NCBI RefSeq assembly: GCF_001897285.1
Contig: NZ_MKSM01000123.1
Location: 12,675 to 76,674, forward strand
Origin: Nitrobacter sp. 62-23
Lineage (GTDB): Bacteria > Pseudomonadota > Alphaproteobacteria > Rhizobiales > Xanthobacteraceae
Length of the DNA stretch: 64,000 nucleotides
Direction: 5' to 3'
Made by a program: the position numbers and the translations under genes. This document shows, in pieces, positions 1 to 64,000 of this stretch. The first letter of the stretch is position 1. Each line of letters starts with the position of its first letter. The notes under the pieces are model-generated. The model made no database searches. It worked only from the letters and a program-made list of their open reading frames with translations, and was not told where the DNA came from.

Positions 1-315
1 GTTGGCAAGGTTTCGGACGCCAATTTCGAAGCGGAAGTGCTCAAGGCGACTGGCCCGGTCGTGGTCGATTTCTGGGCCGAGTGGTGCGGTCCCTGCCGCA
101 TGATCGGCCCGGTGCTGGACGAGATTTCCAGCGCGATGGGCAGCAAAGTCAAGATCGTCAAGCTCAACGTCGACGAGAGCCCGCGGACGGCTTCGAAATA
201 CGGCGTGATGTCGATTCCGACGCTGATGATCTTCAAGGGCGGCGAGCTGGCCTCGCGTCAGGTCGGCGCGGCGCCGAAGCAGAAGCTGGAGCAGTGGATC
301 ACCGCCACGGTCTGA
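1..315 (+). CDS. trxA: Thioredoxin (5' end just outside window)
   Basis: Frame open from base 1 (VGKVSDANFEAEVLK); VDFWAEWCGPC active site. Confidence 0.95.
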   Translation, partial: VGKVSDANFEAEVLKATGPVVVDFWAEWCGPCRMIGPVLDEISSAMGSKVKIVKLNVDESPRTASKYGVMSIPTLMIFKGGELASRQVGAAPKQKLEQWITATV

Positions 316-346
316 GTCTTCGCTTCCGCTTTTCTAAAATTTTGCG

Positions 347-378
347 AACGGCCGGTTCACCACCGGCCGTTTTTGTTT
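347..378 (+). terminator. Intrinsic terminator after trxA
   Basis: AACGGCCGG-ttcacca-CCGGCCGTT stem followed by a T-rich tract. Confidence 0.7.
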
Positions 379-391
379 GGGTGTGCCTCTT

Positions 392-415
392 ACCTCTCCC
401 GCTTGCGGGGGAGAG
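392..415. repeat. CCTCTCCC-type REP-like palindrome
   Basis: acctctcccgcttgcgggggagag; related to copies at 2772 and 37283. Confidence 0.6.
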
Positions 416-460
416 CGCTCGCAACGCATCACCGATACGTTTGCCTCGAAATAAATAATT

Positions 461-1789
461 TTAGTTCGGCGGCGTGCCATTCTCCGCCAGCACATGGCCG
501 GCGAGATAGAGCGACCCCGCGATCAGGATGCGTGGCGGGATTTCATAGGCAAGCCGCGCCACCGACTGCAGCGCCGCGCTGACGCTCACGGCGGTTTCGG
601 CGCGCATGTCGAACGCGCGCGCAGCATCCGCCAGCACGTCCGGCGGCATCGCATTTTCCGTATCCGGAATCGGCACGGCGATGACGTGGCGGGTCAGCCC
701 CGCGAAGTTGGCGAGGAAGCCTTGCGCATCCTTGTTTCCCATCATGCCCGTTATCACCACCAGCGGCCGCGACACCCGCTCCTCCAGATCGCCGAGCGCA
801 GCCGCCGCCACCCGTCCGCCGTCGACATTATGTCCGCCGTCTAGCCAGAGCTCGGCGTCGCGCGGCGCTCGATCCACCAGCCTGCCTGACGTCAGCCGCT
901 GCATTCGCGCCGGCCATTCCGCGCTCGTGACACCGCGCTCGAACGCCGCGGCGTCGATGCTGAAGCGTTCCTGCGCCCGCAGCGTCGCGACCGCGAGACC
1001 GGCATTGTCGAACTGATGGCGACCGAACAGTCGCGGCGCGGCAAGGTCGAGCAGGCCGCGCTCGTCCTGATAGACCAGCCGTCCATGCTCCATGCCGACG
1101 TGCCAGTCCTGACCCTCGGCGTATAGCGGGCTGCGCATCTGCTTCGCCCGCTGCTCGATCACGGCCTGCGCCTCCGGCAACTGCGCAGCGGCGATCACGG
1201 GCACACCACGCTTGATGATGCCGGCCTTCTCGCCGGCGATCTGCATCAGCGTGCCGCCAAGAAATTCGACATGGTCGATGCCGATCGGCGTGATGACGCT
1301 CGCGAGCGGCGTTTCCACCACGTTCGTGCTGTCAAGCCGGCCGCCGAGGCCGACCTCCAGCAGCAGCACGTCGGCGGGAGTTTTCGCGAACAACAGGAAG
1401 GCGGCGGCGGTCTTGATCTCGAACTGGGTGAGAGGCTCGCCGCCGTTGGCGCGCTCGCATTCGAGCAGCGCGTCGTGCAGGTCGCCGTCGCCGACCAGCG
1501 TTCCGGCCAGCCGCACGCATTCGTTGATCCGCACCAGATAGGGCGAGGTAAAGACGTGCACCCTCAGGCCGGCGGCCTCTAGGATCGCGCGCAGATAGGC
1601 AATCGTCGAGCCCTTGCCGTTGGTGCCTGCGACATGAATGACGGGCGGCAGCCGGCGTTCGGGGTGATCAAGCCGTTCGAGGATGCGCCACATCCGGCCG
1701 AGCGTGAGATCGATCTTTTTCGGATGCAGCTTCGAGATTCGCGCGACGACCTCGCCGAGCGGCGTCTGATGGGGCGGAGCAGCGCTCAC
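461..1789 (-). CDS. folC: Folylpolyglutamate synthase/dihydrofolate synthase
   Basis: [28 protein letters not shown] motifs; follows accD. Confidence 0.95.
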
Positions 1790-2730
1790 GCGGGAGGCGC
1801 AGGCGGCGGCGCCGCGTCCGTTGCAGGCACCGGCTCGGCCGGCTCATCCGTGTCGGGCGGCGGCTCTGCCGTCGCATCAAACGCAGGCGCCTTGGTCAGC
1901 AGCCGGCACAGCCGCGCCAGCGTCGGCCGCAACTCATGGCGATGCACCACCAGGTCGACCATGCCGTGGTCACGCAGATATTCGGCGCGCTGGAAGCCAT
2001 CCGGCAATTTCTCGCGGATGGTCTGCTCGATGACGCGCGCGCCGGCGAAACCGATCAGCGCACCGGGCTCGGCGATGTGGATGTCGCCGAGCATCGCATA
2101 GGACGCGGTGACGCCGCCGGTGGTCGGATTGGTCAGCACCACGATGTAGGGTTGGCCTGCCTCGCGCAGCATCTGCACGGCGACGGTGGTGCGCGGCAGT
2201 TGCATCAGCGACAGCACGCCCTCCTGCATCCGCGCGCCGCCGGAGGCCGCAAACACGATGAACGGGCATTGCTTCTCGACCGCGAGTTCGATGCCGCGCA
2301 CGATGGCCTCACCCGCCGCCATTCCGAGCGATCCGCCCATGAAATCGAAATCCTGCACCGCGACGACGACGCCGGCGCTTTCCAGCTTGCCGTATCCGAC
2401 CTTCACGGAATCATGGAGTCCGGTCTTGGCGCGCGCGTCCTTGATGCGATCGACATATCTGCGCTCGTCACGGAACTTGAGCGGATCGGCGGTCACCTCG
2501 GGCAACGCGACGTCGTACCAGGTCTCGTTGTCGAAGATCGAACGCAGCCGCGCGTCCGCGCTCATGCGCATGTGATAGTTCGAGCCCGGGATGACGAACT
2601 GGTTGCTCTCGACGTCCTTGTAGAACACGAGCTGACCGGTGTCCGGACACTTGATCCAGAGATTCTCCGGCGTCTCGCGCTTGAGCATATTGCGGATCTT
2701 GGGGCGGACGACGTTCGTCAACCAGTTCAT
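1786..2730 (-). CDS. accD: Acetyl-CoA carboxylase carboxyltransferase beta
   Basis: [45 protein letters not shown]. Confidence 0.96.
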
Positions 2731-2771
2731 GCTTCACTCCGTAACGCCACACCATCCAGCGATGGCCCGAA

Positions 2772-2928
2772 CCCTCTCCCCCTTTTGGAGAGGGTGGCAA
2801 GCACCGCCCGAAGCAAGGTGCGAACCGGGTGAGGGGTTCGCCTGTCGCAAAGAGGACGAGGGGACGACCCCCTCACCCGCCTCACCGCATACATGCGACT
2901 CGGCACCCTCTCCCACAAGGGGAGAGGT
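2772..2928. repeat. Paired CCCTCTCCC REP-like element
   Basis: ccctctccc...ggagaggg at one end and ccctctcccacaaggggagagg at the other, between trpA and accD. Confidence 0.7.
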
Positions 2929-2945
2929 AAAGCAAAGACTATTCC

Positions 2946-3776
2946 TCATCCCGCTCTGGCCGACCGCACGCCCGCGGCCAGCGACGCCACGAGACCGGCG
3001 ACCGCGTTGACGGTCCCGGCCGTCGCCTTGCCCCCGGTATCGAGGCTGCCGGAGAGCGCATCGACCAGCGCGGAGCCGACCACCGCGCCGTCGGCGCCCT
3101 CGGCGATGCCACGCGCCGCCTCCGGGGTGCGAATGCCGAAGCCGACGCAGACCGGCAAATCGGTATGGCGCTTGATGCGTCCAACCGCCGCGCCGACGGC
3201 GGCCGAATCCGCAGCCGCGCTGCCGGTGATCCCGGTGATCGAGACGTAGTAGACGAAACCGGAGGTGTTCGCGAGCACCGCCGGCAGCCGCTTGTCGTCG
3301 GTGGTCGGCGTCGCGAGGCGAATGAAATTCAGTCCCGCCTTCATCGCCGGAATGCACAGTTCGGAGTCTTCCTCCGGCGGCAGATCGACGACGATAAGGC
3401 CGTCGATGCCAGCGGCCTTCGCGTCGACAAGAAACCTCTCGACGCCGTAAATGTAGATCGGATTGTAATATCCCATCAGCACGACCGGCGTCGCGTCCTC
3501 ATTTTGCCGGAAGTCGCGGATCATCTGCAGCGTCTTGGTCACGGTCATGCCCGCCTTGAGCGCGCGCCGCCCGGCGGCCTGGACCGCGGGGCCGTCCGCC
3601 ATCGGATCGGTGAACGGCATTCCGATTTCAATGATGTCGGCGCCTGCCTCAGGCAGCGCCTGAATGATGGCGAGCGAGGTCGCGGGGTCCGGGTCGCCGG
3701 CCATCAGGAAGGTGACGAAGGCCGCGCGGCCCTGCTTCCGCAATTCGGCAAAACGCGTGTCGATACGGGTGCTCAC
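2946..3776 (-). CDS. trpA: Tryptophan synthase alpha
   Basis: [36 protein letters not shown]. Confidence 0.97.
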
Positions 3777-5017
3777 GTCTTCCTGCCCTTCAAGATCTCG
3801 CCGACCTGCGGCACGTCCTTGTCGCCGCGGCCGGAGAGGTTGACCACCATCAGGTGATCTTTGGACCGCTGCGGCGCGAGTTCGATGACACGCGCGATCG
3901 CGTGCGCCGATTCCAGCGCCGGGATGATGCCTTCAAGCCGCGACAGCAGTTGAAACGCGGCGAGCGCCTCCTCGTCGGTCGCGGACAGATAGGTGACGCG
4001 GCCGGTCTCACGCAGCCATGAATGCTCCGGCCCGATGCCGGGATAATCGAGGCCGGCGGAGATCGAGTGCGCGTCCTGGATCTGGCCGTCATCGTCCATC
4101 AGGAGATACGTCCGGTTACCGTGCAGCACGCCCGGCCGCCCGCCGGTGAGCGAGGCGGCGTGCAGCTTGTCGAGGCCGTGTCCCGCCGCCTCGACGCCGA
4201 AAATCTCCACCGAGGCATCGTCGAGAAACGGGTGGAACAGTCCCATCGCATTGGAACCGCCGCCGATGCAGGCGATCAGCGAATCCGGCAGGCGGCCCTC
4301 GGCCTCCTGCATCTGCGCGCGCGTCTCCGCGCCGATGACCGACTGGAAGTCGCGCACCATCATCGGATAGGGATGCGGCCCCGCCACCGTGCCGATGCAA
4401 TAGAAGGTGTTGTGCACGTTGGTCACCCAGTCGCGGAGCGCCTCGTTCATGGCGTCCTTGAGCGTGCGGGTGCCGGACTGCACCGGCACCACTTTGGCGC
4501 CCAGCATCTCCATGCGGATGACGTTGGGCTCCTGCCGCGCCACGTCGACCGCGCCCATATAGACCACGCAGTCGAGGCCGAAGCGCGCGCACAGCGTCGC
4601 GGTCGCAACGCCATGCTGGCCCGCGCCGGTCTCGGCGATGATGCGCTTCTTGCCCATGCGACGCGCGACCAGAATCTGGCCGAGCACGTTGTTGACCTTG
4701 TGCGAGCCGGTGTGGTTGAGCTCCTCCCGCTTCAGATAGATCTTTGCGCCACCAGCGCGGCCGGAAGCCGCGGAAATGTCCCGAAGATGCTCGGTCAGGC
4801 GCTCGGCGAAATACAAGGGCGACGGACGGCCGACATAGTTCTTGCGGTAGCCGGCCATCTCGCGCTGGAACGCCGAATCGGCCCTGGCTTCGGCATAGGC
4901 CTTCTCCAGATCGAGGATCAGCGGCATCAGCGTTTCCGCCACGAAGCGGCCGCCGAAAATGCCGAAGTGTCCGCGCTCGTCGGGACCGGATCGGAAGGAA
5001 TTGGGGAGAGAGTTCAT
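3773..5017 (-). CDS. trpB: Tryptophan synthase beta
   Basis: [17 protein letters not shown] lysine, [21 protein letters not shown]. Confidence 0.97.
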
Positions 5018-5027
5018 TGTGACCCTT

Positions 5028-5148
5028 CGTCATGGCCGGATTGATTCCGGCCATCCACGTCTTGCTCGCTGTGATTTCCGACAGAGGTCGATGCCCGCGA
5101 AACGGACAGGTTTACGCCGTCTGCGACGGCTCTGCGCAGGCATGACGG
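5028..5148. repeat. GTCA-type REP pair
   Basis: cgtcatggccggattgattccggccatccacgtc ... gggcatgacg. Confidence 0.7.
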
Positions 5149-5167
5149 CTGCCGTGGTTTTCCGAGG

Positions 5168-5845
5168 CTACCCCACATGCGAGGTCGCTTCGCGCAAACT
5201 GGTCGCAGCCGCTCGCGCGGCCCGAATGAATGCGTCGATCATTCCGGCATCCTTCACCCCCGGCGCGCTTTCCACGCTGGAGGAAACATCGACGCCGCCG
5301 GCGCGCGTGATCCGCACCGCGTCGTGGACGTTGCTTGCGGCGAGGCCGCCGGAGATCATGAATGGAATCTTGAGAGCCAGGTTTTCCAGAAGCCGCCAGT
5401 CGAAGGGAACGCCCAGCCCGCCCGGCCGCGTGGCGTCCTTGGGCGGGCGCGCATCGAACAGCACACGGTCGGCCGCCGCGGCGTAAGCGGGCAGCGTCGC
5501 AAGGTCGGCGGCGGTCTCGACACCGATCGCTTTCATGACCGGCAGGCCGAACCGCCGCTTGATCTCGTGAATGCGAACCGCGGTTTCCTTGCCATGCAAT
5601 TGCAACAGATCCGGCCGCAAAGCCTCGATGATGCCGTCCAGCGTCGCGTCGTCGGCATCCACGGTCAGCGCGACCTTGACGGCACGCCCGCCTGCCTGCG
5701 CGCCCAGTTCGCGCGCGCGCGACAGATCAAGATGCCGCGGCGAGGCTGGAAAGAACACGAATCCCACCATATCGGCACCGGCCTGCAACGCCGCATCGAG
5801 CGTCGCAGGAGTGGACAGGCCGCATATCTTGACGATCAGGGACAT
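5168..5845 (-). CDS. trpF: Phosphoribosylanthranilate isomerase
   Basis: VKICGL, LQLHG, GGLG..FDW, GVDVSSSVE; start taken at MSLIVK. Confidence 0.93.
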   Translation of the reverse strand: MSLIVKICGLSTPATLDAALQAGADMVGFVFFPASPRHLDLSRARELGAQAGGRAVKVALTVDADDATLDGIIEALRPDLLQLHGKETAVRIHEIKRRFGLPVMKAIGVETAADLATLPAYAAAADRVLFDARPPKDATRPGGLGVPFDWRLLENLALKIPFMISGGLAASNVHDAVRITRAGGVDVSSSVESAPGVKDAGMIDAFIRAARAAATSLREATSHVG

Positions 5846-6005
5846 GGTCTCGAACGATCCGGCGCGCGCACCGGACAACCGGCGAAACCCGGCCGTTTCC
5901 GGGCATCAAACGCGCTCGCGCGGGTTCTACAACGTCGCGCTGCGCTTGTCTCGTCCGCGCGCTAGGGCCGTCGGAAAGTTCTTTGCGATGCAGCAGGGAC
6001 CGCCG

Positions 6006-6353
6006 CTATCCGGCCCGGCGCGTCAGGTCGGGCAACCGCGCCGTATCGCGAGACTCCCAGCGCGATCGCAGATCGGCCAGCTCCACGCGCGCCTCCCGCG
6101 CATCCGCCTCATACTGGCGCACCTTGTGACGCCAGCGGCGTTGCCCGAACCAGGTCGCGACGCTCCCGGCCACCACGCCGAAGATCGCAACCGCAATGAT
6201 GAGGATGAACAGCGGCAGGGTGACGGTGGCCATCCGGTCGTTCGCATCGAAGGGATCGAACGTCACCGTCACCGGATGACGGTTTGCGAACGCAAACACG
6301 ATGAAAAGCACACCAAGCGGAATCACGATCAGGCCGGTCAGGAATTTTCGCAT
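6006..6353 (-). CDS. LapA/DUF1049 family small membrane protein
   Basis: FAFANRHPVTVTFDPF between two TM helices; directly after ihfB. Confidence 0.75.
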   Translation of the reverse strand: MRKFLTGLIVIPLGVLFIVFAFANRHPVTVTFDPFDANDRMATVTLPLFILIIAVAIFGVVAGSVATWFGQRRWRHKVRQYEADAREARVELADLRSRWESRDTARLPDLTRRAG

Positions 6354-6436
6354 GATCTCTCTCGCGACGGTAGCGTCAAGCACTCATGCTGGACAGGTTC
6401 GCTTGCAGATTCATGGGGACGCCCCCCTGAACGTTC

Positions 6437-6742
6437 CTATGCGCTTGCTTCACTGGTGGCATTCTCGCGATTGAGCCGCTCGCGCATTTCCTTGCCGGTC
6501 TTGAAGAACGGCACGCTCTTCTGATCGACCGGGACGTGTTCTCCCGTGCGCGGATTGCGGCCCGCACGCGCGGGACGATGCTTGACCGAAAACGCACCAA
6601 AGCCACGCAGCTCGACGCGATCGCCTCGCGCGAGCGCGGCGACAATCTCGTCGAGAATTGCGTTCACGATGTTCTCCACATCCCGCTGATAGAGGTGCGG
6701 GTTGTGCTCGGCGATGCGTTGAACGAGTTCGGATTTGATCAT
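6437..6742 (-). CDS. ihfB: Integration host factor beta
   Basis: [38 protein letters not shown]. Confidence 0.97.
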
Positions 6743-6910
6743 CGAGACTGGGGCCCATAGACGGGAGGGACCATTTCCGTGAAAATGGTCAGGGCTGTCA
6801 AGTCGCTAAATGCGATTCGCCCGGTCGGAGGAAACCGCCGCAAAAATTCTGCACCGCGGCATTTGCGGGTTCTCACCCCCAAAAATGCCCGCGCGCGTCC
6901 GATTCGAGCC

Positions 6911-7888
6911 TCAATTGGAGGGTGCCGGCTGCCACAATGCCAGCATGCCGTCGAGACCCAACCGATCCGCCGCCCGCACCACGCCGGCCTGCTCGACCTG
7001 GCGCGCGACGCCGCTCAATCCCAGCGCATCGAAGGTCAGAAATGCGGCGGTGCGCAGGAACGTCAGGTCGCCAAAGCGCGGCGACAACTTGAAATCGCGC
7101 ACCGGGAGGCCGGAAGCGACGTTCTTCTCGGCGACAAGCCACGCGATCGCAGTCCTTTCGTCGCCGAGCTGATCGATCAGCTTGAGGTCAATCGCCTGCC
7201 GCCCGGTGAAGACACGGCCGTCGGCGACCTTCTCCAGTTGCGCACCATCCATGCCGCGCCGGCTCTGCACCAGGCCGCGGAACCAGGCATAGGAATCCTT
7301 CACCAGCGAGTCGATTGCAGCGCGCGCTTCCGGGCTGGTCGGCTCATAGCCGTTCGGAGCCGCCTTCAACGGCGACGATTTCACCTCCTCAACCTTGATT
7401 CCGACCGTTTTCAGGAGCTCGGTGAAATTCGGATATTGAAACAGCACGCCGATCGAACCGACCAGCGCCGTCTGCTGCGCGACGATATGATCGGAGGCGA
7501 GCGCGGCGATATATCCGCCCGACGCGCAGAGCCCTTCGACCACCACCACCATCGGCTTCCTGGCCTTCAGGCGCATCAGGGCGTCGTAAAGCTGCTCGGA
7601 CCCCGCCGTCGTGCCTCCCGGCGAATTGATGTGCACGATGACCGCGGGCGCGTTGGATTTGCCCAAGCGCTCCAGCGCCTCGACGCGGTTCTGGTCGCTG
7701 CGGATCAGGCCCTCGATGTTGACACGCTGGATCGCGCCGCCGCCCGTCAGCTTGCGGCCCCATGGCGTCGCATAGGCGCTGACGGCGATAACCGATGCGA
7801 TCGCGATTAAAGCCGACGCGACGCGCCAGAAGGTGAGCTTGCTGCGCAACCTGCGGCGATCGACGATCGCATCCGACTCAATCGACAT
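6911..7888 (-). CDS. sppA: Signal peptide peptidase SppA (S49)
   Basis: INSPGG, CASGGY, VGSIGV, ADGRVFTG; GGAG RBS before ATG 7888. Confidence 0.9.
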   Translation of the reverse strand: MSIESDAIVDRRRLRSKLTFWRVASALIAIASVIAVSAYATPWGRKLTGGGAIQRVNIEGLIRSDQNRVEALERLGKSNAPAVIVHINSPGGTTAGSEQLYDALMRLKARKPMVVVVEGLCASGGYIAALASDHIVAQQTALVGSIGVLFQYPNFTELLKTVGIKVEEVKSSPLKAAPNGYEPTSPEARAAIDSLVKDSYAWFRGLVQSRRGMDGAQLEKVADGRVFTGRQAIDLKLIDQLGDERTAIAWLVAEKNVASGLPVRDFKLSPRFGDLTFLRTAAFLTFDALGLSGVARQVEQAGVVRAADRLGLDGMLALWQPAPSN

Positions 7889-7989
7889 CGACATTCTCCA
7901 TAAGGACCCGCGATCAGGCATCCACCCTGACGCTCGGCATCGGCCTTGATTGACCAAGTTACACCAATTGCAGCGCAATATGAAGAAAC

Positions 7990-8195
7990 CAGAGTCTTTC
8001 ACCGTTTCACGGAAACAGTGAAAGACTCTACGCTCTTGATTTGACACGTTTTCTTCACGCGAACCGGTATCCGCTTCGCTCGAAAACGCTATAGCGCGTA
8101 TTCCGCAAAAGTGGATATTAGTTTTGCGATCGGAATACGCGTCAAAATAAAGCGAGAGTCCTGCTTCTGATTCCATCAGAAGCGGAAGGGCTCTA
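7990..8195. mobile_element. Composite TAG-bounded mini-element (four palindromic modules)
   Basis: Contains ttgatttgac.cgttttcttcacgcgaaccggtatcc.cttcgctcgaaaacgcta, shared with at least 8 other loci; the end cta 8193-8195 is the stop of the adjacent gene. Confidence 0.75.
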
Positions 8196-8945
8196 CGCCA
8201 GCGGCTGGCGGCCGCGCCGATCGGGTGCGATCAGTTCAGGCCGTGGCCCCGACAACCGCTTGTGCATGTGGACCATGAAAGCCATGCCGAACAGCGGCGT
8301 CGCCAGGTTGACGATCGGAATCGCCACGAAACCTGCGATGACAAGACCGGCCAGGAACACCGTGGCGGCGTTGTCGCGGCGCATCGCCTTGGCCTCCTCA
8401 GGCGAACGGAACCGCATCGCCGCGAGTTCGAAATATTCCCGGCCGAGCAGCCACGCAGTGGCGATGAAGAAGGCGATGAAGCCCGCGCCGGCCACGAAGA
8501 CGAAAGGCAGCGCGATCAGGTAGACGAGCAGCGTCAGCAGCGCGGTCTTGATGCCTTCGGACATCGCGAGGCCAAACGGCAGCGGCGCGCCGGGATGGTC
8601 CGCCGGATAATGTTCGCGCTCGACGATCTCGCCGACGTCGTCGACGAACACGCCCGCGACCAGCGAGGTGATCGTGGGCATCAGAAACACCGCGCCGAAC
8701 ACGATGCCGAAGCCCGCGGCGATCGAAATGATCCAGGCCAGGATGTCGAGCGGGGTATGAAAGGCCGGCCCAAGCATGGTTTCAGCCCAGAGTTCGCCGG
8801 AGCCGGCGAGCCAGCTCAACAATCGCTGCAGTCCGACGGCGGCGACGACGATCAGCACCAGCGCGAGCCCGATCGCGCGCCACAGGATGGCGCGCATCGG
8901 CGGCGACAGAATCTGCGTGAGGGCCTTGACGGCGGCACCCATCAT
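8193..8945 (-). CDS. EI24/CysZ-like membrane protein
   Basis: Multi-TM; DDVGEIVEREHYP, LLGREYFELAAMR, IPIVNLATPLF. Confidence 0.75.
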   Translation of the reverse strand: MMGAAVKALTQILSPPMRAILWRAIGLALVLIVVAAVGLQRLLSWLAGSGELWAETMLGPAFHTPLDILAWIISIAAGFGIVFGAVFLMPTITSLVAGVFVDDVGEIVEREHYPADHPGAPLPFGLAMSEGIKTALLTLLVYLIALPFVFVAGAGFIAFFIATAWLLGREYFELAAMRFRSPEEAKAMRRDNAATVFLAGLVIAGFVAIPIVNLATPLFGMAFMVHMHKRLSGPRPELIAPDRRGRQPLA

Positions 8946-8970
8946 GACGGTCAGTTCCCGGTGAACCCCA

Positions 8971-9009
8971 AGGCTCGGATACGAGGCTCGGATACGAGGC
9001 TCAGATAAA
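8971..9009. repeat. 13-bp tandem repeat x3
   Basis: aggctcggatacg, aggctcggatacg, aggctcagataaa. Confidence 0.85.
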
Positions 9010-9090
9010 CGCCGCGGCGCGCGCCGGCAAGGGCGCGGATCGGCGCGCATGCTTCCGCTGGGACGCGAATCGGCCGGCATGATGTGGCTG

Positions 9091-9585
9091 TCACGCTTGG
9101 GCAGCGTAAGTCTGCGCGCCGGCGAGTTCGGCCGCGATCATCGCGCCGAGCGCCATGTCGCTCTGCTGGCCGAAGCCGTGATGGACGATGCGGCCGCTAC
9201 GGCCGATCAGGATGCTTGTCGGCGTCCCCTGCATGGCATAGCGGCCCATGGTGACCGGCAGCGGGGTGCCGTCGCCGGCGGCGTCGACGCCGATCGGAAA
9301 CGTCAGCCGGTATTCGTGAATGAAGGCTTGAAGCGAAACCGGCGTCATCGCGGCATGATGCTCGAACACCGTGTGCAGGCCGATCACCTGCAAATCGGTC
9401 GCCTTGAACAGCTCATAGGCGCGCTGGGTTTGCGGCGTGCCATGCGCGACGCAGCCGGGACACAGCATCTGGAAGGCATGGAGCAGCACCGGACGGCCGC
9501 GCAGCGCAGCGAGCGTCAGCGGCTCGCCGGTGTTGAACCATTGCGACACCGCAAGCTCGGGAGCGGCGCCGTCCGCCTCGCTCAT
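9091..9585 (-). CDS. Redoxin/TlpA-like thioredoxin-fold protein
   Basis: AFQMLCPGC CxxC motif, IGLHTVFEHH, FPIGVD. Confidence 0.8.
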   Translation of the reverse strand: MSEADGAAPELAVSQWFNTGEPLTLAALRGRPVLLHAFQMLCPGCVAHGTPQTQRAYELFKATDLQVIGLHTVFEHHAAMTPVSLQAFIHEYRLTFPIGVDAAGDGTPLPVTMGRYAMQGTPTSILIGRSGRIVHHGFGQQSDMALGAMIAAELAGAQTYAAQA

Positions 9586-10463
9586 GAATGTCCCCGCATT
9601 GCACTCACTTTTTCGGAAAGAACCGGCTGATGCTGGTCAGCCGGTTCGGAAACAGGCGGCGGCGAATTGGCGTCGACCTGAAACAGATCAATCGCGCCCG
9701 CTACCTCCGCGAGCGGCTTCTGCCTGTCGGCCCAATGGAGCGAGAGATAGTCGAAACCCAGCACGATGGTCGGCTTGACGATCTCGAAATAGGGCGAGAT
9801 GTCGAAATCGCGCGGCATGTAGAGCGAGGAATCGCGGATGTGCAGGATCTCGCGCCGCGCGCTGCGGCTGCCGGCGCGGGTAATCTTCGGCAGGATCGGA
9901 TAGCGCACCGCCTCGAAGGCCTGCGCAATCAGCGCCGAACAGATGATCTTGGTCGGATCGCCGGAGCCGAACGCGATCATGCGCCGCCGCCAGCGCTGCG
10001 GCACCGGCAGCGGCACCAGATAGCGCATCAGATCGACGATATTCTTGGTATCGTAGCCGAAGCCGATGCGGTTGATGGCATAGCGGCACACCGTGGCGCG
10101 GTCCTCGTCGGACAGGCCGACCGGGCGGCATATCCGGGTGTGATACGGGAAATATTTCGACAGCGGCGCGGAGATCACGCCCTCGCCGACATTGGCCTCG
10201 ATCAGGACATGCTTCTCGCCGTCAGGCTCGGCGGCGCCGGCGATCGGGCCGACATAAAGCGCGGCGTGCGACCATGTCGATTGCGTGAGATACTTGATGA
10301 TGCCCGAGATGCGGCTGTTGCCTTCCACCAGGAGAACGTCGCCTTCCTGAATGAGGCCGCGCAGATGCTCCGGATCGCTCGGCGTGAACGGCTTGTAGCC
10401 CGACACCTCCTTCTGGAGGTACGCCGCAATCCATTTCCCGACCCTGTCGAGCACGAAGCCCAT
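9582..10463 (-). CDS. YiiX/YebB-like permuted NlpC/P60 cysteine hydrolase
   Basis: GDVLLVEG, WSHAALY (His) preceding IICSALIA (Cys); 4-bp overlap with the redoxin gene. Confidence 0.75.
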   Translation of the reverse strand: MGFVLDRVGKWIAAYLQKEVSGYKPFTPSDPEHLRGLIQEGDVLLVEGNSRISGIIKYLTQSTWSHAALYVGPIAGAAEPDGEKHVLIEANVGEGVISAPLSKYFPYHTRICRPVGLSDEDRATVCRYAINRIGFGYDTKNIVDLMRYLVPLPVPQRWRRRMIAFGSGDPTKIICSALIAQAFEAVRYPILPKITRAGSRSARREILHIRDSSLYMPRDFDISPYFEIVKPTIVLGFDYLSLHWADRQKPLAEVAGAIDLFQVDANSPPPVSEPADQHQPVLSEKVSAMRGHS

Positions 10464-10767
10464 GGCAGTCTCTCTCCGCCGTTCGTCCCGCCGGTTTTCC
10501 ACTCCTTATCATGGTCAAGAGCCATTGCAATTTAGTTCATGGCGGCAACCGCCAGATTACGATCGATTCACCATGACGGTTGTCGCAGAAGCATCAATGC
10601 GGCAAGTTCGCTGCGTCCCGAAATCCGAAATCCGCCGGTTCATGATTAAAATCCGTGATTCGCGTGCGATTTCAGGGCGGAAAGTTTCCCGTTGAATTGG
10701 GGACGGCGGGAACTTTTGGAATCACCGCACCGGAAATCCCGCAATTTTCAAGATCGGAAACCATGCC

Positions 10768-12201
10768 ATGACAATGACGCGCCGCGATGTCCTGCTGGCG
10801 TTCGCCGCGCTCGCCGCAGGAGCTGAATACCGCTCGGCGGGCGCGGCATCGCTGCCGCGCGGGGCCGACGTGGTTGTAATCGGCGCGGGCGCCGCGGGCA
10901 TCGCGGCGGCGCGGCGAATTCAGGCCGCGAACCGCAAGGTGGTCGTGGTCGAGGCGGCGGAGCGGATCGGCGGACGCTGCCATACCGATCTGACGACTTT
11001 CGATACGCCGTTCGATCGCGGCGCGCGCTGGCTTTTCGAGCCCGACACCAATTCGGTGGCAAGGCTGGCGCGAGGCGCAGGAACCGCGGTTTTTCCCGCT
11101 CCACCCGGCCAGAAAATCCGTATCGGGCGGCGCAACGCGCGCGCCGGCGAAACCGAACGGTTCCTTGCAACGCTGGTGCGCGCCAGGCGCGCCATCGCGG
11201 ACGCTGCGCGCGGCAGGGCCGACCTCTCCTGCGCCGCCGCCATGCCTGGCGATCTCGATGTCTGGGCCGCGACGATCGACTTCGTGCTCGGCGCCAGCGC
11301 GACCGGAAAGGATCTGAAAGACCTCTCGGCGATGGATCGCGCGCGCGCGCCCCAGCGCCGCGCCGCGATCGGCTGCAAGCAGGGCCTCGGCGCGCTGCTC
11401 ACGACGCTCAGCCAAGGTCTGCCGATCAGCCTGTCGACGCCGGCGGCCCGGATCATCTGGACCGGCCGCGATGTCGGAGTCGAGACGCCCGCGGGCCGCA
11501 TCGGCGCGCGCGCCGTCATCGTCACCGTCTCCACCAACGTACTGGCTTCGGGCGATATCCGCTTCACGCCTGATCTGCCGAAGCGCCAGCTCGATGCCGC
11601 TGCAAAACTGTCGCTCGGCAGCTACGACCGCATCGCGCTGTGGCTGCCAGGCAATCCTCTCGGGCTCGGGCACAACGAAACCATGATCGAACAGAGCAGC
11701 GACCGGACGACCGCGCTGCTCACCGCGAACGCCAACGGATCGTCGCTGTGCACGGTTGACATCGCGGGCAGCTTCGGCCGCGATCTCTCGGCGCAGGGCG
11801 AGGCTGCAATGCTCGCATTCGCCACGGAATGGCTGACGAAACTGTTCGGCAGCGATGCGGCGGCGACGATAAAGCGGTCGGCCGTCACCCGCTGGAACGC
11901 GGCGCCCCATGTGCTCGGCGCCATGTCGGCGGCGGAAGTCGGCGGGCAGCCGTCGCGGAAAATCCTGGTCGAGCCGCTGGGCAGCCTGTTCTTCGCCGGC
12001 GAGGCCACTCACGAGACGCTGTGGGGCAGCGTCGACGGCGCATGGGAGAGCGGCGAACGGGCGGCCGATGCCGCGCTCCGCAAGATCGGCGCGCTCAGGG
12101 AGCCTGAACAGCCAGCGGCGGCAACGCGCAAACCGTCGCGGCATCACAGGCGGTCGCCGTCGCGGCATCCGCGAGACGCCTTCGGCTTTCCGCAGCCATG
12201 A
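10768..12201 (+). CDS. Flavin monoamine oxidase-family FAD oxidoreductase with Tat-type signal
   Basis: TRRDVLL twin-arginine; VIGAGAAG, RIGGR, FFAGEAT, GAWESG. Confidence 0.85.
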   Translation: MTMTRRDVLLAFAALAAGAEYRSAGAASLPRGADVVVIGAGAAGIAAARRIQAANRKVVVVEAAERIGGRCHTDLTTFDTPFDRGARWLFEPDTNSVARLARGAGTAVFPAPPGQKIRIGRRNARAGETERFLATLVRARRAIADAARGRADLSCAAAMPGDLDVWAATIDFVLGASATGKDLKDLSAMDRARAPQRRAAIGCKQGLGALLTTLSQGLPISLSTPAARIIWTGRDVGVETPAGRIGARAVIVTVSTNVLASGDIRFTPDLPKRQLDAAAKLSLGSYDRIALWLPGNPLGLGHNETMIEQSSDRTTALLTANANGSSLCTVDIAGSFGRDLSAQGEAAMLAFATEWLTKLFGSDAAATIKRSAVTRWNAAPHVLGAMSAAEVGGQPSRKILVEPLGSLFFAGEATHETLWGSVDGAWESGERAADAALRKIGALREPEQPAAATRKPSRHHRRSPSRHPRDAFGFPQP

Positions 12202-12869
12202 CGATGCGACCAAGGGCGCTGATCTCGTGGTCATCAGGCAAGGACAGCGCCTTTGCCCTGCATGAGGTCCGCAGGGCCGGCGCGTTCGACGTCGTCGGCG
12301 CGCTGACCACGGTGAACGAGACCTTCGGCCGCGTCTCGATCCATGGCGTGCGCGAAGACGTTCTGCACGCTCAACTGGCAGCCGCAGGGTTGCCGCCGCA
12401 CGTGGTGCCGATACCCTGTCCCTGCTCCAACGAGGCGTATGAAGCGCGGATGGAAACCGCGATGGCGGACGCAAGGCGGAACGGCATCACGCACGTCATT
12501 TTCGGCGATCTGTTTCTCGCGGACATTCGCGCCTATCGTGAGCAGAAGCTCGCCGGCACCGGCGTTGCGCCGGTTTTTCCGCTGTGGGGCCGGCCGACCC
12601 CGGCGCTTGCCCACGCGATGATCGCAAGCGGGCTGGAAGCGCGTCTCGTCTCGATCGAGCGGGCGAAGCTCGACCTCTCGTTTGCCGGCCGCAGCTTCGA
12701 TCAGGCGTTGCTGGCGGACCTTCCGGCTGGGATCGATCCGTGCGGCGAGAACGGCGAATTCCACACCTGCGTCATCGCGGGTCCGATGTTTTCTCATCGG
12801 ATCGAGATCGCGTCCGGCGATGTCGTCGAGCGTGACGGGTTCGCCTATTGCGATTTGTTGCCGGCGTAA
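12198..12869 (+). CDS. DUF71/diphthine-ammonia ligase-like PP-loop ATPase
   Basis: SWSSGKDS, FGDLFL, IDPCGENGEFHT. Confidence 0.85.
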   Translation: MTMRPRALISWSSGKDSAFALHEVRRAGAFDVVGALTTVNETFGRVSIHGVREDVLHAQLAAAGLPPHVVPIPCPCSNEAYEARMETAMADARRNGITHVIFGDLFLADIRAYREQKLAGTGVAPVFPLWGRPTPALAHAMIASGLEARLVSIERAKLDLSFAGRSFDQALLADLPAGIDPCGENGEFHTCVIAGPMFSHRIEIASGDVVERDGFAYCDLLPA

Positions 12870-12884
12870 TCGCGAGACACTTTT

Positions 12885-12916
12885 TATGCTTGGCCATAAG
12901 TATGCTTGGCCATTAG
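12885..12916. repeat. 16-bp tandem duplication
   Basis: tatgcttggccataag then tatgcttggccattag. Confidence 0.85.
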
Positions 12917-12918
12917 CA

Positions 12919-13020
12919 CGAGGCCTTTCCGCTTCCGATAGAATCAGAAGCGGAACTCCATATTTTTGATTGACGCGTTTTCTTGACGCGAACCGGTAGC
13001 CACTTCGCTTGAAAACGCTA
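12919..13020 (-). mobile_element. TAG-bounded mini-element; terminal TAG is the dnaQ stop
   Basis: Reverse complement tagcgttttcaagcgaagtggctaccggttcgcgtcaagaaaacgcgtcaatcaaaa plus a ttccgcttc.gat/atc.gaagcggaa hairpin. Confidence 0.75.
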
Positions 13021-13743
13021 AGTCTGGTCCGAAACTCGTTGCTCCAAAACCTCGGTTCCGATGAATTCCATCCAGATTGCCTTCTCGCCGAGCGTCGCGA
13101 TGAAATCGCGATGCGCGATGCGGTCGGCATCGGTTACGCGCGGCGCCAGCGGCGCAGGGCGCTGACGTCTCGGCATATCGAGTGTTCCACCGCTCTGGCG
13201 GGACACGGATTCCACCAGGATCAATTGCGACTGCCGGGCGCCGATCAGATCGATATAGACTTCCGCGAGCAGTTCCGCGTCGAGCAACGCCCCGTGTTTG
13301 GTCCGGCGACTGTTGTCGATGGCGTAACGCGAGCAGAGATCGTCGAGCCGGTTCGACACGCCCGGATGTTTCCGTCGCGCCAGCAGCAGCGTATCCACCA
13401 GCCGGTCCCGCCCGATTGCCTGTCGTTTGAGGCGATCGAGTTCCGCATTGATGAAGCCGATATCGAACGAGGCGTTGTGGATGACGAGCGGCGCGTCGCC
13501 GACGAAGTCCAGAAACTCATCCACGATCTGCGCAAATAGCGGCTTGTCGGCAAGAAATTCGCTCGACAGGCCATGCACCGCGAATGCTTCCTGCGGCATG
13601 TCGCGTTCCGGATTGATGTAACGATGGAACGTCTGCCCCGTCGGCATGCGATTGAAGATTTCAACACACCCGATCTCGACCAGGCGATCGCCGCGCAGCG
13701 GATCGAGGCCGGTTGTTTCCGTGTCAAGAACGATTTCGCGCAT
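13018..13743 (-). CDS. dnaQ: DNA polymerase III epsilon
   Basis: MREIVLDTETTG, HNASFDIGF, HGALLDAELLAEVY. Confidence 0.96.
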   Translation of the reverse strand: MREIVLDTETTGLDPLRGDRLVEIGCVEIFNRMPTGQTFHRYINPERDMPQEAFAVHGLSSEFLADKPLFAQIVDEFLDFVGDAPLVIHNASFDIGFINAELDRLKRQAIGRDRLVDTLLLARRKHPGVSNRLDDLCSRYAIDNSRRTKHGALLDAELLAEVYIDLIGARQSQLILVESVSRQSGGTLDMPRRQRPAPLAPRVTDADRIAHRDFIATLGEKAIWMEFIGTEVLEQRVSDQT

Positions 13744-13762
13744 AATTCCTTTGACTCGCGAA

Positions 13763-14362
13763 TCAGGGACGCCGCCGCGGCATTTTAGCAGCCTGCGCCA
13801 GAATTTCCCGGATGCGCTCGCGCACATGGTCGATACCATGCGAGGTGTCCACTACGAAATCCGCCCGGCTGCGCTTTTCAGCGTCGGGTAACTGCCGGGC
13901 CAGAATCGTCGTCAGTTTGTCGTCCGTCATGTTGTCTCTCGCCAGGATGCGCTCGCGTTGAATAGCCGGCGTCGTGGTGACGACGACGACCGCATCGACA
14001 TGCTTCTCGCCGCCGGTTTCGAACAGCAGCGGAACATCCACCACCGCCACATCGGCCCCCCATCGCTCGGCCCGGTCGAGAAACGCCTGACGATAGGCGT
14101 GCAGCATCGGATGCACGATCTGCTCGAGCCGCGTCATGGCTGCAGCGTCGTGGACCACCCTCGCCGACAACTTCTCGCGGTCGACCTTGCCATCGACGGT
14201 GGTTCCGGGAAACGCCGCTTCGATAACCGGTGCCGCCTCCCCTTCGTAAATTTTGTGAACGGTCGCATCGGCATCGTAAACCGGCACCCCGGCTTCCGAA
14301 AAAAGCTTGGCGGTGGTCGATTTCCCCATTCCGATCGATCCGGTCAGCCCGAGCACCCGCAT
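13763..14362 (-). CDS. coaE: Dephospho-CoA kinase
   Basis: LGLTGSIGMGKST, DVPLLFETG, KRSRADFVVDT. Confidence 0.95.
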   Translation of the reverse strand: MRVLGLTGSIGMGKSTTAKLFSEAGVPVYDADATVHKIYEGEAAPVIEAAFPGTTVDGKVDREKLSARVVHDAAAMTRLEQIVHPMLHAYRQAFLDRAERWGADVAVVDVPLLFETGGEKHVDAVVVVTTTPAIQRERILARDNMTDDKLTTILARQLPDAEKRSRADFVVDTSHGIDHVRERIREILAQAAKMPRRRP

Positions 14363-14378
14363 ATGCAAACATCCGACG

Positions 14379-14990
14379 TCACAACGACAGCAAACCCTGA
14401 CCGCGCAGAAAAGCGAGCAGCGGCAACAGCGGCAAGCCCAGAATGGTGAAATGATCGCCGTCGATCCGGCTGAACAGGTGGACGCCCAGCTTCTCAAGCT
14501 GATAGGCGCCGACGCTTGCGGTGGCCGCATCGCCAGCCGCATTCAGATAGGCCTCGATCGCCTCCTCGCTCAGCTCCCGCATCGTCATGCGGGCGGCCGA
14601 TACGTTCTCAAAGAGCAACCTGCCGTCGCGCACGATCGCGATACCGGCGTGCAGCGTGTGAGTCCGGCCGGATAGCGCGCGAAGGTGTTCGGCAGCCCCC
14701 GCGCGGCCAGCCGGCTTGTTGAACAGGCGGTCCTCGCATTCAAGCGTCTGATCGGCTCCGATGACGTAGCGGCCGGCCGAGCGCGACGACACCTCGCGGG
14801 CTTTTTCGCAAGCCAGGCGAACGGCGATTTCATCACCTCTGGCGAGGCCTGAGCTTCGCTGAATGGCCCGCTCGTCGATCGCGGCTGGAACGGTCTCGAA
14901 TGACAGGCCGGCATTTGCGAGCAATGCCTGGCGAACCTGGCTTCGCGATGCCAGGATCAGGGGATTCGATCCACGCCAGACCGTCGTCAC
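14379..14990 (-). CDS. maf: Maf family nucleotide pyrophosphatase
   Basis: LILASRS..R, VIGADQ, LSGRTH, VGAYQLE, ILGLPLL. Confidence 0.92.
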
Positions 14991-15838
14991 CGGCCGTGTT
15001 CCGACTGCCGCTGCCGTTGGCGATCCGCAAACAACTTCATGATCGCTGCAGCGGTCTCTTCAATCGACCGGCGCGTGACGTCCAGTTGGACCCAGTCGTG
15101 CTTCACGCTGAGGCGGCGGGCGTAGGTCACTTCTTCGGTCACCGACTGGCGATCGATATAACTCTCGTTGCCGGCGCCCGACCCGATGCTCAACAGCCGG
15201 TTCTGACGGACCTGGATGAGCCGCTCGGGCACCGCATGAAGGCTGACGATCAACGGCTTCTTCAGAGTTTCCAGTTGATGGGGAATAGCGATGCCTGGCA
15301 CCAGCGGCACGTTCGCCGTGCGGATGCCGCGGTTGGCAAGATAGACCGACGTCGGCGTTTTCGACGTGCGCGACACGCCGACCAGCACGACGTCGGCTTC
15401 CTCCAGACCTTCGACATGCTGTCCGTCGTCATGCATCATGGTGTAGTTCAAGGCGTCGATGCGCCTGAAATAATCCGCGTTCAGCGTGTGCTGCGCGCCG
15501 ACCCGGCCGATCGTGGAAGCGCCGAGATAGGCCTGAAACAACTGCATCACCGGGCCGATAATCGAAAGGCTCGGGCTGTTGATCTCCTGGCACTTGGCTT
15601 CGAGACGCTCCACCAGATCCTTTTCCAAAAGCGTGAACAGAACGATCCCCGGCGCTTCCTCGATTTCCGCAAGAACGCGGTCGAGCTGCTTCTGGCTGCG
15701 CACCAAGGGATAGACATGTTCCACCGGCGTGAGGTTGGCATATTGGGCGGCGACGGCGCGCGACACCGTGATCAGCGTCTCGCCGGTCGAATCGGACACC
15801 AGATGAAGATGAAAATTGCTGCCGGTGATGGGCGCCAT
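14987..15838 (-). CDS. PEP synthase/pyruvate phosphate dikinase regulatory protein (DUF299)
   Basis: [40 protein letters not shown]. Confidence 0.93.
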
Positions 15839-16305
15839 GACCCCTGAATACCCTGTGCATCGCTGTGGAGTTCAATCCCCGATACGGCTCATCCGGCAAG
15901 GACCGCGGGATAACCGGTGATTTTGCTCACAGGCCTCACGGCAGGGATAACTCCGTCGATCGCGGGCAATGATAATGAGACTGTGTGGAATTGTCTCTGG
16001 GTAATTGCGGGCCAGCGACGCGTAAGTGTTTGCGCCGCTAACGATCTTTCGGATACGCGGCCGAGCGAGTATAAATTCAGGGATGTTGTGAAGAAGCCTT
16101 TGAAAGAGCCGGGACAGAATTGCGCCCGCCAAATTCACGGTCACTTAGACTCAAACCTTAAGAATCTTAAAAGTAATTTTTAGAAAAGAGTCGCTTGCGG
16201 AGATCGTCCCGATCGGGTCTCTATCCGTCGCCGGAATAACCCTGATGCCGGCTGTATGTTCCGACAGATCGACAACCCGTCGGGCCATTCCGAGCGAGAA
16301 GACCG
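15839..16305. other. Candidate chromosomal replication origin
   Basis: Divergent intergenic gap; 16141-16190 only 13/50 G+C; three GANTC in 45 bp; degenerate DnaA-box-like words; neighbouring genes point away from it; parS/parAB 6-11 kb away. Confidence 0.6.
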
Positions 16306-16725
16306 ATGTACGAATGGATCAAGGCATTTCATGTGATTGCGGTCATTTCCTGGATGGCCGGGATGCTCTATTTGCCGCGATTGTTCGTTTATCACTGCGA
16401 GGCCGAGATCGGCTCGAAACAGTCCGAGACCTTCAAGGTGATGGAGCGGCGACTCTTCAAGGCGATCATCAACCCCGCGATGATGGTGGCATGGGGGCTC
16501 GGGCTTTATATGATGTGGGTGCATCAGTGGTATCTGGCGGGTTGGTTTCAGGGGAAGCTGGCGCTGGTGATCCTGATGTCCGGCATTCATGGCTATTTCG
16601 CTCGCCGCGTGCGGGATTTCGCCGCCGACCGGAATGTGATGAGTCAAAGATTCTATCGTATTATCAATGAGGTGGTTACGGCTCTCATGGTCGGTATTGT
16701 CATACTGGTCATCGTCAAGCCTTAA
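16306..16725 (+). CDS. hemJ: Protoporphyrinogen oxidase HemJ
   Basis: KAFHVIAVISWMAGMLYLPRLFVYH, MERRL, INEV, VIVKP. Confidence 0.95.
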   Translation: MYEWIKAFHVIAVISWMAGMLYLPRLFVYHCEAEIGSKQSETFKVMERRLFKAIINPAMMVAWGLGLYMMWVHQWYLAGWFQGKLALVILMSGIHGYFARRVRDFAADRNVMSQRFYRIINEVVTALMVGIVILVIVKP

Positions 16726-16912
16726 AACCTCTCCAGCGGGAAGGCGCAGGGGGATCGGTCGGCTGGAAGAATAGGTCTATCAATAGCTTGCGTGCCGTCT
16801 GTCGTCACCCGCATCCGCTTTGGTGACCGCCGCAGGACGGATGGGCAAGACGCGGCTGGGAGCTGGCTCCGGGGCGTCAAGCTGCGTGAAGACGTCAACC
16901 TGTGACAGAAGA

Positions 16913-17018
16913 CTATAGCGTTTTCGAGCGAAGTGGAATCCGGTTCGCGTGAAGAAAACGCGTCAAATCAAGAGCCTAGAGCCTTTCACTGTTTCCATGA
17001 AACGGTGAAAGACTCTAG
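16913..17018 (+). mobile_element. TAG-bounded mini-element (two modules)
   Basis: ctatagcgttttcgagcgaagtgg..ccggttcgcgtgaagaaaacgcgtcaaatcaagagc + ctagag.ctttcac.gtttc.atgaaac.gtgaaagactctag. Confidence 0.8.
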
Positions 17019-17029
17019 TGCACCCCTCC

Positions 17030-17058
17030 TTGCACGAAAGCCGTCAATTTTCTATATT
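17030..17058 (+). promoter_or_regulatory. Sigma70-type promoter for rho
   Basis: TTGCAC-N17-TATATT. Confidence 0.65.
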
Positions 17059-17265
17059 GTGAGTTATCCCACCCCAAGCAGGCGGATGTGGTTGCGTTCC
17101 GGTTTCGTTGTTGAGCCGGCCGCCACGCCAGATTTGAAGCCTTTCGGCATCTTCCTCGCTCAAGGTTTTTTCACGGTCAGGATCTGCGGACTTTCCTTTC
17201 AGCCGTCTGCATCTTCATGAACCCGCCTGATCACCTCCTCAAAGCGTTCCACAGGACCCTCCCAA

Positions 17266-18531
17266 ATGCGGGAAATGAAACTTCAGGACCTCAAGGCCAA
17301 GACGCCAGCCGAACTCGTCTCGTTTGCAGAAGAGCTTGGGGTCGAAAATGCCAGCACCATGCGCAAGCAGGAGCTGATGTTCGCCATTCTCAAGCAACTG
17401 GCGATTCAGGAAATCGACATCATCGGCGAAGGCGTGGTCGAGGTTCTTTCCGACGGCTTCGGTTTTCTGCGCTCGCCGGACGCTAACTATCTGCCGGGTC
17501 CGGACGATATCTACGTCTCGCCGTCGCAGATCCGCCGCTTCGGCCTGCGAACCGGCGATACCATCGAAGGTCACATCCGAAGCCCGAAGGAAGGCGAGCG
17601 TTACTTCGCGTTGTTGAAGGTCAACACGCTCAATTTCGAGGACCCCGAGAAGTCCAAGCACAAGGTCAACTTCGATAACCTGACGCCGCTGTTCCCGGAT
17701 CAGCGGTTTCGGCTCGAACTGGAGGACTCAACCCGCAAGGACCTGTCGGCGCGGGTCATTGATATCGTCGCTCCGATCGGCAAGGGACAGCGTGCTCTGA
17801 TCGTGGCGCCGCCGCGCACCGGCAAGACCGTGCTGATGCAGAATATCGCGCACTCCATTACCGCCAATCATCCCGAATGCTATCTGATCGTTCTTTTGAT
17901 CGACGAGCGTCCGGAAGAAGTCACCGACATGCAGCGCTCGGTGAAGGGCGAGGTCGTGTCCTCGACGTTCGACGAGCCGGCTGTGCGCCACGTCCAGGTC
18001 GCGGAGATGGTGATCGAAAAGGCCAAGCGGCTGGTCGAACATGGCCGGGACGTCGTGATCCTGCTGGATTCGATCACGCGCCTGGGCCGCGCCTACAACA
18101 CCGTGGTGCCATCATCTGGCAAGGTGCTGACCGGCGGCGTCGATGCCAATGCCTTGCAGCGGCCGAAGCGGTTCTTCGGCGCAGCACGCAACATCGAGGA
18201 AGGCGGCTCGCTGACCATCATCGCCACTGCGCTGGTGGACACCGGCAGCCGCATGGACGAGGTGATCTTCGAGGAGTTCAAGGGCACCGGCAACTCGGAA
18301 CTGATCCTCGACCGCAAGGTCGCCGACAAGCGCACCTTCCCGGCGATCGACATCGCGCGCTCCGGCACGCGCAAGGAAGAATTGATCACCGATCCGCAAC
18401 TGCTCAAGAAGATGTACGTGTTGCGGCGCATTCTCAACCCGATGGGCACCATGGATGCGATCGAGTTCCTGCTCGACAAGCTGCGCAACACCAAGAACAA
18501 CTCTGAATTCTTCGAGTCGATGAATACCTAA
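17266..18531 (+). CDS. rho: Transcription termination factor Rho
   Basis: [46 protein letters not shown]. Confidence 0.98.
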
Positions 18532-18548
18532 TATCGCCGCGTTCTTGT

Positions 18549-18634
18549 CGTCATGGCCGGGCGCAGCCATTCGGATGGCTTCGCTTCGCTTGCCTATTTA
18601 GACGTGGCTGCACGCGACGGGCCCAAGAATGACG
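18549..18634. repeat. Degenerate GTCA-type REP pair between convergent rho and yyaL
   Basis: cgtcatggccgggc ... gaatgacg. Confidence 0.5.
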
Positions 18635-18682
18635 CATTGAACGACGGCGGGTTATAGATCTCTGTTTCGCGGGACGATGCTG

Positions 18683-20731
18683 CTACGCGGACACTCGTTG
18701 CTTCACAAGATCGATCAAAGCTTCCGGCGTCGTCACGGGCAGCGAGCAGCTCTGGTTGCGGCAGACAAAGACTGCGGCGCCCTGCACGGAATCCGCCTTG
18801 GCGCGCGCCGGATGATCAGGCGGCAGCGCATCGGCACGCGGCGCATGCAGCACGATGTTTGTGGCGTGCGGCAGTTTTCGTGCGACGCTGAGCAGCGCGT
18901 CGGCTTGCGCGCCCTCTCCGACCACGACGATTTCCGCGCCGGTGAGGCGGAGATCGAGCGCGTTCATGAGCGACAACTGGCCGAAGCCTGTCGCGGTCGC
19001 GTTCGGCAGCAAGGCGGCGAACAGCGCGTCGATGCGCTCGCGCCACTTTGTATCGCCGGTGAGCGCCGCGAGGCGCACCAGGTTTTGCGCGATCAGTCCG
19101 TCATGGTTGGGAATGGAGTCGTCGGCCGTCGAGTGCGGCCGCACGATCAGCCCTTCGGCGTCGTCGGCGGTGAGATAATAGCCGCCGTGCTCGACGTCGG
19201 CGTAATGTGTGTCCAGCATCGCCTGCCAGCACAGCGCCTGCTCGAGGAACGCGTTGTCGCCGGTTGCCTCGAACAGCGCGAGGGCTGCGCGTCCCATCGC
19301 GGCATAGTCGGAAGCGAGCGCCGGAATCAGCAGCCTGCCCTCGCGCCACGAATGACCGAGCCGCCCGTCGCGGGTCATCGCGGTCCGAACGAAGTCGTAC
19401 GCGGTACGCGCGGTTTGCAGCCAGTCCGCGACGTCGAAAGCGCGGGCCGCGTGAACGAGCGCGGCGATCATCAGGCCGTTCCAGTCGGCGAGCACCTTGT
19501 CGTCGAGGCCTGGACGGACGCGGCTCGCGCGGCGTGCCAACAGCTTTTCGCGCAATGCCCGTATGCGTGGACCATCGCTGTCGTCGAGGCCGGAACTCTT
19601 CAGGCGATTGGGAATGTTATGGCCTTCGAAGTTGCCCCTCGCCGTGATGTCGTATCGCGCGGCAAAATCGGCGGCGTCGGCCGCGCCGAGCACCTCTTCA
19701 ATCTCTTTTAGCGACCAAACGTAGAACTTGCCCTCCTCGCCTTCGGAGTCGGCGTCGAGCGAGGATGCAAAGCCGCCCTCGCCGGTCAGCATTTCCCGGC
19801 GAAGCCAATCGACGGTCTCGATCGCGCGTTCGCGGTACAGCGGATTGTGGCTGCGCGCATAGTCGAGCGCGAGCAGGTCGAGGATCTGCGCATTGTCGTA
19901 AAGCATCTTCTCGAAGTGCGGCACCAGCCACTTGTCGTCGACCGAATAGCGGGCATAGCCGCCGCCGAGATGATCATAGATGCCGCCCTGGCTCATCCGC
20001 GTCAGGGTCAGCGCGGTGGCGGCGAAGAAGCGCTCGTTGCCGGTGCGCGCGCCGGCGCGCCAGAGAAATTCCAGCACCGAACACTGTGGAAATTTCGGCG
20101 CGCCATGCAGGCCGCCATTCACCGGGTCGATCGAATGCGCGATCGAGGCCGCCGCGCTATCGAGTTCGGCAGGCCCGAGGTTCGCCGGATTGTCGGACCT
20201 TGCGCGCTCGGAGAGCCGCGCGAGCAGCGCGTCGCGGTTGTGCGCGATGCGGTCGGGCTTGTCGTGAAAAACCCGCGCCACTGATTGCAGGACGTCTGTG
20301 AATGCCGGGCGGCCGTAATCCGGCAGCTTTGGAAAATAGGTGCCGCCCCAGAACGGCGATCCGTCTGATGACAGGAACATCGTCAGCGGCCAGCCGCCCT
20401 GCTCGCCGAGGTGATGCAGCGCGGCCATATAGATCTGATCGATATCCGGACGCTCCTCGCGATCGACCTTGATGCAGACGAACAACTCGTTCATCACCGC
20501 GGCGACTTCGTCGTCCTCAAAACTCTCATGCGCCATGACGTGGCACCAGTGACAGGCGGCGTAGCCGATCGACAGCAGGATCGGACGGTTGGTCCGCTGC
20601 GCCTCGGCCAGCGCATCGGGTCCCCACGGCCACCAGTCGACAGGGTTGTGCTGGTGCTGCAGCAAGTAAGGACTTGTCTCCGCCGCGAGACGATTCGCGG
20701 GACGGCCGGAGCCGGCTGCGGCGTGATTCAT
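18683..20731 (-). CDS. YyaL/SSP411 thioredoxin-domain protein
   Basis: [45 protein letters not shown]. Confidence 0.93.
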
Positions 20732-20836
20732 GGCGAGGCGTCCTTCTTTCGAATATGCGATAATGGAGTGGCAGCAAGGCTTTGCCGCTGTCGTCCGCGT
20801 CTGTTGTGTCGTCGAAGCCGGTTAAGACAATAAGCA

Positions 20837-22213
20837 ATGCACCCGCGAGAGCAAACGATCTTCGCCCTGTCGTCGGGCCGTCCGCCGTCGGCGATCGCGG
20901 TGGTGCGCGTATCGGGTGTGCAGGCGGGACCGGCGCTTGAACACGTCGCAGGAATGATTCCCGCCGCGCGCGTGGCGAAGCGAGTCATGTTGCGCGATTC
21001 GTTCGGCGAAGTAATTGATGACGCTATCGTTTTGTGGTTCCGCGCGCCTGCGAGCGCGACCGGCGAGGACGTCGCGGAGTTCCACGTTCACGGCGGTCGC
21101 GCGGTGCTGCATGCATTGTTCGCTGCGCTGTCATCCATCGACAATGTGAGGGCAGCGGAGCCGGGAGAGTTTACCCGCCGCGCGTTCGAAAACGGCAAGA
21201 TCGATCTCACCGAAGCCGAAGGTCTCGACGATCTCATCCATGCCGACACCGACCGGCAGCGCCGGCAGGCGGTGCGGCAGTTGCAGGGCTTGCTCGGCGA
21301 TCGCGCGCGCGAATGGCGCAGACAACTGATCGAGGCGTCAGCCTTGATCGAGGCCGGAATCGATTTCGCGGACGAAGGCGACGTGCCGGAAGACCTGTCC
21401 GAGCCAGCGATGGCAAAGATCGGGCGACTCCGCCGCGAGATCGAAAAAACCCTTGCGGCATCGGCGCAAGGCGAGCGGCTGCGCGACGGGCTGACAGTCG
21501 CGATTGCGGGACCGCCGAATGCCGGCAAGTCGACGTTGCTCAATCGCCTGGCGCGCCGGGACGCGGCGATCGTCTCGCCATATGCCGGCACCACGCGCGA
21601 TGTCATCGAGGTTCATCTCGATCTCGATGGTTATCCCGTGATGCTGATCGACACCGCGGGCATTCGCGAAACCGAAGATCCGGTTGAGCGGGAAGGTGTG
21701 CGGCGGGCGATGGAGCGGGCTGCTGCTGCGGATCTGGTGTTATGGCTTGCCGATGTTGATGGCGACGGCACCGATCCGTTGCTGCCGATTGGCGAGGGGA
21801 GCGTGCCGGTTTGGCGGGTGCGCAACAAGGTCGATCTTTCAGGGTCCGAGACCGATGAGACGAAGTCGGGGCAGCTTGAGGCGAAACCGGGGCAGGAGGC
21901 GGCGACGAAATGTTTCCGGATTTCGGCGGCGCGGGGCGATGGCGTCGACGGCCTGGTTGCCGGGCTGGCGTCATTCGCAGGCGACTGGTTCGGTTCGGGC
22001 GAGATAGCCGGTATCACGCGTTTGCGGCACCGCAACATATTGCGGGAAGCCGCAGCATCGCTTGCGAAAGCGGAGAAGTTCAACGGCAACGCCGACGAGC
22101 TCGTGGCGGAGGAGCTTCGGGCTTCGAGCCAATTGATGGGACGGCTGCTGGGGCGCGTGGACATCGAGGATATTCTAGATTCGCTCTTTAAGGACTTTTG
22201 TATCGGGAAATAA
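20837..22213 (+). CDS. mnmE: tRNA modification GTPase MnmE
   Basis: [31 protein letters not shown]-terminal FCIGK. Confidence 0.96.
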
Positions 22214-22286
22214 ATGAATAATAATTCACTTCTTAACATAATCGGAGGGGCGCGGAAGGTGGTGGTCAGTCGCGCGCCCTGCAAAA

Positions 22287-22302
22287 TGTTTCACGTGAAA
22301 CG
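22287..22302. promoter_or_regulatory. parS site
   Basis: TGTTTCACGTGAAACG, 15/16 match to the palindromic consensus. Confidence 0.88.
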
Positions 22303-22385
22303 TCCCTGGACCGGCGCGATAAAATCCGGCTTTCAGGACGGTCCTCGCCTGGGCTAGAAGTCGGGTGAATAGAATGCGAAATGCC

Positions 22386-24260
22386 ATGACACCATCGTTC
22401 GACGTCATCGTGATCGGAGGAGGGCACGCCGGCTGTGAAGCCGCGTCAGCGGCCGCGCGAATGGGCGCCCGGACGGCGCTCGTTACCCATCGCTTCGCCA
22501 CCGTCGGTGCGATGTCCTGCAATCCGGCGATTGGCGGCCTGGGCAAGGGCCATCTCGTCCGCGAGATCGACGCGCTGGACGGGCTGATGGGCCGCGTGGC
22601 CGACGCGGCCGGCATCCAGTTCCGGATGCTCAATCGCCGCAAGGGTCCGGCGGTGCGCGGCCCGCGCGCCCAGGCCGACCGCAAGCTTTATGCCGCCGCG
22701 ATGCAGGGTGCGATTCGGGAGACCGCAAATCTCCAGGTGATCGAAGGCGAGGCGGACGACCTGCTCATTGCCAACGGCAGTATCGCCGGCATTCGCCTGA
22801 GCGACGGCCGTGAGTTCGGGGCCGGCGCGGTCGTTGTCACCACGGGCACCTTTCTGCGCGGGCTGATCCATCTCGGTGAGAAAAGCTGGCCGGCTGGCCG
22901 GGTCGATGAAGCGCCGTCGCTCGGCCTGTCTGCGGCCTTTGAGCGGATCGGCTTTACGCTCGGCCGCCTCAAGACCGGGACGCCGCCACGGCTCGACGGC
23001 GCCACCATTGACTGGACGGCAGTGGAAATGCAGCCCGGCGACGATCCACCGGAGCCGTTTTCGGTCATGACCGATCGGATCACGGTGCCGCAGATCCAGT
23101 GCGGCATCACCCGCACCACGCCGGCCACCCACGACGTGATCCGGACCAATGTGCACCGATCGCCGATCTATTCCGGCCAGATCACGAGTTCGGGGCCGCG
23201 CTATTGCCCGTCGATCGAGGACAAGGTGGTCCGTTTCGGCGATCGCGACGGCCACCAGATTTTCCTGGAGCCGGAAGGTCTCGACGATCCCACGGTCTAT
23301 CCCAACGGGATTTCGACCTCGTTGCCGGAGGAGGTTCAACGCGCGATCCTCGCGACGATTCCGGGTCTCGAGCGCGTCCGGATGACCCGGCCCGGCTATG
23401 CCATCGAATACGATCACGTCGATCCGCGCGAGCTGGAGCCGACCCTGCAGACCCGCCGCATGCCGGGGCTTTTCCTCGCCGGCCAGATCAACGGGACCAC
23501 GGGGTATGAGGAGGCCGCGGCGCAGGGGCTGGTCGCGGGCCTCAATGCAGCGCTGGCGGCGGGCGGGGGCGATCCGGCCGTTTTCGACCGCGCCGATGGC
23601 TATCTCGGCGTGATGATCGACGACCTCGTGACCCGCGGGATTACCGAGCCCTATCGGATGTTCACCTCGCGGGCCGAATATCGCCTGACGCTCCGCGCCG
23701 ACAATGCCGACCAGCGGCTGACGGACAAGGGCATTGCAATGGGCTGTGTCGGGGCAGGGCGCGCCACGCATCACCGGGCCAAGATGGCGGCGTTGGAGGC
23801 GGCGAAGGCGCAGGCGAAATCGCTGTCGGTGACGCCGAACGAGGCCGGACGGCACGGGCTTTCGCTCAACCGTGACGGCCATCGGCGGTCGGCCTTCGAG
23901 CTTCTCGCTTACCCGGAGATCGGGTGGGGTGAGGTGACCGCGATCTGGCCGGAGCTCTCGGCTGTCGATCCGAAAATCGCCGCGCATCTGGAGATCGATG
24001 CCAAATACGACGTCTACCTGAGGCGCCAGATCGCGGATGTCGAAGCATTCCGGCGGGACGAGGGGCTTATCCTGACCGGGATCGACTATTCAGACGTACC
24101 AGGCCTCTCCAACGAGGCGCGCAACCGGTTGGAAAAAGCCCAGCCGCGTACGGTGGGGCAGGCGGGACGGCTCGATGGCCTGACGCCAGCCGCGCTCGGT
24201 ATCCTGGCGGCCTATTTGCGCCGGGAAGCCCGCAAGAGAGCCGCCGCCGCCCCGGGCTGA
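22386..24260 (+). CDS. mnmG: tRNA uridine modification enzyme MnmG/GidA
   Basis: [44 protein letters not shown]. Confidence 0.97.
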
Positions 24261-24277
24261 GCGGATCCGGCCCGCGA

Positions 24278-24293
24278 TGTTTCACGTGAAACA
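24278..24293. promoter_or_regulatory. parS site (perfect)
   Basis: TGTTTCACGTGAAACA. Confidence 0.92.
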
Positions 24294-24326
24294 TCCACGC
24301 ATGATCGCCGCCTGCGAATGCAGTGA

Positions 24327-24433
24327 CCAGAGAGCGTTTCAAGCGAAGTGGCCACCGGTTCGCGTAAAGAAGACGCATCAAATCAAAACATAGAACCCTG
24401 CCTCTGATTCCATCAGAAGCGGGAAAGGCTCTA
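24327..24433 (+). mobile_element. TAG-bounded mini-element (two modules)
   Basis: agagcgtttcaagcgaagtgg.caccggttcgcgt..agaagacgcatcaaatcaa + ctctgattccatcagaag hairpin ending ggctcta. Confidence 0.75.
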
Positions 24434-24686
24434 TGGCATGAAGGATCGTTTGCCAGGGCAGCCGGGTGGACCGCTGCGCTATGGGTTGCTGTTTTGCAGC
24501 GACGACCCAGAGGAACAGTACAACGTAGGCCTGCTCAACCCGGCCAAGCCTGAAGAATGGGCGTTGCTCGAAACGCCCATACCAGCGGCCGAGCACCGCC
24601 CAATCGGCCAATGGCCGACCCGAGCAAAGCCCAGGACCAAAATATCTGGCCGGGAATCACGGTATCTCGTATGCTGCCACGTAACC

Positions 24687-25388
24687 ATGCCCAAACCTTT
24701 ACAGGCTCGTTCCGTTTCCACCGCCGACAAGGCGGCTGCGCTGGCGCTGACCCCTGTTTCACGTGAAACCGAGGCGAGGCTGGACGCCTACGTCGATCTG
24801 CTCGGCCAATGGCAGACCAAAACCAATCTTGTCGCCCCGTCGACGCTGCCGCAGCTTTGGACGCGCCACATCGCCGATTCGCTCCAGCTTTTTTCGCGGG
24901 CGCCGCAGGCGAAACTCTGGGCTGATCTCGGCAGCGGTGGCGGGTTCCCCGGTGTCGTGCTGGCATGCGTTCTCGCGGACGTCCAAGGCGCGCGGGTCGA
25001 TCTTGTTGAGCGCAACACCAAAAAGGCCGCCTTCCTGCGAGAGGCTGCCCGGATCACCGGGGCGCCCGCCGTCATTCACAACGCGGATATTGGGGATTAC
25101 GTGGAAAGATTGGAGGGCCGGATCGATTGCGTGACCGCGCGGGCGCTGGCGCCTCTACAAGTGCTGCTCGGCTTCGCGGAACCTCTGGTCAAACAGGGCG
25201 CCAAGGCACTGTTTCTCAAGGGGCAAGATGTAGAAGCTGAATTGACGGAAGCCACTAAATATTGGAACATTAAGCCTTGCATTCATTCCAGCCGCACCGG
25301 CGGAGGAGGCTGGATCGTCGAACTCGATCACATCGAGCGGCGCGATCATTCTCCCATAAAGCATGGTCTCGCGCATGACTGTAATTGA
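24687..25388 (+). CDS. rsmG: 16S rRNA m7G527 methyltransferase RsmG/GidB
   Basis: WTRHIADSLQ, DLGSGGGFPG, VTARALA, FLKG; start taken at MPKPLQ. Confidence 0.93.
   Translation: MPKPLQARSVSTADKAAALALTPVSRETEARLDAYVDLLGQWQTKTNLVAPSTLPQLWTRHIADSLQLFSRAPQAKLWADLGSGGGFPGVVLACVLADVQGARVDLVERNTKKAAFLREAARITGAPAVIHNADIGDYVERLEGRIDCVTARALAPLQVLLGFAEPLVKQGAKALFLKGQDVEAELTEATKYWNIKPCIHSSRTGGGGWIVELDHIERRDHSPIKHGLAHDCN
24755..24770. promoter_or_regulatory. parS site inside rsmG
   Basis: TGTTTCACGTGAAACC, read in frame as VSRET. Confidence 0.85.
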
Positions 25389-26232
25389 TGAAATATATCA
25401 ATACGATAGAGATGACGAATCGTCCGCCGGCCATCCCCGGATCATTTCGCTCGCGAACCAGAAAGGCGGCGTCGGCAAGACGACGACCGCGATCAATCTC
25501 GGCACCGCGCTGGCTGCGATCGGCGAAAGCGTCCTGATCGTCGACCTCGATCCCCAGGGCAACGCATCGACCGGCCTCGGCATCGATCGCCGCGACCGCA
25601 ACGTCTCCACCTACGATGTGTTGATCGGCGAAGCGCCGTTGCGCGACGCCGTGGTGCCGACCGCGGTGCCGCGCCTGCATATTGCGGCCTCGACCATGGA
25701 CCTCTCGGGTCTCGAACTCGAACTCGGCGCCACGAAGGATCGCGCCTTTCGTCTGCGCGACGCGATCACCGGGCTCAACGGCAACGCAGCCGACAATGTC
25801 GATTACACCTACGTACTGATCGACTGCCCGCCGTCGCTCAACCTTCTCACCGTCAACGCGATGGCGGCGTCGGACGCGATCCTGGTGCCGCTGCAATGCG
25901 AGTTCTTCGCGCTCGAAGGCCTGTCCCAACTTCTGCAGACGGTCGAGCAGGTGCGCACCACCCTCAATCCGCATCTGTCGATCCATGGCATCGTGCTGAC
26001 CATGTTCGACTCGCGCAACAACCTGTCGAACCAGGTCGTCGCGGACGTACGCCAGTTCATGGGCTCGAAGGTCTACGACACCATGATCCCGCGCAACGTT
26101 CGCATTTCGGAAGCGCCGTCCTACGGCAAGCCGGTGCTGGTCTACGATCTCAAATGCAGCGGCAGCGAAGCCTATCTGAAGCTCGCGACCGAAGTGATCC
26201 AGCGCGAGCGCGAGTTGCGGACGACGCATTGA
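25375..26232 (+). CDS. parA: Chromosome partitioning ATPase
   Basis: ANQKGGVGKTTT, DLDPQGNAST, IDCPPSL, PLQCEFFALEG. Confidence 0.96.
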   Translation: MTVIDEIYQYDRDDESSAGHPRIISLANQKGGVGKTTTAINLGTALAAIGESVLIVDLDPQGNASTGLGIDRRDRNVSTYDVLIGEAPLRDAVVPTAVPRLHIAASTMDLSGLELELGATKDRAFRLRDAITGLNGNAADNVDYTYVLIDCPPSLNLLTVNAMAASDAILVPLQCEFFALEGLSQLLQTVEQVRTTLNPHLSIHGIVLTMFDSRNNLSNQVVADVRQFMGSKVYDTMIPRNVRISEAPSYGKPVLVYDLKCSGSEAYLKLATEVIQRERELRTTH

Positions 26233-26239
26233 GCACGAC

Positions 26240-26371
26240 CGTCGTCCCCGTGCAGGCGGGGACCCATAACCGCTGGCGTTTTTGTTCTCGCAGGTAGGTC
26301 AAATAGGGCCGGTAACGCTTTCCACATCATCGGTGACACGGCGTCGGGTCTCCGCCTGCGCGGGCACGACG
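26240..26371. repeat. REP pair between parA and parB
   Basis: cgtcgtccccgtgcaggcggggaccc ... gggtctccgcctgcgcgggcacgacg. Confidence 0.75.
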
Positions 26372-26419
26372 CCAGAATGAATACTTACGGAGTTACAGAT
26401 GAATCCAAGGGAGCTGGCG

Positions 26420-27301
26420 ATGGCCGACGAAGCGCGTTCGCGACTGGGCCGCGGTCTTGCAAGTCTGATCGGCGACGTCGGCGGCGAGGCGGCCCACGCC
26501 GAGCGCCCGCGCACGCAGCGCAAGGTGGCGATCGAATTCCTGAAACCCAATCCGCGCAATCCGCGCCGGGCGTTTTCCGATGTCGAGCTCGGCGAGCTGG
26601 CCGATTCGATTCGCCAGCACGGCGTGATCCAGCCGATCGTGGTGCGCCCGGTGAAGGGCGTTCAGGATCGCTACGAGATCATCGCCGGCGAACGGCGCTG
26701 GCGCGCGGCGCAGGCGGCGGGATTGCATGACGTCCCGATCGTGCCGGTCGACGTCAGCGACCACGTCGCGCTGGAGATCGCGATCATCGAGAACGTGCAG
26801 CGCGAAGACCTCAACGCGATGGAAGAGGCGAAGGGCTATCACGCGCTTGCCGACGAATTCAAACGCACCCAGGACGAAATTGCAAAGATCGTCGGCAAGA
26901 GCCGCAGCCACGTCGCCAACATGATGCGGCTGACCAAGCTGCCCGAGGACGTGCAGGCGCTGATCGCTTCCGGCGAGTTGTCGGCGGGCCACGCGCGCGC
27001 GCTGATCGGCGTGCCCGATCCGTCTACGGCCGCGAAGCGCATCGTCGCGGAAGGGCTGAACGTGCGCCAGGCCGAGGCGCTCGCGCATGAGGCCGGCGTG
27101 CCGGAGCGCAAGCCGCCGAAGGCGCGCGCGGACAAGGCGCAGAAGGACGCCGATACGTTGGCGCTGGAAAAGCGGGTCAGCGACGCGCTCGGCCTTGCGG
27201 TGACGGTGGATCACAAGAACCCCGGCGGCGTCGTGCAGATCCGTTACCGCGATCTCGATCAGCTCGACGAGATTTTGAAGCGGCTGGACACCAAAAACTA
27301 G
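26420..27301 (+). CDS. parB: Chromosome partitioning protein ParB
   Basis: LGRGLASLI, NPRNPRR, IIAGERRWRAAQ, IIENVQREDL, GKSRSHVAN. Confidence 0.96.
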   Translation: MADEARSRLGRGLASLIGDVGGEAAHAERPRTQRKVAIEFLKPNPRNPRRAFSDVELGELADSIRQHGVIQPIVVRPVKGVQDRYEIIAGERRWRAAQAAGLHDVPIVPVDVSDHVALEIAIIENVQREDLNAMEEAKGYHALADEFKRTQDEIAKIVGKSRSHVANMMRLTKLPEDVQALIASGELSAGHARALIGVPDPSTAAKRIVAEGLNVRQAEALAHEAGVPERKPPKARADKAQKDADTLALEKRVSDALGLAVTVDHKNPGGVVQIRYRDLDQLDEILKRLDTKN

Positions 27302-27346
27302 GGCATGGTTCTTTTGGCCCAACCGGCAACCTGTCATTCCGGGCTG

Positions 27347-27410
27347 TAGAGCGTTTTCGAGCGAAGTGGGGACCGGTTCGCGTGAGGAAAACGCGTCGAC
27401 TAGGCTCTAG
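27347..27410 (+). mobile_element. Minimal TAG-bounded mini-element; far end is the stop of the Trm112-like gene
   Basis: tagagcgttttcgagcgaagtgggg accggttcgcgtgaggaaaacgcgtcgactaggctctag; TAGAG...CTCTA termini. Confidence 0.8.
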
Positions 27411-27604
27411 CCGATTTTCCGTGCCTCTTCCGGCAGCATGATCGGAATGCCGTCGCGGATCGGGTAGGCGAGTTTGGCCGAACGCGAAATCAGCTCCTGC
27501 CGCGCGCCGTCGAATTCCAATGGTCCCTTGGTCACCGGACAGACCAGAACCTCCAGCAGCTTGGGATCGACGGTGTCTTCGGAACGGTCGGAGGAGGTGG
27601 TCAT
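27407..27604 (-). CDS. Trm112/YcaR family protein
   Basis: [25 protein letters not shown]. Confidence 0.93.
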
Positions 27605-27684
27605 GCATCTCTCTTTGAAAAACAGATCCGGCGAAATTCTGGAGCCGGTTCACTTACGATGAATCGGACTCGTCGCTTATCCTT

Positions 27685-27834
27685 TTGTTTGAGCGTAATC
27701 TTTTTTCCCAAAAAACGGTATTCGCTTTTCGAGATCATGCTCCAGATTCATTGTTTTTGACGCACGGCCTTCACGCGAACCGGTTTCCATCTCCGGGTCG
27801 AGCCCGAAAACATGCTTCGCTCGAAAACGCTGCA
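27685..27834 (-). mobile_element. Composite mini-element with an internal ccgggtcgagcccg hairpin
   Basis: gagatcatgctcca module joined to tttttgacgc...ttcacgcgaaccggt...cttcgctcgaaaacgct. Confidence 0.65.
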
Positions 27835-27866
27835 GCATTCGCACCCCCGCTTCAGCAGCTCTCCGG

Positions 27867-28541
27867 CTACTGCAATCCGGGGTCGCCGCTGGTGCGTTTT
27901 TTCGCGAGGTCCATTTCGGTGACGGCGATCAGAATTTCCGCGCGTGTTTTCAGGTCGGTTGCCTCCAGCATCGCCTGCTTCTCCGGCGGTCCATAGGGCG
28001 ACATCATCGCCAGCGCGTTGACCAGAGCCTCGTTCGGGGCGTTCTCGATGCCACCCCAGTCCACCTTCAGGTCGTTGACCTTGAGGAAGTCAGTCAGCAC
28101 TTCCAGAAGCCGCTTGCGGTCGACGGCGTCCTCGCCCTTGCGCGCGGTCAGATCATCGGCATAGGCGAAGAAATCCACCTTGCACTGGCGATAGGGCGTC
28201 AGCACCGTCAGTTCTTCCACGATCTTGAAACGCGAGACGCCGGTGAGTTCGAGGAGGTAGCGGCCGTCGCCGGATTCGGCGAACTGGGTGATGCGTCCGG
28301 CGCAGCCGACCTGGAACAGCTTTGGCTTGTCCTCGCTTGCGGAATGGGCGATGTCGGGCTGGATCATGCCGATCAGGCGATGGCCGTCGCGGAAGGCGTC
28401 GTCCACCATCGCGAGATAGCGCATCTCGAAGATGTTGAGCGGCATCTGCCCGCGCGGCAGCAGCAACGCGCCGGGCAGCGGAAACACCGGTATCACCTCG
28501 GGAAGGTCACCGGGACCGCGATAGTCGGCATTGATGGGCAT
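27867..28541 (-). CDS. LON peptidase substrate-binding domain protein
   Basis: FPLPGALLLP, PLNIFEMRY, VGCAGRI, EKQAMLEA. Confidence 0.9.
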   Translation of the reverse strand: MPINADYRGPGDLPEVIPVFPLPGALLLPRGQMPLNIFEMRYLAMVDDAFRDGHRLIGMIQPDIAHSASEDKPKLFQVGCAGRITQFAESGDGRYLLELTGVSRFKIVEELTVLTPYRQCKVDFFAYADDLTARKGEDAVDRKRLLEVLTDFLKVNDLKVDWGGIENAPNEALVNALAMMSPYGPPEKQAMLEATDLKTRAEILIAVTEMDLAKKRTSGDPGLQ

Positions 28542-28616
28542 GGGCGGGTCCGGTGCTATCGAAAAGTGCCTGCGAGGTCGAATTGATGTGAACCCCTGCC
28601 GCAGGCGGAAAGGCTG

Positions 28617-29549
28617 CTAGGAAAACAGGATCGTCGACAGACGCTTGCGTCCCTCGACGGTGGCTTGGTCGGCGCCGCCCCATGCCTCAAAAAACTGCAC
28701 GAGCTGCTTGCGTGCCGCATCGTCATTCCATTTGCGGTCGCGCCTGACGATCTCGAGCAGGTGGTCGGTGGCCTCGCTCCGTTTGCCGGCGGCGTTCAGC
28801 GCGGTGGCGAGATCGAACCGCGCCTGATGATCGAGTGGATTGGCCGCGACCTTTCCTTCCAGCTCAGCGACGGGGCCAAGCGAATTCGCCTGTTCGGCGA
28901 GGTCGATCATGGCCTGCACGGCTTTTACGGCGGCGTCGCCGCGCTTGGATTCGGGCACCAGTTCGAGCGTCTGCTTGGCTTTGTCGAGCGCGCCGGTCAC
29001 TGTGTAGCAGCGCGCCAGACCCGCGATCGCCGGAAGATTGGCGGCGTCGAAACCGAGAACCTCGGCGTAGATCGAAGCGGCCGTGGTCGGATCGTCCGCG
29101 GTGAGCGCGGCCTCCGCCTCTTGCAGGACTTCCTCGATATTCGGTGCGCCCGGCGCCGCCACGCCCTGGGTCAGCTTGTCGATGAAGGCTCTGATCTGGC
29201 TCTCTGGCGCAGCGCCCATGAAGAAGTCTACCGGCCGTCCGCCGGAGAAGGCAAAAACCGCCGGTATCGACTGGTTGCCGGTCTGTGCCGCAAGCTGCTG
29301 AAAAATGGCGGGGTGCTGATCGATGTTCATCTTCACCAGCCTGATCTTGCCGCCGGCGGCGAGCACGGCCTTTTCCAGGACCGGGGCAAGCTGGCGGCAA
29401 GGGCCGCACCACGGCGCCCAGAAATCGACCAGCACCGGCTGGTGCATCGATTCCTCGATGACGTCCCTCATAAAGGTCTGGGTCGTCGTTTCCCTGATCA
29501 GATCCGACGCCTGCGGTGGGGGGCCGCTGCCCTGCTCGACTATGGTCAC
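28617..29549 (-). CDS. YbbN/CnoX thioredoxin-TPR chaperedoxin
   Basis: LVDFWAPWCGPC, helical C-terminus with WNDDAARKQLVQFF; GTG start after GAGG. Confidence 0.88.
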   Translation of the reverse strand: MTIVEQGSGPPPQASDLIRETTTQTFMRDVIEESMHQPVLVDFWAPWCGPCRQLAPVLEKAVLAAGGKIRLVKMNIDQHPAIFQQLAAQTGNQSIPAVFAFSGGRPVDFFMGAAPESQIRAFIDKLTQGVAAPGAPNIEEVLQEAEAALTADDPTTAASIYAEVLGFDAANLPAIAGLARCYTVTGALDKAKQTLELVPESKRGDAAVKAVQAMIDLAEQANSLGPVAELEGKVAANPLDHQARFDLATALNAAGKRSEATDHLLEIVRRDRKWNDDAARKQLVQFFEAWGGADQATVEGRKRLSTILFS

Positions 29550-29887
29550 GTGATCCTCGCCTGATCTTCCCGGAATGGGCCGATTCGACAACCGCCCGAA
29601 CCCTTAATTGGTCCCTGCGGGGAAATTTTGCAATCGGCGGAACCGGCCGCCGGGCCGACCGGTCGGCACCCGGCGAATATAGCAGGATTTCTGCGCTGTT
29701 TTTGGCGTCCGTCGCGATAACGACCGCGAAGTCCGGGATTGCTGGTCCGATTCCGATCTTCGCAGCCGGTATTTTTTCCGAGAATCGACTCGGCATAACT
29801 GTCGGCAATATCTTGCTGTTGCATTCACAGGTCGCATTTGGCATAGGTCTGCGCTCCGGCGGCTTGAAAGCCGGATGCGTGTCGGAT

Positions 29888-29962
<75 letters not shown>

Positions 29963-30242
29963 GTCTTCCAGCGCGCGCCGCTGGTTTTGCAAGGCGACGG
30001 AGCCTCGGAAGGCGTTGTCGCCGGACATGCTGGAGCATTTTGTCGCTTCGAGCCGCTTCAGATCCCGGCTTGCATCGGAACCCGGACCCCACGAAATTGA
30101 TGTGATGCTCCCCGGCATTGAATTTGCTGGTCCTTTTGCGGGACCGGCGCAATCTGCCGTCGATTTCGTGCCTGCTGCGCGCCGGAAAACGCCCTCGCGG
30201 GGGGAGGGCCGAGGCGCGATTATAGTAAATCTACGATCTCCG

Positions 30243-30258
30243 TTAACCTCGCTTTAAC
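30243..30258 (+). promoter_or_regulatory. CtrA box
   Basis: TTAA-CCTCGCT-TTAAC, exact TTAA-N7-TTAAC. Confidence 0.75.
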
Positions 30259-30344
30259 CGACCCCATTCATGATCGGTAAACCACGCAAGCGCCCGCGAG
30301 TCGTGAGCCTGGTGTTCTTGGATCTAACTCCTGGGGAGGATCAA

Positions 30345-32078
30345 TTGTTTTTCTTCAAAAAATGGTCGATCGCAAAAGAAAATGCGGCGAAAGCCGCAGC
30401 GATCAGCAAAGTTCAGGCCGTGACCGAACTCGGTCTCGACGGAACGATCATCACCGCCAATGATAACTTCCTTAACATCCTCGGTTACTCGCTCGCCGAG
30501 GTTCGAGGCAAGCACCACAGCATGTTCGTGGAGGCCGATGAACGGACCGGCGCCGCGTACCGCGAATTCTGGGCCCGTTTGAATCGGGGCGAGTCGCAGA
30601 CCGCCGACTACAAGCGCATCGACAGCCACGGAGACGAGGTCTGGGTTCGGGCTTCCTATATTCCGGTGCTGGATTCGAGGGGAAAACCGACAAAGGTTAT
30701 CGAGCTCGCGGCCGATATCACTGCCAAAAAGATCGAGGCCCTGGACCACGCGGGTCAGGTTTCCGCCATCGAACGCTCGCAGGCGGTGGTCGAATTCAAC
30801 CTCGACGGCACGATCATTACCGCGAACAAGAATTTCCTGAGCGCGTTGGGCTACGCGCTTGGCGAAGTGCAGGGCAAGCCTGACAGCCTGTTCGTGGAAC
30901 CGCAGGAGCGGGCAGGCGCGGCCTATCGCGAATTCTGGGCCAAGCTCAATCGCGGCGAGCCTCAGTCAGCCGAACTCAAGCGCATCGGCAAGAGCGGGCA
31001 GGAAGTCTGGTTTCAGGCGACCTTCAACCCGATCGGCGATGATAGCGGCAAGCCCTTCAAGGTCGTGAGCTTCGCGACCGACATCACCAGGCAGAAATTG
31101 CGGATGGCCGACCTGGAAGGCCAGATCGCAGCGATCGGGAAGGCGCAGGCGGTTGTCGAATTCGGCATGGACGGAACGGTCATGACCGCCAACGACAATT
31201 ACCTGAAAACGCTTGGCTATGCCCTCGCCAAAGAAGTCCAGGGCAAGCATCACAGCATGTTCGTGGAAGCCGGCGAACGCTCCAGCGCCGCCTACCGCGA
31301 ATTCTGGGCCAAGCTCAATCGCGGCGAGTCGCAGACGGCCGAATACAAGCGGGTCGGCAAGGACGGCAAGGTGGTCTGGGTTCAGGCGTCCTACAATCCG
31401 GTGCTGGATTCGAAGGGAAAACCGACCAAGGTCATCGAGCTCGCAACCGACATCACCGCCAAAAAGATCGAGGCGATGGAAAATGCGGGCCGGATCGCCG
31501 CGCTCGACCGCTCGCAGGCGGTGGCCGCTTTCAACCTGGACGGCACGATCCTCAGCGCCAACGAAAACTTCCTCAAGACGATGGGCTACGCGCTTGGCGA
31601 AGTGAAGGGCAAGCATGACGGCATGTTCGCCGGGCAGTCGGAGGGCGGCAAGTATCGCGAATTCTGGGCCAAGCTCAATCGCGGTGAATCGCAGTCGATC
31701 GAGTACAAGCGGATCGGCAAAAACGGCAAGGAAGTCTGGATCCAGGCTCTGTACAGCCCAATCCTTGATCTTGCTGGCAAGCCGTTCAAGGTCGTCACCT
31801 ACGCAAGGGAGATGAGCGCCGCGGTCCGTGAATTCTACGAGACCATGGTCAAGTCGAGCGCAGAAGAGGCCAGACAGGATTTCGCGGTTGTTGCGGATGA
31901 GGTTAACAACACTGCCACCGCTGATTCTGCACCGCTGAGCATGCAGCGGCTGGAAGAGGCACGGCGCAGGACTGCGACCGCCGGTCGTTCCACGTTCTCC
32001 CAATTGCTGGATAACCTTCGGGCAGGGTTCAGCAACGCAATGACGTCCTCGACCAGAGCCGTCACCAACTTCCTGTGA
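30345..32078 (+). CDS. Four-PAS/PAC soluble sensor with a truncated chemoreceptor remnant
   Basis: Four repeats of AxxEFxxDGT..ANxNF..GY..YREFWAxLNRGE..KR..W; tail ARQDFAVVADEV; GGAGG RBS before TTG 30345. Confidence 0.8.
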   Translation: MFFFKKWSIAKENAAKAAAISKVQAVTELGLDGTIITANDNFLNILGYSLAEVRGKHHSMFVEADERTGAAYREFWARLNRGESQTADYKRIDSHGDEVWVRASYIPVLDSRGKPTKVIELAADITAKKIEALDHAGQVSAIERSQAVVEFNLDGTIITANKNFLSALGYALGEVQGKPDSLFVEPQERAGAAYREFWAKLNRGEPQSAELKRIGKSGQEVWFQATFNPIGDDSGKPFKVVSFATDITRQKLRMADLEGQIAAIGKAQAVVEFGMDGTVMTANDNYLKTLGYALAKEVQGKHHSMFVEAGERSSAAYREFWAKLNRGESQTAEYKRVGKDGKVVWVQASYNPVLDSKGKPTKVIELATDITAKKIEAMENAGRIAALDRSQAVAAFNLDGTILSANENFLKTMGYALGEVKGKHDGMFAGQSEGGKYREFWAKLNRGESQSIEYKRIGKNGKEVWIQALYSPILDLAGKPFKVVTYAREMSAAVREFYETMVKSSAEEARQDFAVVADEVNNTATADSAPLSMQRLEEARRRTATAGRSTFSQLLDNLRAGFSNAMTSSTRAVTNFL

Positions 32079-32269
32079 CGGCCCGCCGGTCAGGCAACAG
32101 AAAACAGTGCTGGCGACGGTGTTGAGCCGTCGCCAGTTTTTTGTGTCAACAGGCGAGCCTGAATTTCGCCGCAACCGGATGCGCTGATCAAAACGACGCT
32201 TTTCACGAACGTCGCGCGTTTGAATAAAAAACGAATCAACGTCGCGCGGCTTTGTCTTCCGGGGGTGGC

Positions 32270-34513
32270 ATGGGCCGAAAAATCGTTCTGCTGTCCGATG
32301 GCACCGGAAATTCGGCGGCAAAGGTCTGGCGCACTAATGTCTGGCGCACGTTCGAAGCGCTTGATCTGTCGGGGACCGACCAGGTGGCGTTCTACGACGA
32401 CGGTGTCGGCACCTCGTCGTTCAAGCCGCTCGCCATTCTCGGCGGCGCGTTCGGCTTCGGATTGAAGCGCAACGTCATCGACCTGTACAAGTTCGCTTGC
32501 CGCAACTGGCGCGACGACAGCGACGAACTGTTCGGCTTCGGCTTCAGCCGCGGCGCCTTCACCATCCGCGTGGTGATGGGGTTGATCCTCAATCAGGGTC
32601 TCGTCGCCGCCGACAGCGAGGCTGAACTGACGCGAAAGGCCAGGGCCGCCTATCGCCAGTATCGGCGCGAGCGTTTCCATACGTTCCTGCGCATCGAGGA
32701 TGTCTTTCGCAGCTTGCGCGACCTGTTTCTGCCGAAGGACTATGACAAGCGCAACAATCGCCAGGTGAATCACATCCGCTTCATCGGCGTATGGGACACC
32801 GTCTCCGCCTACGGACTGCCGCTCGACGAGATGACGCGCGGCGTCAGCCGATGGATCTGGCCTCTGGAACTGCCCAACCACACGCTCGACTGCGCGCGCG
32901 TCAGGCGCGCCTGTCAGGCACTGTCGCTCGACGAACCGCGCACCACGTTTCATCCGGAATTGTGGGACGAGCGCGGCGCGGCTCCGCTGACGCCGCGCTA
33001 CGACGGCAAGCGCTATCTCGCCGACGAGCAGATCAGCCAGGTTTGGTTCGCGGGCGTTCATTCCAATGTCGGCGGCGGCTATCCCGACGATGCGCTGGCC
33101 TACATCCCGCTGGTCTGGATGATGAAGGAGGCGCAACGCTGCGGCTTGCGGTTCAAGTCCGATCAGCGTCCGCCACTGGCGGATCCCGATCCGTTCAAGA
33201 ATGCAATCTCGATGTGCGACAAGGACGGCCGGCTCTACGATCCGCGCAAGGGGCTCGGCAGTTACTATCGCTACGGGCCGCGCAAGCTGGCCGAACTCTG
33301 CCACTATCGCTTTTCCAGAAAGGACGAGGTCGTCATCGAGCGGCCGAAGGTGCATGCCAGCGCATTCAAGCGCATCGCCAGCCGTTCGCAAGGCTATGCG
33401 CCGGTCGGGCTGCCGAAGACCTATGACGTGGTGACCGAGGACGGGCTGGTGCTGACGCCGGATCAATACGGCTTCGAAAGCAGCACCGGCGCGCTGGCGC
33501 GCAGCGAAACGCAGGAGCATGTCTGGAACGAGGTCTGGAAGCGTCGGCTGGTCTATTTCGCGACCGTCGGCGCCACGGCCTGGCTGTTGCTCTATCCGCT
33601 GGCGCGCTCGCTGCCGCCTTCGGACGAATATACCAGCAGGTTTCGCTGGGTGTCGGACATCATCCGCGTCGTCGGCGGATTCCTTCCCGGCTTCGCGCAG
33701 ACCTGGATCAACGGCTATGCGCGCAGCCCGGTGCAGTTCGCTGTATTGCTTGGGCTCGCTAGTTTGCTGGCGCTGTGGGGCGTCGTTCTCTCGACCCGGA
33801 TCACCGACCGTATGAATGCGATCTGGCAGAAGACGCCGACGGCGCCGACAGGCTTGCCGACCAACTGGATCTATCTCCTGCGTTCTAGCCGGCCCTATAT
33901 CTGGTTTCATCGGCAGTTGAAACGTCGCTGGGCGCCGGCGTTCTTCGCCGCATTGTTCCTCTATCTCGGCGCCACATTCGCCAGCCATCTCGCCTACAAT
34001 GCGCAAGATATCTATGGTTTGGCCTGCGATGAAAAAAGCCCGAAGGCGCAGGGACTCGCGCGCGGCAAGCAGGCGACGTTTAATTTCAGGACGTCGCAGT
34101 TCTGCGCCGGCACGGGCATCGCGGTGGACGGTTTCGGCGCGCGCTATCTGGTTCAGGTCGAGACCACGCAGCCTTTCCGCGACGGCGGCATCCCCTCGCC
34201 GCTCGGCGGATTCTACACGACCGACGCGCAGCACTGGTGGCAGCGCGCGCTGCTGATGCTCGGTGTGCCGCTGCGCCGCGAACTGACACGGCCCTGGTTC
34301 CGCCTGGTGCTGCGCTACGGCGCGACCGGCGGCGAGGAGGTGTTTCTCGATCCCGATCCGGAGGACGGCACCATCGAAGCGGTGATCCGGCCGACGCGAA
34401 GCGGCGAACTTTTCATCTTCGTCAATGATGCGGTGCTGGGCGTTCCTAAACTGTACGACGTGTTCTACCGCAACAATGAAGGCTCCGCCAAACTCGTCGT
34501 GACGCGCAAGTGA
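32270..34513 (+). CDS. DUF2235 / Tle1-like alpha-beta hydrolase with C-terminal TM helices
   Basis: LLSDGTGN, YDDGVGT, GFSRGA, VWDTV, WFAGVHSNVGGGY; hydrophobic segments after about residue 420. Confidence 0.85.
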   Translation: MGRKIVLLSDGTGNSAAKVWRTNVWRTFEALDLSGTDQVAFYDDGVGTSSFKPLAILGGAFGFGLKRNVIDLYKFACRNWRDDSDELFGFGFSRGAFTIRVVMGLILNQGLVAADSEAELTRKARAAYRQYRRERFHTFLRIEDVFRSLRDLFLPKDYDKRNNRQVNHIRFIGVWDTVSAYGLPLDEMTRGVSRWIWPLELPNHTLDCARVRRACQALSLDEPRTTFHPELWDERGAAPLTPRYDGKRYLADEQISQVWFAGVHSNVGGGYPDDALAYIPLVWMMKEAQRCGLRFKSDQRPPLADPDPFKNAISMCDKDGRLYDPRKGLGSYYRYGPRKLAELCHYRFSRKDEVVIERPKVHASAFKRIASRSQGYAPVGLPKTYDVVTEDGLVLTPDQYGFESSTGALARSETQEHVWNEVWKRRLVYFATVGATAWLLLYPLARSLPPSDEYTSRFRWVSDIIRVVGGFLPGFAQTWINGYARSPVQFAVLLGLASLLALWGVVLSTRITDRMNAIWQKTPTAPTGLPTNWIYLLRSSRPYIWFHRQLKRRWAPAFFAALFLYLGATFASHLAYNAQDIYGLACDEKSPKAQGLARGKQATFNFRTSQFCAGTGIAVDGFGARYLVQVETTQPFRDGGIPSPLGGFYTTDAQHWWQRALLMLGVPLRRELTRPWFRLVLRYGATGGEEVFLDPDPEDGTIEAVIRPTRSGELFIFVNDAVLGVPKLYDVFYRNNEGSAKLVVTRK

Positions 34514-34525
34514 AGTGGCCAAAGG

Positions 34526-34558
34526 CGTGGATGGCCGGGACGACATCCGGCCATGACG
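34526..34558 (-). repeat. GTCA-type REP
   Basis: cgtggatggccgggacgacatccggccatgacg. Confidence 0.65.
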
Positions 34559-34599
34559 GGAAACGGGCATGCCTCGATGCCGCATGATCGGACAATGCT

Positions 34600-35370
34600 C
34601 TAAAACTCCGCCACCGCCGCCAGAATGCGCGCGATGTCCTGCGGACGCGACAGCCGGTGATCGCCGTCGCGGATCATGGTCAGCACCACGTCGTCGCTCG
34701 GCAGCCGCTCGGTCAGCGCGAAGGCATGCCGCCATGGGACGTCGGCGTCCTGCGCGCCCTGCAGGATGCGCACCGGACAGCCGGTCGAAATGGAGCCGCC
34801 GAGCAGCAGATGGTTGCGGCCTTCCTCGATCAGCTTGCGCGTGATCGGGTAGGGATCGCCGTAGTCCGACGGACGAAGCCAGGCGCCGTCAGTCTCGATG
34901 GCGCGCCGGACCTCCGGCGGGAAGGCTTTCCACATCAGTTCCTCGGTGAAGTCGGGTGCCGGCGCGATCAGCACCAGCCCGGCCAGCATGGCGGGGGACG
35001 ATGCCTGCCGCGCGATCGCACGCGCCAGCAACAGCGCGATCCAGCCGCCCATCGACGAGCCGACCACGACCTGCGGGCCCTCGCAGAAGGCATCGAACAC
35101 CGCAAGACCCTCCTCGAGCCAGCCGCCGATGGTGCCGTCGGTGAATTCGCCGCCGCTCATCCCGTGGCCGGAGTAATCGAACCGCACGCAGGCTCGGCCG
35201 CGTTCGGCCGCCCACGCGTCGAGCGCGAGCGCCTTGGTGCCCGCCATGTCGGACTTGAACCCCCCAAGCCAGAACAGGCCCGGAGAACCGCCGCTTCGCG
35301 CGCGCACGGCGATGGGACGCTTCGCCGCGCCGCTGCCGACCTCGATGAACTGCGCCGCCCCGCTCGTCAT
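34600..35370 (-). CDS. Alpha/beta hydrolase
   Basis: LGGFKSDM, RFDYSGHG, GSSMGG, DGDHRLS. Confidence 0.9.
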   Translation of the reverse strand: MTSGAAQFIEVGSGAAKRPIAVRARSGGSPGLFWLGGFKSDMAGTKALALDAWAAERGRACVRFDYSGHGMSGGEFTDGTIGGWLEEGLAVFDAFCEGPQVVVGSSMGGWIALLLARAIARQASSPAMLAGLVLIAPAPDFTEELMWKAFPPEVRRAIETDGAWLRPSDYGDPYPITRKLIEEGRNHLLLGGSISTGCPVRILQGAQDADVPWRHAFALTERLPSDDVVLTMIRDGDHRLSRPQDIARILAAVAEF

Positions 35371-35562
35371 GATGTCCGTCCCGTCTTTCGTTGTATGTCG
35401 CGAGCCCGCCGGGGTCGTCAATGAACGTCGACATGGAACAAGCGGTGGCCGTCGGGTTTGTCCCCGGAGTTGTCCGGCGTGACCAAAATACCGCGCATTC
35501 GCCCGTTTTGCCCGCGTCCTGAATCCCCGCGCTTGCCCGCGGGCGCTTATTCCTTCAAAATG

Positions 35563-35672
35563 GGGGCGATCAGCAAAAGTGGACCCCGGTTTTGCGTCCG
35601 ATCGCGCTCACCATGTATCAGGGGCGTATGATCTGATCGCTGAACCGCTTCCATTTTGACGGATCATGCGCC
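35563..35672. mobile_element. Degenerate two-module mini-element upstream of infC
   Basis: gcgatcagcaaaagtgg..ccggttttgcgtccgatcgcgc + gcgtatgatc...ggatcatgcgc. Confidence 0.55.
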
Positions 35673-35702
35673 GTCGTCTTTCACAACATTGGAGAACCAC
35701 CC

Positions 35703-36242
35703 ATTCGCCGTCCCAACAGAGCGCCAATGCCCGTCGCGAAAGACGGGCCGCGCACCAACGATGAAATCCGCAATGCCCAGGTTCAACTGATCGACCAGGA
35801 CGGCACCAACCAAGGTACCGTGGAAACGATCGCCGCGATCAAGATGGCCATGGATGCCGGCATGGATCTGGTCGAGATCGCGCCGAACAGCAGCCCTCCC
35901 GTCTGCAAGATCATGGACTACGGGAAATACAAGTTTCAGGCCCAGAAGAAAGCCGCCGAAGCCCGCAAGAAGCAAAAGGTTGTCGAGATCAAGGAGATCA
36001 AGCTCCGGCCGATGATCGACGATCACGACTACGACGTGAAGATGAAGGCGATGCAGCGGTTCTTCGAGGAGGGCGACAAGGTCAAGATCACCTTGCGCTA
36101 TCGCGGCCGCGAGATGGCCCACCAGGAGATCGGCACCAAGCTGCTCGACAAGGTGAAGGCCGACGTCGCCGCCTATGCCAAGGTCGAGCAGGACGCCAAG
36201 TTCGAGGGCCGCCAGGTGGTCATGGTGCTGGCTCCGCGCTGA
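35703..36242 (+). CDS. infC: Translation initiation factor IF-3, ATT start
   Basis: GGAG at 35691, in-frame ATT-CGC-CGT-CCC (IRRP); [33 protein letters not shown]. Confidence 0.95.
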
Positions 36243-36271
36243 GGGTCAACGCTTCGCCAAACAGAAAACGT

Positions 36272-36370
36272 GTCATTGCCGGACTTGCTCCGGCAATCCG
36301 TCCTTCAAAGATGATGGATGCCCGGGGTGTCTGCGCGACGACGCGCTTTGCGCTGTTAGCCGGGTACGAC
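36272..36370. repeat. GTCA-type REP pair
   Basis: gtcattgccggacttgctccggcaatcc ... ggatgcccgg...ccgggtacgac. Confidence 0.6.
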
Positions 36371-36443
36371 AACGTTTTTGCGGAAACGGTTTGCGAGATC
36401 GCAGGGCCCCACGCCCAGGACACGCATTCGCACCCCTTCCCCG

Positions 36444-36472
36444 TTGCCAATCCGGCCATCCTCTGCCATAAG
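36444..36472 (+). promoter_or_regulatory. Sigma70-type promoter for rpmI-rplT
   Basis: TTGCCA-N17-CATAAG. Confidence 0.5.
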
Positions 36473-36650
36473 CCTGTCCTTCGCCGCCCGGCTGATTCAA
36501 GGGCTGCCGTGGCGACGACCCGTGCTGGATTTTCTCGGGATTTTCTTTCGGAAATACGAGAATAGCCGAGCACTTTTAATGCTCTAGCGAGCAATTTCAG
36601 CCACTTGGCCGCCCTCCGGGCGGATTTCGTCGTGGCGACAGGAGAGCCAA

Positions 36651-36851
36651 ATGCCCAAGCTGAAGACCAAATCGGGCGCGAAAAAGCGCTTCAAGATCAC
36701 GGCCACCGGGAAGGTCAAGCACGCCCAGCGCGGCAAGCGCCACGGCATGATCAAGCGGACCAAGAAGCAGATTCGTCAGCTTCGCGGCACCCGCGTGCTG
36801 TTCAAGACTGACGGCGACAACATCAAGAAATACTTCTTGCCCAACGCCTGA
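36651..36851 (+). CDS. rpmI: 50S ribosomal protein L35
   Basis: [22 protein letters not shown]. Confidence 0.97.
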
Positions 36852-36915
36852 CCTCCGCTCGCCGCGACGACGCGGCATCCCGCATTAACCCGTTGATTTT
36901 GAGAGGAGTTCAGTC

Positions 36916-37275
36916 ATGGCTCGCGTCAAGCGCGGTGTGACGGCTCATGCCAAGCACAAGAAAGTCTACAAGGTCACCAAGGGCTTTTCCGGCCGCCGGA
37001 AGAACACCATTCGCGCCGCCAAGGCGGCCGCCGACAAGGCCGGCCAGTACGCCTTCCGCGATCGCAAGCGCAAGAAGCGCACCTTCCGCGCGCTCTGGAT
37101 CCAGCGCCTCAACGCCGCCGTGCGGCCGTTCGGCATGACCTACAGCCGCTTCATCGACGGGCTGTCGAAGTCGGGCATCACCGTTGACCGCAAGGTGCTG
37201 TCGGACCTCGCCATCCACGAGCCGGCGGCGTTCCAGGCGATCGCCGAGAAAGCCAAGGCCGCGCTCGCGGCCTGA
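36916..37275 (+). CDS. rplT: 50S ribosomal protein L20
   Basis: [38 protein letters not shown]. Confidence 0.98.
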
Positions 37276-37282
37276 TTGTTTT

Positions 37283-37441
37283 ACCCTCCCCTGGAGGGGG
37301 AGGGTCGGCGCCGCATGACGACGCTTGCGTCGCTGTGAGGCGTCGGGGTGGGGTGTCCTGCCAACCTGCACGTGCCCCGCATTCCGATTCACCCCCACCC
37401 GATCTGCTTCGCAGATCGACCTCCCCCCTCCAGGGGGAGGT
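37283..37441. repeat. Paired CCCTCCCC REP-like element
   Basis: accctcccctggagggggagggt ... cctcccccctccagggggaggt. Confidence 0.75.
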
Positions 37442-37461
37442 GGGAGAACGGGGCGCCGTCC

Positions 37462-38583
37462 ATGTCCGATCCCGAAAAGTCCGATCTCGATTCCCTTCAA
37501 TCCCAGATCCTCGGCCAGATCGCAGCCGCCACCGACGAGGCCGCGCTGGAAGCGGTGCGCATCGCAACGCTCGGCAAGAAGGGGTCGATCTCCGCGCTGC
37601 TCGCTACGCTCGGCAAGATGTCGCCCGAGGCGCGCAAGACGCAAGGCGCCGCGATCAACCTCGCCAAGGATGCGGTGACGCAGGCGCTGGGGGCGCGGCG
37701 CGAGGTGCTCAAGGCCGCCGCGCTCGACGCGCGTCTCGCCTCGGAAACCATCGACGTCACGCTTCCCTTGCGCGAGCCTCCTGCGGAGGCCGGCCGCATC
37801 CATCCGCTGAGCCAGGTGTGGGACGAGGTCACCACTATCTTCGCCGACATGGGCTTTGCGGTCGCCGAAGGGCCCGACATCGAGACCGACGACTACAACT
37901 TCACCCGGCTGAATTTTCCCGAAGGCCATCCGGCGCGGGAGATGCACGACACGTTCTACTTCAACCCGAAGGGGGACACCGGGTCTGAGCCCGGGGCAGG
38001 CGGCTCGCGCCTATTGCTGCGCACGCACACCTCGCCGGTGCAGGTGCGCACCATGCTCAGTCAGAAGCCGCCGATCCGCGTCATCTGTCCCGGCCGCACC
38101 TATCGCAGCGACAGTGACCAGACCCACACGCCGATGTTCCATCAGGTCGAGGGGCTGGTGATCGACAAGTCGTCGCATCTCGGCCACCTCAAATGGATCC
38201 TGCACGAATTCTGCAAGGCGTTCTTCGAGGTCGACAACGTCAACATGCGATTCCGTCCGTCGTTCTTTCCCTTCACCGAGCCGTCGCTGGAAGTCGACAT
38301 CCAGTGCCGCCGCGACAAGCACGAGATCCGCTTCGGCGAGGGTGAGGACTGGCTGGAGATTCTCGGCTGCGGCATGGTGCATCCGAACGTGCTGAAGCTC
38401 TGCGGTCTCGATCCGGAAGTTTATCAGGGCTTCGCCTGGGGCATGGGGATCGATCGCATCGCGATGCTGAAATACGGCATCGCCGATCTGCGGCAGTTGT
38501 TCGAAGGCGACGTGCGCTGGCTCACTCACTACGGCTTCAGGCCGCTAGAGGTGCCGACGCTGGCGGGAGGATTGAGTTCGTGA
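37462..38583 (+). CDS. pheS: Phenylalanine-tRNA ligase alpha
   Basis: [49 protein letters not shown]. Confidence 0.97.
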
Positions 38584-39032
38584 ACCTTCTAAATAAAACG
38601 ATTGCCTGTTTTGACAGTGCAGCGCTTCGCCTCGTGTCCAAAGAGGAATTAGAGAAAAGAGACAGAGATCTAAAAAATGAAGATCCGAACAGTGCTCTCG
38701 GCCGAGCGATTTACGAGGCCTACGATTCGGTAGACACGAAAGCAACCGCGATACTCCAACATGTCTCCATAATGATTGCTGTCACGGGCGTACTTTATTC
38801 TTGGACGAGCATCGCATTACTGAGATTGCTATTCGGTATTGAGACACTTCTATACGTGTCGCTCGCGGTCTTTTGCTTAAGGCTTTTCATGGTCCAAAAT
38901 CATTCAGAATCGCTATCTGACACTGAAAACGCGGTTATGCGTGAAGCGCTTTTGGATATAACGGCAAAACTTACTTTTTTTGTTTCGGTTGTTTTGATTG
39001 GCACTGTCATCATTGAGTTGGTGCTGAGATGA
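38580..39032 (+). CDS. AT-rich orphan small membrane protein (about 3 TM)
   Basis: 150-codon ORF filling the pheS-pheT gap with GTGA and ATGA overlaps; hand-counted G+C 28/60, 23/60, 21/60 versus 41/60 in pheT. Confidence 0.75.
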
Positions 39033-41482
39033 AATTCACCCTCTCCTGGCTGAAAGAGCATCTCGACACCGACGAGCCGCTGGACAAACTCGCCGACAAG
39101 CTGACCATGATCGGGCTCGAGGTCGAGCACATCGCGGACAAGTCGAAGGCGCTTGCGCCCTACACCGTCGCGCGGGTGGTCTCGGCCGTGCAGCATCCGA
39201 ACGCGGATCGTCTCAGGGTGTGCATGGTCGATACCGGCGAGACCAATGACAAGGGCGAGCCCGCTTATATCCAGGTGGTGTGTGGCGCGCCCAACGCGCG
39301 CGAGGGCCTCGTCAGCGTGTTCGCGCCGCCCGGCACCTACATTCCGGGCAAGGACATCACGCTTGGGGTCGGCACCATTCGCGGCGTCGAGAGCCGCGGC
39401 ATGCTGTGCTCCGCGGCCGAACTCGAAATTTCCGACGACCATGACGGCATTATCGAACTGCCGGCTGACGCGCCGGTCGGCACCGGCTATGCGGAATGGG
39501 CCGGCCTCGGCGATCCCGTCATCGAGATTAACCTGACGCCGAACCGGCAGGACTGCACCGGCGTGCACGGCATCGCGCGCGACCTCGCCGCCGCCGACAT
39601 GGGCAGCCTCAAAAATCCGACCATCAAGCCGGTCAAGGGCGAATTCCCCTGCCCGGTGAAGGTCACGGTTGAAGACGCCGCGCTTTGCCCCGGCTTCGCG
39701 CTGCGGCTGGTTCGCGGGGTGAGGAACGGCCCCTCACCGGAATGGCTGCAAAAGCGCCTGACCTCGATCGGCCTGCGTCCGATCAACGCGCTGGTCGATA
39801 TCACTAACTTCATGACCTACGATCGCGGCCGGCCGTTGCACGTGTTCGACGCGAACAAGGTGCATGGCAATCTCACGGTGCGCCGCGCCCGCGACGGCGA
39901 GACGCTGCTTTCGCTCGACGGCCGCACCTACACGCTCGATCCGGGCGTCTGCGTTATCGCCGACGACAACGGTGTCGAATCGCTCGCCGGCATCATGGGC
40001 GGCGAGGAATCCGGCTGCGACGAGGGCACGACGGATGTGCTGATCGAATCGGCGCTGTGGAGCGAGATCAACATCGCGCAGACCGGCCGCAGGCTCGGCA
40101 TCAATTCCGACGCGCGCTATCGTTTCGAGCGTGGCGTCGATCCCGCTTTCATGGTGCCCGGGCTTGAGATGGCGACGCGGCTGGTGATGGAATTGTGCGG
40201 CGGCACGCCGTCGGAGACGATCGTCGCCGGACAGGCGCTGCCCGAGGACCGGGTGATCGATTTTCCGCTGGCGGAGACCAAACGTCTCGCGGCGATCGAC
40301 GTGCCGCTGCCTGAGATGCGCCGCATTCTCGGCCGTCTCGGCTTCATGGTGGCCGGCAATGGCCCCGTGGTGAAGGTCGCCATTCCAACCTGGCGCACCG
40401 ACGTTCACGGCAAGGCCGACATCGTCGAGGAGATCGTGCGCATCGTCGGCGTCGACAAGGTGCCGATGACGCCGTTCGATCGGGGCGACGCGGCACGCAA
40501 GCCGGTGCTGACGCCGATCCAGTCGCGCACGCGAAAGACGCGGCGTGCGCTCGCGGCGCGCGGCATGGTCGAAGCCGTCAACTGGTCGTTCATCGCGAAA
40601 TCGCAGGCCGAATTGTTCGGCGGCGGGAATGCGGAATTGGCGCTCGCCAATCCGATCGCGGCTGATCTCTCCGACATGCGGCCGAGCCTGCTGCCGGGCC
40701 TCGTCGCCATCGCGCAGGCCAATGCCGACCGCGGCTTTCCGGATGTGGCGCTGTTCGAGGTCGGGCAGATCTTCCGTGGCGACCGTCCACAGGATCAGTT
40801 CACCGCGGCCGCCGGCGTTCGCCGCGGCATCGCCTCGTCGGCAGGCATCGGGCGGCACTGGTCGGGCTCGGCCGCGGCGGGTTCGCTTGATGCCAATACC
40901 TTCGATGTAAAGGCCGATGCGTTCGCGGTGCTGGCCGCAGCCGGCGCGCCTGTGCAGGCGATGCAGGCTGCGGCCAGCAATGAGTCGAAGAATTTTCCGG
41001 CATGGCTGCATCCCGGACGTTCGGCCGCGATCCAGATCGGGCCGCATAACGTGCTCGGCTATTTCGGCGAGTTGCATCCGCGCGTGCTTGAGGCGTTGAG
41101 AGCCGACGGTCCGGTGATGGCGTTCGAGGTGATCCTCGACCGCATTCCGGAAAGCAAGCAGAAGGCGACGCGCGCCAAGCCGGTGCTGGAGCTGCCGGCG
41201 TTTCAGCCGGTGTCGCGCGACTTCGCCTTCATCGTCGATCGCGGCGTGAAAGCCGCCGACATCGCGCGCGCGGCGCAAGGCGTGGACAAAAAACTGATCG
41301 CCGGCGTCACCGTGTTCGACGTCTATGAGGGCAAGGGCATCGAGGCGAACAAGAAATCGGTCGCCATCGCGGTGGCGATCCAGCCGCGTGACAAGACGCT
41401 GACCGATCAGGAGATCGACGCGGTGGCGGCGAAGATCGTCGCCGAGGTCACGAAGAAAACCGGCGGGAGCTTGCGGGGCTAA
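39029..41482 (+). CDS. pheT: Phenylalanine-tRNA ligase beta
   Basis: [45 protein letters not shown]-like C-terminus. Confidence 0.97.
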
Positions 41483-41484
41483 AG

Positions 41485-41773
41485 CTAGAGTCTTTCACCT
41501 TTTCACGGAAACGGTGAAAGACTCCAGGTTCTTGATTTGACCCGTTTTCTTGACGCAACCGGTTTTCTTGACGCAACCGATCGCCACTTCGCCTGAAAAC
41601 GCTCTAGTGGAGTGAATTTGACATTCGCTACCCACTTTGCAGCGAACTTGTCAGGCGAATGTCACATTCAAAACTCCACTAGAAACCTGATAGTTGCTAG
41701 TGGTCCTTTGATTCTAACATCTGCAGGAACTCCCTGCCGCAACGGGATGCAAATGTTAGAATCGGACCACTAG
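41485..41773. mobile_element. Chain of mini-elements joined at CTAG
   Basis: CTAG at 41485, 41604, 41678, 41696, 41770; 18-bp internal tandem duplication 41544-41579; last CTAG holds the secB stop. Confidence 0.8.
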
Positions 41774-42258
41774 CTCGGCTTTTGTTGCGCTGCTTCCTGC
41801 GCTGCCTGGCGTTCCATGTTTTGCCGGTACAAGCTCACGAAATCGATGGGGTCAAGCATCAGCGGTGGGAATCCGCCGTCGCGGACGACCGTCGCAACGA
41901 TTTGGCGCGCGAACGGGAATAACAGCCGCGGGCATTCGATCATGACCAGCGGATGCAGGTTTTCCTTGGGAACGTTGACGATCCGGAACACCCCGGCATA
42001 GGCCAGCTCGAAACCGAACATCAGCTTGCCGGTATGTTCGGCCTTGCCCTCGACCTTCAGAACCACCTCGTAGTCGTTCTCCGCGACATTGGAGGCGCCG
42101 ACATTGATTTGAACGTTAATCGAGGGGGGCTGTTGCTGCGGGGCAAGCGAGGCAGGCGCATTGGGATTCTCGAAAGAGAGATCCTTGGTGTATTGGGCCA
42201 GCACATTCAACTGGGGTGAAGGGCCCGCCTCTGGAGGTGTGCCGTTGCCGTTGGTCAT
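41770..42258 (-). CDS. secB: Protein-export chaperone SecB
   Basis: [45 protein letters not shown]. Confidence 0.96.
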
Positions 42259-42601
42259 TGGATTTCTCTCCTGAAACATTCAAGCGAAGCCGGGGAATGA
42301 TTGGCTTGCTTGAAGGGGCAAATTGCCGCGCCGCCGCGAGTGGCTATCACAAGCCTGCCGCTGTCCACAAGGACAGTGGGACCATTGAGAGGGGGGCTTT
42401 GGCTGAGGTTGCTCGTCGCATTTAGCCTAGAGCTTTCGAAAAACCGCCGCAGGTTGCATAGTCTGGCGGCTTAAACTGTTGAAGGAACGCGTTTTCTTCC
42501 CGCATTCCGATTTCCCCTTTGATCGGAAACGCGCTATTATTCCTCAAAGCTGCAGTTGAGGAGACAACTCCCTGATCCGGTTCGTTATGCTAAAACGCGG
42601 C

Positions 42602-42630
42602 CTTGGCCGGACCGGAGATCATACCTACAT
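42602..42630 (+). promoter_or_regulatory. RpoH (sigma32)-type promoter upstream of tim44
   Basis: CTTGGC-N16-CCTACAT versus alphaproteobacterial CTTGAA-N16-CCTATAT. Confidence 0.5.
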
Positions 42631-42718
42631 TATTGACGCCGTCTGATGCGAACCGGTGACCCTCGCGGGACGTTCGTTCACCGGACGAGAACCAGACCGA
42701 TCAGAAAGTGAAGACGAC

Positions 42719-43423
42719 GTGGATATTTACACCATCATTTTTCTGGCGCTAGCGGTTTTTATCTTCCTGCGGCTGCGCAGCGTCCTGGGCCAGCGCACGG
42801 GAAGTGAGCGTCCGCCTTACGATCGTGCGACGCGCGAGGTCCTGCATGGCACGCAGGACAATAATGTGGTCCCGATACCGGGCGCCGTGATCGATCAGCC
42901 CCCGTCGGAGCCCACGGCCGACGTGACGTCTGCCTCCGAGCGCTGGAAAAATCTGACCGAGCCCGGAACGCCGCTCGCTCACGGGCTCGACGCCATCGCG
43001 GCGCAGGATTCGTCCTTCGATCCGAAGCATTTCCTCAACGGCGCGCGCAGCGCTTATGAGATGATCGTGCTGGCATTCGCCAACGGCGATCGTCGGACCT
43101 TGAAGGACTTGCTGTCAGCGGATGTCTATGACAGCTTCGATGCCGCCATCAAGGATCGGGAAAAACTCGAACAGCAGACGGAAACGCGATTTGTCTCGAT
43201 CGACAAGGTCGAGCTGATTGGCGCGGAGCTACGCGAAGGCGCGGAGCAACTGACGGTCCGCTTCATTTCGCAGATGATTTCGATCACCCGCGACAAGACC
43301 GGAGCAATTGTCGACGGAAACCCTGAGAAGATTTCCGACATCACCGATGTTTGGACGTTTGCCCGCGATATCGCATCGCGTGATCCGAACTGGAAACTGG
43401 TTGGCACCGGAAGCGCCAGCTAA
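42719..43423 (+). CDS. Tim44/TimA-like protein
   Basis: N-terminal TM then RLRSVLGQRTG, FLNGARSAYEMIV, DVWTFARD, NWKLV. Confidence 0.9.
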   Translation: MDIYTIIFLALAVFIFLRLRSVLGQRTGSERPPYDRATREVLHGTQDNNVVPIPGAVIDQPPSEPTADVTSASERWKNLTEPGTPLAHGLDAIAAQDSSFDPKHFLNGARSAYEMIVLAFANGDRRTLKDLLSADVYDSFDAAIKDREKLEQQTETRFVSIDKVELIGAELREGAEQLTVRFISQMISITRDKTGAIVDGNPEKISDITDVWTFARDIASRDPNWKLVGTGSAS

Positions 43424-44912
43424 TCTTTACCGATTTAAAAGGTGCGCCGCCGGATTTTGCGTCGCCGCCGCGCTCATGCCTGTCGCGCTCGAAGCCCGGC
43501 ATGCCCCTCGTCATCCGGTCTGGCCGTTCGAGATCGCGGGCGGTCAATATCTGCCGGTGGCATGGGCCGATATCGCCGGCTGGAAAGACGATGATCACCT
43601 TGAAGCATTCAGGGCGTTTCGCAGGAGCTGCCGTGCGATAACCGCGAGGCAGCCTCCGGCCGCCAGCCCGAAAGCACTGGGCGCGTCATTGCGGGAGCCG
43701 TGTCGTGCCGCCAAGGTTATCGACAATCCGGACGGCGCCAGGGCACGCGCCTTCTTCGAAACCCATTTCCGGCCGGTGCAAATTTCGCGTCTCGGCGAAG
43801 CCGACGGCTTCGTCACCGGCTATTATGAGCCGATCATCGATGGATCACGCACCAGGACCGATGTCTATAGCGTGCCGGTTTACCGGCGTCCCTCGAACCT
43901 CTTCGTCCGGGGATTCACGCAAAGCTCACCGAGCCTGCCGAACAGCGGACCTGTCTATCGCAAGATCGGCAGGCGAAAACTCGTCCCCTATTATGATCGC
44001 GCGGAGATCGAAGATGGCGCGATTGCGGGCCGCGGCCTTGAGATCTGCTGGCTCAAGAGCCAGACCGATCTGCTCTTTACGCAAATCCAGGGGTCCGCGC
44101 GCGTCCGGCTCGAGGATGGCTCGACGCTGCGCATCAACTATGATTCCTATAATGGATATCCCTATACTGCCGTCGGCCGTATCCTGATCGAGCGCAACAT
44201 CATCCCGAAGGACCAGATGTCGATGCAGCGCATCAGGCAGTGGATGACTGAAAATCCGGATGGCGCCAGCGAGTTGCGCCGCCAAAACCGTTCATATGTT
44301 TTCTTCCGCGAGGTGAAGCTCTCGGACAACGACGAGGCGGTCGGGGCGCAGGGCGTACCGCTGGCGCCCGGCCGTTCGATCGCGGTCGATAAATCGCTGC
44401 ACGTCTATGGCACCCCTTTCTTTATCGAAGGGGAATTGCCGATCGAATCGGAACAGGCGAAAACCCCGTTCCATCGGCTGATGATCGCGCAGGATACCGG
44501 CTCGGCAATCGTCGGCCCGGCTCGCGCCGACCTCTATTTCGGCGCAGGTTCGGAAGCAGGCCGCATCTCTGGCCGCCTGCGCCACAATATGCATTTCGTA
44601 ATGCTCGTCCCCAACAGCCTCGATCCCGCGGTGAGCGGCAGAACCATGCCGCTTCCGGAAAAAAGGCCCTCGGCGAGGATCGCAAAGCTGTTTCCGCCGA
44701 AGCATCAGAAGTCGGACGACGGCCACAAGGCCGCCCCGCAACGGGCCGTATCCTCATCCGTGGCTCCCGCCGGCAAGCCGGCTGGGACCGCTGCCGCGCC
44801 GGCGAGAGCCGAGTCCTCAGGAACCGCTTCGTCTCCGGTGATACAACCCGACAAGTCCGCTCGTCATCCGCGGCGTCATCACCGCCGGCGCTGGCGCAGC
44901 CCGACACGATGA
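43401..44912 (+). CDS. mltA: MltA lytic murein transglycosylase (start uncertain)
   Basis: VTGYYEP, QIQGS, NRSYVFF, SIAVD, AQDTGSAIVG..RADLYFG. Confidence 0.88.
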   Translation: MAPEAPANLYRFKRCAAGFCVAAALMPVALEARHAPRHPVWPFEIAGGQYLPVAWADIAGWKDDDHLEAFRAFRRSCRAITARQPPAASPKALGASLREPCRAAKVIDNPDGARARAFFETHFRPVQISRLGEADGFVTGYYEPIIDGSRTRTDVYSVPVYRRPSNLFVRGFTQSSPSLPNSGPVYRKIGRRKLVPYYDRAEIEDGAIAGRGLEICWLKSQTDLLFTQIQGSARVRLEDGSTLRINYDSYNGYPYTAVGRILIERNIIPKDQMSMQRIRQWMTENPDGASELRRQNRSYVFFREVKLSDNDEAVGAQGVPLAPGRSIAVDKSLHVYGTPFFIEGELPIESEQAKTPFHRLMIAQDTGSAIVGPARADLYFGAGSEAGRISGRLRHNMHFVMLVPNSLDPAVSGRTMPLPEKRPSARIAKLFPPKHQKSDDGHKAAPQRAVSSSVAPAGKPAGTAAAPARAESSGTASSPVIQPDKSARHPRRHHRRRWRSPTR

Positions 44913-45493
44913 AGCGCTCGTCGCCGGACACCTTCGCGAGACTGCGTCGCCAGCGCGTTCTTACAGATGATGAACGTCAGTTGTGGGAAAGCGTCGCCGG
45001 CCAGGCCAAACCGTTGCGCAAATGCTCCCGGTCAACGGCAGCTTCCGTGGCGTTGCGCGAGGCAGCAGGCCTCGCGGTGCCGTCCGCTCCAGCGCCAAAG
45101 CCGACGTCGCCCGACGTCGCCAAAGTCAGAAGGACAAAAGCTCCGCCGCCCGTATCGCTCACCCGACGCGAGCGATCGCAACTGTCGCGGGGACGCAAAG
45201 ACATCGACGCCCGGATCGATTTGCATGGCATGACGCAGACGCGGGCGCATCGCGTCCTGCTGCGTTTTCTGCAGAACGCCTCAAGCGATGGTCTGACCTT
45301 CGTGCTTGTCATCACCGGCAAGGGCCGGGCGGCCGATCCGGATTCCGGACGCGGCGTGCTTCGGCGGCAGGTCCCGCAGTGGCTCGCGCTGCCCGAATTC
45401 CGCTCGCTGGTCGCCGGCTTCGACGAGGCGCATGTCGGCCATGGCGGCGAGGGTGCGCTTTACGTCCGCTTGCGGCGCGCGCGGGGTTTTTAG
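44909..45493 (+). CDS. Smr/MutS2 family protein
   Basis: IDARIDLHGMTQ, LVITGKG, HGGEGALYVRL. Confidence 0.92.
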   Translation: MKRSSPDTFARLRRQRVLTDDERQLWESVAGQAKPLRKCSRSTAASVALREAAGLAVPSAPAPKPTSPDVAKVRRTKAPPPVSLTRRERSQLSRGRKDIDARIDLHGMTQTRAHRVLLRFLQNASSDGLTFVLVITGKGRAADPDSGRGVLRRQVPQWLALPEFRSLVAGFDEAHVGHGGEGALYVRLRRARGF

Positions 45494-45582
45494 AGCATCG
45501 GAAACCGGCTTTCGGATAAGATCATGCTCGATCAAAAAGATATGGCTAGAGTCTGGTTCACCGCAGTTGAATCAGAATCTAG
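45491..45582. mobile_element. Mini-element supplying both smr and hslU stops
   Basis: tagagcat...gatcatgctc module + ctagagtctg...cagaatctag module; TAG 45491-93 and cta 45579-81. Confidence 0.75.
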
Positions 45583-46880
45583 AGAATGAATCTGCTCAGA
45601 TCGGCATTCTTCGCCAGATCGCCGACGTGTTTCTGAACATATGCGGCGTCGATGCGGACCGTCTCTCCATTTCGATCGGGCGCCGAGAACGAAACATCGT
45701 CGAGCACCCGCTCCATCACCGTCTGCAGTCGTCGCGCACCGATATTCTCGACGGTGGAATTCACCGCGACTGCGATATCCGCAAGCGCATCGATGGCGTC
45801 GTCGGAGAAGTCGAGCGTGACGCCTTCGGTCTGCATCAACGCGACATACTGCTTGATGAGCGAGGCCTCCGGTTCGGTCAGGATGCGCCGCATGTCATCG
45901 CGTGTCAGAGCATCCAGTTCGACGCGGATCGGCAGCCGGCCCTGCAATTCGGGCAGCAGGTCCGACGGCTTGGCGATGTGAAACGCGCCCGAGGCGATGA
46001 ACAGGATGTGGTCGGTCTTGACCGCGCCGTGCTTGGTGGAGACCGTCGTTCCCTCGATCAGCGGCAGCAGGTCGCGCTGCACGCCTTCGCGCGACACGTC
46101 TCCGCCGCTGCGGCCGTCACGCACGCAGATCTTGTCGATCTCGTCGAGAAATACGATGCCGTTGTTCTCGACGGCGGCGACCGCCTCCTGCGTGAGCTGA
46201 TCGGTATCGAGCAGCTTGTCGGATTCCTCGTTGACCAGGATTTCATGGGAATCTTCCACGCTCAGTCGGCGGGTCTTGGTTCGTCCGCCCATCTTGCCGA
46301 AGATATCGCCGATCGAGATCGCGCCGACCTGCGCACCGGGCATCCCCGGGATCTCGAACATCGGCGCTCCGCCGGAGGATTGGGTCTCGATCTCGATTTC
46401 CTTGTCGTTGAGTTCGCCAGCCCGCAACTTCTTGCGAAAGGAATCGCGCGTAGCGGCGCTGGAGTTCGCTCCCACCAGCGCATCGAGCACGCGTTCCTCC
46501 GCGGCGAGCTGCGCGCGCGCCTGAACGTCCTTGCGCTTGCGCTCGCGGGTCTGGTTGATCGCGACCTCCACAAGATCGCGAACGATCTGTTCGACGTCGC
46601 GCCCGACATATCCGACTTCGGTGAACTTCGTCGCCTCGACCTTGAGGAACGGTGCGTTCGCCAGCTTGGCCAGCCGCCGCGCGATCTCGGTCTTGCCGAC
46701 GCCGGTCGGCCCGATCATCAGGATGTTTTTCGGCAGCACTTCCTCGCGCAGCGGTCCGGTCAACTGCTGGCGCCGCCAACGATTGCGCAAGGCGATGGAG
46801 ACGGCGCGCTTGGCGTCGGTCTGGCCGACGATGAAACGATCGAGTTCGGAAACGATTTCGCGAGGAGAGAAGTGCATCAT
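45579..46880 (-). CDS. hslU: HslU ATPase subunit
   Basis: [52 protein letters not shown]. Confidence 0.97.
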
Positions 46881-46919
46881 GATCTCGAAGATATGGTGAA
46901 ACGTTGCGGTAACAAGCGG

Positions 46920-47525
46920 TCAGATGATGGGCGGTCCGGACTGCCAGTGCCGGATGGCTTCGAACGGGTGGATCAGCATGATGACGTTGAGCGTCAGGTT
47001 GTCACGGATATGCAGTCCGACCAGCACTTCAAGCAGAATCGCCAGAACGATCGTCAAGGCAATCGGAAGTTTGTGCGCGAGCACGAATCCCGCGATCATG
47101 GCGAGTGTATCGGACAGCGAATTGACGATGCTGTCGCCATAGTAGTCCAGGGAAATGGTCGCTGCGCGATAGCGATCGATGATCCAGGGCGAGTTCTCCA
47201 CGATCTCCCATGCGCCCTCGATGGTGATCGCGATCAGAAGGCGGGTGATCCAGGTGGCGCGAGGCAGGACCAGCCAGGTCGCGCCGTAAAACAGAAATCC
47301 ATGGATGATGTGGGAGAAGGTGTACCAGTCGGTGAGGTGCTGCGAATTCTCGGAGCTTTGCACCACGCCATGCCAGAACTTGACGTAGCCGCAGGCGCAG
47401 ATCGGGACCCGCCCCATGGCATAAAGGATCGCGGCCTGCGTGATCAGCAGGCCGAGGGCGATCAATGCGCCATTGGGCACGGAGAGACCGCGCGACGGAT
47501 GAACGGACTCAGTATGAACGGGCAT
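46920..47525 (-). CDS. DUF2585 family membrane protein
   Basis: [39 protein letters not shown]. Confidence 0.85.
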
Positions 47526-47529
47526 AAGG

Positions 47530-48084
47530 TCAGCCCGCCGCCAGCGTCTCGATCGTGACGTTTCGGTTGGTATAAACGCAGATGTCGGCGGCGATATCGA
47601 GCGAACGGCGGACGATGGCTTCCGCGTCCTTGTCGGAGTCGATCAACGCCCGCGCGGCGGACAGCGCATAATTGCCGCCGGAGCCGATCGCCATCACGCC
47701 GGCTTCCGGCTCCAGAACGTCGCCGGTGCCGGTCAGGACCAGCGACACATCCTTGTCGGCGACGAGCATCATGGCTTCGAGCCGCCGCAGATAACGGTCG
47801 GTGCGCCAGTCCTTGGCGAGTTCGACCGCGGCGCGGGTGAGCTGACCGGGGTATTGCTCGAGCTTGCTCTCCAGCCGCTCGAACAGCGTGAAAGCGTCGG
47901 CGGTGGCGCCGGCGAACCCGCCGATCACATCGCCCTTGCCAAGTTTCCGGACCTTCTTCGCATTGGACTTGATGACAGTCTGTCCGATCGAGACCTGGCC
48001 GTCTCCGCCAATAACGACCTTGCCGCCCTTGCGGACGGTCAGGATCGTGGTGCCGTGCCACACCTGCGGCTGTGATGCTTGCAT
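47530..48084 (-). CDS. hslV: HslV protease subunit
   Basis: [32 protein letters not shown]. Confidence 0.97.
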
Positions 48085-48108
48085 CTGAACCCCTTCGTGA
48101 TCCGCCAG

Positions 48109-48137
48109 ATTTAGGCATTACGACGGGACGTTGCAAT
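48109..48137 (-). promoter_or_regulatory. RpoH (sigma32)-type promoter of hslV
   Basis: Minus strand ATTGCA-N16-CCTAAAT; the gene is a classical heat-shock target. Confidence 0.6.
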
Positions 48138-48158
48138 CGGCGTTCGAAGTCGCGGATT

Positions 48159-48327
48159 CTGGTGGTCCGGTTCTAACATTCGCATCCCGTTTCCGCAGTT
48201 ATTTTTGCGAATGTCAGAATCGCAGGACCACCAGCAACTATAAGTTTCCAGTGGAGTTTTGGATTTGACATTCATATCCCGGCATCCGCGGCAGATGGGT
48301 AGTGAATGTTCAAATCCCCTCCGCTAG
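48159..48327. mobile_element. Two-hairpin mini-element, inverted homologue of 41604-41773
   Basis: ctggtggtcc...ttctaacatt.gcatcccgtt...ggaccaccag caactata.gttt ccagtggag...tttgacattc...gaatgt..aaat..ctccgctag. Confidence 0.8.
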
Positions 48328-48471
48328 TCACCATGGCGCGAAGAACCCCGGCAAAAGGCGTCGTCTCGCGGTAGCGAAGAGAGCATGAGCCTGTTAAAAG
48401 GGCCCCGTTGAGGACCCGCATGATCCGGGCGCCCGTTTGGCGGATCATGCGCGACGCGGAGAGCCCGATTC

Positions 48472-49065
48472 ATGCGCACGGCGACCATCAAGCGCAAAAC
48501 CAAGGAAACCGACATCGAGGTTGCGGTGAACCTCGACGGCTCCGGCGTGTCCCAGGTTGCGACCGGCATCGGCTTTTTCGACCATATGCTGGACCTGCTC
48601 GCCCGCCACTCGCGCATCGACATCACCGTCAAGGCCGACGGCGACCTCCACGTCGATCATCACCACACCACCGAAGATGTCGGCATCGCGCTGGGGCAGG
48701 CGGTGAAGCAGGCGCTCGGCACCATGGCCGGCATCACCCGCTATGCTGGTGTTCATATGCCCATGGACGAGACGCTGTCGCGTGTCGTGATCGACATTTC
48801 GGGCCGTCCGATGCTGGTCTTCAGGGTCGAGTTTCCGCGCGACAAAATAGGCGAATTCGACACCGAGCTGGTGCGCGAATGGTTCAATGCCTTTGCGGTC
48901 AATGCGGGCGTGACTTTGCACGTTGAAACCCTATATGGCGAGAACAGCCATCATATCGCCGAATCCTGCTTCAAGGGTCTGGCGCGGGCGCTTCGCGCGG
49001 CGGTGGCGATCGATCCGCGCGCCGCGGGCGAGGTGCCGTCAACAAAGGGCCAGCTCGGCGGCTGA
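48472..49065 (+). CDS. hisB: Imidazoleglycerol-phosphate dehydratase
   Basis: [33 protein letters not shown]. Confidence 0.97.
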
Positions 49066-49092
49066 TCGCCCTGTCGTCGACGGAGAGTGCAA

Positions 49093-49611
49093 ATGCCGGT
49101 CTATACAGTCCATGCGCCGCCTGCCGAAGGTACGGACGTGCGCGGCGCCCCGGACCGATTCGTGTTCGTACGCGATGGTTTTTCGTTCTGGGCCTTCGTA
49201 TTCGGTCCGTTGTGGTTGCTTTATCAACGGCTCTGGCTGGCGTTCGCCGGATATATGGTGCTGTCGATCGCGCTCGAAGTCGTGATGACGCTGCTGCGCG
49301 TCAGTGGCGGGACACGCCTGACGGTGATGGTGGTCATTGCCGTGCTGATGGGACTGGAAGCGGCGAGCTTGCGTCGCTGGACGCTGTCGCGGCGCAAATG
49401 GCGCCAGCTTGATGTCGTTGTCGCGGACGACCGCGAAGCGGCCGAGCGGCGTTTTTTCGACCGCTGGACGACGATGCGGGGAACAGAGTTCGATCCGTTG
49501 GCTGTCGATCGTGGGGCGCCGCCGCCGACTCGTAGCGTTCCGGAGCAGCCGTTCGCGCCGCCGCGCGGCGACATTGTCGGCCTGTTTCCGCAACCCGGGA
49601 TGCCGCGGTGA
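49093..49611 (+). CDS. DUF2628 family membrane protein
   Basis: [26 protein letters not shown]; typical position between hisB and hisH. Confidence 0.8.
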
Positions 49612-50258
49612 CGGCTGCGATCATCGACTATGGCTCCGGCAATCTTCATTCGGCCGCCAAAGCGTTCGAATGCGCGGCGCGCGGGATCGAAGGTCTGCAA
49701 AAGATCGTGGTGACGCGCGATCCGGACGTGGTGTTCCGGGCCGACCGCGTGGTGCTGCCCGGTGTCGGCGCGTTCGCCGATTGCCGCAAGGGACTCGATG
49801 CGCTCGACGGCATGGTCCAGGCCCTGACCGAGGTGGTGCGCGACAAGGCGCGCCCGTTCCTGGGCATTTGCGTCGGGATGCAACTGATGGCGACACGCGG
49901 CAAGGAGCACGTCACGACCGATGGCCTGAACTGGATTGCGGGCGACGTCGAAAAGATTTCGCCGCGCGACGAGAGCCTGAAGATTCCGCATATGGGCTGG
50001 AATACCCTCGATCCGGTGCGCGAGCATCCGGTGCTCGATCGCCTGCCGCTGGGACCGAAAGGCCGTCACGCCTATTTCGTGCATTCCTATCACCTGAACG
50101 CGGTCAACGAGACCGATGTGCTGGCGCGCGCCGACTACGGCGGCCCGGTGACGGCGATCGTCGGCAGGGACACCGCGATCGGCACACAGTTTCATCCCGA
50201 AAAGAGCCAGCGGTTCGGGCTCGCGCTGATTTCGAACTTTCTGAAGTGGAAACCGTGA
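49608..50258 (+). CDS. hisH: IGP synthase glutaminase subunit
   Basis: [35 protein letters not shown]. Confidence 0.97.
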
Positions 50259-50995
50259 TTCTTTTTCCCGCCATCGATCTGAAGAACGGCCAATGCGTTC
50301 GCCTGGAGCAGGGCGACATGGCGCGCGCCACCGTGTTCAATCTCGATCCAGCCGAGCAGGCGCGCACCTTCGCCGCGCAAGGCTTCGAATATCTGCACGT
50401 GGTCGATCTCGACGGCGCCTTTGCCGGCAAGCCCGTGAATGCAGATGCGGTGGAGCGGATGCTGAAGGCCGTGGCCATGCCGGTCCAACTCGGCGGCGGC
50501 ATCCGGGACCTGAAGACGATCGAGGCGTGGCTCGGCAAGGGCATCGCGCGCGTCATCATCGGCACCGCCGCGGTGCGCGATCCGGTTCTGGTCAAGCAGG
50601 CCGCGAAGTCATTTCCGGGGCGCGTCGCGGTCGGTCTCGATGCGCGCGATGGCAAGGTTGCCGTCGAAGGCTGGGCGGAAACCTCGGAGGTGACCGCGCT
50701 TGATATCGCGCGGCGGTTCGAGGACGCGGGCATCGCGGCGATCATCTTTACCGATATCGCCCGCGACGGCCTGCTGAAGGGTCTCAACCTCGAAGCCACC
50801 ATCGCGCTCGCCGAGAGCATTTCAATTCCGGTGATTGCGTCCGGCGGCTTCGCCTCCATCGCGGATGTGGAGGCATTGCTCACGCCGCGCGCGAGGAAGC
50901 TCGCGGGCGCGATCGCCGGACGCGCGCTCTATGACGGCCGGCTTGATCCGACTGAGGCGCTGGCGCTGATCCGCGCCGCGCGCGCGGCGGCCTGA
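50255..50995 (+). CDS. hisA: ProFAR isomerase
   Basis: GTG start overlapping hisH stop; [30 protein letters not shown]. Confidence 0.95.
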
Positions 50996-51010
50996 GAGTA
51001 TTTGCGCGCG

Positions 51011-51787
51011 ATGTTCAAGGTCCGTGTCATACCCTGCCTCGACGTGAAGGATGGCCGCGTCGTCAAGGGCGTCAACTTCGTGGATCTGCGCGATGCCGGC
51101 GACCCGGTTGAAGCCGCCATCGCCTACGATGCCGCCGGTGCCGACGAACTCACCTTTCTCGACATCACCGCGACGCACGAGAATCGCGGTATCATGCTGG
51201 ATGTGGTCCGGCGCACGGCGGAAGCCTGCTTCATGCCGGTGACGGTCGGCGGCGGCGTTCGCACCATCGATGACATCCGTGTCTTGCTGCGCTCCGGCGC
51301 GGACAAGGTCTCGATCAACAGCGCGGCGGTGAGCCGGCGCGACTTCGTCAGGGAAGCCGCGGAAAAGTTCGGCGACCAGTGCATTGTGGTCGCGATCGAC
51401 GCCAAGCGGGTGTCGAAAGCCGGCGGCTCGGACCGCTGGGAAATCTTCACCCATGGCGGCCGAAAATCCACCGGCATCGACGCGATCGAATATGCCCAGG
51501 AGGTGGTGTCGCTCGGCGCCGGCGAGATCCTGCTGACCTCGATGGATCGCGACGGCACCCGTCAGGGCTTCGATCTGCCGCTGACGCGTTTGGTGGCCGA
51601 CAGCGTTTCGGTGCCGGTGATCGCGTCCGGCGGCGTGGGTCATCTCGATCACCTGGTCGAGGGGATTCGCGAAGGCCATGCGACGGCGGTGCTTGCCGCG
51701 TCGATCTTTCACTTCGGGGAATTTACCATTCGCCAAGCCAAGGATCATATGGCCCGCGCCGGGTTGCCGATGCGGCTCGATCCCTGA
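51011..51787 (+). CDS. hisF: IGP synthase cyclase subunit
   Basis: [46 protein letters not shown]. Confidence 0.97.
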
Positions 51788-51866
51788 CGACTCCGCTTCG
51801 CGGAAGTGCTAAACATTCAAAAATTTGCGCGTTCCGCATGATCGGCGCCAGGACAAGCAGAGTAGC

Positions 51867-52190
51867 ATGCCGCGTTTCACGATTCATGATCTTGCCGCCA
51901 CCATCGACGCCCGGGCTGTATCCGGCGGCGAGGTATCCTATACGCGAAAGCTGCTCGACAAAGGTCCTGAGCATTGCGCCAAAAAGTTTGGCGAGGAAGC
52001 CGTCGAGACGGTGATCGCTGCGGTGGAGAACGACCGGAATCACCTGATCGCCGAAGGCGCCGACGTGATGTTTCACTTCCTTGTACTGTTGAAAGCCCGC
52101 GGCGTGAAGTTCCAGGATATCGAAGATGCCCTGGCGCAGCGCACGACGATGTCGGGACTCGAAGAGAAGGCTGCGCGCAATCGCGAGTAG
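51867..52190 (+). CDS. hisE: Phosphoribosyl-ATP pyrophosphatase
   Basis: [31 protein letters not shown]. Confidence 0.93.
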
Positions 52191-52206
52191 CCGGAGGGCG
52201 AGCTTG

Positions 52207-53163
52207 ATGGATTCGCGGCCAGAGCAGCAGCAGTATAATCCGTACCGGATTTTCTCCCGCGCCGAGTGGGCGAAGCTCCGGCACGACATGCCGATGACGC
52301 TGGGCGCGAATGAAATCGCGGCATTGCGCTCGATGCATGACCGCCTCGATCTCATGGAAGTCGAGGAGATCTATCTGCCGTTGTCCAGGCTGTTGTCGAT
52401 CTATGTCGCGTCGATGCAGCGGCTCTTCGTCGCCCAGCGCCAGTTTCTCGGCATCCACGATCGCAAGGTGCCGTATATCATCGGTGTGGCGGGATCGGTC
52501 GCGGTCGGGAAATCGACCACGGCCCGCGTGCTGCAGGCGCTGCTGGCGCGATGGTCGCCGCGCCCCAAGGTCGAACTCGTCACCACCGATGGATTTCTGT
52601 TTCCGAACGCGGTGCTCGAGCGACACGGCCTGATGCAGAAAAAGGGTTTTCCGGAGAGTTACGATTTGCCGCTATTGCTGGGGTTTCTCAGCGACGTCAA
52701 GGCGGGCCGCACGCCGGTGCGCGCGCCGGTTTACTCGCACCTGACCTACGACATCGTGCCCGATAGCTGGAACGAGGTCAGTCAGCCCGACATCCTGATC
52801 GTCGAAGGCGTCAATGTGCTGCAGACCGGCCCGCTGCCGCGCGACGGCAGGGCCGTTCCGGTTGTCTCCGATTTCTTCGATTTCTCGGTCTATCTCGACG
52901 CCGAGGAACCGGTGCTGCGGGACTGGTATGTGAAGCGTTTCCTGGCGCTGCGGGACACCGCCTTCCATGACCCGCGATCCTACTTTCATCGCTACGCGCT
53001 GCTGTCGGACGAGGAGGCCACCGCCACGGCCATCGCGATCTGGGAGCGCACCAATCGCGCCAATCTCGAGGACAACATTTTGCCGACACGGCCGCGGGCC
53101 ACCCTGATTCTCAAGAAGGGAGCGGACCACGTCGTCGAGCAGGTCGCGTTGAGGCGGCTTTAG
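52207..53163 (+). CDS. coaA: Type I pantothenate kinase
   Basis: [43 protein letters not shown]. Confidence 0.96.
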
Positions 53164-53400
53164 AGTCTTTCACCTTGTCATGGAAACGGTGAAAGATTCC
53201 AGATCCTTGATTTGACGCGTTTTCTTCACGCGAACCGGTATCCACTTCGCTCGAAAACGCTATAGAGCATTTTCCGGCGAAGTGGATACCGGTTCGCCGT
53301 GAGAAAATGCGAAGATTTTCAGAGCATGATCCCGAAAAGCCTGCCGGACTTGATCCCGGGTGGAACGGTTTCCGGACGGGAGCATGCTCAATCAAACAGG
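53161..53400. mobile_element. Four-module mini-element chain; first TAG is the coaA stop
   Basis: tagagtctttcac hairpin, ttgatttgacgcg...gaaaacgcta, tagagcattttcc, cagagcatgatcc...gcatgctc. Confidence 0.8.
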
Positions 53401-55677
53401 GCCGGATTCCACAGCGTTGAATTCAGACTTTGCCGCGACGTGACGCGCCGCCAGTTTTGCGAGCGCGTCGGCCAGCTTGTCCTGATCGAGCGGCTTGACC
53501 AGAAAGCCATCCATGCCTGCCTCCAGACAGGCATGGCGATCGTCTGTCAGCGTATTGGCCGTCAACGCCAGAATGGCGGTGCGGCGGAGGTGACCACCGG
53601 CTTCCTGTTCACGGATTTTCCGGGTGGCCTCGATGCCATCGAGCTTCGGCATCTGGACGTCCATCAGCACGAGGTCATAGGGCCTATTCGCGGTTTCGGC
53701 GGCGACCCACGATACAAGCGCTTCCTCGCCGTCTGCGGCGACGGTCACGTCATGCCCGAGCCGGGCCAGGAGCGAGCATATCAATAGCGCATTGATCTCG
53801 TTGTCCTCCGCCACGAGGATGGAAAGGCTTTGCGCAGGGGCCGGGGCCGGCGCCCCGCACGCTTCGATCGTCGCGCCATCCGGGCCGGTCATCCGCTGCG
53901 CGGTGGAGCCGTCGACCGGCGCCGTCAACCGCGCTGCGATCGACGCGGTTCGCAGGGGCTTGACCAGATAGCCCGTGAACGCGGCCGCGCCGGGAGCCTG
54001 AAGATCGTGCCTTGTCGAGGGCGTGACCAGGATGATCCGCCGCGCTGCGTGCTGGCAGGCGGCCTGACCGAACCGCCAGACATCCTCCGCGCCCATGGCA
54101 TGATCGACGAATACGGTGTGCCACGGCCGCTCGGCAAGCCGCGCTTGGGCAGCGGCGATATCCGATGCCATGCAGGTCTCGGCGCCCCATCGCTCCAGCC
54201 GCCGGGCCAACAGTGATGCCTCGATCGCATGGGGGGTTACCAGCAGGATCGCTTGGCCTGTGAGGGCCGGCGGGGAAAACGGCTTTCGCTCGGAGACGCC
54301 GTCATGAGCGGCGAGGGGTATCGACACCTCGAACGCCGAGCCGGCCCCCGGCCTGCTGTCAACCGCGATGCGCCCGCCCATCCGCTTGACGATGCGATCG
54401 CTGATACTCAGTCCCAGGCCCGTGCCGCCATAGTTCCGCGCGATCTGTTCGTCGGCCTGCTCGAATTCGCGGAAAATTCGCGCCTGCGCATCCGCCGTTA
54501 TGCCGATTCCGGTGTCCTGAACCAAAAAGCGGGTATCACCCGGTTGCCTGCCGGGCTCGACGATCAGCGCGACGCCGCCGGATGGCGTGAACTTGATGGC
54601 GTTTCCCGCAAGATTGAGCAGAACCTGGCGCAATCGCGCCGCGTCTCCGATCACTTCGATCGGCAGCCGGTCGTCGATAAAGGCTGCGATTTCGAGTTGC
54701 CGCGCGTGCGCACGCGGCGCCAGCAGTTCGGTGATATCCTCGATCAGGTCGGGCAGGACGAAAGGACGGTTTTCAAGCTCGATCTTGCCGGCTTCGATCT
54801 TGGAATAGTCCAGCAGTTCCTCGATCAACGACAGCAGTGCGTCGCCGGAAGTCTTGACCGCGCTGGCGTATGTTGCCTGCTCAGGCGTGAGCTGGGTGTC
54901 GAGCAACAGTCCGCTCATGCCGATGATGCCGTTCAGCGGGGTGCGAAACTCATGCGAGGTCATCGCCAGGAAACGCGATTTGGCCCGGTTGGCCGCGTTC
55001 GCGTGATCGCGCGCTTCAGCGAGCGCGCGCTCCGTCTCCATGCGGCTGGTGACATCGCGGCCGACGCATTGCAGTTCCGCCGGGTGATTGGCGTCGATCC
55101 GCACCAGGCCTTCGCGCCATGCGATCCAGCGCGGTCCGAGCGCCGTTTCGACGCGCTGATCGTGGATGCGCGTGCCGTTCGTTTCAAGCGCACTCTCACC
55201 CTGTTCAAGAACGGGGAGCGCGAACCGGCTGCCGAGCAACTCGGTTCTCGAGCGCCGGGCGAGGGCGCAATAGGCATCGTTCACCGAGGTAATAACGCCC
55301 CCCGCGTCACGCAGGACGATCAAGTCGCCTTGCGATTCGAACAGGCTGCGTGCTCGTTCCTCGGCTTCCTTCAACTCCCAGTTCCGGTCCGCGAGCGCCT
55401 CATTGTGAAGAGCCACCTTGCGAAGCTTCCTGCGCATCCAGCGCAGACGCATGCTCAGGATCGCCAGCGCGACGCAAGCCAGCGCGAAAAGGAGGCTTAC
55501 GCCGATTGCAAAGGTGTTCGGGTCGTAATCGGCGCTTTTGCTTCCGGTGATGAAGCCGTAGGCGCCTCCGAACGCGATCGAGAAAGTCGTAAAGGTCCGA
55601 AAGACAAAACTCAGGCGGGGATGTCGTCGGACCAGCCGGCGCAGCCGCGCCCTGAGCCAGAACAGTCGCGCCATCAT
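53392..55677 (-). CDS. Membrane PAS hybrid histidine kinase with pseudo-REC and REC
   Basis: SHEFRTPLNG H-box, NLAGNAIKFT, DTGIGI, GTGLGL; REC2 VAEDN/LMDVQMP/VKP. Confidence 0.9.
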   Translation of the reverse strand: MMARLFWLRARLRRLVRRHPRLSFVFRTFTTFSIAFGGAYGFITGSKSADYDPNTFAIGVSLLFALACVALAILSMRLRWMRRKLRKVALHNEALADRNWELKEAEERARSLFESQGDLIVLRDAGGVITSVNDAYCALARRSRTELLGSRFALPVLEQGESALETNGTRIHDQRVETALGPRWIAWREGLVRIDANHPAELQCVGRDVTSRMETERALAEARDHANAANRAKSRFLAMTSHEFRTPLNGIIGMSGLLLDTQLTPEQATYASAVKTSGDALLSLIEELLDYSKIEAGKIELENRPFVLPDLIEDITELLAPRAHARQLEIAAFIDDRLPIEVIGDAARLRQVLLNLAGNAIKFTPSGGVALIVEPGRQPGDTRFLVQDTGIGITADAQARIFREFEQADEQIARNYGGTGLGLSISDRIVKRMGGRIAVDSRPGAGSAFEVSIPLAAHDGVSERKPFSPPALTGQAILLVTPHAIEASLLARRLERWGAETCMASDIAAAQARLAERPWHTVFVDHAMGAEDVWRFGQAACQHAARRIILVTPSTRHDLQAPGAAAFTGYLVKPLRTASIAARLTAPVDGSTAQRMTGPDGATIEACGAPAPAPAQSLSILVAEDNEINALLICSLLARLGHDVTVAADGEEALVSWVAAETANRPYDLVLMDVQMPKLDGIEATRKIREQEAGGHLRRTAILALTANTLTDDRHACLEAGMDGFLVKPLDQDKLADALAKLAARHVAAKSEFNAVESGPV

Positions 55678-55830
55678 CAACCACCTAAAGTTCGTCGTGC
55701 GCCCGGCACATTCCGTCAGAGGGCGGAATGTCGTCGGCAGGAGCACTGCGATGTGCTCGCCGCAGAATGGGAAAACGACGTTGCGAAGTGTTTGAGGGAC
55801 CGCGCGTAAATCCTGTCGGATGCGAACAGG

Positions 55831-55846
55831 GTTAAGGATGTCTTAA
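55831..55846 (-). promoter_or_regulatory. CtrA box
   Basis: Minus strand TTAA-GACATCC-TTAAC upstream of the kinase. Confidence 0.75.
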
Positions 55847-55908
55847 GCGGCGTTTTCACGGCAAAGCCGCTCTGAGGCTGATCGTTCGCGGATGTCAACG
55901 AGTGCCGG

Positions 55909-57447
55909 TCAGGCCGCGCGCCTGATGTCCTCCGCAAGCGCGCGATAGGACAGCGCCTCGGCGAGGTGCAGCCTGCCGATCTTGCCGGCGCCGTCGAGAT
56001 CGGCGAGCGTGCGGGCGACCCGCAGCACCCGGTGATAGCCGCGCGCCGACAGACGCATGCTTTCGGCGGCCTCGCGCAGCAGCTTCAGCCCCTGTGCATC
56101 CGGCTGCGCGATTTCTTCCAGCGCGGCGGCCGGCGCTTCGGCGTTGGTGCGGACGTTCGGGAGTCCAAGCGCGGCATAGCGCGCCGCCTGAATGTCGCGG
56201 GCCACGGCGACACGGGCGGCGACTTCGGCCGACCCTTCCGAGGCGGGCGGCAGAATGAGGTCGGAGGCGGTGACGGCCGGGACCTCGATGCGCAGATCGA
56301 TCCGGTCCAGCAGGGGCCCGGAAATGCGCATCTGGTAGTCGGCAGTACAGCGGTCGATGCGGCCGCGCTTGCAGGCGTAACCGGGCTCGAAGGCATGGCC
56401 GCAGCGGCATGGATTCATCGCTGCCACCATCATGAACCGCGCGGGATAGGTCACGCGATGGTTAGCGCGGGAGACCGCGATCTCGCCATTCTCCAGCGGT
56501 TGCCGCAGCGAATCCAGCACGCGCGGATCGAACTCCGGCAATTCATCGAGAAACAGCACGCCATGATGCGCGAGCGAGATCTCGCCGGGCTTGGCGCGCG
56601 TGCCGCCACCCGTCAGCGCGGCCATGCTGGCGGAATGATGCGGGGCGCGAAACGGCCGCCGCGCGGTGAGCGCTCCGCCGTCGATTTCGCCGGCGACGGA
56701 CGCGATCATCGACACTTCCAGCAGTTCAGCCGGCGACAGCGGCGGAAGGATCGAGGGCAGGCGCGCCGCGAGCATCGATTTGCCGCTGCCCGGGGAGCCG
56801 ACCATCAGGAGATGGTGCCCGCCGGCGGCCGCGATTTCGAGCGCACGCTTGGCGCTCTCCTGGCCCTTGATGTCGCGAAGGTCGAGAGCAACACGTTGAG
56901 TTTCGCGAATCCGGGGCTGTGGCCGTGACAGAACCTGGGTTCCCTTGAAATGGTTTGCGATCTGAATCAGCGAACTCGCGGCGATGATCTGGATGTCCGG
57001 GCTCGCCCAGGCCGCCTCCGCGCCGCAGGCTGCGGGACAGATCAGCCCCTCGTCGCGGCTGTTCGCGCCGATCGCGGCGGGAAGACCCCCGGCCACCGCC
57101 GCAATGGAGCCGTCCAGGCCGAGTTCGCCGAGCACCGAAAATCCCGACAGCGCGTCGGAGGGAATGGCGCCGATCGCCGCCATCAGGCCGAGCGCGATCG
57201 GCAGATCGTAGTGGCTGCCTTCCTTCGGCAGGTCGGCGGGGGCGAGATTGACGGTGATTCGTCGGGCCGGCAGCGCCAGACCCGAGGCGATCAGGGCGGC
57301 CCGCACCCGCTCGCGCGCCTCCGAAACCGCCTTGTCCGGCAGGCCGACTATGTTGAAGGCGGGCAGACCCGGCGCGACCTGCACCTGCACGTCGACGGCG
57401 CGCGCCTCGATGCCTTCAAATGCGACGGTGGATACCCGCTGAACCAT
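55909..57447 (-). CDS. YifB/ComM Mg-chelatase-like AAA+ ATPase
   Basis: VGLPDKAVSEARER, NLAPADLPKEGSHYDL, GSPGSGKS, FLDELPEF, RVARTLADL. Confidence 0.93.
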   Translation of the reverse strand: MVQRVSTVAFEGIEARAVDVQVQVAPGLPAFNIVGLPDKAVSEARERVRAALIASGLALPARRITVNLAPADLPKEGSHYDLPIALGLMAAIGAIPSDALSGFSVLGELGLDGSIAAVAGGLPAAIGANSRDEGLICPAACGAEAAWASPDIQIIAASSLIQIANHFKGTQVLSRPQPRIRETQRVALDLRDIKGQESAKRALEIAAAGGHHLLMVGSPGSGKSMLAARLPSILPPLSPAELLEVSMIASVAGEIDGGALTARRPFRAPHHSASMAALTGGGTRAKPGEISLAHHGVLFLDELPEFDPRVLDSLRQPLENGEIAVSRANHRVTYPARFMMVAAMNPCRCGHAFEPGYACKRGRIDRCTADYQMRISGPLLDRIDLRIEVPAVTASDLILPPASEGSAEVAARVAVARDIQAARYAALGLPNVRTNAEAPAAALEEIAQPDAQGLKLLREAAESMRLSARGYHRVLRVARTLADLDGAGKIGRLHLAEALSYRALAEDIRRAA

Positions 57448-57500
57448 GGCCGCGCCCCCTGTGCCATCGCGAGACTAGCTTACAACCCCCCCGAGCACAA

Positions 57501-57515
57501 GAACATTGAGAGAAC
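57501..57515. promoter_or_regulatory. Alphaproteobacterial LexA (SOS) box
   Basis: GAAC-ATTGAGA-GAAC upstream of yifB/comM. Confidence 0.75.
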
Positions 57516-57602
57516 AAAGTTCCGGGGCGTTTCTGATCATGGTCTCATCCCGGAATAGGCCTCCGCCATGCGCTGGCGCGTCATTCCGGTTCGGACCATG
57601 TT

Positions 57603-58544
57603 CTATGAACGTTTCGCCTCGATCCGGTCCCAGATTTTCGCGGCGATGTCGGGGCCGCCGAACGCGGCGATGGCGCGAATGCCGGTGGGTGAGGTGACGT
57701 TGATCTCGGTGAGATTGCCGTCGATGACGTCGATGCCGACGAACAGCAGCCCGCGCTCACGCAGCGAGGGGCCGATGCGCTCGCAGATCTCGCGCTCGCG
57801 GGGCGTCAGGTCGGTGGCTCTGGCGGCGCCGCCGCGAACCATGTTGGAGCGCAGATCATCCGCGGCCGGCACGCGATTGATGGCGCCGGCGAATTCGCCG
57901 TCCACGAGGATGATGCGCTTGTCGCCCTGTTTGACCTCCGGCAGGAAACGCTGGATCACCCATGGCTCGCGGAACGTCACCGAGAACATGTCGAACAGCG
58001 ACCCGAAATTCATGTCCTGCGGCATCACGCGAAACACCGCAGCTCCGCCGTGACCATGCAGCGGTTTCATCACCACCGCGCCGTGCTCGGCGCGAAACGA
58101 ATTGATCTCGTCGAGATCGCGCGAGATCAATGTCGGCGGCATCAGTTCGGGAAAATCCATCACGAACAGCTTTTCCGGCGCGTCGCGCACGCTCGCGGGA
58201 TCGTTCACCACCAGCGTCTTCGGATGGATGCGCTCGAGCAGATGAGTGCTCGTGATGTAAGCGAGATCGAACGGCGGATCCTGCCGCAGCAGCACGACGT
58301 CGAACGATTCCATATGCGTGCGCGTCGCATCGCCGAGTGTAAAATGATCGTTGTCCTGATCGCGCACGGTCAGCGGCTGGACCGGCGCAACCACGTCCTT
58401 GCTGCGCAGGGACAGCTTGTCCGGCGTGTAATACGAGAGCGTGTGGCCGCGTCTCTGCGCCTCCAGCAACAGCGCGAATGTCGAATCGCCGCGCACGTTG
58501 ATGCGCGCGATGGGATCCATCTGAACGGCGACGTTCAATTTCAT
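57603..58544 (-). CDS. gshB: Glutathione synthetase
   Basis: [46 protein letters not shown]. Confidence 0.96.
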
Positions 58545-58590
58545 GGTGCTCGTCCGTTGATTTCAACCGGAGACGCGTAAGCTCCTCAGG

Positions 58591-58998
58591 CTATGTACTG
58601 GCGTCGAATGCACCTGGCAAATGGCGCGGCAACCGTCGCGGCGCAATCAGCATGGCGTCGAAACGAAGCTCGAAAGCTGCATGTTCGGGATGCGCCATCA
58701 GCCAGCCCTGGGCGGCGGCGATGATTCGAAGTTGTTGCCGCGGCGTCACCGCATAGGCGGCTTCATCGAGGCTGCGGCGGGCCTTGACCTCGACGAAGGC
58801 GAGAAGCTGTCGCCGCCGCGCCACGATGTCGATCTCGCCATGCGGCGTGCGAAACCGTCGCGCCAGAATCCGGTAGCCTTTGGCGATCAGAAAAGCGGCG
58901 GCGCGATTCTCCGCCGAAAGGCCCGTATGGAAGGCCGCGACCCGCTCCGGCGCTGCCGTCTTCGCGCGGTCGAGGGAATCGTCCCTACCTGCGGTCAT
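58591..58998 (-). CDS. YraN family protein (start uncertain)
   Basis: [28 protein letters not shown]. Confidence 0.9.
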
Positions 58999-59938
58999 TG
59001 GCGCCCCTGGCCCGGCCTTGTCCGGCGAGTTCAAGCGCGCGGGCATAGACTTCGCGACGCGGGCGGCCCGACATTTCGACTGCCCGCGCGACGCTGTCCT
59101 TGACGCTGCTTTGCTTCAGCGAAGTCAGCAGCAGTTCGTCCAGGTCTTCGGATGACATCATGCCCGCGTCAGCCGGAGGCGGGCCGACCACCAGCACAAA
59201 TTCGCCCCGCGTTTCCAGCGCGTCTGCGGCGTCTGCGAGTTCTCCGAGGGGTGCGCGGCGGATGTCCTCGTGCAGCTTCGTCAGTTCGCGACAGATCGCG
59301 GCGTCGCGATGTCCGAGCATGGTTGCGAGATCGCGCAAGGATTCCCGGATGCGGCTGCCGGATTCAAACATGACCAGCGTGGCGTCGATCCTTGCAAGTT
59401 CGGCAAGGCGCGTACGGCGCGCGGCCTCCTTTGCCGGCAAAAATCCGTCGAAGTAGAACCGGTCCGTCGGCAGCGCGGCGACTGCGAGCGCGGCCAGCAC
59501 GGACGATGGTCCGGGCAACGCAACGACCCGATGGCCCGCGGCGGAGACCTCGCGGACCAGCTTGAATCCGGGGTCGGAAATCAGCGGCGTTCCGGCATCG
59601 GAGACCAGCGCGATCGAGGCTCCAGCCGCAAGCTGCTCCAGAATTTTCGGACGGGCGGCCGCAGCGTTATGGTCGTGATACGGCTTGAGTACGGCTGTGA
59701 TCGCGAAGCGTTCGGTGAGACGACGCGTGATGCGGGTGTCCTCGCATGCGATGATATCGACGCCGGCGAGCGTCTCCAGTGCCCGCAGGGTGATGTCGCC
59801 GAGATTTCCGATCGGCGTAGCGACCAGATGAAGACCCGGCGCAACCTTCGGTGCGACCAGTTGACGACCCGCGATAGAAAAGGTCCGGATACCGGGAGTT
59901 TCGGCGTCCGGTTTCAGCGGGGCTGATTTTGCGCGCAT
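58985..59938 (-). CDS. rsmI: 16S rRNA C1402 2'-O-methyltransferase
   Basis: [43 protein letters not shown]. Confidence 0.95.
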
Positions 59939-59947
59939 GGCGCTGCA

Positions 59948-59996
59948 CTCTATAGCGTTTTGGAGCGAAGTGGATACCGGTTCGCGGCCGGAAAAC
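59948..59996 (+). mobile_element. Truncated TAG-bounded mini-element
   Basis: ctatagcgttttggagcgaagtggataccggttcgc..ggaaaac. Confidence 0.65.
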
Positions 59997-60168
59997 CCCT
60001 CCGGTCCGGTGATTTCGGCTGGTTCCGCCCGTCCACAAGGTTGGGTACGATGTCAAGTCGAGGCGGGACACGGTCCCTGTGTTCGGGTAACTATTCGTCC
60101 GCAATATGCCTGATTCCCTCGGGAGATTGCGCTGGGCCTGCGCGGACGGGTTCATGGCAAGGATAATA

Positions 60169-61365
60169 ATGGCGGACCCGTTCAAATCGAAACCTGAACG
60201 TCCGGGCATGACCCGCCGGGCGGCGTTGGGTTTTGTCATTGGCGCGCCCTTGCTCGGAGCCTGCTCGGGCGTCCAGCAATCGCTGATCGGTTCGTCCACC
60301 CAGCCGTCGACGGCCACGCCGGCTCGGCAGGGCGTCACGATCGGAACGGGCCAGGTCAAGGTGGGACTGGTCCTCCCGTTGTCGGCTGCGGGCAATGCCA
60401 GCATCGCGGCGCAGTCGATGAAGAATGCCGCCGAAATGGCGCTGGCTGAGTTTCAGAACCCGAATATCCAGTTGCTGGTCAAGGACGATGCCGGTTCGGC
60501 GCAAGGCGCGCAGCAGGGCGCGCAACAGGCCCTTGATGACGGCGCCGAAATCATCCTCGGTCCGCTGTTTGCTGCGTCCGTTCCGGCGACCGCGCAGGCG
60601 GCGCGCACGCGCGGCATTCCGGTGATTGCGTTCTCGACCGATTCAAGCGTTGCGGGCCGGGGCGTCTATCTCCTGAGCTTTCTTCCTGAGTCCGATGTGA
60701 ACCGGATCGTCGAATATGCCGCAAGCGTCGGAAAGCGCTCGTTTGCCGCCATGGTGCCCGAAAACGCCTACGGCAACGTGGTTGAGGTCGCCTTCAAGCA
60801 GACGGTCGGGCGGCACGGCGGGCGGATCGTCGCATTCGAGAAATACGGCGCGGATCGTGCCGGCGCGGCGAAGAATGTGGCGCAGTCGCTTCGCTCGGCC
60901 GATGCGCTGCTTATCGCCGATGACGGCGATGCGGTGGTCTCAGTTGCGGATGCGCTCACGGCGGCCGGCGCCAACCTGCGCAACGTCCAGCTTCTCGGCA
61001 CCGGCCTGTGGGACAACCCACGCGTCTTCGCCAGCGCCGCGCTGCAAGGCGGTCTCTACGCCGCTCCCGACCCGTCCGGCTTCCGCGCCTTCGCGGGCCG
61101 TTACCGCGCCAAATTCGGCGGCGAGCCGGTGCGCACGGCGACCCTTGCCTATGATGCGGTGGCGCTGGTCGCGGCTCTCGCCCGCACCCAGGGGCCGCAG
61201 CGCTTCGCGGCGGAGACGCTGACAAACCCGTCCGGTTTTGCTGGCATCGACGGCCTGTTTCGATTTCGTTCGGACGGCACCAACCAGCGGGGCCTCGCCG
61301 TCATGCGTGTCGCGTCCGGTGGTGGCCAGGCGGTTGCCGGATCGCCCAAGAGCTTTGGCGCCTGA
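60169..61365 (+). CDS. LppC-like penicillin-binding protein activator / periplasmic binding lipoprotein
   Basis: LLGACS lipobox-like, LVLPLS, ILGPLFA, LAYDAVALV, FAGIDGLFRF. Confidence 0.8.
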   Translation: MADPFKSKPERPGMTRRAALGFVIGAPLLGACSGVQQSLIGSSTQPSTATPARQGVTIGTGQVKVGLVLPLSAAGNASIAAQSMKNAAEMALAEFQNPNIQLLVKDDAGSAQGAQQGAQQALDDGAEIILGPLFAASVPATAQAARTRGIPVIAFSTDSSVAGRGVYLLSFLPESDVNRIVEYAASVGKRSFAAMVPENAYGNVVEVAFKQTVGRHGGRIVAFEKYGADRAGAAKNVAQSLRSADALLIADDGDAVVSVADALTAAGANLRNVQLLGTGLWDNPRVFASAALQGGLYAAPDPSGFRAFAGRYRAKFGGEPVRTATLAYDAVALVAALARTQGPQRFAAETLTNPSGFAGIDGLFRFRSDGTNQRGLAVMRVASGGGQAVAGSPKSFGA

Positions 61366-61402
61366 TCCCTTGGTGGCACCCTTGGCGGCATCCCTTGGTG
61401 GC
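61365..61402. repeat. 12-13-bp tandem repeat x3
   Basis: atcccttggtggc, acccttggcggc, atcccttggtggc. Confidence 0.8.
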
Positions 61403-61407
61403 CGGAA

Positions 61408-62568
61408 TCAGGCGGCGAGATCGGCCACCACCGCATCGAGCAGCGGAAAGCCATCCTGCGTGACCCGCAAACGGCCGTCGGGGCTGATCGCGATCGCGCC
61501 TTCCTCGCGCAAAATCGCGATTCGCCGCGGATCGAGAGGGCGGCCCGCCAGCGCCGCGTAACGCTGCGGATCGATGCCCTCGCGCAAGCGCAGCCCCATC
61601 AGCAGGAACTCGTCGGCGCGCTCTTCGCTGTTCAGGAGATCGTCGGCGACGATCCCGTTCCCGATCGCCTCGACCCGCATGAGCCAGGCTTCGGGCCGCT
61701 TTTCGGTGGCGATCGCGTGCCTGTCGCCATCAATGTCGAGACGTCCGTGCGCCCCGGGACCGATGCCCGCATACTCCTGCCCGCGCCAGTAGACCAGGTT
61801 GTGCCGGCATTCGGCGCCGCTCCGCGCGTGGTTGGAAATCTCATAGGCCGGCAGGCCATGACGCGCGCAGATCTCCTGCGTGACGTCATACAAAGCGCGC
61901 GCGATCGCCTCGTCTGGCGTCCTGAGTTTGCCGGCCGCGTGCAGGCCGTAAAACGGCGTGCCTTCCTCGATGGTCAATTGATAGAGCGACAGATGCTCGG
62001 CGGCTTGCGAGATCGCGCGCTGCAATTCCTCCGCCCACATCTCAGGCGTCTGGTCGGGGCGCGCATAGATCAGATCGAAGGAATAGCGGTCGAACACCGA
62101 GCGCGCGATCGCGACCGCGTCCAGCGCCTCGCGGGCGGTGTGCAGCCGTCCGAGAGCTTTCAGCGAGGCATCGTCGAGCGCCTGCACGCCGAGCGAGACG
62201 CGAGTGACGCCGGCTGTGCGATAGCCGCGGAACCGCGTGGCCTCGACGCTGGTGGGATTGGCCTCCAGCGTGATCTCGACGTCATCAGCAACGCTCCAAT
62301 GCTGTCCGATTGCTTCGAGGATGGCGCCGACGGTCTGCGGCTGCATCAAGGACGGGGTGCCGCCGCCGAGGAAGATCGAGGACACGTCGCGGCCGGGTGC
62401 GCGGGCGGCGGTGGTTTCGATCTCGCGCACGAATGCCCGCACGAAGCGTTCTTCATCGATCGGGGCGTGGCGGACATGACTGTTGAAGTCGCAATACGGG
62501 CACTTCGACAGGCAGAACGGCCAGTGCACATAGACGCCGAAAGCGGGTTTCGTGTCAGCGGCGAGCAA
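61408..62568 (-). CDS. hemW: Radical SAM heme chaperone HemW (start uncertain)
   Basis: [41 protein letters not shown]. Confidence 0.88.
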
Positions 62569-63196
62569 GGACAATCTCCGCAAGCTTCACGAACGCGCGG
62601 GCGCGATGCGACAGGCCGAGGCCGACCGGCGGCAGCCCGTGCTTCTCGATGCTGGTCATCTCGCCGAAGGTGCGGGCGTGACCGTCCGGCAGGAACGCCG
62701 GATCGTAGCCGAAACCGGCCGTGCCGCGCGGGGGCCAGACCAGCGTGCCGTCGACGCGGGCCTCGACCTCCTCGAGATGGTCGTCGGGCCATGCGACGCA
62801 TAATGCCGATACGAAGTGAGCCCGGCGCTTCTCCGGCGTGGTCGCGCCGCGCTCTTGCAACAGCCGCTCGATCCGCCCCATCGCCGCGGAAAAATCCGCA
62901 GGCTTGCCGGCCCAGCGCGCGGAATGGATGCCGGGCGCGCCATCGAGCGCGTCGACGACAAGACCGGAATCGTCGGCAAAGGCCGGAATCTTCGCGCGTC
63001 GCGCTGCGGCGATGGCCTTGATCCGGGCGTTGGCGCGGAAGTCGTCGCCGGTTTCCTCGGGCTCGCCGAGACCGAGTTCCCCGGCAGAGACCGCCTCGAC
63101 GCCGTAGGGCGCGAGCAATTCGCGCATCTCGGCGAGCTTGCCGGGATTGTGGGTGGCGATCACGAGCTTGCCGTCGATGCGACGATGCTGAGTCAT
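62555..63196 (-). CDS. rdgB: RdgB/HAM1 non-canonical purine NTP pyrophosphatase
   Basis: ATHNPGK, EPEETG, ADDSGL, GFGYDP, SHRARA. Confidence 0.93.
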
Positions 63197-63212
63197 GGAG
63201 ACTTGATAACCG

Positions 63213-63303
63213 GTCATGGCCGGGCTCGTCCCGGCCATCCACGTCGTAATCCAAAACCAAATTCAGAAAGCAGAGCAGGCCCGGTACAAGGCCGGGCATG
63301 GTC
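63213..63303. repeat. GTCA-type REP pair
   Basis: gtcatggccgggctcgtcccggccatccacgtc ... gcccgg.acaag.ccgggcatggtc. Confidence 0.7.
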
Positions 63304-63312
63304 GCATTTAAA

Positions 63313-64000
63313 TCACGCCACCGCCATTTTCTGCAAATCCACCAGCCGCGCGACCCCTTTTTTGGCGAGCGCCATCAGCGCCAGAAACTCATCCCCCGAG
63401 AACGGGGTCTTCTCGGCGGTTCCCTGCACCTCGATGATGCGCCCGTCGCCGGTCATGACGAAATTGGCGTCGGTATCGGCTTCCGAATCCTCCGCATAGT
63501 CCAGATCGAGGACGGGCGTACCGTTATAGATGCCGCATGAGACCGCCGCCACGTTGTCGCGAAGCACGCCTGGCTTGAGCATGTTGCGGGCCTTCATCCA
63601 GCCGACGCAGTCGGCCAGCGCGACCCACGCGCCGGTGATCGAGGCCGTGCGCGTGCCGCCGTCGGCCTGAATGACATCGCAATCGATCGTGATCTGGCGT
63701 TCGCCGAGCGCCTCGAGGTCGACCGCGGCGCGCAGGGAGCGGCCGATCAGGCGCTGGATTTCGACGGTCCGGCCGCCCTGCTTGCCGGCGGAGGCCTCGC
63801 GCCGGGTCCGCTCCAGCGTGGCGCGCGGCAGCATTCCGTATTCGGCCGTGACCCAGCCGCGCCCCTGGCCCTTGAGCCAGGGCGGCAGCCGCTCCTCCAG
63901 CGTCGCGGTCACCAGCACATGGGTATCGCCGAATTTCACCAGGCAGGAGCCCTCGGCATATTTGACGACGCCACGTTCGAGCGACACGGCGCGCAGTTCA
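63313..64000 (-). CDS. rph: Ribonuclease PH (5' end outside window)
   Basis: [51 protein letters not shown]. Confidence 0.96.

Follow-up and report, generated by a model that had tools for sequence, protein, structure and literature searches.

The question raised by this locus is why the ends of short palindromic repeats coincide with the stop codons of several genes, and what kind of element these repeats represent. The window, that is, the whole stretch of 64,000 nucleotides analysed here (G000:C123:12675-76674), comes from a draft genome of Nitrobacter sp. 62-23 (G000), which comprises 3.79 Mb in 142 contigs, has a G+C content of 62% and is 99.75% complete. A preliminary description had located chained palindromic modules at twelve places of the window, had read their terminal TAG as the stop codon of seven named genes, with parB as a possible eighth, and had proposed a non-autonomous MITE/REPIN-like system that prefers amber stops. 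Profile HMMs made from the window copies match at 11 of the twelve places, the exception being 35563, which gives no profile hit and resembles module D by eye only. Read from the sequence, all seven named TAG stops overlap an element terminus in exact register (7/7). The parB case is unsupported, since its TAG at 27299 sits 46 nt away from the nearest detected module. According to Pfam, the genes whose stops are involved belong to the families EI24, RNase_T (dnaQ-like), Trm112p, SecB, Smr, AAA_2 ATPase (hslU-like) and PRK (coaA-like). The modules themselves can be grouped into the following types:

Module A: a 40-nt hairpin that begins TAGAGTC.
Module B: about 62 nt, with the end ...AAAACGCT(A/C)TAG.
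Module C: a hairpin with the core CTTCTGAT.
Module D: a rarer module.
Module E: ends of the type GAGCATGATC.
Modules F1 and F2: both CTAGTGG...CCACTAG.
Module G: a rarer module.

These modules make up the elements of the window given below, where the term MITE is used in the sense argued for in the following paragraphs:

7991..8195: A-B-D-C four-module chain (A 7991-8030, B 8034-8094, D 8095-8141, C 8155-8195), from nhmmer hits and end analysis; on the right, the chain ends in a TA (8194-8195) that also belongs to the EI24-family stop codon, a TAG on the minus strand (8193-8195).
12923..13020: C-B composite MITE, with the B end on the TAG with which the dnaQ-like gene stops (minus strand, 13018-13020); synteny breakpoint with respect to five relatives.
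16913..17017: B-A composite MITE, intergenic and not on a stop codon; the flanks C-TA ... TA-G give a CTAG target.
24332..24433: B-C composite MITE, intergenic.
27347..27409: B module together with what little remains of its hairpin partner; the terminal CTA (27407-27409) serves the Trm112-like gene, on the minus strand, as its TAG stop.
27686..27835: E module plus a B variant with an additional internal hairpin, intergenic, with decayed ends.
41486..41773: A-B-F1-F2 chain with single TA dinucleotides common to adjoining units; the left end lies 3 nt past the TAA of the pheT-like gene and the TA at the right end belongs to the secB TAG (minus strand, 41770-41772); second synteny breakpoint.
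42478..42536: diverged B-like module, absent from the preliminary description; G001 and G021 have the module conserved at this same site.
45491..45581: E-G composite MITE that takes up all the space separating smr from hslU, which are convergent; the TA plus G on its left is the smr TAG (45491-45493, plus strand), and the right C plus TA is the hslU TAG (45579-45581, minus strand).
48159..48327: F2-F1 composite MITE of 169 bp, intergenic; no copy at the orthologous site of G008, G001 and G015.
53161..53394: A-B chain, followed by a B-like variant and then E; the left TA plus G is the TAG stop of coaA (53161-53163, plus strand), and the A-B unit is not present in G001.
59950..59998: truncated B module, intergenic, common to G008, G001 and G021.

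From the perspective of the whole genome, the scan of G000 with these profiles yields 768 non-overlapping modules (44 kb, 1.2% of the genome) in 456 chains, whose commonest units are two-part composites (C-B, 88; A-B, 32; F1-F2, 38) together with E alone (77). Modules measure 40-80 bp and composites 100-180 bp, and all are short, palindromic and non-coding, with terminal inverted repeats. When module copies are aligned, conservation ends sharply at (C)TA on the left and at TA(G) on the right, and the consensus ends, (C)TA-GAG...CTC-TA(G) or (C)TA-GTGG...CCAC-TA(G), are those already described. The A-B and F1-F2 families spread recently, because some of their copy pairs are at least 97% identical; the C-B copies, whose median identity is 61%, are older. 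A subset of the B modules (27755-27835 in the window and several A-B copies in G000) bears an extra GC-rich loop hairpin of the type CCTCGGGTCAAGCCCGAGG. An Rfam scan of the window returned one tRNA only, the modules matching no curated RNA family. No report on Nitrobacter MITEs was found in the literature searched, in which neither these families nor the elements from which they derive seem to have been described.

The insertion target can be read from 98 chains with both ends defined, for which the reconstructed sequence is CTAG in 57% (56/98), CTAA in 11%, TTAG in 9% and ATAG in 8%. In all 52 informative ends the inner base is unlike the opposite outer base, and the duplication therefore comprises two base pairs (TA) and not four. 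Two pairs of empty and filled sites display this duplication: an E element in G008 is bordered by TA on both sides where the empty site of G015 reads GCTC-TA-GCGAGC, and where G001 has a B-C element, G021 shows the empty sequence GCTC-TA-AGCGC. The F site (48159..48327) offers no direct view of the target, because its empty alleles read CCGG and not CTAG. The proposed (C)TA(G) target is thus borne out both by the reconstructed sites and by the duplicated TA. This target is scarce in the genome, as G000 contains 1541 CTAG sites versus 13,134 expected from base composition (observed/expected 0.12). Among the GC-balanced palindromic tetranucleotides counted in G000, CTAG has by far the lowest observed/expected value, and about a fifth to a quarter of all its sites in this genome are contained in, or adjoin, the modelled MITEs.

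As had been stated, no transposase is encoded in the window. Transposases with a PF13358 (DDE_3) domain are present elsewhere in G000, and of the 22 further Nitrobacter genomes searched, 13 have them too. A TA-anchored inverted-repeat search delimited the corresponding full-length elements. Those IS630-family elements with definable inverted repeats are TA-flanked and measure about 1043-1275 bp, mostly about 1050 bp; 15 of the 18 full-length copies with defined ends sit in CTAG, and according to Pfam the full-length copies of G000 encode DDE_3 and IS630-type HTH domains. The family also includes IS630 of Shigella and ISY100, and Tenzen and Ohtsubo are reported to have described in 1991 a preference of IS630 for CTAG. 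Between insertion sequence termini and module ends, the first 9-14 nt are identical or nearly so, the likeness being limited to the outer repeat and partly generic, because TA-GAGC is common to all. The correspondences are as follows:

L021 and L051: terminus GAGCGTTTCACG..TTTTGATTGAAG, matching the A arm, the left part of B and the right end of B.
L024 and L053: terminus GAGCATGATGAG, matching E.
L059 and L062: terminus GAGCATCGGGCG, matching the E variant at 45493.
L057: terminus GAGCATTTTCCG, matching the B variant at 53266.
L070: terminus GTGGATCGCGTCTGACATT, matching F1 and F2.
L073: terminus GCAGTTTGCTGAAAAAG, matching another MITE, found between smr and hslU in G008 and G021.

For the F family, no parent was found in G000 itself, and the one identified (L070) occurs in relatives only. 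Three full-length candidates with module-type ends in G000 were discarded, all of them being ordinary genes between two MITEs, such as a metallophosphoesterase gene between two F2 copies. Since module ends match the inverted repeats of DDE_3-encoding elements, the modules are best regarded as MITEs of several IS630-family lineages. The reading favoured here, to which we assign a probability of about 0.85, is that they are non-autonomous MITEs derived from several IS630-family insertion sequences, that they target CTAG/TA, and that they are probably moved in trans by IS630-family transposases. The non-autonomous, MITE-like nature suggested before thus agrees with the TA duplication, the empty sites and the IS630-matching ends, and IS630, one of the transposase sources then proposed, is represented by elements with matching ends in the genome and the genus.

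The number of IS630-family matches varies widely, with 29 in one 3.4-Mb closed genome and 25 in a 5-Mb genome (these two being G012 and G015); several Nitrobacter drafts show no match above threshold, perhaps only because the repeats are missing from those assemblies. Further TA-flanked palindromic MITE families exist in relatives, outside the repertoire of the window, namely after coaA in L011 (G016) and in the smr-hslU gap of G008 and G021. One of them begins GCAGGCTGTTGAAAAAG, matching the ends of the IS630-family element L073, and another begins GAACATGTTTGTTTTAGACGG.

Two other classes of short repeat have to be weighed against this assignment. The modules might be IS5-type MITEs comparable to MITEPsy1, for which CTAG/YTAA targets and a 4-nt duplication are documented (PMC3189936). 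The choice of target is shared, but none of the 52 informative ends fits a four-base duplication and the full-length elements with matching ends encode DDE_3 and an IS630-type HTH, which makes an IS5 origin very improbable. They might also be REP/REPIN palindromes that owe their dispersal to a RAYT (Y1) transposase, or else immobile structured regulatory mosaics of the BIME or RIME type, given that they are palindromic, combine as mosaics and are almost wholly intergenic. However, a search of the 99.75% complete genome for Y1_Tnp (PF01797) gave no match, which deprives the REPIN/RAYT option of the preliminary description of its transposase, and TA duplications, precise empty sites, IS630-type ends and the lack of any Rfam family are at odds with either version, so that this is the least credible of all the readings considered.

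Mobility is also visible in the comparison of species and strains, for which the coaA end was compared in 20 Nitrobacter genomes and the window was set against the 76-kb syntenic regions of five relatives. Orthologous loci do differ in the presence of elements, a polymorphism on which the proposal of mobility had been made to depend: such differences occur at the coaA, F, E and B-C sites and in strain-level variants. The latter derive from contigs of sludge RNA libraries, which are strandless, are broken at repeats, have a depth summed over all copies and were used for empty alleles only. In a close strain from these libraries (about 98% identical), exactly the 89-bp smr-hslU element is missing, with 45490 joined to 45580. 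The empty site reads TTTTAGAG, and in it a single TA is common to the smr TAG and the hslU TAA. The insertion doubled that TA, set the stops apart and made a TAG of the hslU TAA. At 48159..48327, strain variants lack F2 alone, and one contig skips about 165 bases, which is consistent with the absence of both F2 and F1, the letters at the joint not being known. Variants from the same libraries that miss only F2 (48158-48250) or only B (41521-41602) of a chain indicate that the parts of composites are gained or lost separately.

At the coaA, secB, smr and hslU stops, different element families are found in different species. Following the coaA TA, other species have E alone, B-C, or A-B ahead of older units, always right after the same TA. 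A comparison of 80 genomes from the wider family, Bradyrhizobium for the most part, showed no element next to the coaA stop outside Nitrobacter, and this hot spot is hence genus-specific.

The chained arrangement can be understood in the same terms. A single TA is common to adjoining units at 41600, 41676, 41695 and 53264, and in five chains F composites are inserted between A and B. Each element would bring a fresh (C)TA(G) at both of its ends, and new insertions hitting those sites would build chains joined by single TAs. Re-insertion at terminal TAs thus fits the mosaic look, which it would explain without a dedicated mosaic-building system.

Chains also mark places where the window departs from its relatives. 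The genes secB and dnaQ-like are convergent neighbours in 5/5 relatives compared, and in G015 the gap between them holds one C-B element whose two terminal TAGs are both stops. In G000, the block 13018-41482 is inverted, and its two breakpoints (12923-13020 and 41486-41773) both lie in MITE chains; either the repeats mediated a true inversion or the 142-contig draft is chimeric here. Similarly, where relatives hold about 24 kb, window positions 27300-27860 contain only MITE chains (27347 and 27686), a gap that may be due to deletion, to transposition or to an assembly joint at repeats.

The coincidence of element ends and stops can be explained by a mechanism that starts from the termini. All families begin with G inside the TA (TA-GAG... 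or TA-GTGG...) and end with C, and the junction therefore reads TAG on the strand that enters the element. When an element enters the TA of a stop codon, be it TAG or TAA, an in-frame TAG is accordingly restored and the protein stays as it was. Intragenic insertions would be lost to selection, and those in promoter regions would be selected against. Since CTAG is about eight times rarer than expected, the CTAGs at stop codons represent a sizeable share of the targets that are tolerated. Consistent with the earlier expectation that the protein usually remains intact, the in-frame TAG is rebuilt, and chain ends fall inside coding sequence in only two of 418 defined ends.

Whether the elements actually supply the stop codons, as had been claimed, has to be judged gene by gene. 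The claim is mostly too strong, as in most cases the stop predates the insertion, and it retains its force for new stops or last residues at smr, Trm112-like and dnaQ. The coaA gene ends in TAG in 5/6 genomes whichever element follows and in TAA in G015, which has no abutting element; other species with an empty site already have TAG or TAA there. For hslU, the stop is TAG in 5/6 genomes, TGA in G015 and TAA in the empty strain allele, and secB has TAG in four genomes, each with its own element or just a hairpin beside the stop, and TGA in two. The picture differs for three other genes. The smr stop lies inside or beside a MITE in all six species, and in G001 and G011 the gene runs two codons into an E element and stops at a TGA within its inverted repeat. 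The dnaQ-like gene varies in the length of its tail and ends on the B terminus at different positions in G000 versus G015. The Trm112-like protein ends in KIG in G000 and G021, where a B element is at the stop, and in KIE or KI elsewhere, with TGA or TAA. As the same B element lies 25 nt beyond the Trm112-like stop in G015, a small deletion may have brought the element TAG into frame. More generally, small deletions or frame differences at element ends could occasionally make an element-borne stop real, altering the last one or two residues.

Genome-wide, at least 111 chain termini of G000 lie on a stop in exact register (104 TAG and 7 TAA), a number that is a lower bound because the automatic pipeline caught only 5/7 of the window cases. 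About a quarter of the chains (108/456) touch a stop, and the TAG stops that share their TA with an element end make up 14% of the 737 called. The distances from stop to module end form a sharp one-position spike in every family (B, 23/68; C, 19/44; E, 16/36; F1, 14/20; F2, 16/29). A higher estimate, 49% on stops in the set of chains with both ends defined, was rejected, as stop-codon selection preserves the terminal TA and biases that set. Gene calls came from a home-made three-periodic Markov caller with trimmed starts, which gave 3105 genes and under-calls; the count of free intergenic CTAGs is for that reason uncertain (515-738). About half of the chain ends remained unscored, their end type being undefined or their TA decayed. 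The occupancy of the different classes of site is the following, all figures being approximate:

TA of TAG/TAA stops: 9.0% occupied; odds ratio 6.1 versus intergenic TA, p = 2e-42.
Intergenic TA: 1.6% occupied.
CTAG at stops: 35% occupied.
All intergenic CTAG: 20-27% occupied; odds ratio 1.5-2.1 for stops versus these sites.
CTAG between convergent genes: 34% occupied; for stops versus these, odds ratio 1.07, p = 0.81.
CTAG between divergent genes: 12% occupied; for stops versus these, odds ratio 3.9.

The odds ratio between convergent and divergent intergenic regions is 3.6. The preference for amber stops that had been proposed is therefore evident only against random TA (odds ratio 6.1) and is gone when stops are compared with convergent CTAG (35% versus 34%, p = 0.81), although this no-enrichment estimate takes its CTAG share of 54-60% from 98 chains only. 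Such an outcome is the one by which the preliminary description had itself proposed to refute this part of its idea. With the choice of target and the tolerance behind genes allowed for, stops show no additional preference. The coincidence of ends and stops is real and far from random, and the mechanism behind it is an ordinary one, in which IS630-type MITEs with a G-first terminus and a CTAG/TA target act together with selection.

Two readings would nevertheless grant the elements a more active role at gene ends. In one, targeting or selection favours them there and the overlap is adaptive, with the hairpin terminating transcription or stabilising the 3' end of the mRNA. The elements do fold as very stable hairpins, with z-scores from -3.6 to -10, chains per CTAG are three to four times commoner in convergent than in divergent regions, and smr has its stop in or beside a MITE in 6/6 species. 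Yet stop CTAGs are occupied no more often than convergent CTAGs, unrelated-looking families replace each other at the same sites while many relatives are empty, which fits neutral turnover, and the same convergent bias in pneumococcal repeats was read as insertion tolerance by Croucher et al. (PMC3049150). Nor does termination find a correlate in the sequence, as the element hairpins are devoid of T-tracts and a terminator scan of 40000-54000 placed none of its 11 terminator-like sites in an element, 11 being also the number obtained in shuffled sequence. The folding and terminator scans thus gave no evidence of a host function, and adaptive overlap is judged quite unlikely. In the other reading, the MITEs drive the evolution of gene ends, by replacing last codons and stops (smr, dnaQ and Trm112-like), converting TAA to TAG, splitting convergent stops and providing hairpins that act as 3' stabilisers or as barriers between convergent transcripts. 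If this were true, part of the stop occupancy would be kept by selection; we consider it unlikely.

Repeats that seem to 'donate' stops in GC-rich bacteria can be viewed accordingly: a TA/CTAG target, a G-first terminus and the rarity of CTAG suffice, and no stop-seeking is needed. At least 3.6% of the genes of G000 end inside a repeat, and annotations of gene ends, predictions of 3' UTRs and assemblies (with their contig breaks and possible chain chimeras) should be read with repeat-borne ends in mind. Several unnamed IS630-family elements and their MITE derivatives are hereby documented in Nitrobacter, a genus important in nitrification, and the polymorphic insertion sites could be used as strain markers.

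Among known systems, MITEPsy1 of Pseudomonas syringae, a 100-nt IS5-type MITE that enters CTAG or YTAA and duplicates four bases (PMC3189936), shares the CTAG target and differs from the Nitrobacter elements, which duplicate only TA and have IS630-family parents. The RUP element of Streptococcus pneumoniae, which targets TA and whose ends match IS630-Spn1 (PMC2229807), is the documented example of MITEs of this family: both systems have a TA target with a 2-bp duplication, and both consist of short non-coding derivatives whose repeats are like those of a full-length element encoding DDE_3. Unlike RUP, the Nitrobacter elements comprise several coexisting families (A-B, C-B, E-G, F1-F2 and variants), of which each is similar to another of the IS630-family elements of Nitrobacter, are mostly composites of two hairpins, form chains, probably by re-insertion at terminal TAs, and reach a high copy number (768 modules, 1.2% of the genome). 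With regard to stop codons, Croucher et al. (2011) reported that the BOX repeat encodes the stop of 36 pneumococcal genes without clear truncation of the protein; they found BOX, RUP, SPRITE and insertion sequences enriched between convergent genes, which they read as tolerance, and regarded BOX, RUP and SPRITE as parasitic non-autonomous mobile elements (PMC3049150). For those pneumococcal repeats, no link was drawn between the shared stops and a CTAG/TA target with a G-first terminus, whereas in Nitrobacter the overlap occurs in exact register, is explained by the mechanism of insertion and extends to at least 111 genes.

Follow-up and report, generated by a model that had tools for sequence, protein, structure and literature searches.

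Hot spots and defence islands that are flanked by core genes have conserved genes as the boundaries of a fixed site, and related genomes differ at such a site in the small accessory cargo that they carry. Among small membrane effectors, PycTM is a pJV1-SpdB3-family protein with three transmembrane (TM) helices, and PucTM is a hexameric channel lined by TM2 (bioRxiv 10.64898/2026.08.12.744502). Characterised members of the PycTM/pJV1-SpdB3 3TM superfamily form hexameric membrane channels. PycTM is assigned to a 3TM superfamily whose named prototype is SpdB3 of the Streptomyces conjugative plasmids pJV1 and pSVH1, a plasmid-borne membrane protein that cooperates with TraB and further Spd proteins in the intramycelial spread of plasmids. 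Expression of SpdB3 in E. coli is highly toxic (PMC4447253).

The window analyzed here is a stretch of 64,000 nucleotides from Nitrobacter sp. 62-23 (contig NZ_MKSM01000123.1), which has an open reading frame, termed gene X, between pheS and pheT. The explanation that best accounts for the whole of the data, with a probability of about one half, is that X is a 3TM-type, non-autonomous cargo gene of the pheS-pheT junction that is exchanged through its flanking genes.

Location and base composition of gene X

The features of the locus, with positions in the window, are:

36651–36851, + strand: rpmI (L35), from the open reading frame list; first in the rpmI-rplT-pheS-X-pheT block, an order that is repeated, with Pfam labels, in homologous loci
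36916–37275, + strand: rplT (L20), from the open reading frame list and Pfam labels in syntenic loci
37462–38583, + strand: pheS (PheRS alpha), likely start ATG at 37462, stop TGA at 38581–38583
38566–38571, + strand: GGAGGA, a Shine-Dalgarno (SD)-like hexamer within Gly-Gly codons of pheS, 8 nt upstream of the X GTG and, in insert-free genomes, ahead of the pheT start; putative SD function
38580–39032, + strand: gene X (P0001), AT-rich and rich in rare codons, encoding a predicted 150 aa three-TM membrane protein
38733–38744, + strand: codons of D52-T-K54-A55 of X, the family signature at the cytosolic end of TM1
38745–38804, + strand: predicted TM1 of X (about aa 56–75) with the nearly invariant H61, from hydropathy, alignment and the AF2 model
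38814–38894, + strand: predicted TM2 of X (about aa 79–105), with E88, Y92, C99, L100 and R101 conserved
38961–39026, + strand: predicted TM3 of X (about aa 128–149), from hydropathy and the AF2 model
39012–39023, + strand: right copy of an 11/12 direct repeat, ATTGAGTTGGTG; insertion relic or chance
39029–41482, + strand: pheT (PheRS beta), ATG shared with the X TGA (ATGA overlap)

As read from the sequence, the GTG start codon of X (38580–38582) overlaps the TGA of pheS (38581–38583), and the TGA of X (39030–39032) overlaps the ATG of pheT (39029–39031). The preliminary description of this DNA had given the open reading frame with these two overlaps, and both are present as described in the sequence and in the open reading frame list. 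It had also held that X is locked into the operon by double translational coupling. The overlaps at both ends are found in 12 of 12 close relatives checked; the lock itself is one that we infer from them.

The insert-free junction is TCGTGAAATTCAC, and several cassettes start with GTGAAATTT or GTGAAATAT and finish with ATGAAATTC. The empty site of one genome (G012) displays GGGGGG at the position equivalent to GGAGGA, before its GTG pheT start. The start of X would occupy the site of the pheT start of insert-free genomes, and X would use the SD-like hexamer in the pheS codons together with the RTGA overlap. A promoter scan of positions 36400–41800 found none, thus an own promoter for X is not supported. 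X would be co-transcribed with the operon and ribosomes would be passed to pheT by way of the rebuilt ATGA overlap; SD-like sequences ahead of pheT inside the cassette are weak only.

The sharp drop in G+C noted previously is confirmed. The G+C fraction in 200-nt windows is 0.415–0.475 inside the X open reading frame and 0.61–0.70 in pheS and pheT, and GC3 is 0.47 in X compared with 0.85 and 0.84 in the flanking genes. The CAI of X is 0.30, whereas 28 reference open reading frames of the window average 0.69 and go no lower than 0.60, and rare codons make up 18% of X but on average only 1.7% of host genes. GC3 values of 0.39–0.55 are found in 12 of 12 AT-rich alleles, in hosts with values of 0.75–0.91, despite saturated synonymous divergence between alleles. 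A recent low-GC donor was therefore rejected as the whole cause of the low G+C content; the alleles may have diverged elsewhere, or there may be selection for AT-rich codons. One genome has an AT-rich copy of X and a GC-richer paralogue side by side, and X displays a host-like GC3 in genera g13 and g86. The argument from rare codons applies only to the AT-rich subfamily, where rare codons may hold the dose of X low. The toxicity of SpdB3 fits such a low-dose design, i.e. the low CAI and the high proportion of rare codons in X.

The pheS-pheT junction as a variable slot

The junction was cataloged in 130 genomes (species) of the host's bacterial family. It is empty, with a direct overlap of pheS and pheT, in 49 genomes, has a short spacer in 18 and is filled in 63. 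The cargo ranges from 395 to 1437 bp and is of at least five unrelated kinds: a DUF559 nuclease (36), X (13), a two-gene cassette (8), ASCH (6) and singletons (3). DUF559 genes are present in only 3–4 copies per genome, yet one is often at pheS-pheT. A 155 aa cargo protein of the two-gene cassette is termed HEPN-like; it shows weak fold support (2hsb, E = 0.077, probability 0.98, other HEPN entries being lower) and no Pfam or PADLOC match. No other PADLOC-recognised defence gene was found in the slot. Nitrobacter displays an empty site, DUF559, the two-gene cassette and two X alleles at this position. The earlier suggestion of a cassette slot between two essential genes is largely right: as counted at this one junction, pheS-pheT is a hot spot for variable accessory genes with core genes on either side.

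The X family is closely tied to this position. About 90% of the X-family loci examined are between pheS and pheT, distant lineages included. A context-blind pattern scan of GTDB placed 23 of 24 X-family loci there, as were all of the close metagenomic homologues looked up and five of six distant members, whose host pheT is only 50%–63% identical. Relatives away from pheST are L087, L105 and L106. Among species the distribution is patchy. X is present in every assessable species (3–4) of genera g13 and g86, in one of 22 other Nitrobacter genomes, and in one of 400 genomes in both the class sample and the phylum sample. X had been termed foreign. It is not a one-off arrival, as the slot is the habitual home of the family and the G+C content is host-like in g13 and g86, and its foreignness is unproven.

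Comparison of the window with another Nitrobacter genome (G021) shows abrupt boundaries. DNA identity is 88%–98% up to position 38579, 37%–70% within the open reading frame and 98% from position 39030. The two X proteins are only 46% identical, against 92%–98% for the flanks, and the dS of the flanks is 0.21–0.22 while the dN of X is 0.52. Many host pairs have flanks that are at least 92% identical and X sequences that are only 22%–57% identical. The pheS C-terminal 100 aa are 78%–98% identical in 197 of 201 genomes of the host's bacterial family. Recombination in the 3′ end of pheS and the 5′ end of pheT, both highly conserved, may bring X in, exchange it or remove it, without a mobility gene; X alleles and other cargo would therefore circulate among related genomes independently of the flanks.

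Locus L075 displays what may be a footprint of this process. It has two X paralogues, and between them are an exact 38-nt copy of the pheT 5′ end and a fragment of the pheS 3′ end that is about 10% diverged from the resident pheS copy. This pheT′-pheS′ scar suggests entry of a cassette by way of recombination in the flanks. Homology-facilitated illegitimate recombination, reportedly described by de Vries and Wackernagel in 2002, offers a parallel. At L075 one end is joined within the duplicated 38-nt pheT piece, after which come the diverged pheS piece and the incoming cassette; a scar of this type would result from two crossovers, one homologous and the other illegitimate, a mechanism that is read here from a single footprint. 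Apart from L075, no pheS 3′ or pheT 5′ remnants were found in 66 other gaps and four multi-cargo or distant loci. The scar-free state of the 66 gaps is expected if clean double crossovers make up most exchanges.

X does not have the features of an autonomous mobile element such as an IS, an integron cassette or a homing-endonuclease gene; it is the sole open reading frame of the insert, which has no significant repeats and no PHROG match. The preliminary description had stated that there is neither a repeat nor a mobility gene. This holds for the mobility gene; there is a direct repeat, ATTGAGTT(C/G)GTG, with an 11/12 match at positions 38571–38582 and 39012–39023, which is the sole repeat that flanks X and is at chance level. 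A target duplication is listed only as a possibility, because about 0.5 such repeats are expected by chance (own estimate) and the repeat is not conserved in relatives. X has no match in phage and plasmid collections, and a phage- or plasmid-borne vector was dropped as an explanation for this reason.

The X protein family and its weak similarity to 3TM effectors

The close homologues of X are 32 proteins of 135–153 aa and two short fragments. A profile search gave 505 clusters at E ≤ 1e-3, thus the family, which is without a name, has about 500 clusters. It displays three TM helices and the signature D-x-K-A...H...E...C-L-R. Residues D52, K54, A55, H61, E88, Y92, C99, L100 and R101 are conserved; of these, D52, K54 and A55 show no variation in alignment A1. 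The D-x-K-A motif followed by three TM segments had been noted before; the motif is present and the TM segments are predicted both by hydropathy and by the AF2 model, which has five helices, three of them TM (pLDDT 85, pTM 0.74). The dN/dS ratio is 0.10 between the window X and L068 and 0.07 between L005 and L071. Model and alignment indicate that X encodes a real protein of the inner membrane that is kept by selection, with two predicted short cytosolic helices ahead of three predicted TM helices.

Several studies of bioreactors, wastewater and rhizosphere gave a total of 20 runs with near-identical DNA, thus the stretch is not an assembly artefact. Exact pieces of X also occur at low depth in runs filed under "rna" whose library type is unstated, and no claim on transcription is based on these.

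Scans of X and 20–36 relatives against Pfam, NCBIfam and PHROGs gave no credible family, with only sub-threshold DUF3981 and scattered TM matches. A PDB fold search with the AF2 model of X gave no significant match. The best was NINJ1 (E = 0.3), which was not used as a fold relative; the search of this PDB copy turned up no PycTM or PucTM structure.

A likeness of the D-x-K-A motif to Pycsar-type TM effectors had been proposed by eye, and it receives weak but concordant evidence. The PADLOC PycTM models (PDLC02363-02365) weakly match 12 of 20 family members, with a best E-value of 2.8e-6; X itself (E = 0.0015, 16.9 bits) and eight of ten distant members (E = 2e-5 to 0.06) are also weakly matched. 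An hhalign comparison of the X family with 15 true PF18967 proteins gave P = 3.9e-4 and a probability of 36% over 36 columns, which cover D-x-K-A and TM1. In the ESM Atlas, a feature score of 0.90 was obtained with a cluster that has PF18967 in 11% of its members, and the Atlas model of the nearest cluster of X (not the model of X itself) matches a 100%-PF18967 cluster with TM scores of 0.64/0.60 over 114 residues. TM proteins are prone to composition-driven matches. PF18967 itself does not match X or 20 + 10 family members (gathering score 27.2 bits), and a six-frame PF18967 search of the whole genome left the X locus without a match even when E-values up to 10 were allowed. A relationship to SLATT, also raised before, is not supported beyond stray weak matches; there is no Pfam match, and isolated PADLOC "2TM/4TM Effector" matches (E = 0.007–0.04) are to single members.

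A cyclase beside X had been reported as absent, and this is correct, as every slot locus has pheS and pheT as neighbors. PF00211 (class III cyclase) domains occur in the genome only in two proteins, one of 773 aa and one of 816 aa, which are encoded on other contigs (C104 and C113). Several weak lines of sequence and model evidence thus appear to place X near the PycTM/pJV1-SpdB3 3TM effectors, and the X family most probably represents a short side branch of this superfamily without a sensor.

Possible roles and comparison with known systems

As cargo of the pheS-pheT junction, its niche, X may oligomerise into a gated channel and may act in conflict, e.g. in phage or plasmid defence or exclusion. 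Inactivation of X may be costly because pheT translation would depend on ribosomes that complete X. A defence role is without direct support, as there is no phage or plasmid match and no further defence gene in the slot that PADLOC recognises. In g13 and g86 the ubiquity of X and its host-like GC3 give it more the appearance of a stable accessory gene than of conflict cargo. An anti-phage or toxin role of X is unproven, and its function is one that we infer.

The tie to one junction may also be viewed in terms of the synthetase. X could be a housekeeping accessory of PheRS (a membrane tether, a sensor of a PheRS product or a protein for phenylalanine handling) whose place in the operon would serve co-expression and co-translational assembly. 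The fidelity to pheS-pheT in lineages where pheT is only 50%–63% identical, the presence of X with host-like GC3 in all assessable g13 and g86 species and the strong purifying selection are in accord with this. However, most species do without X (it is in only 13 of the 130 family genomes, one of 22 other Nitrobacter and one of 400 in each wider sample), unrelated cargo such as DUF559, ASCH and the HEPN-like pair fills the same slot, X alleles are decoupled from the flanks and three relatives are off pheST; such a role is unlikely. A related reading, which is highly improbable, makes pheS-X-pheT a self-contained sensor-effector unit with a sensor-less 3TM channel gated by PheRS. The gate could be an Ap4A-type nucleotide that PheRS produces if tRNA-Phe is damaged or absent or, alternatively, the loss of co-translational contact with newly made subunits, so that the channel would open upon phage or toxin attack on tRNA-Phe or on translation. 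The faithfulness of the family to one junction across distant lineages would then be explained. Doubtful as well is a pure operon parasite, i.e. a gene without host benefit that is kept because its disruption uncouples pheT translation and that spreads by recombination in conserved flanks. It would account for the overlaps at both ends in 12 of 12 close relatives, the weakness of SD-like sequences before pheT, the missing promoter, the L075 scar and the poorly adapted codons. Read-through alone, however, would not need the selection on protein sequence that is indicated by dN/dS values of 0.07–0.10 and invariant polar residues, and without mobility or addiction functions such selection has no obvious route except host fitness. 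Clean deletion of the cargo is also available and evidently common, because 49 of the 130 genomes have the direct overlap.

Pore-former immunity proteins may be similar to X in size and three-TM topology. X could be a small polytopic membrane protein with an orphan function in immunity or exclusion, one that would protect the cell from a membrane-acting toxin (a bacteriocin or a contact-dependent or T6SS effector) or from phage DNA entry, with divergent alleles that match divergent attackers. The highly divergent alleles with sharp boundaries in near-identical backgrounds are in agreement with this, and a gene in a housekeeping operon would be expressed constitutively. But no cognate toxin gene is nearby, effector-type 3TM proteins are the only ones for which a family-level similarity was found, and the most conserved residues, family-wide, are charged or polar ones at the membrane interface, a pattern that points to a shared ligand or gating site and not to variable specificity; this reading is quite unlikely. 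That X is non-functional, i.e. a chance open reading frame in an AT-rich spacer or an assembly artefact, is effectively refuted by conservation. Its codon usage is atypical and direct expression evidence is lacking, but there are hundreds of homologues with conserved length and motifs, the dN/dS is about 0.1 and the sequence is in many independent runs.

The exchangeable-cargo reading has wider implications. Small accessory genes can have a long-lived swap-site at the overlapping stop and start codons of two genes that are both essential and translationally coupled. The host's bacterial family is large and associated with soil, wastewater and plants; cargo is present at the junction in nearly half of its species and at least one protein family lives almost only there. 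This points to gene spread without mobility machinery, in which some of the most conserved genome sequences would act as homology arms and, in the AT-rich subfamily, transcription and ribosomes would also be supplied by the host operon. The X family would add to the Pycsar/Pucsar 3TM effector superfamily a short, sensor-less branch that is small and tractable for the study of channel gating, and the Nitrobacter slot variants are natural isogenic-like test objects.

The fixed position, presence/absence polymorphism and exchange by flanking homology at pheS-pheT are also those of hot spots flanked by core genes. Unlike the usual hot spots, the slot is intra-operon, on the overlapping stop and start of two translationally coupled essential subunit genes, and it involves no integrase or tRNA gene. 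The AT-rich subfamily cargo differs further in that the overlap is rebuilt at both ends and there is no promoter. X is also unlike SpdB3 in that it is chromosomal, solitary, alphaproteobacterial and without a match in plasmid collections, and it is likened to SpdB3 by way of PycTM and not directly. With PycTM and PucTM the X family shares three TM helices, a comparable length (150–170 aa as against 154–165 positions in the PADLOC models) and a D-x-K-A motif just ahead of TM1 with an invariant Lys. True PF18967 proteins have a cytosolic segment of about 60–70 aa between TM2 and TM3 (the LFFG ... KYR region), whereas X has about 22 aa (positions 106–127) with no LFFG or KYR motif and no nucleotide-binding appendage. 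The X family has instead its own conserved H61/E88/C99-L-R101 signature, and X sits in an essential housekeeping operon while PycTM and PucTM are found in a two-gene defence locus.

A predicted membrane protein gene embedded between pheS and pheT

X encodes a predicted 150 amino acid protein with three transmembrane (TM) helices and is located between the genes for the alpha and beta subunits of PheRS. The genes of this region are as follows.

36651-36851, +, rpmI
36916-37275, +, rplT
about 37462-38583, +, pheS
38580-39032, +, X, 150-codon open reading frame between pheS and pheT
39029-41482, +, pheT

The GTG start of X and the pheS stop codon share the sequence GTGA, and the TGA stop of X and the pheT start share ATGA, so that overlaps at both ends tie X into an essential operon. 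These overlaps had been reported in the preliminary description together with a drop in G+C at X, and both are found: G+C over the X open reading frame is 0.415-0.475 in 200-nt windows, down from 0.61-0.70. The GC3 of X is 0.47 vs 0.85 for pheS and 0.84 for pheT. The CAI is 0.30, compared with a mean of 0.69 and a minimum of 0.60 in 28 long reference ORFs of the window, and rare codons (TTA, CTA, ATA, AGA and others) make up 18% of X vs a mean of 1.7% in the reference ORFs. DNA of the X region recurs in 20 bioreactor, wastewater and rhizosphere sequencing runs from several studies. Within pheS, positions 37957-38015 differ in contigs of other strains from three metagenome runs, where 52-60 nt are replaced by 13-21 other letters; thus the window pheS has a variable extra segment at this location.

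A word-indexed search gave 32 homologues of X with 46-80% identity, 30 of them 135-153 aa in length and none carrying an informative name. When 1.84 billion cluster representatives were searched with a profile, 505 clusters reached E<=1e-3 and 296 reached E<=1e-10, nearly all of 140-190 aa. Alignments display a signature at the start of TM1, (I/V)-D-x-K-A-x-x-L-L-x-H-V-S-x-M-I-A, and another in TM2, E-x3-Y-x3-A-x2-C-L-R. Residues D52, K54, A55, L59, M65, L100 and R101 are invariant across 20 relatives. Pairwise dN/dS is 0.10 between the window and locus L068, and 0.07 between L005 and L071. The AF2 model, made from 36 sequences (pLDDT 85, pTM 0.74), predicts helices at positions 2-18, 21-32, 39-75, 79-107 and 114-149, i.e. 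two short N-terminal helices followed by three of membrane length. By these sequence comparisons X is a genuine gene for a conserved, predicted membrane protein on which purifying selection acts. A literature search found no publications on the X family, nor on genes between pheS and pheT.

Contents of the pheS-pheT junction

The pheS C-terminus and pheT N-terminus were located in 201 genomes of the bacterial family. The tally covers the 130 genomes with both matches listed on one contig and was counted by hand from search tables; all 63 inserts were fetched and classified. The fetched junction loci, L008-L067 and L128-L135, represent 68 family genomes, 63 of which have inserts of at least 395 bp.

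Junction states (130 genomes) and cargo of the inserts
Direct overlap: 49 genomes
Spacer of 12-265 bp: 18 genomes
Insert of 395-1437 bp: 63 genomes
Cargo, DUF559 (PF04480) endonuclease-like gene: 36 genomes, at least two copies disrupted
Cargo, X family: 13 genomes, one copy apparently frameshifted
Cargo, two-gene cassette (about 100 aa and about 155 aa): 8 genomes, second protein with a weakly HEPN-like fold
Cargo, ASCH (PF04266): 6 genomes
Cargo, singletons: 3 genomes

Two kinds of cargo occur together in three genomes. The junction is polymorphic for unrelated cargo, and the cassette slot proposed in the preliminary description is largely borne out. Among Nitrobacter genomes the slot is empty in G012 and G015, contains DUF559 in G010 and G013, the two-gene cassette in G005, and two very different X alleles in G000 and G021. 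The guild of tenants reappears in distant lineages, where the slot holds the two-gene cassette, DUF2442 and X (L100), X and ASCH (L127), or X and the two-gene cassette (L096).

All close X homologues with a readable contig are located between pheS and pheT and overlap each of the two genes by 4 nt. In a pattern scan that was blind to context and took one genome per GTDB species, 23 of 24 loci were placed there, under the names Nitrobacter, Pseudolabrys, Pseudorhodoplanes, Bradyrhizobiaceae and Xanthobacteraceae. Of six informative distant members (22-27% identity to X), five occupy the slot; the hosts have a GC of 0.39-0.61 and a pheT with just 50-63% identity. X-family loci outside the slot are L087, L105 and L106. 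Beyond the bacterial family of the window X is rare: a class-wide and a phylum-wide sample of 400 genomes each had one carrier.

Subfamilies of X
AT-rich (includes X of the window): 149-157 aa; GC3 0.39-0.55; host flank GC3 0.75-0.91; overlaps at both ends always
GC-richer: 154-171 aa; GC3 0.75-0.87; gene and flanks similar in overall GC; junctions less strict

Every assessable species of genera g13 and g86 has the GC-richer form. Synonymous divergence between X alleles is saturated, and AT-rich, rare-codon usage is still kept. One reading is that a potentially toxic channel is selected to be translated slowly or sparingly, which would maintain these codons; another is repeated import.

Among the other tenants, DUF559 has just 3-4 copies per genome, and its frequency at the junction is thus beyond random placement. 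It is in the slot of 36 of 130 species (e.g. L008:390-893 and L059:392-859), including large genomes of genus g60, often bordered by GC-rich repeats with the translation PLWGRVREGG or LPHKGGGN, and may be a homing-type element aimed at the junction. The two-gene cassette is found at L015:279-1045 (-), L066:320-1084, L009, L020, L025, L050 and L058, and also at L003:828-1301, L096:4477-5207 and L100:400-1145. Its larger protein has the invariant motifs R-R-x2-S-x2-Y-Y-x2-F-H and R-x3-D-Y and no Pfam or PADLOC family; the best PDB match of its AF2 model (pLDDT 89) is a HEPN protein, at a non-significant level. The pair may be toxin-antitoxin-like. At L003:1-825 (G025) the normal pheS stop codon is missing and the frame runs about 107 codons through the small cassette partner gene; either PheS is extended at its C-terminus here or the sequence is in error.

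ASCH occupies the slot at L014, L017, L018, L021, L034, L041 and, next to X in a distant lineage, L127:5594-6022. Single-gene inserts of low GC (0.46-0.47) are found at L026:300-740 (G063) and L029:300-722 (G097). Their products are unrelated, about 145 aa in length and carry a TM helix at the N-terminus; that of L029 weakly matches SpoIISA_toxin (E 9e-4) and a PADLOC 1TM effector (E 0.005). X of L064 (G191) is apparently frameshifted: one frame has the C-terminal 46 aa, and another has an ORF of 107 aa that is unrelated. It is either a pseudogene or a MAG error; X is intact in L062 and L065, which are close relatives. Upstream within this gene block, the infC-rpmI gap contains different small ORFs by genome, with no Pfam family or with DUF3455 (L005:2448-2822, L007:2799-3152, L070:264-716, L126:2466-2972), and may be a second variable spot.

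Probable exchange of X through its flanks

DNA identity between the window and G021 is 88-98% up to position 38579, 37-70% within the X open reading frame and 98% from 39030. The flanks differ by dS 0.21-0.22 and dN 0.01-0.02, and X by dN 0.52, with a protein identity of 46%. Over 36 loci the correlation between X identity and flank identity is only weak (Spearman 0.37), and in many hosts that share 92% or more identity in the flanks the X proteins are just 22-57% identical. By these comparisons the history of X alleles is uncoupled from that of the flanks.

Locus L075:3361-4441 has two tandem X paralogues, the AT-rich copy adjoining a GC-richer one:

about 3394-3846, X-like part of the GC-richer paralogue
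3853-3890, perfect 38-nt duplicate of the 5' end of the resident pheT, between the paralogues
about 3897-3994, fragment of a pheS 3' end, degraded, about 95 nt, with 90% identity to the resident pheS
3992-4441, AT-rich paralogue, GC3 0.39

The pheS fragment terminates in ATGA, which is the start of the second X copy. This is a recombination scar at one locus, with the footprint that would be expected if a second cassette, carried on DNA with foreign pheS and pheT flanks, had entered through recombination.

At its 5' end pheT has the same 23 nt (ATGAAATTCACCCTCTCCTGGCT) at window positions 39029-39051, L098:596, L126:5503 and L127:6443, loci that include lineages with only about 50% overall PheT protein identity. 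The junction is thus bounded by unusually good homology arms; DNA-level conservation of pheT is unusually strong right at this point. The empty site reads TCGTGAAATTCAC, with GTG as the pheT start. Several cassettes open with GTGAAATTT or GTGAAATAT, which are pheT's own start and first codons, and close with a new ATGAAATTC; therefore the cassette begins where pheT begins in insert-free genomes and recreates a pheT start. An SD-like hexamer is found at 38566-38571, within pheS codons and ahead of the cassette start.

Possible role and relation to known systems

Translation of X would be coupled from pheS and onward to pheT, and in the AT-rich subfamily the dose would be held low. The protein may assemble as an oligomeric gated channel, by analogy with PucTM, and may serve in conflicts, whether with phages, plasmids or competitors. 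Loss of X function would be costly because inactivation would have a polar effect on pheT.

A housekeeping role linked to PheRS would explain the site fidelity of X, however the patchy distribution and the unrelated cargo at the same slot do not fit such a role. The overlapping architecture is also what a pure operon parasite would display, but a dN/dS of about 0.1 is not expected of one. The divergence of alleles is compatible with an immunity or exclusion protein, although the family-wide conservation of the polar core does not agree with this.

No credible family for X was found in Pfam, NCBIfam or PHROGs scans, and no significant fold match in PDB. The preliminary description had likened the D-x-K-A motif before TM1 to Pycsar TM effectors. 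Several lines that are weak but agree support this likeness. The three PADLOC PycTM models match 12 of 20 relatives, with a best E of 2.8e-6, and among distant relatives 8 of 10, every time over the motif-TM1-TM2 stretch. In hhalign the X family and a set of 15 true PF18967 proteins from other genomes align at the motif and TM1 (P=3.9e-4, 36 columns) with a probability of just 36%. In the ESM Atlas the neighbour cluster of X has PF18967 on 11% of its members (feature score 0.90), and the predicted structure of the nearest cluster compares with that of an all-PF18967 cluster at TM 0.60-0.64. The 15 PF18967 proteins also display D-x-K-A/S before TM1. Membership of PF18967 (PycTM) as the family is defined is rejected, since its profile has no match at X, including in a permissive six-frame genome search.

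In a 2026 preprint PycTM and PucTM are assigned to the "pJV1-SpdB3 family" of 3TM proteins, and EcPucTM is shown to be a hexameric channel lined by TM2 (bioRxiv 10.64898/2026.08.12.744502). Expression of SpdB3 in E. coli is highly toxic (PMC4447253). X probably represents a short offshoot of this PycTM/pJV1-SpdB3 3TM superfamily, one without a sensor, and its homology to PycTM is weak. In true PF18967 proteins about 60 additional cytosolic residues separate TM2 from TM3, and X lacks them. Pycsar systems differ further in that X has no cyclase beside it; the two class III cyclase domains of the genome are both in large proteins elsewhere, and X is rejected as a Pycsar component. Compared with hot spots flanked by core genes, the pheS-pheT slot is an unusual variant, as it is located inside an operon.
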